From Candidatus Thorarchaeota archaeon (GTDB lineage Archaea; Asgardarchaeota; Thorarchaeia; Thorarchaeales; Thorarchaeaceae): DNA of 32,736 nt. A program made the translations under genes and the position numbers. Below the pieces are notes generated by a model, which saw nothing but the letters and a program-made list of their open reading frames with translations, did no database searches and had not been told where the DNA came from. Shown one piece after another: positions 1 through 32,736 of the stretch (its first letter is position 1; every line of letters starts with the position of its first letter). The stretch is from assembly GCA_016839445.1 (NCBI GenBank), contig JAEOUG010000102.1, forward strand, positions 1 to 32,736, in the 5' to 3' direction.

Positions 1-613
1 CCTTGGCTCCCGCTGCGACAGCAGAGAGGAAGCACTCGTCATGTCCTATGATCACAGGAATCTTACCTTCGAGCTTCTGAATCAGCTCGACCGTGTGTCC
101 TATGTTGCCGCTGCTATCCTTGATTCCTACGATGTTGTCCAGCTCGGCCAGGTCTTCCACGACATTGGAATTCAGGACACCGAGTGTGCACTGAGGGATA
201 TTGTAGAGAATCACGGGCAGATCGGCCTTCGAGGCAACTGTCGCATAGTGCTCGTAGTAGCCTTTGTCCTCTGGCCGGAGGTAGTACGGAGACACCACGA
301 GTGCAGCGTCGCAGCCAATGTCAGCCGCATACTTGGTCAGCAGGACAGTAGCCTTCGTGCTATGCTGTCCAGTCCCAGCCACAATTGGGACCCGCCCGTC
401 AACGAACTCTACGGCAAGTTTCAGAAGCTTCTTCCGCTCTTCTGTCCGCATGTAAGAGAACTCGCCTGTTGTACCGGCAGGAACCACACCGGTAGCGCCC
501 TTGCTGATCGTATAGTCGATCACTTCTTTGAAGCCTTGCTCATCTATGTCGCCATCACGCGTGAAAGGCGTCACCAGTGCAGGCATAACTCCTTGCGGTG
601 TGAACTTCCTCAC
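1..613 (-). CDS. dapA: Dihydrodipicolinate synthase (DapA/NAL) family aldolase, 5' part; runs off the window start
   Basis: Not in the ORF track because it is truncated. My translation from GTG at 613 (GGTGA RBS upstream): MRKFTPQGVMPALVTPFTRDGDIDEQGF...VPAGTTGEF...SPYYLRP...ILYNIPQCT...IVGIKDSSGN. It contains the family motifs GTTGE, PYY, YNIP and the Schiff-base Lys in GIKDSSG. Confidence 0.9.
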   Translation of the reverse strand, partial: MRKFTPQGVMPALVTPFTRDGDIDEQGFKEVIDYTISKGATGVVPAGTTGEFSYMRTEERKKLLKLAVEFVDGRVPIVAGTGQHSTKATVLLTKYAADIGCDAALVVSPYYLRPEDKGYYEHYATVASKADLPVILYNIPQCTLGVLNSNVVEDLAELDNIVGIKDSSGNIGHTVELIQKLEGKIPVIIGHDECFLSAVAAGAK

Positions 614-679
614 GGAATCACCGACACTTCGGGCAGTTGGGTCGGTATAAATGGCCTTCGTTTGACACCGTTTCCGTAC

Positions 680-1648
680 TCATGCCAGAGTGACTGGTTC
701 TTTGCTGTGTTCTGATCTCGGTCTGTAGAGAGTGATCGCCTCAGCCAGTGCGAAGAAGATGTATAGCCATGTTGGCACTGCAAAGGCAAGAGCCCATGGA
801 AGCAACAGGAATTCTCCACCACCGAACCACGCCCATAGGAAGAAGTTCCCGAGTCCGAGGGAGGGCAGTGACCATAGCATTAGGACACCCTTGCACTTCC
901 GTCGCAGGAAGAGGCTGTGAGCACAGAGAAGAGGAACGAACAAAGGAACCAAGTAGAAGACGATGAGCAGCGTGAACCCATTGTAGGGACTGTCAGGGTC
1001 CCACCGCTCGGCAATTGAGAGCGCAACCACGGTGGTAATGGCCACTGACTGAAGCACGAGCGTGACCGCTGTCGCGCTCCTCAGGAAGCCCAACCATCTG
1101 GCTGGCTCATAGACCTCATCCCCTGTTTCGAGTCCTACTCGGGGTGCTTCAACCTGATGCCGCCTTCTCCTGGCAATGGCTACAGAAGCAACACCGATGA
1201 GGCTGAATGCACCAATCTCAGATCCGAAGAACAGGTTCCTCCCCATGATCTGAAGTGGGCTCACACTGTTACAGGAAGCTGACACGCGGATTGACTGGCT
1301 TGACTCTTCGCTGACGATGACTCCACACCACCTTCCATCTTGCGGAGCCTGAATACTCCAGGAACGAGAACGCACTCCTGAAACGAAATCATAGCGAATC
1401 GCAGAGCCGCCTTCACGCCAGATCGCGAGATTGGCTTCGTCACATATGAAGAACTGGACCGTTCCATCGGTGAGCAGGTGGAACTCCCCGTAGAAGACAT
1501 CACTTGCTTTGCATTGCAGAGAAACGCTCAGGTATTCACCAGGATCAACCCAGGCCACGACCATGTAAGCGGCAGGGCGGAGTTGCGGTTCTGGGACCGA
1601 CTGCAACGCAGCCGCCAATGTGAATGAAAAGGGCAAGAGAATAAGCAA
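680..1648 (-). CDS. Membrane protein: signal peptide, GOLD/emp24-like beta-sandwich, about 5 TM helices (paralog 1)
   Basis: Hydrophobic N-terminus, a beta-rich domain (FFICDEAN...W...SWSIQAPQDGRW), then several hydrophobic helices. Collinear with 1832..2860. The start may be an in-frame CTG at 1672 after a GGTGG RBS, giving MKRIAGLFLLILL. The GOLD assignment is inference. Confidence 0.7.
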   Translation of the reverse strand: MLILLPFSFTLAAALQSVPEPQLRPAAYMVVAWVDPGEYLSVSLQCKASDVFYGEFHLLTDGTVQFFICDEANLAIWREGGSAIRYDFVSGVRSRSWSIQAPQDGRWCGVIVSEESSQSIRVSASCNSVSPLQIMGRNLFFGSEIGAFSLIGVASVAIARRRRHQVEAPRVGLETGDEVYEPARWLGFLRSATAVTLVLQSVAITTVVALSIAERWDPDSPYNGFTLLIVFYLVPLFVPLLCAHSLFLRRKCKGVLMLWSLPSLGLGNFFLWAWFGGGEFLLLPWALAFAVPTWLYIFFALAEAITLYRPRSEHSKEPVTLA

Positions 1649-1831
1649 GAACAGCCCTGCAATCCTCTTCAGTTTCCAACCACCGTTCTAGCCTCTGACA
1701 TGGAGGGCTAAGTGTGTTGCGTAAGAATCACAGGATGGTTTCAGTCGGACTCACATCGAAGCCACTATACTCATCCTCACAGTGATCATTACGACCCTGC
1801 GTAGAATGGCAATCCCCACCTGCCCGATGGA

Positions 1832-2860
1832 TCAGGCAGAGGACACTGCACTTGAAGTTCCTGAGAAGAACCCGAGTGGATATATCAGTGTCATTCCCAA
1901 GTAGGCAAGAACTAACCAGCTGGGGAGCAAGTAGCTAAGAACCCAGACCAGAATGATAGATGAACCATAGCCCCCACTCGCAAACCAAGCCCAGAGGTAG
2001 AAGTTGCCGAAGAACATGCAGGCAAGATACCATAGGAGAAGATGACGCCCACACCGTTTCCTCTGCATCAGCCTCCGGGCCGCATACAGTGGAACCAGCA
2101 GGGGGAAGAGGTAGACGACCCCGAGGAGGTTCAGTCCATTCAGGGAGTCTTCTGGATTCCATCTCTCGGCAATCACAAGGAATAGACAGACTGCTATGGA
2201 TGCAGACTGGACTACGAGCACTCCACCGAGACCGCGACCGAACCTCAGAAGGCGTCCGTAAGGTACCTCTCTCTTCTGGGCCGGATCCGAGTCGGCTCGT
2301 AGACTGTCAGGAGTCCAATACCTTGAGCGCACCATCATGACGGAGGCAACGCCAACAGCGATGAAGACCGCCAACTCGGCAACCACAATAGCATTCCGGA
2401 CAAGGATAGCTGAGGAACTAACGGAATAGAAGCTGGCCCAGACACGGACCGTTATGCCCGAGTCTGTGTTAGCAAACACGGCAATCCACCGACCGTCGTG
2501 GGGAACTTGGAACTTCCATGAGTGGGAAGTGACTCCTGTGGTGTTGCCGAAGACAACCGCAGGATGGCCGTCTGCCCACTGATCGAAGTTGGCCTCGTCG
2601 CATATGAAGAAATCAATGGCCCCCTCAGTTCTGAGGCTCAGCTCTCCGTAGAAGATGTCGTGCTCCTGACACTGCCTTGACACCCGGGACGATTCGCCGG
2701 GGTCAATCCAGGTCAAGGTTGAATCGTCGGGAAGGAGCACTCCGCTGGCCGACCCTGTGATTGACGCTGAGACAGTCGGCAGCAGCAGTGCGCACATCGT
2801 CAGCCAGCACAGGGCGGCAAGCCCCTTCCTAATTGCGACCACCGCTTGCGATTGGACCAC
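1832..2860 (-). CDS. Membrane protein: signal peptide, GOLD/emp24-like beta-sandwich, about 5 TM helices (paralog 2)
   Basis: Shares WxDPGE, DxFYGE, FFICDEAN, PxDGRW, GVASV, IAERWxP and GNFxLWAWF blocks with 680..1648, which supports coding status for both. Confidence 0.75.
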   Translation of the reverse strand: MVQSQAVVAIRKGLAALCWLTMCALLLPTVSASITGSASGVLLPDDSTLTWIDPGESSRVSRQCQEHDIFYGELSLRTEGAIDFFICDEANFDQWADGHPAVVFGNTTGVTSHSWKFQVPHDGRWIAVFANTDSGITVRVWASFYSVSSSAILVRNAIVVAELAVFIAVGVASVMMVRSRYWTPDSLRADSDPAQKREVPYGRLLRFGRGLGGVLVVQSASIAVCLFLVIAERWNPEDSLNGLNLLGVVYLFPLLVPLYAARRLMQRKRCGRHLLLWYLACMFFGNFYLWAWFASGGYGSSIILVWVLSYLLPSWLVLAYLGMTLIYPLGFFSGTSSAVSSA

Positions 2861-2961
2861 GGGTCATATCTGTCTTTTCGCTCAAGCACGAGTGCTCTGG
2901 GAAGTCCAGATGGCAAGAGGCAGAACGAAGTCGCTATATGCGCCCGAGGCGTTCTTCGTTC

Positions 2962-3279
2962 ATGGCTCGATACAGTCTTGTCCTTTCGACTTGTCCGTCC
3001 GATGCCGCTGAGAGCATCGCACTGGCACTGCTAAAGAAGCGCCTGTGTGCATGTGTCAATATCATTCCCAAGGTGCTCAGTCTCTACCATTGGAAGGGGA
3101 ACATAGAGAGAGAATCTGAGTCCCTTCTACTGATGAAGACGGAGGAGGCCAAGAAGGAGGTGCTCCTTGAAGCTCTACGAGAAGTCCACCCCTACGATGT
3201 ACCTGAGCTTGTGGTTCTGCCTATTGAGTGGGGCTCAAGAGACTACCTTGAGTGGATATCTGAGAGTGTCAATCTGTAG
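2962..3279 (+). CDS. cutA: Divalent cation tolerance protein CutA
   Basis: From ATG 2962: ...LCACVNIIPKVLSLYHWKGNIERESE...HPYDVPELVVLPI...YLEWI, the classic CutA motifs; 105 aa. Confidence 0.93.
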   Translation: MARYSLVLSTCPSDAAESIALALLKKRLCACVNIIPKVLSLYHWKGNIERESESLLLMKTEEAKKEVLLEALREVHPYDVPELVVLPIEWGSRDYLEWISESVNL

Positions 3280-3287
3280 GCCCCTTT

Positions 3288-5732
3288 CTATGCGATATCG
3301 GCCCTTCGAGCCGCGTAGACCAGGGACTCGTTGAAGTACTTCCCAACTATCTCACAGATGGCAGGACCGACAACATAGTTGATCTCACCAGGAAGCATCT
3401 CTTTGAGATTGGTCTTGGATGTCAGCCTCCCTTTCCGCTTGAGAATGCCTACTTCCCGCTCGATCTGAGCTTTCGCTTTGTCCCATGGCATCGGTTCTGC
3501 GCCTTTGCCGGCTCCAATGAGACCATCCTTGATCTCAAACATCCCCTGCATGATGAAGACTGACAAGTTGTCCATGTCGTTCGCAGCCTTGATGAAGCTC
3601 GTGCCGTGCTGTGGGCACTTCGCTGTGACAGCTCCACAAGCGGAGCAGATGTTACGACCCCGGTTTGTTCTAACATAGTAGGAGAGCAGGTTGGCGCACT
3701 TCGCGTTGTCATTCGGCGTCCACTCGAGACCCTTCGAACCAACTCTGCCAATGGCACGAAAGACTGTGGCAGCCTTGTTATGCAGGTACATCAGAACATC
3801 GATGAGTTCCTTCTTTGACTCGATGGCGGCTTTCTCCTTCTGCTTCGCCTCGAAGGCATACTCCTCCTTGGCCATCTTCTCGATTCGTTCCTGCCTCAGG
3901 AAGCGCTGCATGATGTCAAATGCGATAGCGTAGTTGTCATACTCTAGGCCAGACAAGTCTAGTGACTGACCGCCAATGCTCTCAAAGACAGGACTCGGAG
4001 TGCTCTCAAGATCCTTGCCTGCTGCTATCATGTCCTTGTTTGAGAAGCGAGCATGCATCCAGGTGCATATCGTGGTTGCATCGAACTCGGGATAGAGGAC
4101 TTTCATCTCATAGATACGCATGGAGGCGAGATCAATGAGAATCTCCTCGCGGAGGAATTGCATCGAGGTCTCTGTATCCTCGTATATGCTCTTGAGGAGG
4201 GCCTTGATGCGCAGGAGGTCCTGTTTGCTACGAATGTAGGACTCGACAACCCTTGTCAGGTTAGTAAGGATGCTGATTGTGAAGTGCCAGATGAGGTCCA
4301 TCTTGATTGAGAGAATGGCTTCTTCCTCGGTTCTCTGCTGGCTGAAGTCCTTTGCACTCGAAATGCCCAGAGTGCTCAGAGCCCCGCTCTTCACTTGCTC
4401 CCTGATGTCAAGAAGCCGCTTCATCTCGTCGGGCGGTGGAACCCTCGTCTTCTGCCTTAGTTCTCGAAGAACTTCGTTTTCGATACCTACGTATGTTGAC
4501 TCATCACGAGTAAGAAGATCAACAGTAATCTTGTCTAGCTCTTCGGCACGGAGCCCCCGGGCACGAAGCATTCCTTTGACGGGCTTGTCCAGAAGGTGCT
4601 CAAGTTTCTCTACAGTCTTCAGAGATCGCTCGAGCATCTCTAGTTCATCTTTGCTCACCTCTGGACCACGGTCCCTTGGTGCAGAAGTGGCACCCAGTGC
4701 TTTCAGAGAAGAGCCTATTGCGGTGTAGTCGGCCACTCCCCTTCTTCGAAGCTGGGCGCGAAGGTCATCGTCTTCAATCCCGAGGTACGCGGACAGCACA
4801 TCAAGGGTAATCTGCGGCTCTTTCAGGAGCTCGTCAGCAACGGGCCCTGTGACTACGCCGCCCAGTCTAGCTTCATATTCTTCAATGGTTGTTGGCGTGT
4901 CAAACTCCTGCTCCAGAGCTTCAAGCATAGCCAGACGGAGCTTGTGCGCGATGATGATTGCCTGCAAGTCTGCTCTGGGTCGACAGAACCTTCCAGCAAT
5001 TGCAGCTGTAACTGCATTCCAGCTGGCAGCAGATACCTGGAGCGCCGATAGATGGCCCTTGGCGTACTCAGCTCTACCGAAGATGGTCTCGAGCCCCATT
5101 CGTAAGATTGACGTTTCGGGAACCTCGGACGGATGCTCACGGAGCAGTTCCTCCCTGAGAGACATTGCGCTCTCCTTGAGCCCAGAAGCCTTGGCGTAGA
5201 GCTCCTTCCTCCACTGTGGCCCCCATCCAGCTAGCTCGATGATGAGGTCAATATCCTGGTTAGGGGAGTATTCAGCCGGTATGTGCCCCAAGTACTCTCT
5301 CAGGATAGCGAGAGCCTTCTCGTGGACGCCATCGTCATTCGGAGACTTCTCTGCCAGATCCTCACATAGCCGTATTGTAAGTTCGCTCAGGATTCGAGAG
5401 ACATCAATCTCCTCTCTCTGTTTATTCCCAAGCATTTGCCTGACTTCAAGCTCCAGCTGACGGCGTTCCTCGTCTCCTAATTCATCTCTCCCTTCCGCAG
5501 TTAGCTCCGGAGCGTCTTCTGGGCTGAGCAGCCGAATTCCCTGATAGCTGTGGAGGTAGAACGCTGCGAAGAAAGAGAACACATCCTCTAGCGGCTGCGT
5601 CTCACGCAGAATCGTTTCGAATAGCTGTCGGTCCCTAGTACTTCTCATGTGAGTAGCAAGTGCTTCACGGAGTAGTATCTCCTTACCAGCTTCTGACATC
5701 TGCCGAGTTTTCAGAATCCATGTACTAGACAC
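3288..5732 (-). CDS. Large hypothetical alpha-helical protein (814 aa) with a C-terminal CxxC-x6-CxxH putative Zn site
   Basis: Long ORF with a GAGGTGA RBS overlapping the stop of the upstream gene. It is E/L/R/K-rich and contains the motif CSACGAVTAKCPQHG. No enzyme motif recognised. Confidence 0.85.
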   Translation of the reverse strand: MSSTWILKTRQMSEAGKEILLREALATHMRSTRDRQLFETILRETQPLEDVFSFFAAFYLHSYQGIRLLSPEDAPELTAEGRDELGDEERRQLELEVRQMLGNKQREEIDVSRILSELTIRLCEDLAEKSPNDDGVHEKALAILREYLGHIPAEYSPNQDIDLIIELAGWGPQWRKELYAKASGLKESAMSLREELLREHPSEVPETSILRMGLETIFGRAEYAKGHLSALQVSAASWNAVTAAIAGRFCRPRADLQAIIIAHKLRLAMLEALEQEFDTPTTIEEYEARLGGVVTGPVADELLKEPQITLDVLSAYLGIEDDDLRAQLRRRGVADYTAIGSSLKALGATSAPRDRGPEVSKDELEMLERSLKTVEKLEHLLDKPVKGMLRARGLRAEELDKITVDLLTRDESTYVGIENEVLRELRQKTRVPPPDEMKRLLDIREQVKSGALSTLGISSAKDFSQQRTEEEAILSIKMDLIWHFTISILTNLTRVVESYIRSKQDLLRIKALLKSIYEDTETSMQFLREEILIDLASMRIYEMKVLYPEFDATTICTWMHARFSNKDMIAAGKDLESTPSPVFESIGGQSLDLSGLEYDNYAIAFDIMQRFLRQERIEKMAKEEYAFEAKQKEKAAIESKKELIDVLMYLHNKAATVFRAIGRVGSKGLEWTPNDNAKCANLLSYYVRTNRGRNICSACGAVTAKCPQHGTSFIKAANDMDNLSVFIMQGMFEIKDGLIGAGKGAEPMPWDKAKAQIEREVGILKRKGRLTSKTNLKEMLPGEINYVVGPAICEIVGKYFNESLVYAARRADIA

Positions 5733-5738
5733 TCATAA

Positions 5739-8402
5739 TCACCTCAGAGATGTGCTCCCAATTGACACGGACAGGGTGTCACCGAAGTGTTTGTAGCTCA
5801 CAAGATATACGAGATCGGGGGACTTCGGGTCTCTGAGATATACCCGTGAGACACGAGGTAGCAGTCCTCCTAGACGACGGACCCGTGACTGCATTATGTG
5901 ATCGAACAAGCCCGTTCCGATATCTATGCTGACGGATTTCGCTGCTTCCATTCCTTCAGCTTGGAGACGAAGAACCCTTCTGGCAAAGAGGTCCTCCATG
6001 GACTTCTCCCGGTCCTTCATGTCAGCCAGCTTGCCGTCGAGAAGGTCTCTCAAGCCGGTGTATCTTGTGAGAAGCGAGTCAGGTTCCGGCTTCGCTGGTA
6101 CTGCCTTTGCTTCCTCCGCAGGGTACTGGTCCTCTATCTCCTTAAGCCTTGGGCCAATAGGTGCCGGCTTGGCGGGTTCAACGGGCGGAGGACCAAGATC
6201 AGGCTTCGTATCAGCGTCGAGTCCTTCAGCACCTTCAGGGACATCCGGTTCAGGAACCCTCACGCTCTGAACACGCCTCTGTTGCATCAAGTCCTGGTAG
6301 TGCCGAAGCTTGGCCTCATATTCAATCAGTCTGGCGTCATGCTCTTCTTTCGCAACCCGGAGGAGTTCCTCGCGCTTCTCGTTATTGGCTCGTATCCTCT
6401 CATTCTCTGCCTCTATTCGTTCACGCTCTTCGTTCCACTCATTCAACCTCTTCTGGTATTCCTGTTCCATGAGGTCCGCCTCGGTCTTCACGCGGTCCGC
6501 CATAGCGCTGGGCGTGACTGCGGCGCCGAGTTTCTCGTGGACGAACTGGAGGAGGGAGAGCATGGCTTCTGGGGAGTCCAGAGCATCAATTCCTTCACCT
6601 CTGAAGTCACTCACCCAGTCTCTGGCTTCTGCCTTCCAGATGTCAGGCTTCTCTGCAGCGCCTTCCACAGCGTTTGACAGCACCTCCAGAACACTCGTGT
6701 TCTGCTCGACCATTTCATCAATCATGCGCCGGACGAGTGGCTTGGAGAGAATCGTATCTGCCACATCGGGAATCGTATCCGAGACTAGAGCCTCGAAAAT
6801 CTCAAGCATGTTCATCAGGGACCGGCCGTACTCTGTCAAATTGCCTGTGCCCTCTGGAACGCTGTGCTTCTTCTCTATTTCCGCCTTGGCAACTCGTGAA
6901 ACGTCGTCGAAACCAATCAGGCTCCAGACATCGGTCAGTCTGAAGACGTCTATCATTTCTCGAGTTACGGACTCCATCAGGCTCGAAAGCTCGTTGAATC
7001 TCCCACGTGAGTACTGCTGCTTTGCGAAGGCCGCCTCGAGCTGGGCTTTGACTTCACCATAGAATTTCTCGAAGAGTATCTGATCTGTGGAATCCATGTC
7101 CTCAGTGAGTACCTCCTTCCTGAACTCGGAGAGAGCTACCTGGAAAGCACTCCTAGCTGATGAAAGCACTAGGTACTGCTGAAGCTGGCCAATGAAATAC
7201 TGCGAGATTCGCTTTGCATGGTCTATCGAGTATCGTAGCGTGCTCTTGAGTTCCCAAGCCCGAATCTCATCACGTTGCAGGTTCTCTCGCGCTACTGATT
7301 TCATCATCTCCTCAGCCATGGCCTCAGCCATGCTCCGCGACCTGGCGGAGAGCTCTGAACTCTGTGCAACTGCAGAGAGGATTGCCTCTCGATGCCCGTC
7401 AATGCTTAGGGCCTTCCCAGACCCCACGTGGTCTTCGACTATGTGCTCAAGCCCAGTGACAGAGGATTGAAGCTGTTTTCCGAAGTCCGCTATGTCACCC
7501 TCAAGAGAGCTTAGCTCAGCAAGGGTGACTTGCTCTCGGTTCAAATGGCTCCTGAGAACCTCGATTGTGCTCTTGACAATGTCAGCCTCTTCTTGGGAGT
7601 ATGCGTATTCATTGAGCTCGCGGAGGATTGCCTGACCTGCCTCAGGCACATCGACAGTCAGCGCCTTGATTGCACTAGGAGTCAGGACCCTGTTCTCGAA
7701 CTCCTTAATCCCCGCCGCGGAGGAGGGGAGTCTGAACTCAAGTTCCTTCACAGAAGTCACCTTGGGCCCAGGAGGGAGAATCGTGAAATCGTCACGGATG
7801 TTCATCTTGGCCTCCAGATCGACATCAACACTGTCGGCCTTCACCTGCTGAGAATCCCACGAACCCTGAAATCGTCTGTCAATCATGTCAACGAAGAGCA
7901 CACTGTTTAGCCGATCCGCGAAGTCCCCCATGACAGCAAGTCCCTCGGGCTCGTATGTGATTTCGTTGTTGAGGATTGCCGTTTCCACATCGGCAATCTT
8001 CTTCGCCAAGACCTTCATGTAGGCATCTATCTTAAACGGGTCAACCACACCCTTCTCCCAAGTTAGGACGCATACGTGTGACCCAGTTCCGCCCTCAGAC
8101 CCACCGGCCACAACCAGCTGTTCTGGCACAATCTGCGGTCCCGGCTTTCTATCCAGATCCCACTCGATGGACAGCAGCTCTAGATTCTCTGCAGAGAGAA
8201 GAGTATCTCGTATCGAGAAGATCAGAGGCGCAATGTTCATCGAAGCGGTTTCAGAGTGCTCCTCCAGAACATTGCCTGTTCCGATGGCACTCCCAAGTGG
8301 ATAGCCCAGGCCGGTTGTCACTCCTAGTACAGACGCAGAAGCCATTCGAATAGCCTCTACTGTACTTGATGCCTGTGTTTCTCTGCGGTCTGTTCGGGCC
8401 AA
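5739..8402 (-). CDS. Large hypothetical protein (887 aa): putative N-terminal Roadblock/longin-like domain, helical body, long coiled coil with a Pro-rich insert
   Basis: Long ORF, TTG start with a GGAGG RBS. Coiled coil EQEYQKRLNEWNEERERIEAENERIR..., Pro-rich segment PDLGPPPVEPAKPAP, and a beta-rich C-terminus. The domain call is inference. Confidence 0.85.
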   Translation of the reverse strand: MARTDRRETQASSTVEAIRMASASVLGVTTGLGYPLGSAIGTGNVLEEHSETASMNIAPLIFSIRDTLLSAENLELLSIEWDLDRKPGPQIVPEQLVVAGGSEGGTGSHVCVLTWEKGVVDPFKIDAYMKVLAKKIADVETAILNNEITYEPEGLAVMGDFADRLNSVLFVDMIDRRFQGSWDSQQVKADSVDVDLEAKMNIRDDFTILPPGPKVTSVKELEFRLPSSAAGIKEFENRVLTPSAIKALTVDVPEAGQAILRELNEYAYSQEEADIVKSTIEVLRSHLNREQVTLAELSSLEGDIADFGKQLQSSVTGLEHIVEDHVGSGKALSIDGHREAILSAVAQSSELSARSRSMAEAMAEEMMKSVARENLQRDEIRAWELKSTLRYSIDHAKRISQYFIGQLQQYLVLSSARSAFQVALSEFRKEVLTEDMDSTDQILFEKFYGEVKAQLEAAFAKQQYSRGRFNELSSLMESVTREMIDVFRLTDVWSLIGFDDVSRVAKAEIEKKHSVPEGTGNLTEYGRSLMNMLEIFEALVSDTIPDVADTILSKPLVRRMIDEMVEQNTSVLEVLSNAVEGAAEKPDIWKAEARDWVSDFRGEGIDALDSPEAMLSLLQFVHEKLGAAVTPSAMADRVKTEADLMEQEYQKRLNEWNEERERIEAENERIRANNEKREELLRVAKEEHDARLIEYEAKLRHYQDLMQQRRVQSVRVPEPDVPEGAEGLDADTKPDLGPPPVEPAKPAPIGPRLKEIEDQYPAEEAKAVPAKPEPDSLLTRYTGLRDLLDGKLADMKDREKSMEDLFARRVLRLQAEGMEAAKSVSIDIGTGLFDHIMQSRVRRLGGLLPRVSRVYLRDPKSPDLVYLVSYKHFGDTLSVSIGSTSLR

Positions 8403-8517
8403 GGTTAGTCCTCCAGTCCTCCATGCGAGCTGCCCGAGGGCGAAATGACTCGCACTGGGTTTGGTCTAGGCTTCAGTCAGTACGCTGTCTTTTGAATATA
8501 GTTAGTCTAGCTTGGAA

Positions 8518-9468
8518 CTAAGCCTTGGTCCATACTCCATTGCCGAGGTCTCTGACCAAGCCTGCGTTCTTCAGCCCACGTAGAACGACAAGCACGGTTG
8601 TCGAGAGTAGTGAGTCCATCGTTTCCGGTACAGGAACGCTTCTTGCTCGTCGAATGTCAAATACAAGCTGCACGACATCAGCTTCCTCCCTTGCGCCCAG
8701 ATGTGACAGAATGGTGTCCTGCAGGTGAATCACGCCATCCTTGACCGCCTCTATCTGAAGCTTGACATCACGAAAGAGGTATGGGACGTCATGCGATGGG
8801 AGTAAGTAGTCGATTGAGAGCTTGGAGATGGTGTCGAGGGCAGCCCTCTTTGATACGATGCTCCCGCTCAAGTCAACGTAGAATTTCCTGGGATCATTGG
8901 GGTAGTTGTTCACTTCGTCGCCTGAGAAGAGTGCCTTGGTCTCAGGAGCATAGAAAGCGCAATGCCCAGCCGAGTGTCCCCTTGTGGCAACAACCCTAAC
9001 CTTGACTGCGCCCACAGAAATCTCGTCCCCAGATTCCAGCAGGTGATCTGGCTCAATGCCTCTGTAGTTGACACGCAAGGGACCTTTGTCCAGCTTCATC
9101 GCGAACCTTGCCGCTCGGTCCATAAGCAAGCGCTCGTTGAGGAACATCTGGGGATCGCGAAGCAGCTCTGCATCATCTCGATGAATCATCACGGGCGCGC
9201 CGCTATTCCTCTTGAGCCTGCCAGCACCACCAACGTGGTCTGGGTGTCCATGAGTGCAGAGAATTCCTACAAGGTTCTTCCTGACATCCAGTCCCAGGCT
9301 CTTCATCGCGTCGCCAATACGGTCCCCTCCTGGATCCCCTGCTGTTCCTGGGTCAATCACAAGGGCTTCCTCTCCGTCGACCAATAGGTAGCTTGAGATG
9401 AACCCGAATTCTCCAGCGAACTTGCCTCGGACCATGTGAATTCCAGGGACTATTTCGGATGATGCCAT
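8518..9468 (-). CDS. MBL-fold metallo-hydrolase
   Basis: Motifs IDPG, THGHPDHVGG (HxHxDH), GHSAGH, LFSGD and PSHD. The probable start is ATG 9468 (MASSEIVPGIH); the ORF track starts at 9519. Confidence 0.9.
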   Translation of the reverse strand: MASSEIVPGIHMVRGKFAGEFGFISSYLLVDGEEALVIDPGTAGDPGGDRIGDAMKSLGLDVRKNLVGILCTHGHPDHVGGAGRLKRNSGAPVMIHRDDAELLRDPQMFLNERLLMDRAARFAMKLDKGPLRVNYRGIEPDHLLESGDEISVGAVKVRVVATRGHSAGHCAFYAPETKALFSGDEVNNYPNDPRKFYVDLSGSIVSKRAALDTISKLSIDYLLPSHDVPYLFRDVKLQIEAVKDGVIHLQDTILSHLGAREEADVVQLVFDIRRARSVPVPETMDSLLSTTVLVVLRGLKNAGLVRDLGNGVWTKA

Positions 9469-9527
9469 GGTGTGCTCAGAACACTCCCAAGACCTTATGA
9501 CAATATCGTCAATATCCAAGCCAACAA

Positions 9528-9986
9528 ATGAAGGGATTCTATGCGCTTGTCATCCGGGTCAAGAAGACAACAGCTCTGAAGATTGGAACTATGAGGAATC
9601 CAGAGATATCACCCGGAGTTCTTGTCTATGTGGGCTCAGCTCAGGGCTCAGGGTCGACCAGCATCGAGCGGAGGATTGCCAGGCACTTCAGATCTGAGAA
9701 GAAGGTTCATTGGCACATCGACTACCTCCTCGATCTTGTCGGAGGTCCAGAGGGCGCACTCTGGGTGGAGAGCGAGAATGGCTTCGAGTGTTCGCTGGTG
9801 CAAATGCTCGAGAGAAGCCCATCCTTTGAGAGCATCCTGAAGGGGTTTGGTGCCTCTGACTGCCAGGCAGGATGCAACTCTCACCTTCTAAGATACGCGG
9901 GCTCATCTTCGGCAAGGGCGGAGCTGGAACAGATTATTGCTGTGGTTGGCTTCGAGTCGCATTGGACAGATAGCGGAGAATTCTAG
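9528..9986 (+). CDS. GIY-YIG/Uri superfamily nuclease, archaeal DUF123 type
   Basis: Motifs KGFY...YVGSA...RIARH...K.HWHIDYLL...EC...GFGASDC..GC.SHL match the DUF123 family. Confidence 0.88.
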   Translation: MKGFYALVIRVKKTTALKIGTMRNPEISPGVLVYVGSAQGSGSTSIERRIARHFRSEKKVHWHIDYLLDLVGGPEGALWVESENGFECSLVQMLERSPSFESILKGFGASDCQAGCNSHLLRYAGSSSARAELEQIIAVVGFESHWTDSGEF

Positions 9987-10049
9987 TCGCTTAATCAGCA
10001 AGTGTTAAATGGCGTGTATGCGGTTTGCCACTATAGGAGGACTTACACC

Positions 10050-10265
10050 TTGCCTGATTGGAGGAGCGTTTTCCAAGATCTAAAAGCAACGGGCCAGACA
10101 TTCACTGTCTACCTGAGGTATATGCAGAAGGATACTCTGGCCAAGATTCCTAACGTGAGGGTTCAAGAAGTCCTAGATGATTATGTACGTCTGGAGAACC
10201 CGAGTGGACAAGGAATTCTAGGTTACGAGGACATACTCTACATATCCATCCCGAGACAGATGTAG
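10050..10265 (+). CDS. Small protein (71 aa), possible Sm/Hfq-like fold
   Basis: TTG at 10050 follows a GGAGG RBS (10036-10040). MPDWRSVFQDLKATGQTFTVYL...VRVQEVLDDYVRLENPSGQGILGYEDILYISIP reads as one helix followed by five short strands. Confidence 0.7.
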   Translation: MPDWRSVFQDLKATGQTFTVYLRYMQKDTLAKIPNVRVQEVLDDYVRLENPSGQGILGYEDILYISIPRQM

Positions 10266-10356
10266 GGCCAATCACTGTGCATGCATGGTGCCGTACGGCC
10301 AATGTTTTAATGCGCAGCTGTCCCTCTCTAGTCAGCATTGAGATTAGTATTGGTAG

Positions 10357-11328
10357 GTGCTTGTTGACGTGTCATCACTTGTGTACATACCTTTGGAGAA
10401 TGAAAGAGTCCTAGCTCAGTCCCCTGAGTACTACCTCACGAATTATCGCCTCATTCAGTTCGATCATGGAACTAGGTCAAGCGTGAGTATTCCGCTTCAC
10501 ATAATCAAGGAGTACAAGCTGACTCCAAGATCCGCCATGTTCAAGGTCACGAACGGGATAGTCAACGTGGTAGGAAACATGGTCCGTAGGGAGGAGTTGA
10601 GGTCCGCTCTGGGATTGAGGGAATATGACGGACTCACTGCAGGCATGTATAGGAAAATATGTGAAGTGAGCGGGATTCCCTTTGTACATCCAGATCATCC
10701 CTACAACAGATGGAGCACTATAGGATTCCATCGTCCCTTTTCACGACACTTCTACTCCACCTTCGCGTGGCTCAAGGACGAAGAGGTCTTCACGTACTAT
10801 CCGGACAACTTCATTCTGACGAACTACCGGCTCTATCAGCAGGACTTCAAAACGGGAAGGCTGTTCCTGTTCCCACTGTACATGGTAGAGACTTTCGAGT
10901 CTAGGAGCGGCCGACTCAGAATCAAGGCAACCACAGGGAGGTTCGACATCAAGGCAGTGGTGCCCAGACAGGACCACCTTGTGTCTGTCTGGCAGGCAAG
11001 GCTTTGGGACAGACTACCAAGAGAGCATCACGACTGGCTAGTTCGACCGTTTAGCTATATCACTCCTCATCACCCATTGTCACAGTACGAGGTAAGTGAC
11101 CAGGCAATGGTTACTCCAAGCCCAGTGGCGAGGGAAACCAGTCAGGAAATGGAGGCAGCAGCAGGTTCTGCCGGCGCAGGAACTGTCTTTGTCAAGCCCG
11201 TCATCAAGGACTCCTGCACCAATTGCGGTGCACCCATGTCTTGGGAGAGAATCGATTGGACTGGACCTGATCAGTACGCCTGTCCGTCCTGCGGACATCC
11301 ACACAGAGTGGACTACATCAGAATGTAG
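10357..11328 (+). CDS. Protein with two PH/GRAM-like repeats and a C-terminal Zn ribbon
   Basis: Two internal repeats, each containing LTNYRL (YYLTNYRLIQFD...IPL; FILTNYRLYQQD...FPL), then a low-complexity linker and CTNC-x16-CPSC. Confidence 0.8.
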   Translation: MLVDVSSLVYIPLENERVLAQSPEYYLTNYRLIQFDHGTRSSVSIPLHIIKEYKLTPRSAMFKVTNGIVNVVGNMVRREELRSALGLREYDGLTAGMYRKICEVSGIPFVHPDHPYNRWSTIGFHRPFSRHFYSTFAWLKDEEVFTYYPDNFILTNYRLYQQDFKTGRLFLFPLYMVETFESRSGRLRIKATTGRFDIKAVVPRQDHLVSVWQARLWDRLPREHHDWLVRPFSYITPHHPLSQYEVSDQAMVTPSPVARETSQEMEAAAGSAGAGTVFVKPVIKDSCTNCGAPMSWERIDWTGPDQYACPSCGHPHRVDYIRM

Positions 11329-11332
11329 ATGC

Positions 11333-13222
11333 CTAGCTGAAGTCCCGGGCCCATCCCAAGTCAAGCCGCTTGATGGTCGCGTCAGTCGGTAGACCGGTCT
11401 CGAGATCCCATCCCCTTAGTGTATAGTAGTCTCTCAGCATTGGCTCGAGATCCACGACCTGTCCCTTACCAGGACCTTCGGGCATTGGCTCTTTCGTGAA
11501 TCTGTCAGGGAGGTTATCATCCGCCTTGCCAATGCCTTCTCGGGCATTGAATATGCGCTTGAGTGTGACCTGTCGCTCGGCGATCCTGGTGAGATTCTCC
11601 ACCTTCGAGAAGTGCTTCTCACCTGTTGCCAGAGGTAGCATCTCAGCGAAGTCCTCCATCCAGAAGATGGGAGGCCAGGACACGGAATACCAGCATACAA
11701 TCAAGGTGTCCCGGATGCAGTATGCATTCTCGCTCTCTACCACTGCGGTGGCCTTGTACTTCTCCGTATACGGATCGATGATCTCCGGGAGCTTGTCAGC
11801 ACCCCATCGCTTCGCAGCTACGTCTTCATAGCCCAGCTGGTCAACGACAACAAGACTTCTGAGGTGATCCGCTCCGCGGGCGGCCGTAGCATGGCCAAGC
11901 CCGATGCTTCTGTGGGTTCTACCATCCTGTCCTGACACTTCCATTCCTTTCACGTGAATGGCGAACTTCTCAGTACCTCTACCCAAGCGCTCTGCAGCGA
12001 TCCTGCTACCCTCAGCTAGAAGGTCACCGAAACCATCACGCTTCCCAATCATCTCAAGGAGCTTGATGGTCTGTTCGTTGTCGCCCCAAGCCAGCTCCAC
12101 CCCACCGGTATCATCCACTCCAATTGCTCCCTTCACATAGGACTCTATGGCGAAGCCAATTGTCGCGCCTGCAGATATGATGTCCATGCCGTATCTGTTG
12201 CAGATCTGGTTCGCCTTCAGTGTGGTAGCATAGTCATCGATTCCGAGTGAGCTGCCGAAGGCCATGAGACCCTCATACTCAGGCCCTTCTTCGAGAGTCC
12301 CAGAGAAGGGACCATCAGGGATGTAGTTCATCTTCTTGCAGCCCAGACTGCAACCAAAACACGCGCGGTCTGTCACCGTGAATCGCGGCCGGATGTAGTC
12401 ACCGCTGAGCTTCTCCCAACCTTCGAAGACTCCGGTCTGGTGGTTGAGTGTTGGAAGCTCCCCAATCTCCTGCTTCACTGCAGTCAGAACCCATGTCCCC
12501 CACTTCCCCATTTCTCTTGCTTGGGGGTTCTCTCGTACCCTAGAGTGCGCCTTCTTGGCCAGTTCAGTGAATGCTTCACGATCATGGACTTCAACTGCAC
12601 CATGTCCGCGGACTGCTATAGCTTTCACATTCTTCGAACCTAGGACTGCCCCCATACCTGTTCGTCCAGCAGCACGAGCATGGTTGATGATGAGAGAGGA
12701 GAAGCGTACCAGTCTCTCACCGGCGGGACCAATCGCTGCAACCTGGTAGTCAGGGTCATGGTTCTTCTTCTTGATGGCCTCAGTCGCCTCATTCGTTGTC
12801 AGACCCCACAGATCCCCGGCATCCCGAATCTGGAGATCGGAGTCATGAATGTCAATGAAAACGGGCCTCTCAGACTTCCCCTCAACCACCAGCATGTCGT
12901 AACCGGCAAACTTGAGCTCGGCGCCAAGGAAGCCACCTACGTGGCTTTCCCCCCAAATTCCGGTGAGTGGCGCCTTGGAGATGAACACAGTCCTTCCACT
13001 CATTGGCCATAGTGTTCCTGTGATAGGGCCAGTCCCCAGAATGAGCTTGTTGCTGCTACTAAGGGGGTCCGTACCGGCACGTACCTCCTCGAAGAGGAGT
13101 CGTGCTCCGAAACCATCGCCACCGATGTAGTCCTTAATCCATTCCTTCGGAAGCGGCTGAATCTTGAATGTGCCATCCGTCAGGTTGACTCGCAGAATCC
13201 TCTCATGATATCCACCGGGCAC
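11333..13222 (-). CDS. aor: Tungsten-dependent aldehyde:ferredoxin oxidoreductase family protein
   Basis: Motifs ILRVNLT, KAPLTG...ESHVGG, ELKFAGYD, IGPAGE, RAAGRTGMGAVLGSKNVKAI, CFGCSLGC, EGPEYE, GMDIIS and YY.LRGWD. The start is placed at GTG 13222 after GAGGTGA; the ORF-track extension to 13372 overlaps the ferredoxin gene. Confidence 0.95.
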   Translation of the reverse strand: MPGGYHERILRVNLTDGTFKIQPLPKEWIKDYIGGDGFGARLLFEEVRAGTDPLSSSNKLILGTGPITGTLWPMSGRTVFISKAPLTGIWGESHVGGFLGAELKFAGYDMLVVEGKSERPVFIDIHDSDLQIRDAGDLWGLTTNEATEAIKKKNHDPDYQVAAIGPAGERLVRFSSLIINHARAAGRTGMGAVLGSKNVKAIAVRGHGAVEVHDREAFTELAKKAHSRVRENPQAREMGKWGTWVLTAVKQEIGELPTLNHQTGVFEGWEKLSGDYIRPRFTVTDRACFGCSLGCKKMNYIPDGPFSGTLEEGPEYEGLMAFGSSLGIDDYATTLKANQICNRYGMDIISAGATIGFAIESYVKGAIGVDDTGGVELAWGDNEQTIKLLEMIGKRDGFGDLLAEGSRIAAERLGRGTEKFAIHVKGMEVSGQDGRTHRSIGLGHATAARGADHLRSLVVVDQLGYEDVAAKRWGADKLPEIIDPYTEKYKATAVVESENAYCIRDTLIVCWYSVSWPPIFWMEDFAEMLPLATGEKHFSKVENLTRIAERQVTLKRIFNAREGIGKADDNLPDRFTKEPMPEGPGKGQVVDLEPMLRDYYTLRGWDLETGLPTDATIKRLDLGWARDFS

Positions 13223-13229
13223 CAGTGAT

Positions 13230-13718
13230 TCACCTCTGCTTCGCTGTGCGCTCAATTTCCTTGAGATAGCCAGCAATCTTCCTATGTCTGTCCACCCTTC
13301 CTGTCGTAGAAACCTCACCGTAGGTGATGGCACCCGTAGGGCAAATCCTCGCACACTCAGGATCCCCTCCACAGTGATCGCACTTGATTATCCTCATTCG
13401 GACTGCATCAAGCAGGATTACGCCATTCACACAAGCACCTACACAAGACTTGCAGAGGATGCATTTGTCCTCATCAAGGTAGGTCATCTTTGTGACTGGG
13501 TCCATACGCATTGCATAGACAGGGCACACATCGACGCAGGGAGCTGTTTCACAGGGACCGCACACGTTAGGAACATCAAGTCCCAGATCATCGTACTTCA
13601 CTATCTTGAGCCGCGCAAGGCTCGGCTGAAACTTGCCTTCTTTGGCTGCGGAGCAAGCGAGCTCACAGATTCTGCATCCTGTGCACTTCGTGTAATCCAC
13701 TATGAGTTGAGATGGCAT
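13230..13718 (-). CDS. 4Fe-4S dicluster (HycB/DmsB-like) electron-transfer subunit of AOR
   Basis: Cys motifs CTGCRICELAC, CGPCETAPCVDVCP, CILCKSCVGAC and KCDHC...C..ICP. ATG 13718 follows a GGTGA RBS; co-oriented directly upstream of aor. Confidence 0.93.
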   Translation of the reverse strand: MPSQLIVDYTKCTGCRICELACSAAKEGKFQPSLARLKIVKYDDLGLDVPNVCGPCETAPCVDVCPVYAMRMDPVTKMTYLDEDKCILCKSCVGACVNGVILLDAVRMRIIKCDHCGGDPECARICPTGAITYGEVSTTGRVDRHRKIAGYLKEIERTAKQR

Positions 13719-13846
13719 GGGAGTCACCTTGAGGGAATAGCAGAGTCAACCTCGTGGCTCTAAAATGCTTTGGCAGCTGGCAATCGGCGCCCTGCTTCTG
13801 CACGTTTTATTAGGGCACGTGCCTCACCAACGGATAGGGTGCAACA

Positions 13847-14263
13847 ATGGCTGTGAATGAGTCTAAAGATAGGGAAGAAGGTGCCAAAGGCAAGAAGCGA
13901 TCGGACCACACAGAAGTTGAGTTCGAGTTCGGTAACATTGAGTTCGAGGCAAAGGGTCGCAGTGTTGTCGTCGAGAGAATGTTCAGGCTACTCCTAGAGA
14001 AGATCGAAAGCGGCTCCTTGGTTGCTTCGTTCACACTCCAAGATATCGATGACGAAGAGGAAGAGGAGGAAGAAGAAGAGGAGGTATCTTTCGAGGATGT
14101 GGATGAGTACGAGGAACTCCCCGATACTGAGTTGGCAGAGGACATAGCAGAAGAGGAGCCATCCTTCGACGATGTTGTCGAGCCACCTCCGAGCTGGGAT
14201 ACTCTAGAGAGTGAGGAACCAGAAGTTTCAGACGCAGAGAAAGAGGAGTTTGATCTAGAGTAG
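13847..14263 (+). CDS. Hypothetical protein with a small folded N-terminal domain and a very acidic C-terminal half
   Basis: ATG start; fills the gap between convergent and divergent neighbours. Beta-beta-alpha-like segment TEVEFEFGNIEFEAKG...VERMFRLLLEKI, then an E/D-rich tail that includes a poly-E run. Confidence 0.75.
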   Translation: MAVNESKDREEGAKGKKRSDHTEVEFEFGNIEFEAKGRSVVVERMFRLLLEKIESGSLVASFTLQDIDDEEEEEEEEEEVSFEDVDEYEELPDTELAEDIAEEEPSFDDVVEPPPSWDTLESEEPEVSDAEKEEFDLE

Positions 14264-14266
14264 GTC

Positions 14267-15334
14267 CTAGTTCACGTCGACCACCCACCCATATGGGTCG
14301 TCTATCTCACCAGTCTGAATTCGAGTCAAATCATTGAAGAGCCTTTGAGTAAGTTGCCCGGTAGCTCGTCCAGCAATCTCGTATCTGGTACCTTTGAACC
14401 AGAGCGAGCCAATCGGAGCGATAACGGCCGCAGTGCCGCAGCCGAACATCTCTCTGATTGCTCCAGTGTCTATACCCTCAATCACCTCATCTATTGAGAT
14501 TGGCCGCTCACTAACCTGCATTCCATAGTCACGAGCCAGGGTAATCACGGAGTCCCTAGTTATTCCATGAAGGATTGTGTCGCTTAGAGGCGGAGTGACC
14601 ACCTCTTCTTCAGTCACCACGAATACGTTGCTTGTGCCCATTTCTTCGAGCCACTTGCGTTCGTGGGCGTCTAGCCAGAGAACCTGTGATGTGCCCACTT
14701 CCTGAGCCTTCGTTCCGGCATAAAGACTCGCCGCGTAGTTACCCATTGTCTTGGCGGCTCCAACACCCCCCCTGACAGCCCTGACGTGATCTGTGCTGAC
14801 ATAGATGTCCACCGGGCTGAAGCCGCCCTTGAAGTATGGTCCAACCGGGGCCAGAACGACGAAGTAGAGGTACGAAGAAGCTGGCTTCACTCCCAGCTTC
14901 GGTTCGGTGGCAATCATCGTGGGCCGGACATAGAGAGAGCTGCCAGGAACCTGTGGAATCCAGTCCCTTTCAATCCGCAGCAACTCCTTGAGACTCTCAA
15001 TGCCAAAGATGGGGTCTATCCGTGGCATCACCATTCTATCAGCAGACTGAATCAGGCGCTCGAAGTTCCTTTCAGGCCTGAAGAGGAGGACTCTCTCTCC
15101 CCGTCGATATGCCTTCATCCCCTCGAATATCCCCTGGCCATAGTGGAGGCAGAGAGCTGCGGGACTAAGCGACAAGTCACGGAAGGGATGGATTCTCGCA
15201 TCCTTCCATTCGCCATCTGAATAAGTGGCCGAGAGCATATGATCGCTGAAGACAGTACCGAAAGGAATCTGAAGCACGTCTGCAGGCTTCTCACGCCTCA
15301 TATCTTCAGCCACAAGTTCAATGTCGAGCTTCAT
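14267..15334 (-). CDS. ilvE: Branched-chain amino acid aminotransferase
   Basis: Motifs FG.VFSDHM, LHYGQGIFEGMKAY, LYVRP, AKTMGNYA (PLP Lys), EEMGTSN, ILHGITRDSV and FGCGTAAVI. Probable start ATG 15334. Confidence 0.95.
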   Translation of the reverse strand: MKLDIELVAEDMRREKPADVLQIPFGTVFSDHMLSATYSDGEWKDARIHPFRDLSLSPAALCLHYGQGIFEGMKAYRRGERVLLFRPERNFERLIQSADRMVMPRIDPIFGIESLKELLRIERDWIPQVPGSSLYVRPTMIATEPKLGVKPASSYLYFVVLAPVGPYFKGGFSPVDIYVSTDHVRAVRGGVGAAKTMGNYAASLYAGTKAQEVGTSQVLWLDAHERKWLEEMGTSNVFVVTEEEVVTPPLSDTILHGITRDSVITLARDYGMQVSERPISIDEVIEGIDTGAIREMFGCGTAAVIAPIGSLWFKGTRYEIAGRATGQLTQRLFNDLTRIQTGEIDDPYGWVVDVN

Positions 15335-15462
15335 GGCAGTCTCACTGTGAGTGGAGAATCGTTCCTTCCTCTTAAGGCCGAGGGTTCCCACTCCTGATGC
15401 GTCACAAAACATCTTAAGTTGCCGAAGTGAAGCACTCTCAATCTGATAAGGAGCTTTGAATC

Positions 15463-16068
15463 ATGAGCCACCGCGAAGGGGCCCCTGCTGAAGACCCATT
15501 CCATATGGACCCGAAGGATGTCCTCTCACAGTACAGCGTTGAGTGGGTATCTCTGAGAAAGTCGTATGATGAACTGAAGGAGCGGCTCAGCGAGGTTCAG
15601 GCGGAGTTGAGCGCACTCGATCGGAGACTCGAGATGGGCGTGATGGATGACCAGCAGCACATCAAGCAGTACCGAGAGAAGTGGGCAGAGTCAACCCAGA
15701 TGATACAGGTAAAGCGTGAAGTCGAGAGTAGGCTCTTCGAAATACAGAGAGAGATTCGTGCAGCAAATCGCCAGTTGAAGAAGCAAGAGGAAGAGCGAGT
15801 CAGGCGGGAACGAATAGAGCAGGAGCGCGCCAACGCGATGATTGAGTGGATGTCGCTCAAACAGGGCTTCGACTTGGTAGGTCAGCGAAGAAAGGAAATC
15901 AACGCCGCAACAGACAACCTTGAGAGAGAGCGTAGGAGCGGGGCCATTTCAGAACAAGAATACAGGCAGAAGAGAGTAGAGCAGATCCAGCAGCTTGCCG
16001 AATTGCGCACCGTTGAGTCAGATGTGAAGAACCGTCTTGCGGAGTTGCTGGCAGTCATCCGGGGATAG
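15463..16068 (+). CDS. Coiled-coil protein made of two tandem helical-hairpin repeats (CdvA-like coiled coil)
   Basis: AGGAG RBS. Repeats EWVSLRKSYD...GVMDDQQH...EVESRLFEI and EWMSLKQGFD...GAISEQEY...DVKNRLAEL. Confidence 0.8.
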   Translation: MSHREGAPAEDPFHMDPKDVLSQYSVEWVSLRKSYDELKERLSEVQAELSALDRRLEMGVMDDQQHIKQYREKWAESTQMIQVKREVESRLFEIQREIRAANRQLKKQEEERVRRERIEQERANAMIEWMSLKQGFDLVGQRRKEINAATDNLERERRSGAISEQEYRQKRVEQIQQLAELRTVESDVKNRLAELLAVIRG

Positions 16069-16090
16069 CAGTGCAGAGTGCACGAGTCTG

Positions 16091-16126
16091 AAAGAAAGAG
16101 GAGGCAGGACCCGCATGGAGTCCTGC
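16091..16126 (-). terminator. Stem-loop with a pyrimidine tract downstream of gdhA
   Basis: GCAGGAC-N9-GTCCTGC inverted repeat (16104-16126), followed on the minus strand by CTCCTCTTTCTTT. Lies between convergent genes. Confidence 0.6.
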
Positions 16127-16136
16127 GTAATCAAAT

Positions 16137-17483
16137 CTAGATACGGTGGCCCTGATCAACCATCGCATTGGCGACTTTGAGGAAGCCAGCGATATTAGCG
16201 CCCATGACATAGTTGCCCTTTGCGCCGAAGAGCTCCGAGGTGTGGTATGCGTTAGCGTGGATGCTCTGCATGATCTGATGGAGCTTCGCATCGACCTCTT
16301 CTCGCGTCCAGAAGAAGCGCTGACTGTTCTGAGCCATCTCAAGACCAGAAACAGAAACACCGCCAGCGTTAGCGGCCTTTCCGGGGCCATAGAGAATCTT
16401 GTTCTCAAGGAAGATCTCAACACCCGCAGGTACAGTGGGCATGTTCGCACCCTCGCCAACGGCCATAACACCGTTGTCAACCAGTGCCTTAGCCTCCTTG
16501 GCGTCGACCTCGTTCTGCGTAGCACTTGGAAGGGCAACGTCACACTTCAGGCTCCAGGGGCTTCCTTGTGATGAATAGTCGACCTTGTAATGGTCGGCGT
16601 ATTCCTTGATTCGTCCTCTTCTGACATTCTTCAGGTCCATGATATAGGCGAGCTTCTCTGCGTCAATGCCGTCAGGATCGTGGATCCAGCCGCTTGAGTC
16701 ACTCAAGGCGATCACCTTGGCACCCAGCTGAATGCACTTTTCAGTTGCATACTGAGCAACATTGCCTGAACCTGATACAACCACAGTCTTGCCCTTCATG
16801 TCCTCGCCACGAGTCTTGAGCATCTCCTGTACGAAGTACACACAGCCGTAGCCGGTCGCCTCTGGACGGATTAGTGAGCCGCCCCAGCCGGCGCCCTTCC
16901 CGGTCAAGACGCAAGTGCCATGGTGATTGGTTATCTTCCTGTAGGCACCGTAGAGGTAGCCGATCTCGCGGCCACCGACACCGATGTCGCCAGCAGGAAC
17001 GTCAACAAACTGACCAATGTGTCTGTAGAGCTCGAACATCAGACTCTCACAAAAGCTCTCGACCTCGGCATCTGTCTTGCCCTTCGGGTCGAAGTCCGAA
17101 CCGCCTTTGCCACCTCCCATTGGAAGTGTGGTCAGGCTGTTCTTGAAGATCTGCTCAAAGCCGAGGAACTTCAGCACGCCTTGTGTGACTGTCGGATGGA
17201 ATCGGAGCCCACCCTTGTACGGGCCGAGGGCGGAGTTGTACTGCACCCTGAAACCGCGGTTCACCTGAATCTTACCATCACGATCCTTCCAAGGAATACG
17301 GAACTGGATAATGCGCTCAGGTTCCACTATTCTCTCTAGGATTGAGTTCTCCTTATACACAGGATACTTCTTGATGGCAGGCTCTAGGCTCTCTAGTACT
17401 TCCAATACAGCCTGATGGAAGACTTCTTGCCCAGGGTCTTTCTCAACAACGCCGTTGTATACTTGCTCGATATAACTGTCCAA
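16137..17483 (-). CDS. gdhA: NADP-specific glutamate dehydrogenase
   Basis: Motifs EPER, GPYKGGLRFHP, LGFEQIFKNSLT, GGGKGGSDFDP, DVPAGDIGVG, RPEATGYG, GSGNVA, EGANMP and KAANAGGV. TTG start after a GGTGAG RBS. Confidence 0.97.
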   Translation of the reverse strand: MDSYIEQVYNGVVEKDPGQEVFHQAVLEVLESLEPAIKKYPVYKENSILERIVEPERIIQFRIPWKDRDGKIQVNRGFRVQYNSALGPYKGGLRFHPTVTQGVLKFLGFEQIFKNSLTTLPMGGGKGGSDFDPKGKTDAEVESFCESLMFELYRHIGQFVDVPAGDIGVGGREIGYLYGAYRKITNHHGTCVLTGKGAGWGGSLIRPEATGYGCVYFVQEMLKTRGEDMKGKTVVVSGSGNVAQYATEKCIQLGAKVIALSDSSGWIHDPDGIDAEKLAYIMDLKNVRRGRIKEYADHYKVDYSSQGSPWSLKCDVALPSATQNEVDAKEAKALVDNGVMAVGEGANMPTVPAGVEIFLENKILYGPGKAANAGGVSVSGLEMAQNSQRFFWTREEVDAKLHQIMQSIHANAYHTSELFGAKGNYVMGANIAGFLKVANAMVDQGHRI

Positions 17484-17629
17484 TGGGAATCACTCACCAA
17501 CAGTGTTAGCGGACGGCCCGCACCATGGCATGTAGATAAATGAATCGGATTGGTACAGCTTCCTAGAAGGTGGGCAGAACAAGAACAGTCTTTAGAAGCT
17601 GCGCGGAAGAATCACAAGAGGAGGAGTCT

Positions 17630-18274
17630 ATGTCAACGTTCGAGCAGGAATGGGTTTCGCCAATCCTTGAGGTCTACAAGAAGAGGAAGATCACCGAGGA
17701 GTACTCGGTCATCCTTGGACTCAACCCAGTTGGACAAGCTCTCTGCAGACATCTCTACGAGAGGAATGACTTCGAAACGGTCCTTCTCTTCAACTCACCG
17801 GCGTTCTCGTCTTGGAGTCGCTATCCAGCAGACCTGAAGCCACCGGTGGTGCCTGTTCATGGAATGGTTGCTGACGAACTGATGCTCGTGTTCGGGGACA
17901 TAATCATCAAAGAGCATGACTGGATGACGGACCTCCTGTTCTACATCAGAGGCAACGTTCCAACGAGATTCGTCATATCGCTGATGACCCATGACGGACT
18001 AACATGTGCACAGGTCACGTCCAAGAAGGGGGAGCGACTCTTGAGGAGGATGGACGTGCCGCTGGGAAGAGCTGATTTCTACGACTCTGTTTCCGCCCCT
18101 CTCATCAGCGCGGGAACAGCCGCGGGGCTTGACGTCGTGATTCTGTTCCTGGAATCCATTTCTGATGAGGTTCTCCTGCAGATTGACGACGAAACTGTCA
18201 CAAGAGGCGAGGTAGAAGCAGGACTGTCCCTGATTCTGAGAGGACTCAATCTGGAAGTATTTAATACGGACTAG
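17630..18274 (+). CDS. Hypothetical protein, possibly a divergent PAC2/proteasome assembly chaperone family member
   Basis: ATG 17630 after GAGGAGGAG. The pattern VILG.NPVGQ..CRHL...F.SPAF...L.LVFGD...SAPLISAG...GLDVVIL...L..ILRGLNLEV follows the PAC2 alpha/beta layout. The family call is inference. Confidence 0.65.
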   Translation: MSTFEQEWVSPILEVYKKRKITEEYSVILGLNPVGQALCRHLYERNDFETVLLFNSPAFSSWSRYPADLKPPVVPVHGMVADELMLVFGDIIIKEHDWMTDLLFYIRGNVPTRFVISLMTHDGLTCAQVTSKKGERLLRRMDVPLGRADFYDSVSAPLISAGTAAGLDVVILFLESISDEVLLQIDDETVTRGEVEAGLSLILRGLNLEVFNTD

Positions 18275-18987
18275 GTGTCATCGCTCGTTCGCCCGTATCC
18301 TGTTCGCGTTCTCCCACCGAAGGCCTCGTAACGTTCGTCAGGGCTCCTATCAGACAGACGCTCGTCACAGTCGTAGCACATCAGGGCTTTGGTTTCTCGA
18401 ACGTTAACGATGTTGCCACACGAAATGCACGTCCAGAGGCCACCCTGCAACAGCTTCGTCTTCCTGAAAACCGCACGTGCCATGTCCTTTAGAGATTCAG
18501 GGCAGCCCTCGGCAACTCCAACTACGCCCTGTTCGGACCACTCGCAAATCACTGACACCAGAGTCGTCATCAGCTCAATGATGCGAGTTGTTCTATCTTC
18601 GATCTCGCGTGAAGACTCTGACTTCGTGTCGCGATGCGCATCAGGCAGTCCTGAGAGCAACTCGATGAAGGCAAAGAACGCGGGGGCGGGGAAATTGTCA
18701 GGTGCTCGAGCTTCTACCATTTGACCCAGGACAGCAGAGATCATCAACGTCTGCGTGTAGTCTTCCTGGAGTATTCTCTCAGCCTCGACAAGTATCTTGT
18801 CCACTCGAATGCTGTACTTCTCGGGAGGCAGGCCCCGGCTCTCTGCAATCTCTCTGACGGCGCTGAGAAGGCCTTTTCCTTTACTCATCATACGATTGAC
18901 ACGACGAGCTACCGAGCCGTATGGAAGGCCAGCGTCGGTTGCCAACTCCTGAAGAAGCTCTCTGGCGGTCACACTCAATAGCAGCAC
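18271..18987 (-). CDS. Hypothetical helical protein with a C-terminal C4 Zn finger
   Basis: Motif WTCISCG-x12-CYDC. GAGG RBS near the start; its stop overlaps that of the convergent gene. Confidence 0.75.
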   Translation of the reverse strand: MLLLSVTARELLQELATDAGLPYGSVARRVNRMMSKGKGLLSAVREIAESRGLPPEKYSIRVDKILVEAERILQEDYTQTLMISAVLGQMVEARAPDNFPAPAFFAFIELLSGLPDAHRDTKSESSREIEDRTTRIIELMTTLVSVICEWSEQGVVGVAEGCPESLKDMARAVFRKTKLLQGGLWTCISCGNIVNVRETKALMCYDCDERLSDRSPDERYEAFGGRTRTGYGRTSDDT

Positions 18988-19101
18988 GTACCTCTCGCAG
19001 GGACTACTGAAGGCAGGACTCTGATTTTAGGTTACCGACCCGTGTGTCTGTGGGGCAATCTCTATAAGGAGGGGGCATCGGGCCAGACTTGGCGGCTGGC
19101 G

Positions 19102-20088
19102 ATGAAAGACTGTGATATTCTCTTGGCGAGCGGTGCCGAACACCTCAAACCTAGGTTCCAGGAGCTAGGCTATCGCGTTTTCACTTCCGGGCTCAACTAT
19201 GACAGCAAGCGGCTGTTCCCGAATGCCGACATCTACGCAAAGATAGAAGAGATTGAGAAACTCGCGAACAGGAGAGTAATCGTGGTTCAGAGCTGCACAG
19301 GGTCAGGTCCAGCTGAGAATGAAGACTACACCACATCAGATCGCGTTGTAGAGTTGCTGCTGCTTCTAGACCTTCTAGCAAGACCAATGAAGGCAAAGGA
19401 AGTGGGCCACAAGCAGTACTCTGTCACTCAACTTGCGCCACCATCAAAAGTCGAGGTGGTATTGACATTCCAGCCGTTTGCCCTCCAAGACAAGGTGTTC
19501 AAGACCGGCGAAGCCGTATCAGGAAGATGGGCTATCGAAGCAATAGCCCAGGCCTGTAACCGAGTGTTTGTTGTCAATCCTCATGCGCCGGACAGCCTCG
19601 AGTGGGTGAGTAGTCTATCTGACAGAGGGCTGTACCAAGTGATCGATGTTATCCCGGACCTTGTGGCATTCGCAGAGGAACGTTTCGGTTTCCAAGATGC
19701 CGTGATCGTGGCACCTGACGAGGGTGCCCAGGAGAGATACAAGTGTGATGGATTTGGTAAGAAGCGATCCAACTCCTATGTTGTGTCAATCCACGGCGAA
19801 CTAGACGTCAAGGGAAGACATGTAGTACTCATTGACGACCTCACCAAGAGCGGCAGTACTCTCCTGCGAGCAGCCGAAAGACTGAGGGAACAAGGCGCAG
19901 TGGATGTGATCATGGCAGTCGCTCACGTACTCCCAATCGTGGGCAAAGGAGAGGTACTGCTTGAGGCCTTGATCGAGAAGAGCAGTGGCAAGATAGTAAC
20001 AACCAACACTATCTACACGAACACGTTCTGCCACAAGAACGAGCACTTGACCTATGACGTAGTCGATGCGATAGTCAAGAACATCTAG
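19102..20088 (+). CDS. Divergent ribose-phosphate pyrophosphokinase (PRPP synthetase)-like PRTase
   Basis: Motifs FPNADIY.KI, VIVVQS, ELLLLLD, PFALQDK.F..GEAVS, VAPDEGA and the PRPP-binding loop VVLIDDLTKSGSTL. Probable start ATG 19102. Confidence 0.8.
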   Translation: MKDCDILLASGAEHLKPRFQELGYRVFTSGLNYDSKRLFPNADIYAKIEEIEKLANRRVIVVQSCTGSGPAENEDYTTSDRVVELLLLLDLLARPMKAKEVGHKQYSVTQLAPPSKVEVVLTFQPFALQDKVFKTGEAVSGRWAIEAIAQACNRVFVVNPHAPDSLEWVSSLSDRGLYQVIDVIPDLVAFAEERFGFQDAVIVAPDEGAQERYKCDGFGKKRSNSYVVSIHGELDVKGRHVVLIDDLTKSGSTLLRAAERLREQGAVDVIMAVAHVLPIVGKGEVLLEALIEKSSGKIVTTNTIYTNTFCHKNEHLTYDVVDAIVKNI

Positions 20089-20309
20089 TCAAGGTGATTC
20101 TGGGCCGCTTCCCTTGCGGACCACGCCTTACCACTTGAGCGTTCCACTAAGCCTCTCTTCTCAAGGTCATTCAACGCCTGAATGACAGCGTTCTGGTCAC
20201 ACTCAACGTGCTTGCCTTTGAGCATGGCTGTTATGGCGGCTGGCCTATGGGTGTCATTGATAATCAGCGCTAGAATATCACGCTGCAGTTGTGTAACCTC
20301 TTCACTCAT
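20085..20309 (-). CDS. Small winged helix-turn-helix protein
   Basis: Pattern TQLQRDILALI...PAAITAML...QNAVIQALNDLEKRGLVER..G..W is typical of a wHTH domain. Confidence 0.75.
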   Translation of the reverse strand: MSEEVTQLQRDILALIINDTHRPAAITAMLKGKHVECDQNAVIQALNDLEKRGLVERSSGKAWSAREAAQNHLD

Positions 20310-20412
20310 TTCAAACACTGGATTCGCGGCTCTCAGGATTCTTTTAAGGCTATTGACACATCACATCCGAAACCCTTTTGTCTTGCCTCAAAGGCTGCCG
20401 GAAGGCCTAGCA

Positions 20413-21147
20413 ATGTCAGACGGGAAAGAATACCACATTGGAATCGCAAAAGGAGAAATTCCTGAGCTTGTTCTCTTGCCAGGTGATCCTGAGAGAGCCA
20501 AGACGATTGCAGAAAAGTTCTTCGACAACCCTGAAGAGATAGCAAAAAGAAGGGAGTATTGGAGCTACAGAGGCACATGGAATGGAGTCCCCGTGGCTGT
20601 GTGCTCGACTGGCATAGGCTGCCCATCTGCGGCCATAGCGATCGAGGAACTTGTCAAGGTTGGTTGTACGAAGTTTATCAGAGTAGGTACTTGCGGCGCG
20701 ATTAGCAGGAAAGTCAAGACGCACGACCTAGTGGTCTTCACTGGGTCTGTTAGAGATGAGGGGACTTCACGCCAGTACGTTCCGATTGAGTTCCCTGCCG
20801 TAGCAGACCCCGAGATTGTGCAATCCCTTGGACGTGCAGCAGACTCTCGGGGATTGCGGTATCATGTAGGCATCGGCCACTCTAAGGACTCGTTCTACAG
20901 CGAGTATCCCTCCTACGTCGCAAACCCAGAAGAGATGGAAAGGAAGTGGGATGCCATGCGAAGAGCGGGCGTGCTGGCGACAGAGATGGAGGCGGCCGCA
21001 CTCTTTGTGATCGGCCAACTTAGGTCGGTGAAGGTTGGCACGGTCTGCATAGCCGTTGGCGAGAATGTGGAAGAAGAGGCCAAGATTGTGGGGAAGCCTC
21101 CGCTGGATGACCTCGTCGCTGTGGCTCTTGATGCACTGACTTCATAG
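20413..21147 (+). CDS. udp: Uridine/nucleoside phosphorylase
   Basis: Motifs YHIG, LPGDPERA, REY, STGIGCPSAAI..EEL, IRVGTCGA, RDEGTS..Y.P.EFPAVAD, KDSFY and EMEAA. Start ATG 20413. Confidence 0.93.
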   Translation: MSDGKEYHIGIAKGEIPELVLLPGDPERAKTIAEKFFDNPEEIAKRREYWSYRGTWNGVPVAVCSTGIGCPSAAIAIEELVKVGCTKFIRVGTCGAISRKVKTHDLVVFTGSVRDEGTSRQYVPIEFPAVADPEIVQSLGRAADSRGLRYHVGIGHSKDSFYSEYPSYVANPEEMERKWDAMRRAGVLATEMEAAALFVIGQLRSVKVGTVCIAVGENVEEEAKIVGKPPLDDLVAVALDALTS

Positions 21148-21151
21148 CCGC

Positions 21152-21931
21152 CTATATGTCACTAAACCAGAGCTTCTTCTGGGCTGCTATGAGCAGACTC
21201 TCCGCGGCTCTCTTGTCCATACCTGCGATGCTCGCCAGCTGTTCAGGGCTGGTCCCAACGAAATCAGTCGTCGTAGCTATTCCCGAATTGAGTACAAGAT
21301 TGATGACTGGTTCAGGAGTGTCGAGTTCAACGAGTAGGTCTCGCAAACTGGCAACCGTATCCGCACTGGCCTTTGGTGCCTCGACACCAGGCATCTCAGA
21401 TCCGAGTTCATCGTCTGAGTCCTCCGTCGACTCCTTCAACGCTGCGAGCTCGGGCATCTCGCCTGCCGCTCCGTACTTGCGTATGAATGATGGCCTGAGG
21501 AGAAATACACCCAGAATGGCCGAAGCTGCCAGGAGGGGAATCAGTAACACATTGCTGATGTCAATGCCGATGATAGCTCCTCCAGGACCGAATCCCACCA
21601 AGGCAGAGACTGTGTCCTGGGTGAACAAGAATGTGAAGGATGTGCCTGAGAGGTCCGTGAACAGAATCAACCAGATTGGTGTGAAGATACCCAGACTCCC
21701 AGCCTCATAGATGAAGAACTCCCGAAACACCTGCCTTCTAACGAAGTATACGACCAGAGGCGGGGCTACCACGAGACCAACAGATATGACGAACCAGATT
21801 ACGTAGACATTCCAGAGAGCAGCCAACAGGACTGCATCTGCGCCGTGACGGGCGATTTTGATTATCATTGCTCCCAGGAATATGACCCCTGAGAGGATAG
21901 CACCTACAAGCACGCCATGAGCGTATCTCAT
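21152..21931 (-). CDS. Membrane protein (about 4 TM) with an acidic linker and a C-terminal helix-hairpin-helix (RadA-NTD/NusA-AR-like) domain
   Basis: GAGGTGAG RBS and four hydrophobic segments, then the linker ESTEDSDDE. C-terminus LVLNSGIATTTDFVGTSPEQLASIAGMDKRAAESLLIAAQ. Confidence 0.8.
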   Translation of the reverse strand: MRYAHGVLVGAILSGVIFLGAMIIKIARHGADAVLLAALWNVYVIWFVISVGLVVAPPLVVYFVRRQVFREFFIYEAGSLGIFTPIWLILFTDLSGTSFTFLFTQDTVSALVGFGPGGAIIGIDISNVLLIPLLAASAILGVFLLRPSFIRKYGAAGEMPELAALKESTEDSDDELGSEMPGVEAPKASADTVASLRDLLVELDTPEPVINLVLNSGIATTTDFVGTSPEQLASIAGMDKRAAESLLIAAQKKLWFSDI

Positions 21932-22090
21932 GGGACTAACTCACCTCGCAATGGTTGTAGAATGCTTGAGAATCTTTTAGGTGTTGTGAGGGTTAATCCA
22001 GCAGGACTGCTGAGATGATCAGTGTATGTGGGATTATGCACAGAAGCGACGAAATGCTAGGAAAACGCGCTCTGATGGCCCCTCTTGACA

Positions 22091-22104
22091 AGCCTTATAA
22101 GGCT
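22091..22104. promoter_or_regulatory. TATA box within a perfect 14-bp palindrome upstream of the histone gene
   Basis: AGCCTTATAAGGCT is its own reverse complement and lies 44 nt upstream of the histone ATG; a GGAGGAGTGA RBS follows. Confidence 0.6.
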
Positions 22105-22147
22105 CCTAGACGCCATCTAGAGCACTCTTTGGAGGAGTGATTTGAGA

Positions 22148-22318
22148 ATGAGTTTTACTGTAAAGAAAGCAGTACAAGACTACGCAAAGAAGAAGAACCT
22201 ACAGGTTGCGGGCGACTTCTACGGTGCCCTTGACAAGCACATTGAGAAGATGCTTGACTCTGCTGCCAAGAGATGCGGCGAGAACAAGCGCAAGACTCTC
22301 AAGCCATACGATCTGTAA
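22148..22318 (+). CDS. Histone-fold protein, short alpha3-truncated ('face-to-face'/Bd0055-like) type, 56 aa
   Basis: Below the ORF-track size cut-off. My translation: MSFTVKKAVQDYAKKKNLQVAGDFYGALDKHIEKMLDSAAKRCGENKRKTLKPYDL*. It has the L2 motif RKT-x4-D, a strong RBS, a TATA box upstream and a hairpin downstream. Confidence 0.88.
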   Translation: MSFTVKKAVQDYAKKKNLQVAGDFYGALDKHIEKMLDSAAKRCGENKRKTLKPYDL

Positions 22319-22335
22319 ATCAATCTGATGCCGGG

Positions 22336-22373
22336 AGTGGGAGCACAGGCGGTGCTTCCACTATTCTCTTTTT
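22336..22373 (+). terminator. Stem-loop with a U tract after the histone gene
   Basis: AGTGGGAGCAC-AGGCG-GTGCTTCCACT forms an 11-bp stem with one G-U pair, followed by ATTCTCTTTTT. Confidence 0.7.
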
Positions 22374-22431
22374 CATAACGTCACTCTTATCAGGTCCGAG
22401 TAGTCCCCCTCGTGACAAGGAGAAGTCTTCA

Positions 22432-23220
22432 TTGTACAGAGTATGCCTCACCAACGACGACGGACCTCTGAGTGACAACCTGCTTAGATTGGCAGATGCC
22501 CTCAAGGACAAGGTTGAGCTCTTTGTCGTCGTGCCAGACGGACAACGTAGTGCCTCAGGGAAAGCATTGACTCTCAAGAGACCTATCAGACTGACTGAGA
22601 AACACGAGAAGAGGGGTTACAGCTTCGTGAGTCATGATGGGGTGCCGGCGGATTCCGTCATCCTTGCTCAGTGGTTCTACAAGGATCTAGACCTAGTAGT
22701 GTCCGGCGTAAACACTGGGGCAAATGTAGGCTATCAGAGCATTCTCACTAGTGGTACTGTTGGGGCCGCATTGGAGGCCGCCCTGAGGGGCATCCCTGCT
22801 ATCGCAATCTCTCAGGAAGCTCGACCTGAGGAGTGGTTCAACTCCACCGGTGGCAAGCGTTGCTTCGAGATGGTGTGCCAGACATCAACCAAACTCATAA
22901 TGGACATACTTGAGAAAGGCATGCCGAAAGGTATTGACCTCCTGAACCTCAACTTCCCTCACGAGCCGACCGAAGACACCAAGATTGTGGTGACAAAGCC
23001 AACCAAGATTCGGATGCACAATGAAGTGGAGGAGCGGCTCGACCCGAACAAGATGCCATACTACTGGTACCTGGGTCTCGAGAGACCACCCATGGCAGGA
23101 ACAGATGCACACGAGGTCCTCGTGAATAACAACATATCACTTACTCCACTCGTGCTAGATTGGGTTAACGATGTCGAGATAGAGAATCTTCGCGATTACA
23201 TCTCTCCTAGAGACGCTTGA
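22432..23220 (+). CDS. surE: 5'/3'-nucleotidase SurE
   Basis: Motifs LTNDDG, P...RSASG, G.PADSV, VVSGVN.GANVG and SGTVGAA.EA. Start TTG 22432 after AAGGAG; the ORF-track extension overlaps the histone gene. Confidence 0.93.
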   Translation: MYRVCLTNDDGPLSDNLLRLADALKDKVELFVVVPDGQRSASGKALTLKRPIRLTEKHEKRGYSFVSHDGVPADSVILAQWFYKDLDLVVSGVNTGANVGYQSILTSGTVGAALEAALRGIPAIAISQEARPEEWFNSTGGKRCFEMVCQTSTKLIMDILEKGMPKGIDLLNLNFPHEPTEDTKIVVTKPTKIRMHNEVEERLDPNKMPYYWYLGLERPPMAGTDAHEVLVNNNISLTPLVLDWVNDVEIENLRDYISPRDA

Positions 23221-24208
23221 CTCGCTCGAGGGCGGCCCAAAGGGCGTCGGTGGCGGGCCTCTGAATTCTCGAGCCATTGTATGTTTCTCTGACGCTGGGA
23301 TCGCTTGTAGTTTCTCCGATGACAGCAGCTTCGATTCCTTCCTTCTCTATCGCCCTTATCACATCTTCAGAGTTGCTGCTCTTGCACGTCAGAATCATAC
23401 ATCCGCTGCTGATGAGTTCCATCGGGTCGATGGCGAGAGTTTCGCAGATGCGTGATGTGGACTCATCTGTCTTTATCGCTGCCACATCTATTCGGAAGCC
23501 AACTCCGCTGGCGTCGCAAATCTCGTGGAGACCATTTGAGACCCCTCCCTCTGTAGGGTCGTGCATCGCGGTGACATGTCCGGTTCGGAATGCAGCAAGA
23601 CCGTCCTTGACCACGCTAATCCTGTTTCGGAGAGAGATCGCCTGGTCAACAATACGCTGGCCAAGCAGGGCCGTCAGCTTCTCACGGCCCTCAGAGGCAA
23701 GAATAGCGGTTCCCTCAGGGGCTGCACACTTCGTCAGAACGATAGCATCGCCAGGCTTCGCTCCACTGGATGTGACGAACTGGCCATCTTCTGCGACTCC
23801 CAACATGAAGCCGGCGGCAATTGGCCTGTCAATTCCCGGGGTTATCTCTGAATGACCACCCACAACTGCAATATCGAGCGAACTGGCAGCCTTGTGAACC
23901 TGATCAACAATGTGCTCAATCTGCTCCTCTGTACAGCCAACGGGCAGCATGAGCGATGCCAGGAACCATCTTGGTGCCACGCCAAAAGTGGCAATGTCAT
24001 TGGCATTGACGTGCACAACTAGCCAACCCAGATCTTCGATAGAGCCTGTGATAGGATCAGTTGCAGCTATGATCACCTTTTGCCCGACCTTCAGTACAGA
24101 CGCGTCCTGCCCCAGGCCAGGGCCTAGGATGACATCCGGGTCGGAGTGTCCAAGATGCTTGAAGATGATGTTGCTAAGAATGTCCGGCGGAACCTTTCCT
24201 GGTTGCAT
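23207..24208 (-). CDS. AIR synthase-related (PurM/HypE/ThiL superfamily) protein
   Basis: Motifs GKVPP..L, GPGLGQDAS, TDPITG, VHVNANDIAT.G..P, VGGHSE, GAKPGD, MHDPTEGG and LISSG. Start ATG 24208 after AAGGAG. Confidence 0.88.
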   Translation of the reverse strand: MQPGKVPPDILSNIIFKHLGHSDPDVILGPGLGQDASVLKVGQKVIIAATDPITGSIEDLGWLVVHVNANDIATFGVAPRWFLASLMLPVGCTEEQIEHIVDQVHKAASSLDIAVVGGHSEITPGIDRPIAAGFMLGVAEDGQFVTSSGAKPGDAIVLTKCAAPEGTAILASEGREKLTALLGQRIVDQAISLRNRISVVKDGLAAFRTGHVTAMHDPTEGGVSNGLHEICDASGVGFRIDVAAIKTDESTSRICETLAIDPMELISSGCMILTCKSSNSEDVIRAIEKEGIEAAVIGETTSDPSVRETYNGSRIQRPATDALWAALERVKRL

Positions 24209-24386
24209 GAGTTGGACTCCTTCAGTAGGTGCGCACTCGCCCTGTGCCTTGTGCATGAAAAGCAGGTTCATTGAAACCCAGTTCAGGGCACTCCTTGCTC
24301 ACTATGACACGAGGCGACTCTCGGGCGATATGCGCAGCCCAACGAGAGAGTCCCCGCTAATAATCTAATCGAGATGGCAACTTCGT

Positions 24387-25865
24387 CTACGCAGGTAGGT
24401 ATGCTTCGACTTCTTTGAGGTCCTGCGTTCTTAGCCGGGACTTCGAACGGCTCTGGGAGAGTATTGCGCCTATGATGGAGCCCTCTGCCATCAGCTCTCG
24501 AGATAGATAGGCCCGGCCACCAGCTGCGCGGGCTATGAGATAGGCGCCGAAAGTCCGGCGGAACTCATCCACCGCCAAGATCGTCTCAATCGGGTCCTTG
24601 TATCCCTCCTTTCTGCCCCTGAGGAGGGCCGCCAACTCAAGCGCGTCGTGGTAGGGGCGCTTCAGGAAGCTGGACCATCTTCTTTGCTCCAAGTCGACAT
24701 TCACGCAAGCCAGCTGAACCTTCTGTTTCTTCAGCGTTCTTGCCGCCCTGACCAAGTCCTGTACAGGAGTGAATTGCGCATGGCCAGGACCAACAGACTG
24801 CGCAAGGGGGATGTTGGGAGAGAAGTCTGAGATAAGGATCACAAGAGCCTCGATATCCTCATTGCGCATCCGCTCTCTCCTGATGGTCTCCATAGCTTTC
24901 TTCAATGCATCTGCCAACGGTGTGAGCCCTGAGATCTTCAGACGACCGAGGGCGCGATACAGCTTGTTCCAATTAGTGGTTGGCGCCTGTACCTCCACAG
25001 CACCGCTGTCTTTGAACGCGATGATCCCGGTACGATCCTTGGAGCCCCTAGTCTCAGCCTCAAGACGCTCGATGAACTCCCTCACCTGCTCGATGCTACC
25101 CTTCATGGAAAGGCTCACGTCAATGACAAGCATGATAGTCAGGGGTGTTCGTCCAGTGAACACACTCTCACGGACATCTTCCTTCTTTATCGCAATCGGG
25201 AGCTCGCGTTCAATGCCAGACCTTGCGGCCGCTGCAATCACGGTCGATGGAATGTGGATGTTGGTAATCTCCCGGGAGGGAATTCGAGACCTCACAGGTC
25301 TTCCGTGCTTCATGGCATCAGAAGCCTTCAATGAGCCCGTTGCACGAGACCTCGTGCTCTTGTTGATCCATCCTCCAGATGACACTTTGGAACGAATCAT
25401 AGCCCGGCGCCTAAGCTTCTCAAGATCGAAGACCTCTTCGCCGGTGTCAATGTCAGGGGTCTTCAGGAAGAAGCCGTCGTCGAGGTCGTAGGGAGAGTCT
25501 CGAATCTCAGACTTCGATCCAGTGATGGCCGTCTTCTTCTGAGGTGCATATGGTCGTGTCGCCAAGCCCCACTCATCGCCAGGCTCCGGGTATCCCATTC
25601 CTGGCTCAACAGTGTCAATCCCTGCCGCAGGCCCACTCTTCCTTCTGGTCATCACTTCCAACCACTTCTTCGCCAGACGGTACATCAGAGGTGCGTAGAT
25701 TAGCACGTCTATGATTATGGCCGGCCATGGAGGGAACTCGAAGAGCTGTGCGCCAAATAGCCAGTTGACCGGACTCACGTAGAGCCACGGGAAGAAGGGT
25801 AGAATGACGAAGAGCATTACGGCGCAGATGGTCCCCTTGATGGGATCACCCTGGGGGTTTCTCAC
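24387..25865 (-). CDS. chlD: ChlD/BchD-type C-terminal module (VWA/integrin-I domain) preceded by two hydrophobic helices; probably also made as the -1 frameshift extension of the upstream ChlI-like ORF
   Basis: MIDAS motif DVSLS...GLTPL...ISD and the ChlD pre-VWA pattern GRPVRS...ST..AAA...I.KEDVRE. The GTG start overlaps the upstream TGA (GTGA) and has no SD directly upstream. Confidence 0.8.
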
Positions 25866-27058
25866 TTTTTGTGGAGCTTTTTTTTTCCTTCTTGCTCCCC
25901 ATATTGAGCGAAGCGGGACTGGCGACCAAAGGAGCCACCGCTCAGCCTTGTGCCCTTCTCACCATCTTCCTCTTCTGGAGGAACTTCAGTCGGTGACTTC
26001 CGCGTCTTGCTCCTCTGAGATATCTCAGTAGCCTTTGTAATCGCTCGGTCAATGTCATCTGGAGACGGGGGTTCGAGAAGTCCGCCCCTTCTGGTGCGGT
26101 GGCTGAGGGCTAGCTGAGAGGCAATCTTCATGTCTTCCAGACTGACCTCCATCCTCCCTTCGAAGGCAGCATTGGTTATAGAGGCCTTGCTAATCACGAT
26201 GTCTGGCCTGACTCCATCGACTTCGAGCGCGTCACAGGCCATGGCGATTGCGCGAAGGTGATAATCTTTCAGTACTACATCGCCCAGAATCTGCTTGGCT
26301 TTCTCAATGCGGCTTCTGAGCTCATCCTGTCGATCCGTCCATGCATCACGAAAGGCCATGGGGTCATCCTCGAAAGCCAAGTTCCTACGAACGAGTTCCA
26401 TCCGGTCATCAATGCTGTGCTGTGCCGTCACATTGACGTGGAGGGGGAAGCGATCGAGGAGCTGAGGTCTGAGTTCGCCCTCTTCAGGATTCATCGTCCC
26501 GATGAGCACGAAGTTGGATGGATGAGAGATCGATATGCCCTCTCGCTCGATCACATTGACCTTTGTTGCAGCAGCGTCAAGTAAATCGTCAACAAGATGA
26601 TCTGGCAGTAGATTGACTTCATCTACGTAGAGAACGTTCTGGTGTGCCTCGGCGAGGATTCCCGGTCGGAGAGCTTGGATTCCTTCCTTGAGAACCAGTT
26701 CAATGTCTAGGGAGCCAATGAGTCGATCTTCTGTGGTCGATAGAGGAAGGTTGACAACTCGCATCTTGCGGCTCTTGGTCCTAAGAGTCTCCTTGGACTC
26801 GACTCTCGAAGCACATTCCTCACAGAGGAACTCAGGAGTATCGGGATTGCAGCCGAAGCGGCATCCCTCAACGATACTTACCTCCGGGAGGAGGTCTGCA
26901 AGAGCACGGACAACTGTGGTCTTACCCGTACCCTTTGGACCCGAGATCAAAACGCCACCAATCTGAGGGTTGATGCCATTCAGAACCAAAGCGAGCTTGA
27001 GATTCTCAAGGCCCACTACTGCGGTAAAGGGCATTGTCGCTCGCTTGAGTTCGCTCAT
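25862..27058 (-). CDS. chlI: Magnesium/cobalt chelatase ATPase subunit I-like AAA+ protein (ChlI/BchI family)
   Basis: Motifs [23 protein letters not shown] (Walker A), [36 protein letters not shown] (Walker B), [18 protein letters not shown] and L.HR.RR, followed by an acidic/Pro linker. Confidence 0.93.
25877..25886 (-). other. Slippery A9G run (A_AAA_AAA / A_AAA_AAG), candidate -1 programmed frameshift site
   Basis: The minus strand reads GGA AAA AAA AAG CTC CAC AAA AAG TGA. The -1 frame reads AAA GCT CCA CAA AAA GTG AGA with no stop, straight into the VWA ORF. Confidence 0.7.
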
Positions 27059-27145
27059 TCCACCACTTCAGATAGGCTATCTACAGCTGATTCCTCTTGA
27101 CAGGCATAAATAAGACTGTTTGTGCACGTAAGGAGAGTGGTCTGG

Positions 27146-28303
27146 TTGATTTCCCACATCACACACCTCGAGTGTCCACAATGTAGGAGAAAGCATTCAG
27201 TTGAAGCGAGTGCAACTTTCTGTGTGTGTGGTTCACCTCTGTTCGCTAGATATGACCTCGCCCGAACAACCGAGGCCGCCAAGAATGAGGAGTTCCCCTC
27301 AGAGATTAACTCCATGTGGAGATATTCGCAGCTCCTCCCGGTGAAGTCCCCCTCATGTATTGTGAGCCTTGGGGAGGGATGGACACCGCTGATTACCTCA
27401 AGACGACTGGGCACACACTTGGGGATGAAGCTTCTCAGGATCAAGGACGAGGGGCAGAATCCAACATCGAGCTTCAAGGACAGAGGACTCTGCGCAGCAA
27501 TATCAAAGCACATAGAGTTGGGCGCCACTGAGTTCGCAATTCCTTCCGCTGGAAATGCAGCCGTTTCAACAAGCGCGTACGCTGCCGCGTCAGGGGCCAA
27601 GGCGCACATCTTCATGCCATCTGACACACCCGAGCCCTTCTTCTCTGAGTGCGAGCTCTTCGGAGCCGAGGTTGTACGAGTTGAAGGCAACATCTCAGAT
27701 GCAGGAGCAGAGATGGCCGCTAGGGGAGGCCAATGGACAGCTCTCTCCACGACAAAGGAACCATACCGCGTTGAAGGGAAGAAGACGCTGGGCTTCGAGA
27801 TATGTGAACAGCTGGGATGGAGAGTCCCTGATGCTGTGATTTGCCCCACAGGCGGCGGCACAGCGGTGATAGGCATCTGGAAGGCATTTGAGGAGCTTGA
27901 ACAGATTGGGCTAATCGGAAGAGAGCGGCCCAAGATGTACGCAGTACAGAGTGAGGGGTGCGCGCCTATCGTGCAAGCCTATGAGAAGGGACTGGAAACG
28001 GTAGAAGCGTGGCATGGGGGAGAAACAGACGCTCTCGGTCTCAGAGTACCAAGTCCCTTTGCGGGAAGACTAATCCTCCAGGCTCTGAGACACTCAGGAG
28101 GAGCAGCCGTGGCCGTCGCAGAACAGGAGATTGCCACCACTAGGCGAATGGCAGGCAGGATGGAAGGAATGGATCTATGCCCCGAAGCGGCAGTGGGCAT
28201 CGCAGGTCTGCGAAACCTGGTTGAGTCAGGGCAAATCGACTACGATGAGGAAGTTGTGCTACTGAACACAGGTAGCGGTTCAAGATACACGAATGTGAGA
28301 TGA
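27146..28303 (+). CDS. thrC: Threonine synthase
   Basis: N-terminal CxxC..C.CG, then MWRY..LLP, SLGEGWTPL, NPTSSFKDRG (PLP Lys), SAGNA, EGKKT and PTGGG. Probable start TTG 27146 after AGGAG. Confidence 0.9.
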   Translation: MISHITHLECPQCRRKHSVEASATFCVCGSPLFARYDLARTTEAAKNEEFPSEINSMWRYSQLLPVKSPSCIVSLGEGWTPLITSRRLGTHLGMKLLRIKDEGQNPTSSFKDRGLCAAISKHIELGATEFAIPSAGNAAVSTSAYAAASGAKAHIFMPSDTPEPFFSECELFGAEVVRVEGNISDAGAEMAARGGQWTALSTTKEPYRVEGKKTLGFEICEQLGWRVPDAVICPTGGGTAVIGIWKAFEELEQIGLIGRERPKMYAVQSEGCAPIVQAYEKGLETVEAWHGGETDALGLRVPSPFAGRLILQALRHSGGAAVAVAEQEIATTRRMAGRMEGMDLCPEAAVGIAGLRNLVESGQIDYDEEVVLLNTGSGSRYTNVR

Positions 28304-28353
28304 CCCGATAACTGCTGAGACAACCACGAGTATTAATAGCTGAAAGCTGATTC

Positions 28354-29535
28354 GTGGTACTGCTTCATCACACGCTGGAGGAAACCAATATCCCAGATTC
28401 ATCCAACGACAGCGAAGGTGAGTACAGGAGCGTAAGGAAGTCCCTGCTTGCTGGAAAAGGGGAATTTGCAGTCATAGCTGTCTTGTTGCTCGTGTATCTC
28501 TACCTGAGATTCACAGGGATAGAAGCCACTTGGATGATACTCTTGGGAATCGTGGTTGGGATATGGCTCGCCTTCAGACCCTCTGAGTGGGCAGTGGAAG
28601 GCATTGAAAGCATATCCGGGCACCTGGGACTCACAGCATACGTGGCGGGAATGCTCACAAGCTTGGCAAGTAACATGCCAGAGGCCGTTATCAGCGGCAT
28701 CGCCGCCTGGGAGGGGTACACGTCAATAAGACCAGAACTTCTGGACATAGCCGTCCTCTCCGTTCTAATCGCTGCAGGTTTCAACATGCTCCTGCTTGGC
28801 TTCACTATCATGATCTCAACGAAGGGAGCAGAGGACATGGACGTGCCCGAAGAAGCCATCAAGAAGGACTCTGTTCTCATTCGCTGGACCATAGTTGCGC
28901 TGCTAAGCATGTTTGCACTCGGAGTAGTCGAACTTGCCTCTTCAGGAGGCGCGAATGACCTCAAGTTTCCTGCCATGGCCTCGCTGGTGTTGTTCTTCTC
29001 GTACCTAATCTACGGGACAGTCCTGACCTCAGGCGATGTTGTCGACGAAAAAGAGGCCGCAGTCCCACATCACTCCAAGCGTTCGGCAGGTATCCTGTCA
29101 CTCATCGGATTCATAGGGATCTTCCTAGCTGGGGAAATCCTAACACATTCCGTGGACGAGCTCCTGACAACACAACATCACATCATCTCAGGACTTGGTG
29201 ACGAGGTGACGATTGCTGCATTCATCTTGGGTGCAGCAGGTGCGCTTCCAGAGCACGGTATCGCATTGATTGCAGCTGCAAAAGGCAAGATAGGAATCGC
29301 TATTGGGAATCTGATTGGAGGTGTCCTCCAGATAGTGTTGCTGGTGATGGGAGGTATTGGAGTCATTGTCCCAATCCCATTGGACCACTATGTCCTTTTC
29401 CAGATCGTCGTCATTGCGGGATCTCTGTGGTTCCTGAAACGGGCAATCACTGATGACCATAGACTCGACTTCTTCGAGGGAGCGATGATTGTGCTACTGC
29501 AGGCGTACGTCTTCGTGTTGCTCCTATCTCAGTGA
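28354..29535 (+). CDS. Ca2+/cation antiporter (CaCA superfamily)
   Basis: About 10-11 TM helices, with alpha-repeat motifs LASNMPE and AGALPEH...GNLIGG. Exact start uncertain. Confidence 0.82.
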   Translation: MVLLHHTLEETNIPDSSNDSEGEYRSVRKSLLAGKGEFAVIAVLLLVYLYLRFTGIEATWMILLGIVVGIWLAFRPSEWAVEGIESISGHLGLTAYVAGMLTSLASNMPEAVISGIAAWEGYTSIRPELLDIAVLSVLIAAGFNMLLLGFTIMISTKGAEDMDVPEEAIKKDSVLIRWTIVALLSMFALGVVELASSGGANDLKFPAMASLVLFFSYLIYGTVLTSGDVVDEKEAAVPHHSKRSAGILSLIGFIGIFLAGEILTHSVDELLTTQHHIISGLGDEVTIAAFILGAAGALPEHGIALIAAAKGKIGIAIGNLIGGVLQIVLLVMGGIGVIVPIPLDHYVLFQIVVIAGSLWFLKRAITDDHRLDFFEGAMIVLLQAYVFVLLLSQ

Positions 29536-30170
29536 CGGTCCAGAATGAAAGGAAGGATTGCTCTTAGGTCATTGTTGCGTATAACAACATCCGCGGCCTG
29601 AGCTACCTCCTCATCCTCAGGATTGAAGGCAACGGATAAGCCCACCACTGAGAATACGCTAACGTCGTTCTTGCCGTCTCCAACGAAGGCCGTATCCTCA
29701 GGCGGTATGGAGAAGTGCTCATTGATGATCTCTATCTCACGGATCTTCTCACCCCACCCGACTAGGACCTCTACCTCACCAGTGAGGATACCATCCACGT
29801 GCAGGAGCTTGTTGGTCAGGGTGTACTCGACCCCCAGCTTACTTGCCACGTGGTTCGCCATTAGGTCAAGCCCCCCAGAGAGAAGGGCCGTATGTATCCC
29901 GTTTTCGTGGAGCGATCTTATTGCATCTTCTGCGCCTGGCGAGATGGCTGTGGCTCTGACAATGTCCATCACCTTCTCCACAGGCCTCCCCTTCCACAAT
30001 CCTGCATCAAGATCAGCCCATTGCTGATAGGAGATCTTGCCGGAGAAATAGAGGTCGAAGTAGGCACCCCCTTCCTCAGTCGTGCCAAAAGCCTCGTGAA
30101 GCCGCCACCAGATGCTCTTGTGGGTAGTCAGAGTCCCATCTACGTCAAAGACAACTAGTTGAATCGCCAT
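29529..30170 (-). CDS. HAD-IB family phosphatase (phosphoserine phosphatase SerB-like)
   Basis: HAD motifs FDVDGTL, LLSGG, K and VGDGKND, plus AFNP. Confidence 0.88.
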   Translation of the reverse strand: MAIQLVVFDVDGTLTTHKSIWWRLHEAFGTTEEGGAYFDLYFSGKISYQQWADLDAGLWKGRPVEKVMDIVRATAISPGAEDAIRSLHENGIHTALLSGGLDLMANHVASKLGVEYTLTNKLLHVDGILTGEVEVLVGWGEKIREIEIINEHFSIPPEDTAFVGDGKNDVSVFSVVGLSVAFNPEDEEVAQAADVVIRNNDLRAILPFILDRH

Positions 30171-30191
30171 AACTGCAACACTCGAAGAGGC

Positions 30192-30857
30192 TTATGATTC
30201 TGCTTCGCGTTCTCGCTCTTCTCGGGCTTCTCGCTCAAGATCTTCCAGGAGCTCGTCGATTCGCTTGTCTTCTGGAGTCCCTGTCTTCGAGGATGATGAG
30301 GCAGCCTCACCTTCAGCTTCCAGAGGTGGCAGTACTCCTTCTTTCTCGAGCAATACCTCGGCCTCCATTGCGTCGAGCTCCCTGTCGATCCGCTCCTCCA
30401 TATCGAGAGTTGTGTCTGCTCCAGTCAGATCTTCTGAGAGAAGCTCACCAGCTATGGAGATGTGTTCAAAGGACTCCGACAGCTTGTCGAGCTGCATCTG
30501 AATCTCTTCCGGCTTCAACATGGACCTAGCCTCGGTGAGAGCATCGTTCGCGATGCTGAATGCTCGAAGAACCTCGGCCTGAGTCTTTGCTTCCTCCAAG
30601 TTCAGTAGAGCGGTCTCAAGTGTGAGGAACTGCTGCTGGTAGCGATTCCTCCGATTCTCCAGGTCGACAACGATGCTGAGGTGGGAACGAGCGAGGGAAC
30701 GATTGCCTTTTGACATGGCTTCCTTGGCGCTTTGCTGCTCCTCAGTCATCCTAGTCTCAAGTCTTCTGACTCTAAGCGTCAGGGCATTCATTGTGCCTTT
30801 CATTTCCAGAATGCCGCGTTCTGCATCGACCTTCTTCTTGCCGCTAAGGAACCCCAT
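30192..30857 (-). CDS. ESCRT-III / Snf7-family protein (Vps20/32/60-like)
   Basis: Basic helical hairpin (LRVRRLE...AKEAMSKGNRSLARSHL...LETALLNLEEA), then V..AF..ANDAL, EEIQ.QLDKL.E, and an acidic tail (EERIDRELDAMEAE...LPPL...IDELLEDLE). Start ATG 30857 or GTG 30866. Confidence 0.85.
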   Translation of the reverse strand: MGFLSGKKKVDAERGILEMKGTMNALTLRVRRLETRMTEEQQSAKEAMSKGNRSLARSHLSIVVDLENRRNRYQQQFLTLETALLNLEEAKTQAEVLRAFSIANDALTEARSMLKPEEIQMQLDKLSESFEHISIAGELLSEDLTGADTTLDMEERIDRELDAMEAEVLLEKEGVLPPLEAEGEAASSSSKTGTPEDKRIDELLEDLEREAREEREREAES

Positions 30858-30973
30858 ATCTTCCACCTAGTAGGTCCTTGTTGTCCTATCTCGTCACCTG
30901 AGCCATTTAAACAATTGTAATCTGTAACGCACAATAGTTATATCACCATAGAATAGACAAATCTCGATTTGAT

Positions 30974-31789
30974 ATGTCCCTTGAGCATTTGCTGAGGAAG
31001 GCACTGCAGCGGGCGAAGGAGCACGTCCTAGAGAACCTCGCATTGGTCGAGGAAAGAACTGGGGATGTCAATCCATACGGAGACCGGACTTTGCTGCTGG
31101 ACCTTCAGGCAGAGAACGAGATTCTGAAGGTGGTTGAGGAATCATCGACGAAGTTCTCCGTCCTCACCGAAGAACAGGGATTCATTTCATCTGGAGGAGA
31201 TCCAGAGTATCTACTGGTGATAGACCCAATTGACGGATCGGCCAACCTTGAACGTGGCATTACCCTGGTTTCAGCAGGAATCTCAGCAATACCATTCTCA
31301 GAGAGAATGACGACAGATGATGTAGAGGTAAGCGTGATTGATTCTTTCTTCACAGAAGAGACCTATGTCGCCGCATCCGGTCAAGGGGTACGCAGAAATG
31401 GAAGGACCGTGCGAGTCTCGAGTCAGGAGCGCATGGAGGACTCTATAATCTCCTATGACACGAAGAGGAAGTGGGACGACGGGTTTGCTCAGTCCTCTCT
31501 AAGGACTATGAGAGCAGTGCACGATATGCGCCGGACTGCATCAAACCTCCTTGATCTGTGTTGGACTGCAGCCGGGTCGCTCGATGCAATGATTGACCTT
31601 CGAGGGCAGCTGCCAATCGTGCATGTCTGCGGAACACACATGGTGGTCGAAGGAGGCGGATATGTTCTTCATGAGTCGGGAGAGAGGTTTCACTTGCCAA
31701 TCGAGCCGGATGTGCGCATGAGCTTCGTCGCTGCCAGCAGTGAAGGCCTAGCTCGCTATCTCCTATCAGCATTCAAGGACAAGTCGTAG
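30974..31789 (+). CDS. Inositol monophosphatase / archaeal FBPase family protein
   Basis: Motifs GD.T...D..AE, VLTEEQG, VIDPIDGSAN, G.G...NG and DLCW.A.G.LDA..D.R. Confidence 0.88.
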   Translation: MSLEHLLRKALQRAKEHVLENLALVEERTGDVNPYGDRTLLLDLQAENEILKVVEESSTKFSVLTEEQGFISSGGDPEYLLVIDPIDGSANLERGITLVSAGISAIPFSERMTTDDVEVSVIDSFFTEETYVAASGQGVRRNGRTVRVSSQERMEDSIISYDTKRKWDDGFAQSSLRTMRAVHDMRRTASNLLDLCWTAAGSLDAMIDLRGQLPIVHVCGTHMVVEGGGYVLHESGERFHLPIEPDVRMSFVAASSEGLARYLLSAFKDKS

Positions 31790-31842
31790 ACATATCCGAA
31801 GTCTTATTTTTGTGACAACGCCGCCTATGGTCGTTGATTCTA

Positions 31843-32652
31843 ATGGCTAAGTCAATGGTTCCACCAGAAGTTGCAGAGAACATGAAGGGCGTGAAGCACA
31901 AGATCGTGGTGCTCTCAGGCAAGGGCGGAGTTGGCAAGACTACTGTTGCCACCAACCTAGCCATGTCGTTTGCCAGGATGGGTAAGACTTCGGGAATTCT
32001 CGATGTGGATATCTACGGACCCAATGTACCGAAGCTAATGGGTCTAGAGGGTCATCATCCGGTTGCAGACGAGAATCGGATACTGCCAATTGAAGGTCCG
32101 CTTGGAGTGCGTGTGATGAGCATGGGTTTTCTACTCAGAAACCCTGATGACGCAGTTGCTTGGAGAGGTCCTCTGGTTGGCAAGGCCATCAGTCAGTTCC
32201 TCTCTGAAGTAAAATGGGATGAACTCGACGTAATGGTTGTAGATCTCCCTCCGGGAACAGGCGACGAGATACTCAGTGTCCTTCAACAGATCCCAGACAT
32301 AGATGGTGTCATCATAGTCTCGACACCGCAGGAGGTTGCAGTGCTTGATGCGAGAAGGGCAATCCAGCTTGTCGAGAGAATGGGGGTTCCGGTTCTTGGC
32401 ATCGTGGAGAATATGGCGGAGTTCGTCTGCCCCGAATGTGGAAAGGCATACAAGATATTCGGCGAGGGTGCAGCGAAGAAGGCGGCAAAGGACTACGGAA
32501 TTGAGCATCTCGGGACTCTACCACTAGATCCTAGAATCATCACTATGAGCGACAAGGGTACTCCTTTTGTCATAGAAGAACCTGAGTCAAAGGCTGCCAA
32601 GGCATTTGCGGAGCTTGTCAGAAGACTGGCAAGCAAGATAGGAATCAAGTAA
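31843..32652 (+). CDS. apbC: Mrp/NBP35 (ApbC) Fe-S cluster carrier ATPase
   Basis: Motifs SGKGGVGKTT, DVDIYGPN.P, MSMGFL, WRGP, DLPPGTGDE, STPQ and ENM..F.CPEC. Confidence 0.95.
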   Translation: MAKSMVPPEVAENMKGVKHKIVVLSGKGGVGKTTVATNLAMSFARMGKTSGILDVDIYGPNVPKLMGLEGHHPVADENRILPIEGPLGVRVMSMGFLLRNPDDAVAWRGPLVGKAISQFLSEVKWDELDVMVVDLPPGTGDEILSVLQQIPDIDGVIIVSTPQEVAVLDARRAIQLVERMGVPVLGIVENMAEFVCPECGKAYKIFGEGAAKKAAKDYGIEHLGTLPLDPRIITMSDKGTPFVIEEPESKAAKAFAELVRRLASKIGIK

Positions 32653-32673
32653 GCCAGAACGGTAAGAAGGGGA

Positions 32674-32736
32674 CTACTCCTCTTCTTCCTCATCTTCCTC
32701 TTCTTCTAGCTCTTCCTCTTCTTCTAGCTCTTCCTC
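32674..32736 (-). CDS. 3' end of a gene encoding a poly-acidic C-terminal tail (continues beyond the window)
   Basis: The minus strand reads EEELEEEEELEEEEDEEEEE-TAG and includes an 18-bp tandem duplication (LEEEEE twice). Confidence 0.6.
   Translation of the reverse strand, partial: EEELEEEEELEEEEDEEEEE

Follow-up and report, generated by a model that had tools for sequence, protein, structure and literature searches.

In a 32,736 nt stretch of DNA from a Candidatus Thorarchaeota archaeon (GCA_016839445.1, contig JAEOUG010000102.1; hereafter the window) we identified a minus-strand locus with the layout of a class I chelatase medium subunit, in which a ChlI-like AAA+ module at the N terminus precedes a MIDAS-bearing VWA domain at the C terminus. 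The locus is divided over two reading frames at a conserved run of A and carries a conserved hydrophobic hairpin between the two domains. Slippage is needed to join the frames, and the genes that would make the product part of a tetrapyrrole chelatase are missing from the class to which the archaeon belongs. We consider it likely that the locus yields a soluble ATPase together with a slippage-made, membrane-anchored AAA+-VWA long form, and that the two act as an anchored ring on a client that is not a tetrapyrrole.

Domain layout and a candidate membrane hairpin

The zero frame (ORF1) encodes the ChlI-type AAA+ ATPase and ends in a stop just 3' of the A9 run (Table 1), whilst the -1 frame (ORF2; 24387-25865, minus strand, with residues 1-65 at 25670-25865) encodes a short peptide, two hydrophobic helices with basic flanks, a linker, the VWA domain and a C-terminal extension. 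A C-x3-C-x8-C-x2-C motif in ORF1 is invariant among orthologues. The top NCBIfam match, TIGR02442 ('putative cobaltochelatase'), spans both ORFs, with its positions 2-343 aligning to ORF1 and 401-619 to ORF2; all curated cutoffs were missed, however, by this model (459.5 bits for ORF1 and 100.5 for ORF2, cutoff 779.45), by TIGR02031 (234.4 and 60.6, cutoff 499.55) and by TIGR02030 (386.7 for ORF1, cutoff 466.95). Against MoxR models the AAA+ module scored only 18.9 bits (AAA_3) and 20.3 bits (bpMoxR), with a cutoff of 27 for each, whereas ChlI-type models scored far higher.

Table 1. Features of the locus and its downstream neighbour, in window coordinates
Feature	Position	Strand	Basis or remark
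ORF1, zero-frame ChlI-type AAA+ ATPase, 398 aa	25862..27058	-	Pfam AAA_5, Mg_chelatase, AAA_lid_2
A9 slip site (T9 on the + strand)	25878..25886	-	ORF1 frame to -1 frame
Pre-TM peptide (V/I)RNPxGDPIKG, -1 frame	25836..25865	-	Upstream of the first conserved Met
Predicted TM helix 1, ORF2 residues 11-30	25776..25835	-	KD, orthologues, AF2
Uncharged short loop, residues 31-46, xP(I/L/V)N motif	25728..25775	-	Predicted non-cytoplasmic side
Predicted TM helix 2, residues 47-62, conserved mid-helix Asp/Asn	25680..25727	-	KD, orthologues, AF2
Basic juxtamembrane stretch, putative cytoplasmic flank	25635..25679	-	Hydropathy, charge pattern
Linker, residues 78-243	25137..25634	-	Alignment, pLDDT, identity
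VWA domain, complete MIDAS (D249, S251, S253, T315, D347)	24681..25136	-	Profiles, alignment, AF2, fold search
Helical C-terminal extension, residues 396-492, and stop codon	24387..24680	-	AF2 (helices 405-487)
AIR-synthase-related gene (PurM/HypE/ThiL/SelD-like), downstream, co-directional	23207..24271	-	Conserved neighbour

An earlier note on this DNA had pointed to two hydrophobic segments immediately after the slip site, followed by basic residues (RLAKKW...RRK), and we find them at ORF2 residues 11-30 and 47-62. By Kyte-Doolittle hydropathy (KD; 19-residue window, usual cut 1.6), the first putative transmembrane (TM) segment of the window copy peaks at 2.18 and the second at only 1.38, which is under the cut; ORF1 otherwise never reaches 1.6, having a KD maximum of 1.40. 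Across 48 junction-bearing orthologous loci the first segment has a mean of 2.24 (minimum 1.80) and the second a mean of 2.07, with the window copy itself as the minimum (1.38), and we therefore regard the window's second segment as the weakest copy of one whose hydrophobic character is plain elsewhere. All of these loci (48/48) have a hydrophobic hairpin. In the same 48 loci, Lys and Arg together average 5.88 (minimum 4) in the 18 residues of the N flank, 0.02 (maximum 1) in the hairpin core of ∼50 residues and 4.88 (minimum 4) in the 18 residues of the C flank. Basic flanks on either side of an uncharged core fit an N-in/C-in topology, in which the AAA+ and VWA domains would both be cytoplasmic, as the note had suggested. 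An AlphaFold2 (AF2) run on a 20-sequence alignment predicts ORF2 helices at 8-21, 24-30, 33-36 and 47-74, with pLDDT of 68-86 over residues 11-70. From hydropathy, charge pattern, conservation and this model we infer that the hairpin is transmembrane and that the protein inserts into the membrane. Identity within the hairpin (0.59-0.72) is the lowest of the protein, compared with 0.82 for the VWA domain, as would be expected if an anchor were constrained mainly by its hydrophobicity.

An anchor is not the only role that such a hairpin could have. It might instead be a working membrane module, the six hairpins of a hexamer (12 helices) forming a pore or a metal or ion conduit coupled to the motor, with the mid-membrane Asp/Asn and the loop motif as functional residues. 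The second helix does carry Asp or Asn in 45/48 loci and the loop the xP(I/L/V)N motif in 42/48, conservation is 90 % or higher at W27, P32, G38, P45 and P59, and the broader family includes forms with at least four TM segments (P0139, P0147, P0163, P0165, P0166 and P0178). The hairpin is nevertheless the least conserved segment, and it could not be aligned with other TM-type archaeal proteins, whose profile matches begin no earlier than position 135; moreover, TM-less long-linker relatives are interspersed among TM-type ones in a tree of AAA+ modules. As such, we hold a conduit to be unlikely, though deserving of consideration. More unlikely again is a wider version, in which the ring of hairpins would be a conduit, the motor and MIDAS would load metal into, remodel or translocate a membrane-protein client, and the whole would belong to an unrecognised, archaea-wide class with an ancestral, pre-chelatase job; if this were true, Thorarchaeia would be tuning the subunit ratio of that machine by slippage on the A run.

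Beyond the hairpin, the linker is strongly conserved, with identity of 0.70-0.74, many invariant residues and the Pro/acidic PEPGDEWG among its motifs. It is mostly predicted to be disordered (pLDDT <50 at 75-141 and 156-201), with short predicted helices at 118-123, 148-155 and 205-216. The MIDAS residues are invariant in 20/20 aligned orthologues, so that the motif is as intact as had been supposed, and the long C-terminal extension described in the note is likewise present; in the AF2 model it is helical, with block-mean pLDDT mostly at 80-91 over residues 401-470. Of the relatives, only the fused P0123 has this extension (about 396-492) as well, as far as profile position 468. A sequence search of the PDB gave BchD (2x31) as its sole match, and a fold search returned generic VWA domains only, namely Rpn10, ANTXR, NorD (9qhe, 9qh8), BatB and the Rea1 MIDAS, with 3ibs and 4jdu as BatA/BatB-type entries, and nothing that matched the C-terminal extension.

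Evidence for slippage on the A run

A run of 8-11 A is present in 47/48 loci, where the nucleotides themselves are retained, third codon positions included. It comprises 9 A in 33 loci, 10 in nine, 11 in four and 8 in one; in locus L042 the run is interrupted, and an A7 stretch directly adjoins the zero-frame stop. The -1 frame holds ORF2 in 42/48 loci, 41 of them assigned by script and one (L003) by eye because an N gap had misled the script. Exceptions to the -1 rule are L007 and L034, the latter with the A8 run, and in-frame alleles are found in four loci that have one A more than their relatives and ORFs of 893-913 aa; a JGI protein of 880 aa is also an in-frame fusion. In at least six loci (L031, L035, L037, L038, L041 and L043) a -1-frame TAA at the run's 5' boundary means that this frame is open only from there onwards, which pins the shift to the run. 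A start codon stands at the head of ORF2 in only 8/48 loci; the head codon in 40/48 is ATA, GTA, ATT, GTT or GTC, and hence there is no start there. Furthermore, ORF2 codons 1-16 vary in the manner of coding sequence, with entropies of 0.51, 0.28 and 1.48 bits at codon positions 1, 2 and 3 (47 loci; L043, which has a one-codon insertion, was omitted), and the pre-TM peptide has a mean column identity of 0.82. Taken together, the run, the -1 offset, the missing starts, the coding-type head and the in-frame alleles indicate that the fused product would come from slippage at this run, whether ribosomal or transcriptional, and not from independent initiation, in agreement with the slip site and frameshifting of the note. 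With 48 genomes, an A run conserved at the nucleotide level and natural in-frame alleles, few archaeal loci make so clear a comparative case for programmed slippage.

If there were no recoding, ORF1 and ORF2 would be two translationally coupled genes, for a soluble ATPase and a TM-VWA protein, comparable to MoxR with BatA/BatB. Such a pair could draw on the GTG that overlaps the ORF1 stop in the window (GTGA), on the ATG found at codons 16-17 in nearly all loci, and on the 475-477-aa proteins that public gene callers begin at this ATG. Given how few loci have a start at the ORF2 head, however, and that the 16 codons before the first Met are coding-like and among the best-conserved parts of the protein, that the A run is retained even at third codon positions, and that in-frame alleles equal their relatives plus exactly one A, we judge two separate genes to be improbable. 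There is even less to recommend an origin of the frame break in a homopolymer assembly error, or in a decaying pseudogene, with the real gene being plainly fused. Homopolymers are prone to errors, and the in-frame form does exist in four genomes and in the JGI protein; but the -1 offset recurs in 42/48 independently assembled genomes, at runs of 9, 10 and 11 and with matching flanks, and both frames are intact and conserved, which leaves this explanation very little probability.

The ATG at codons 16-17 is conserved and lies within the first predicted TM helix, from where it could add an independently initiated TM-VWA protein to the products of the locus. RNAalifold returned 0 consensus pairs, of the nested (non-pseudoknot) kind that it considers, for the 48 sequences downstream of the run, and folding of the 88 nt of the window copy gave no advantage over shuffled sequences (z = +0.49). 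When four metatranscriptome runs were compared with the locus at 80 % likeness, no reads were placed. By eye, a small CUCC-GNRA-GGAG hairpin can be seen right after the run in some of the aligned sequences.

Tetrapyrrole genes and known AAA+-VWA systems

ChlI/ChlD-type motors are the textbook soluble parts of Mg- and Co-chelatases, in which they work with a large CobN/ChlH subunit. That subunit (CobN-Mg_chel, PF02514) was found in 0/87 genomes of the class (Thorarchaeia), including the genome of the window, which is 89.8 % complete; 24 of the 87 have completeness of 90 % or more and contamination of 5 % or less, and the same search was positive in five named control genomes. HemB (porphobilinogen synthase, PF00490), taken as a marker of tetrapyrrole synthesis, was detected in 1/87 genomes (G021, 80 % complete; the gene lies on a small contig), with 11 control genomes positive. 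Together these counts in effect rule out an ordinary tetrapyrrole chelatase and, as the hosts lack tetrapyrrole synthesis, the motor probably acts on something besides chlorophyll or B12. A medium subunit of ChlD/CobT type, serving an ordinary cobalto- or magnesium-chelatase whose CobN/ChlH is encoded elsewhere, is extremely improbable, for although TIGR02442 is the best NCBIfam match and public sources label orthologues 'Mg-chelatase subunit ChlD', the scores fall short of every curated cutoff, the partner and pathway genes are absent at the frequencies just given, and all 16 loci with CobN within 6 kb, among 79 ChlID-like loci of other species, are without the TM hairpin (0/16). The note's suggestion that this is no ordinary tetrapyrrole chelatase is thus upheld, whilst the second part of its proposal, the remodelling of a membrane client, is something that we infer.

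In common with ChlI/ChlD (BchI/BchD) and CobS/CobT, the Thor protein has a ChlI-type AAA+ module (Pfam Mg_chelatase, AAA_lid_2), a remnant of the Pro/acidic linker and a VWA domain with a MIDAS. It differs from them in its predicted membrane hairpin, a linker longer by ∼140 aa and the C-terminal extension; ChlD is soluble, with a Pro-rich/acidic linker only, whereas here the hairpin precedes the Pro/acidic stretch. Scores below the curated cutoffs and a class without ChlH/CobN and nearly without HemB set it further apart from ChlD and CobT. BatA/BatB aerotolerance proteins are TM-anchored VWA proteins encoded beside a MoxR ATPase, and their function is poorly understood. A VWA domain tethered by TM helices (here in silico) and an AAA+ partner recall this arrangement; the Thor AAA+ module, however, falls under the AAA_3 cutoff, and its predicted anchor separates AAA+ from VWA within one chain.

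Frameshifted chlD genes (fs-chlD) have been described by Kuznetsov, Milenkin and Antonov (2022; PMC9227772, which cites Antonov 2013 and 2020), including 'stage 1' orphans without chlH/cobN, whose function is stated there to be unclear. There, one gene gives a ChlI-sized AAA+ protein and a -1-shifted, ChlD-like AAA+-VWA protein through an A/T-rich slippery site, and some carriers are without the large subunit and the pathway. The Thor locus likewise has an AAA+/VWA frame break at a conserved slippery site and a ChlI-sized zero-frame product. It differs from fs-chlD in the predicted two-helix membrane hairpin after the slip site ('membrane' and 'transmembrane' occur 0 times in that paper), in a slip site of 9-11 consecutive A, downstream of which the two fold analyses above detected no structure, and in its Asgard carriers. 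A literature search of openly accessible papers gave no description of a membrane-anchored ChlD. What appears to be new here is the membrane hairpin, and the note's statement that the architecture was undescribed has to be narrowed to that element, frameshifted chlD and orphan fs-chlD being already known.

NorQ/NorD offers a parallel for an action at the membrane: as described in PMC9976466, a MoxR AAA+ protein and its VWA partner mature the membrane-bound NO reductase. The likeness lies in a cytoplasmic AAA+ ring with a MIDAS-bearing VWA adaptor acting on a membrane protein, and the Thor VWA fold matches NorD (9qhe, 9qh8), among many others. On the other hand, NorQ belongs to the MoxR family and not with ChlI-type proteins, and NorD is a soluble protein from a separate gene, with no frameshift.

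Proposed mechanism, relatives and neighbourhood

In the reading that we favour, of a soluble ATPase with a membrane-anchored long form, normal decoding would produce the 398-aa ChlI-type ATPase, and a one-base slip on the A9 run, by -1 ribosomal frameshifting or by insertion of one A by RNA polymerase, would produce a protein of approximately 890 aa. This would consist of the AAA+ module, the conserved peptide, an N-in/C-in TM hairpin, a flexible linker, the MIDAS-bearing VWA domain and the helical tail. As in ChlI/ChlD and MoxR/VWA pairs, on which this reading is modelled, the two products may co-assemble through their identical AAA+ modules, forming an ATP-driven ring at the cytoplasmic side of the membrane; VWA/MIDAS would hold the client, and the proportion of free and anchored subunits would depend on the efficiency of slippage. 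This client would be no tetrapyrrole or CobN-type substrate and most likely a membrane or membrane-proximal protein, on which the step performed is perhaps metal insertion or remodelling, as with NorQ/NorD on NorB.

A ChlI/ChlD-type motor is thus conserved across an Asgard class that has neither the substrate-binding subunit nor tetrapyrrole synthesis, and its long form appears to be membrane-anchored. This provides a handle on the puzzle of orphan fs-chlD genes, for which it would direct attention to the membrane and to a MIDAS client. Furthermore, 'chlD/chlI' annotations in archaeal MAGs are poor evidence for chlorophyll or B12 chemistry, a reading that was raised in a paper on Bathyarchaeota (PMC7110647).

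The AIR-synthase-related (AIRS-like) gene adjoins the locus wherever it was examined in the Thor family, the conserved linkage being limited to that one taxonomic family. The sister family's sole AIRS-like gene lies ∼3.5 kb off and is 24-28 % identical, such that the linkage may be inherited synteny, and we make no claim for this neighbour as a functional partner. A reading of the locus as a defence system was also set aside, PADLOC having matched ORF1 only, through weak generic AAA hits, and neither ORF2 nor the neighbour.

ORF2 homologues were found in 73/87 genomes of the class. In the wider family, TM-like segments between AAA+ and VWA occur in 23 of 37 full-length representatives near the Thor family, the named TM-type relatives being from Thor-/Prometh-, Bathy- and Hodarchaeota and Thermoprotei. 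The AAA+-module tree, made by a quick method, has poor resolution; in it the TM label clusters (6 changes compared with a shuffled mean of 11.4) yet does not fall into one clade, and monophyly of the trait was not adopted. The sister Asgard family f14 has the fused form in 19/19 genomes, mostly without a separate ChlI-like gene at E ≤ 1e-20, from which it follows that a free short subunit is not universally required. Apparent stops inside the f14 fused genes were considered as readthrough sites and discarded, as they were traced to an N gap or to sequence ahead of the start. The in-frame AAA+-TM-VWA proteins of other archaeal lineages show that the architecture is not unique to the Thor lineage, and in a Bathyarchaeia locus a separate chlI-like gene lies 9 nt upstream of a complete AAA+-TM-VWA gene, a pair with the same two-product logic as the Thor locus, achieved without frameshifting.

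Two ORFs and the change of frame between them

The ChlI-type AAA+ ORF (ORF1) and the VWA-containing ORF behind it (ORF2) read as the two halves of one ChlD-like protein, since positions 2–343 of NCBIfam TIGR02442 ('putative cobaltochelatase') match ORF1 and positions 401–619 match ORF2, where the VWA domain also lies. Neither ORF reached any curated NCBIfam cutoff, be it for ChlI, for ChlD or for the fused cobaltochelatase; against TIGR02030 (BchI-ChlI), ORF1 scored 386.7 bits, with the cutoff at 466.95. The VWA MIDAS, which the earlier note had described as intact, was indeed so, with D249, S251, S253, T315 and D347 invariant in the orthologue alignment. AlphaFold2 modelling of ORF2 from a 20-sequence alignment (mean pLDDT 64.6) gave a confident VWA fold, and predicted that the long C-terminal extension remarked upon in the same note is helical at residues 405–487. 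The linker was modelled with low confidence (pLDDT < 50 at residues 75–141 and 156–201); that so strongly conserved a sequence is nevertheless predicted to be disordered suggests that it folds on a partner. Additionally, the AAA+ module carries a C-x3-C-x8-C-x2-C motif, invariant in 18/18 Thor orthologues and in 11/11 TM-type proteins of other archaea, which looks like a zinc-ribbon-like insert.

Features of the locus and its surroundings in the window
Feature	Position	Strand	Remarks
ORF1, ChlI-type AAA+ ATPase	25862-27058	-	398 aa; Pfam AAA_5, Mg_chelatase, AAA_lid_2
C-x3-C-x8-C-x2-C motif	26813-26863	-	ORF1 residues 66-82
A9 run (T9 on + strand)	25878-25886	-	holds Lys codons at ORF1 end
ORF2	24387-25865	-	492 aa as listed from GTG; -1 frame; VWA_2/VWA at residues 244-393
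Pre-TM peptide (V/I)RNPxGDPIKG(T)	25836-25865	-	mean column identity 0.82, among the best conserved of the protein
Hydrophobic segment TM1	ORF2 residues 11-30	-	Kyte-Doolittle peak 2.18
Hydrophobic segment TM2	ORF2 residues 47-62	-	Kyte-Doolittle peak 1.38; basic stretch follows
thrC to surE gene block	22273-28303		
Snf7/ESCRT-III family gene	30192-30866	-	Pfam Snf7, 61 bits
ORF	15463-16068	+	
ORF	17570-18274	+	
ORF	18271-18987	-	
ORF	21152-21931	-	

As the placement of the hydrophobic hairpin between two domains of one protein depends on the change of frame, junctions were compared across related genomes, most of them MAGs. An ORF2 homologue was found in 73 of the 87 species-representative genomes of the class Thorarchaeia; of those with ≥ 90 % completeness and ≤ 5 % contamination, 21 of 24 had one. 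From 30 + 20 collected loci, two of the 50 had no upstream sequence, leaving 48 junctions, the window's own included. In the window, ORF1 ends in [12 protein letters not shown], whilst the −1 frame, open from ∼30 codons 5′ of the listed GTG, gives [12 protein letters not shown] through the A run. ORF2 lay in the −1 frame of ORF1 at 42 of the 48 loci (41 by script, plus L003, whose N gap misled the scoring) and in frame at four (L018, L025, L032 and L039), each with one A more than its nearest relatives; an 880-aa JGI protein likewise has the two halves in frame. Neither rule fitted L007, which misses a G upstream, or L034, whose run is A8. The run measured nine A residues in 33 loci, ten in nine, 11 in four and eight in one, and in L042 it was interrupted, with a second run, A7, directly against the stop of the zero frame. 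Such length differences between related genomes could reflect either real allelic or phase-like variation or errors in homopolymer assembly.

The codon at the head of ORF2 was ATA (22 loci), GTA (14), GTG (8), ATT (2), GTT (1) or GTC (1), with no start codon in 40/48. Over the 16 codons from this point to the first conserved Met, entropy at codon positions 1, 2 and 3 was 0.51, 0.28 and 1.48 bits (47 loci; L043 was left out for a one-codon insertion), and the stretch nevertheless evolves as coding sequence. Furthermore, in L031, L035, L037, L038, L041 and L043 the −1 frame is open only from a TAA at the run's 5′ edge onwards, and a zero-frame stop follows 5–6 codons downstream, which pins the shift to the A run. 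Because ORF2 mostly lacks a start, its head evolves as coding sequence and the shift is so confined, translation would pass from ORF1 into the ORF2 frame by slippage on the run, yielding a long product of ∼890 aa. As such, the comparison bears out the frameshift earlier proposed to link the ORFs, and the sequence encodes two products. The ten residues just after the slip region, (V/I)RNPxGDPIKG, equal the VWA domain in conservation (0.82), and appear conserved beyond what a plain spacer leading into a membrane anchor would need.

The slippage could be either ribosomal −1 frameshifting or slippage of RNA polymerase. That the run constantly holds nine or more A residues would fit the latter, and the A7-plus-stop arrangement of L042 a ribosomal heptamer; downstream of the run we found no conserved RNA structure in the junction alignment (0 consensus pairs), and the window's own sequence there folded no more stably than shuffled versions (z = +0.49). 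By eye, and uncounted, a small CUCC-GNRA-GGAG hairpin was visible just 3′ of the run in some sequences, mostly from the window's genus; the family as a whole does not conserve it, and RNAalifold did not detect it.

The hydrophobic hairpin

Two hydrophobic segments followed by basic residues had been noticed directly after the slip site, and both were found there (Kyte–Doolittle, 19-residue window; the maximum for ORF1 was 1.40). They are kept in orthologues, TM1 averaging 2.24 (minimum 1.80) and TM2 2.07 (range 1.38–2.54, the minimum being the window itself) over the 48 loci. Across the same loci, Lys plus Arg averaged 5.88 in the 18 residues before the hairpin (minimum 4), 0.02 in its ∼50-residue core (maximum 1) and 4.88 in the 18 residues after it (minimum 4). 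This is a positive-inside pattern indicative of an N-in/C-in topology, and fits the suggestion that both domains would be left cytoplasmic. AlphaFold2 placed helices at residues 8–21, 24–30, 33–36 and 47–74, with a pLDDT of 68–86 over residues 11–70. In this wholly computational analysis, in which TM calls are based on hydropathy and the model, the hairpin of the long product has the typical features of a membrane anchor.

Conservation is lowest in the hairpin (identity 0.59–0.72 vs 0.82 for the VWA domain), which moreover does not align with that of TM-type proteins outside the Thor family; this speaks for a tether rather than for a membrane module with a specific catalytic role. The same two observations weigh against a pore or conduit, an idea we keep alive nonetheless, as TM2 has a conserved Asp/Asn in 45/48 loci and a loop motif is present in 42/48. 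Short and long products would co-assemble via the AAA+ module, identical in both, in the manner of ChlI and ChlD, with the AAA+ ring located on the cytoplasmic face of the membrane and the ratio of free to anchored subunits set by slippage efficiency. The MIDAS site may grip an acidic patch of a client, by analogy with NorD acting on NorB, as described in PMC9976466.

Chelatase genes and the spread of the architecture

The CobN-Mg_chel family, whose presence the earlier note had proposed to check, was found neither in the window's genome (89.8 % complete) nor in any of the 87 class genomes, whilst the same search was positive in five named control genomes. Porphobilinogen synthase (HemB), which to our knowledge every tetrapyrrole pathway needs, was detected in 1/87, where it lay on a small contig (genome 80 % complete); 11 control genomes were positive. 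Together with the missed curated cutoffs, this rules out an ordinary tetrapyrrole chelatase, as that note had suspected. Among 79 ChlID-like loci of other species, 16 had a Pfam-verified CobN within 6 kb, and none of these 16 showed hydrophobic segments between AAA+ and VWA. Such segments were present at four loci, L064 (Bathyarchaeia), L080 (uncultured archaeon), L131 (Thermoproteales) and L133 (Thermoproteota), all with no CobN nearby, a number too small to base a test on. The hairpin was seen in none of the bacterial loci of the 79.

The architecture had been thought undescribed, and this holds in part. We found no description of a membrane-anchored ChlD in the literature searched; chlD genes with a programmed frameshift (fs-chlD), however, are already described in PMC9227772 ([quoted passage not shown]), as are 'stage 1' carriers without chlH/cobN and both pathways, whose complex has no known function. 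The words membrane and transmembrane are absent from that paper, and the Thor gene adds a membrane hairpin. New here is therefore an fs-chlD plus membrane hairpin in a lineage with a tetrapyrrole chelatase role excluded. In PMC7110647, chlD/chlI in Bathyarchaeota MAGs without cobalamin genes are read as a hint of chlorophyll synthesis; in the light of the present data, such readings call for caution.

A profile run against 1.84 billion cluster representatives matched 2250 of them at E ≤ 0.001. The Thor cluster scored 834 bits, and P0123 (862 aa, in frame) came next among full-length relatives, at 209 bits; the two have linker, VWA and C-terminal extension in common. Many of the best 150 of the 2250 are single-ORF proteins of 775–1060 aa with two (sometimes at least four) segments of Kyte–Doolittle ≥ 1.6 at about residues 385–450; these segments follow immediately on the AAA+ module and have basic residues on either side. 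Members with a name are annotated generically, for example as 'AAA family ATPase' or 'VWA domain-containing protein', and belong to Thor-/Promethearchaeota, Bathyarchaeota, Hodarchaeota and Thermoprotei. The Asgard search proposed earlier for this architecture found the P0123 type as an in-frame gene in 19/19 genomes of a sister family (phylum-wide genome search), and fused forms of 720–890 aa in other families, some with TM-like segments and others without. On a poorly resolved tree of the AAA+ module only, built from 37 full-length representatives (23 TM-bearing, 14 TM-less), the TM label changed six times vs a shuffled mean of 11.4, so that the trait appears clustered, not one clade; the Thor representative P0121 and P0123 were sisters (SH-aLRT 97). 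The Thor protein is one of a larger archaeal group of AAA+-TM-VWA proteins, so far unannotated. At L064 (5690–9235) a complete AAA+-TM-VWA gene (792 aa) is preceded, at a distance of 9 nt, by a chlI-like gene of its own (387 aa), which reaches by two genes the product pair that Thorarchaeia would obtain by slippage.

Genomic surroundings

The order threonine synthase thrC (divergent), ChlI-TM-VWA gene, AIR-synthase-related gene and surE (convergent) was kept in all examined Thor-family loci with enough flank (L002–L050); confined to one taxonomic family, this synteny may be inherited. The AIRS-like protein fell under every NCBIfam cutoff, its best match being HypE (114 bits vs 251.6). Elsewhere in the window, four ORFs of 201–259 aa had no Pfam match at E ≤ 1 × 10−4, and the one at 21152–21931 had no NCBIfam match either. 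The Snf7/ESCRT-III family gene fits the Asgard archaeal origin of the window.

Follow-up and report, generated by a model that had tools for sequence, protein, structure and literature searches.

Recoding at poly-A runs is a described property of chlD genes. Frameshifting by -1 at such runs was reported for 'magnesium chelatase' genes of six genera, including Methanocaldococcus and Methanococcus (Antonov 2013, PMC3711429), and E. coli reporters of other genes of this kind gave values of 63%, 40% and 10% for A11, A9 and A7 runs, respectively (PMC3711429). The A_AAA_AAR site is under purifying selection (Atkins 2016, PMC5009743). An earlier note on the DNA studied here, which gave poly-A recoding of chlD genes in bacteria and archaea as known, is correct on this point (PMC3711429, PMC5009743). 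These genes (fs-chlD) occur in genomes without the large subunit or the CHL/B12 pathways, and stimulatory structures are described as usual for them (Kuznetsov 2022, PMC9227772). In the available portions of these published accounts, recoding of archaeal cellular genes is treated solely as ribosomal (PMC3711429, PMC5009743, PMC9227772), and PMC9227772 nowhere uses the word 'transmembrane'. No paper on a locus of the present type was found in the literature on Asgard recoding or chelatases, or on archaeal ChlD with transmembrane, VWA or AAA+ terms. A 2020 study by Antonov in Mol Biol Evol is said to regard fs-chlD products as cobalt-chelatase subunits where cobN is present and chlI is absent.

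A second described system is dnaX (tau/gamma), where a ribosomal -1 frameshift on A_AAA_AAG operates in E. coli, stimulated by an upstream SD-like element and a downstream hairpin, and where transcriptional slippage on an A-run operates in Thermus thermophilus. For the proteins themselves, the structures used for comparison are those of class I Mg/Co chelatase motors (PDB entries 6l8d, 8osf, 1g8p and 2x31). In motors of this class, which include CobST (cryo-EM preprint, 10.64898/2026.10.09.757910), a ring of the small subunit is expected to engage the VWA protein.

The locus described here lies in a stretch of 32,736 nucleotides (the window), and its features are given in Table 1. The genome was proposed in the earlier note to be Asgard-like; its nearest named relative is indeed a Candidatus Thorarchaeota MAG, and the homologues are assigned to this group in public annotations. 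The A9G run at 25877-25886, the following ORF in the -1 frame and the 890-aa fusion described in that note were all found, on the minus strand. The 3' end of ORF1 reads GGA AAA AAA AAG CTC CAC AAA AAG TGA (minus strand), and the zero-frame product ends in ...KKKLHKK. The -1 frame is open from 25958 onward on the same strand. A -1 slip would give a product of 394+4+492 = 890 aa, with the junction ...[13 protein letters not shown]....

Table 1. Features of the candidate recoding locus, with positions in the window
Feature	Position	Strand	Description
ORF1, zero-frame product	27058..25862	minus	398-aa ChlI-type AAA+ ATPase, predicted soluble
ORF1 Walker A, GPKGTGKT	26918-26941	minus	
ORF1 Walker B, VLYVDE	26618-26635	minus	
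ORF1 Cys4 motif	aa 66-82		
Stop bounding the -1 frame upstream	25961..25959	minus	
Two-frame overlap (zero and -1 frames both open)	25862..25958	minus	97 nt, encloses the A9 run
A9 run, proposed slip site	25886..25878	minus	next base G, at 25877
Heptamer A_AAA_AAG	25883..25877	minus	in ORF1 phase, within A9 + G
Zero-frame stop TGA of ORF1	25864..25862	minus	
ORF2, -1 frame	25865..24387	minus	492 codons, C-terminal half of the long product (890 aa)
ORF2 GTG	25865..25863	minus	overlaps the ORF1 TGA as GTGA
Predicted transmembrane helix 1, ORF2 aa 12-34	25764..25832	minus	Kyte-Doolittle
Predicted transmembrane helix 2, ORF2 aa 49-65	25671..25721	minus	Kyte-Doolittle; conserved Asp/Asn
VWA domain, ORF2 aa 244-393	24687..25136	minus	profile and structure matches
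MIDAS motif DVSLS in the VWA domain	25107-25121	minus	

The A9 run is the sole homopolymer of at least 8 in the whole window. Across the 2.9-Mb assembly there are 50 A/T runs of length 6, nine of length 7, one of length 8 and two of length 9, and the remaining runs of at least 8 are intergenic or at the start of a gene. The run thus exceeds chance expectation. Very probably, the locus is a chlD-like gene with a programmed recoding site and thus with a short and a long product. Unshifted decoding of the mRNA would produce the soluble ChlI-type AAA+ ATPase of 398 residues, ending four codons past the run. For a fraction of the products, decoding would pass into the -1 frame at the A9 run and proceed through 496 further codons, so that in the long form the same AAA+ module would be followed by a membrane hairpin of two helices, then by a linker and finally by a VWA/MIDAS domain.

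The two halves are clearly recognized by profile and structure searches. ORF1 matches the profiles Mg_chelatase, AAA_5 and AAA_lid_2, aligns with ChlI in the PDB (6l8d) with an E value of 6.5e-97, and is matched only weakly by bpMoxR and AAA_3. Its score against TIGR02030 (BchI-ChlI) is 386.7 bits, below the cut-off of 467. ORF2 matches VWA_2 (1.2e-14) and VWA (1.1e-11), covers positions 401-619 of TIGR02442 (100.5 bits), and its VWA domain aligns with BchD (2x31) with an E value of 7e-4. The two other NCBIfam equivalog cut-offs are not reached either, with scores of 234.4 and 60.6 for BchD-ChlD (cut-off 499.6) and of 459.5 and 100.5 for Cob-chelat-sub (cut-off 779.5). A second ChlI-type gene was not found in the same genome, where the next best match has an E value of 5.9e-6 and 30% identity. 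Homologues with the AAA+/TM/VWA order fused in frame exist, namely L018 (an open frame of 898 aa, 891 residues translated), P0006 (880 aa), and G047, G043, G045 and G057 (833-900 aa). Of the 30 loci from the first search, 29, the window among them, have an AIR-synthase-related gene (HypE/ThiL/SelD-like, under all cut-offs) downstream, as do L038, L039 and L041. This gene is not found beside the distant fused homologues, and it was rejected as an informative operon partner.

Orthologues were present in 25 of 27 genomes of the same genus and in 33 of 36 genomes of the same family that were searched. The comparison set contains 30 distinct loci with the junction, from nine numbered genera and one unplaced genome (L040 duplicates the stretch of L029 and is excluded from all counts); all of the compared genomes are metagenome-assembled and mutually related, so that these loci do not amount to 30 independent tests. 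What looks like a break in ORF1 of L003 is a block of 100 N. All 30 loci have nine or more A's in a row at the same position (A9 in 24, A10 in three and A11 in three), and ORF2 is in the -1 register in 28 of them. This alignment, proposed as a check in the earlier note, backs its reading of one gene with two AAA+ products of chelatase type through a -1 shift. In the alignment of 300 nt the run is also the longest invariant stretch, with seven columns compared to at most two elsewhere. In 26 of the 30 loci the zero-frame stop follows the run at a distance of 10-13 nt. Four loci (L026, L029, L038 and L041) have a TAA of the -1 frame directly next to the run; there the -1 frame is open only from within the A's, which confines any shift to the run itself.

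The run starts in phase 0 in 26 loci, in phase 1 in one and in phase 2 in three. That of the window is shifted by one base (GGC AAA AAA AAA C to GGA AAA AAA AAG) and still has exactly nine A's. Among the Lys codons of ORF2 over the 30 loci, 46% are AAA (394/858), and KKK is present ahead of the hairpin in only one of 17 in-frame homologues with a membrane hairpin. Given this codon usage, the rarity of KKK and the compensated one-base move, the protein sequence does not account for the A-run.

The same observations bear on the possibility of two ordinary, translationally coupled genes, in which ORF2 would start at its GTG or at an ATG further on, with the run no more than a Lys-rich tail. Such an arrangement would suit the overlap of GTG and TGA in the window, the GTG of six relatives, and the public annotation, which gives the halves separately, with a 'VWA domain-containing protein' of 492 aa. 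However, the codon aligned to this GTG is ATA in 13 loci, GTA in eight, GTG in seven, ATT in one and GTC in one, leaving a start codon at this position in only seven of the 30 loci and none in the other 23. Three further loci (L007, L018 and L038) have other early starts. Elsewhere the first ATG, GTG or TTG is codon 15-17, inside helix 1 and beyond the strongly conserved peptide [VI]RNPxGDPIKGT, which in most loci precedes the first possible start. The conserved independent start that the earlier note had named as evidence against recoding is thus absent, and the GTG of the window is probably an internal Val codon rather than a start. Coupled genes would also leave unexplained the invariant run of at least nine at synonymous sites, given the AAA usage above, as well as its compensated move, and would not account for the fused homologues. 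This arrangement is very unlikely.

An error in sequencing or assembling the homopolymer of a gene that is in fact fused, or recent decay into a pseudogene, is more doubtful still, and we consider it extremely improbable. Homopolymers are error-prone, the genome is an assembly of 190 contigs with a completeness of 89.8%, and the close relative L018 carries A10. But 28 of the 30 genomes, each assembled separately and together covering the nine numbered genera and the unplaced one, share this split and register, and neither half is disrupted, with identities of 54-76% showing that both are conserved. The distinction between A9 and A10, also raised in the earlier note, was checked on contigs only. 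Two Logan contigs (X1 record 2 and X5 record 11), which stem from runs of two studies and one of which may be from the source sample, carry A9 with no difference and no gap, at a low depth of about 4-5. In X2 and X9 no contig spans the run; all four runs were examined as Logan contigs. On this evidence the site is not an assembly error.

In two of the 30 loci the register differs: ORF2 is in frame with A10 in L018, and L007 needs a shift of +1/-2. P0006 is also in frame. These cases may reflect faulty assembly or genuine variation, or else point to switching at the DNA level. In a phase-variable tract, replication slippage would toggle the gene between split (A9) and fused (A10) forms, with no slippage of RNA polymerase or ribosome. 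The variants just named and the mutability of long homopolymers are in keeping with such a tract, but the -1 register shared by 28 of 30 consensus genomes is not expected under free switching, and the zero-frame stop shortly past the run in 26 loci suggests that the short product is the selected default. The two spanning contigs have no indel at the run, although contigs drop rare variants and the depth here is about 4-5. A phase-variable tract is very improbable.

The break between the frames was placed by the earlier note in an acidic/Pro linker. It is located instead just 5' of a predicted two-helix membrane hairpin. The Kyte-Doolittle mean of helix 1 over 19 residues is 2.18 in the window and 2.33 on average over the 30 loci, and that of helix 2 over 17 residues is 1.69 and 2.19, respectively. 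The N-terminal flank of helix 1 has a net charge of +4.4, the loop of the hairpin is uncharged (-0.2), and the C-terminal flank has a charge of +2.9. This pattern would suit a hairpin whose two ends face the cytoplasm. The slip is thus predicted, from hydropathy and charge counts only, to add a conserved two-helix membrane hairpin to the AAA+ module. On the model of ChlI/ChlD and CobS/CobT, the ATPase ring may be built by the short form, and the long form may join it and present a membrane-tethered VWA domain. The anatomy of the sequence, the conserved run and register, the lack of a conserved start and the hydropathy pattern are observed; slippage in vivo, its efficiency, the co-assembly of the two products and the client are parts of this model that we infer.

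Two routes into the -1 frame can be envisaged for the recoded gene. In the first, RNA polymerase would add one A on the run (transcriptional slippage), and in the second the ribosome would slip by -1 on A_AAA_AAG. Two further elements named in the earlier note are present in the window, an SD-like GGGGAG 8 nt 5' of the run and an imperfect stem, CCCC..GGUG....CAUC..GGGG, about 20 nt 3' of it, but neither is conserved. Only 8 of the 30 loci have an SD-like word, and its position varies. RNAalifold over the 30 sequences gives -0.7 kcal/mol with five pairs, one of them with a compensatory change, and finds no conserved downstream structure. The 80 nt 3' of the run fold at -15.3 kcal/mol in the window (z = 0.08, no better than shuffles), and single-sequence folds of the same region in the 30 loci mostly have z values of -1.7 to +1.1, with three reaching -2.2 to -2.7. 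A 4-bp hairpin, CUCC-GGAA-GGAG, is predicted immediately 3' of the run in several loci of the same genus and is absent from the window. With no conserved structure or SD-like element found, efficient ribosomal -1 frameshifting loses its classical supports.

A homopolymer of about nine or more, kept in its length rather than in its codon phase, is the pattern of transcriptional slippage, and it is found here. A run of at least nine in three codon phases hints at this route, with which it is compatible, and is no proof of it. Between the two, we lean slightly towards transcriptional slippage over a ribosomal slip. These loci offer a clean comparative test of the two routes in archaea, as the run stays at nine or more, its phase varies and no stimulator is conserved.

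The description of the products as chelatase subunits in the earlier note is doubtful. CobN/ChlH (PF02514) was not found in the same genome (89.8% complete) or in any of 41 genomes of the family, 20 of them of high quality. ALAD, PBG deaminase and CbiX were likewise not found in this genome; the controls matched 5 to 11 of 14 named genomes. With neither a large subunit nor these genes of the tetrapyrrole trunk found, the client is probably not a tetrapyrrole, and the protein is probably no chelatase. A cobalt chelatase would combine the presence of cobN with the absence of chlI; here chlI is absent apart from ORF1, and PF02514 is absent as well. The large subunit and tetrapyrrole pathway that define a class I Mg/Co chelatase were not found either. 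For this Thorarchaeota-like lineage, 'Mg-chelatase' is probably a misleading name. A more specific model, which we put forward only tentatively and hold to be somewhat less probable than its alternatives together, is that the run is a site of programmed transcriptional slippage by the archaeal RNA polymerase. It would set the ratio of soluble to membrane-tethered forms of a non-chelatase AAA+ motor, in an organism that would make no tetrapyrroles, and the VWA arm of the motor would act on a client in the membrane.

Compared with other AAA+ systems, the locus shares with ChlI-ChlD and CobS-CobT the pairing of a ChlI-type AAA+ protein with a VWA/MIDAS partner that bears its own N-terminal AAA+ copy. 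It differs from them in the absence of ChlH/CobN from the 41 family genomes, in scores under the NCBIfam equivalog cut-offs and in the predicted membrane tether. Pairs of the MoxR type such as NorQ/NorD (PMC9976466) also combine an AAA+ ATPase with a VWA partner on a client, some of these being membrane complexes; they belong to another AAA+ clade and are encoded by separate genes with no recoding. As in dnaX, a long and a short product containing AAA+ would arise from one gene through an A-rich site, with the same A_AAA_AAG heptamer. In contrast to dnaX, the unshifted product here is the short one, and the SD-like and hairpin stimulators are not conserved.

The closest likeness is to fs-chlD, as far as the available parts of the papers on these genes describe them. 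The locus has an N-terminal ChlI-type AAA+ ORF followed by a VWA/MIDAS ORF in the -1 frame, with an A-rich site in their overlap. The poly-A / A_AAA_AAR shift site is conserved in place and register, at the domain boundary. The halves are annotated as two genes, fused homologues exist elsewhere, and there is no separate chlI. The 'stage 1' class of 2022 is likewise without the large subunit and the pathways. The differences are the lineage (Thorarchaeota-like Asgard, compared to Methanocaldococcus and Methanococcus among the archaeal examples), the predicted two-helix membrane hairpin with which the shifted frame opens, a run that is never under nine, and a downstream region in which no conserved structure was found. 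For annotation, the locus is one recoded gene with two products, and not 'ChlI' plus a 'VWA domain-containing protein'. The recoding device has already been published for chlD genes, and the present case is largely known. It extends the published family to Asgard archaea and suggests a clade of ChlD-like motors with a membrane anchor, an incremental gain as the mechanism is known. Less ordinary here are the missing CobN/ChlH and tetrapyrrole trunk, the membrane hairpin, and the constant run of at least nine A's in three phases.

ORF1 (ChlI-type AAA+) and ORF2 (VWA) lie in frames offset by −1, with the start of ORF2 overlapping the stop of ORF1. Frame reading of the window shows the −1 frame to be open from 25958 onward, and the A9 run is therefore located inside an overlap open in both frames. 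A −1 slip on the run would give a product of 890 aa, in agreement with the earlier note. No other homopolymer in the window reaches 8 nt. Across the 2.9-Mb assembly (G000), longer A/T runs become rapidly scarcer: 50 runs have 6 nt, 9 have 7 nt, 1 has 8 nt and 2 have 9 nt. Besides the A9, two runs reach 8 nt or more. The T9 is intergenic and resembles an oligo-T terminator, and the T8 lies at or near the beginning of a gene.

Coordinates of the features of the locus, its neighbors and the other long A/T runs of the assembly
Feature	Coordinates	Strand	Description
ORF1	27058..25862	minus	398 aa; 3' end GAA GGA AAA AAA AAG CTC CAC AAA AAG TGA
ORF2	25865..24387	minus	492 aa; GTG start overlapping ORF1 TGA, −1 frame
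A9 run	25886..25878	minus	within 97-nt two-frame overlap
Cys4 motif, ORF1 aa 66-82	26813-26863	minus	CRFGC-x8-CEEC
Predicted helix 2, ORF2 aa 49-65	25671-25721	minus	IIID/IIIN across 30 loci
AIR-synthase-related gene	23207-24271	minus	HypE/ThiL/SelD-like, below all NCBIfam cut-offs
Snf7 (ESCRT-III) family ORF	30192-30866	minus	PF03357, 1.5e-16
T9 run, G000	C129:120-128		between two genes
T8 run, G000	C154:5667-5674		at or near gene start

Judged by its sequence matches, ORF1 is a ChlI-type AAA+ ATPase. It has Pfam matches to Mg_chelatase, AAA_5 and AAA_lid_2, scores of 386.7 bits against TIGR02030 and 459.5 bits against TIGR02442 (over positions 2-343), Walker A and Walker B motifs, and an E value of 6.5e-97 against the solved ChlI structure 6l8d. 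ORF2 contains a VWA domain with the MIDAS motif DVSLS, aligns to positions 401-619 of TIGR02442, in its C-terminal part, and matches BchD (2x31) weakly. Neither ORF reaches an NCBIfam equivalog cut-off. The Cys4 motif, inside the AAA+ module of ORF1, is shared with distant homologues and possibly serves as a zinc or redox site.

Two hydrophobic segments (aa 12-34 and aa 49-65) open ORF2. Over 30 related loci, their Kyte-Doolittle means are 2.33 and 2.19, and the net charge is +4.4 in the N-flank, about 0 in the loop (13-20 residues) and +2.9 in the C-flank. On hydropathy, the segments fit a predicted helical hairpin with both ends cytoplasmic. The middle of helix 2 carries a conserved Asp, which is Asn in some genera, and this buried polar residue may be functional.

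With ORF2 as query, 61 genomes (this genome and 60 relatives) were searched; orthologues turned up in 25 of the 27 genomes of the same genus and in 33 of the 36 of the same family. The junction was compared in 30 distinct loci from nine numbered genera and one genome of unknown placement, leaving out a duplicate (L040, of L029) and the loci that have no upstream sequence (L020, L022 and L028). An apparent break in ORF1 at locus L003 corresponds to 100 N in the record. The poly-A and the −1 register, which the earlier note proposed to look for in orthologues, are both conserved. The run has at least nine A's in every locus (A9 in 24, A10 in three and A11 in three), the −1 register of ORF2 holds in 28, and a zero-frame stop lies 10-13 nt 3' of the run in 26. 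Moreover, no other stretch of the 300-nt alignment stays invariant for as long (7 columns in the run, as against at most 2 elsewhere), and AAA makes up only 46% (394/858) of the Lys codons elsewhere in ORF2. The window has GGA AAA AAA AAG, compared to GGC AAA AAA AAA C in most relatives, so that the run is displaced by one base with its length still exactly nine. At four loci (L026, L029, L038 and L041) a −1-frame TAA adjoins the run, and as a result the shift is possible only within the run. The loci come from related metagenome-assembled genomes and are hence not independent samples; despite this kinship, the aligned run and register are as selection on the run itself would predict.

This pattern is not predicted if ORF2 has its own start, coupled to the end of ORF1. 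The window does have a GTG at this position, but the aligned codon is GTG in just 7 of the 30 loci, with ATA in 13, GTA in 8, ATT in one and GTC in one. Apart from these seven, and from L007, L018 and L038 with other early starts, the first possible start is codon 15-17, within helix 1, and the strongly conserved peptide [VI]RNPxGDPIKGT precedes it. Nor is the pattern predicted if the split is an assembly error. The run length was checked on Logan contigs from two sequencing runs of two studies, at a depth of about 4-5. Record 2 of X1 (24899-26756) and record 11 of X5 (25291-26046) cross the A-run with no difference and no gap, and one of these runs is possibly the source sample of the window. 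The contigs weakly support A9, and minor variants are compatible with them.

The stimulatory signals of the earlier note are present in the window but are not conserved. The SD-like GGGGAG lies 8 nt upstream of the run, and 8 of the 30 loci have an SD-like word, in varying places. A stem is found about 20 nt 3' of the run, but no conserved downstream structure was detected by RNAalifold (5 pairs at −0.7 kcal/mol, one with a compensatory change). The fold of the 80 nt 3' of the run has z = 0.08 in the window and about −2.7 to +1.1 in the relatives. Among the aligned sequences, the run, never below nine A's, is the sole conserved element at the site, and it occurs in three codon phases. These features slightly favor transcriptional slippage over ribosomal slipping on long poly-A.

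Register variants were also observed. L018 (genome G001) has A10 and an unbroken 898-aa open frame (891 residues translated), L007 (G018) has lost one G 5' of the run and would require a shift of +1 or −2, and the JGI protein P0006 (880 aa) is an in-frame fusion. Transcriptional slippage yields +1 nt as well as −1 nt transcripts, so these variants, if real, would be tolerable under it. Assembly errors or variation at the DNA level are equally conceivable explanations.

Other families of the same phylum have in-frame AAA+/hydrophobic/VWA proteins. Hydrophobic segments are present in the fused homologues of genomes G047 (876 aa), G043 (889 aa), G045 (900 aa) and G057 (833 aa), and none is found in that of G053 (842 aa). 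Among the best 150 representatives from a 1.84-billion-protein library, 135 have at least 600 aa. A strongly hydrophobic linker segment is found in 19 of these, which cluster among the closest of the 150, and the AAA+ module is N-terminal in 17 of the 19. Only one of these 17 has KKK ahead of the hairpin; poly-Lys or poly-A is therefore no requirement of the protein. The in-frame fusions of G047 and G057 (L033 and L037) have the sequence cgA_AAA_AAA_G where the AAA+ lid meets the linker (aa 372-377), with the −1 frame ending 10 and 3 codons past it, respectively. This sequence, noted in two genomes of a single family, could be a dnaX-like signal truncating the in-frame gene to a ChlI-like product.

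CobN/ChlH was found neither in this genome (89.8% complete) nor in the 41 family genomes searched, of which 20 have high quality. ALAD, PBG deaminase and CbiX were likewise not found in this genome, and the controls gave matches in 5 to 11 of the 14 named genomes. Given these negative results, a tetrapyrrole chelatase role is unlikely. The neighboring genes (AIR-synthase-related, SurE and threonine synthase) are kept in the family and absent beside distant fused homologues, and they offer no functional lead. The AIR-synthase-related gene lies 116 nt downstream of ORF2 on the same strand, and 29 of the 30 first-search loci, counting the window, retain it. The Snf7 ORF is consistent with an Asgard genome. 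By analogy with ChlI/ChlD and CobS/CobT, the short product would form an ATPase ring, which the long product would join, presenting its VWA domain at the membrane to a client.

The recoding mechanism itself is not new. In the relevant portions of Antonov et al. (2013; PMC3711429), a −1 frameshift is described for 23 'magnesium chelatase' genes. They belong to six genera, among them Methanocaldococcus and Methanococcus; each is annotated as a pair of genes, and fused homologues exist elsewhere. In E. coli reporters, A11 gave 63%, A9 40% and A7 10%. A section of Atkins et al. (2016; PMC5009743) places A_AAA_AAR under purifying selection, and in a passage of a review of archaeal recoding (PMC8211752) the chelatase case is merely suggested. 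According to Kuznetsov et al. (2022; PMC9227772), frameshifted chlD (fs-chlD) genes also occur where neither the large subunit nor either pathway is present in the genome; the authors regard the role of these genes as unclear. The anatomy and the 30-locus comparison confirm the sequence observation of the earlier note and support its reading of one recoded gene with two AAA+ chelatase-type products. The locus is a lineage-specific variant, predicted to be membrane-anchored, of this published recoding family.
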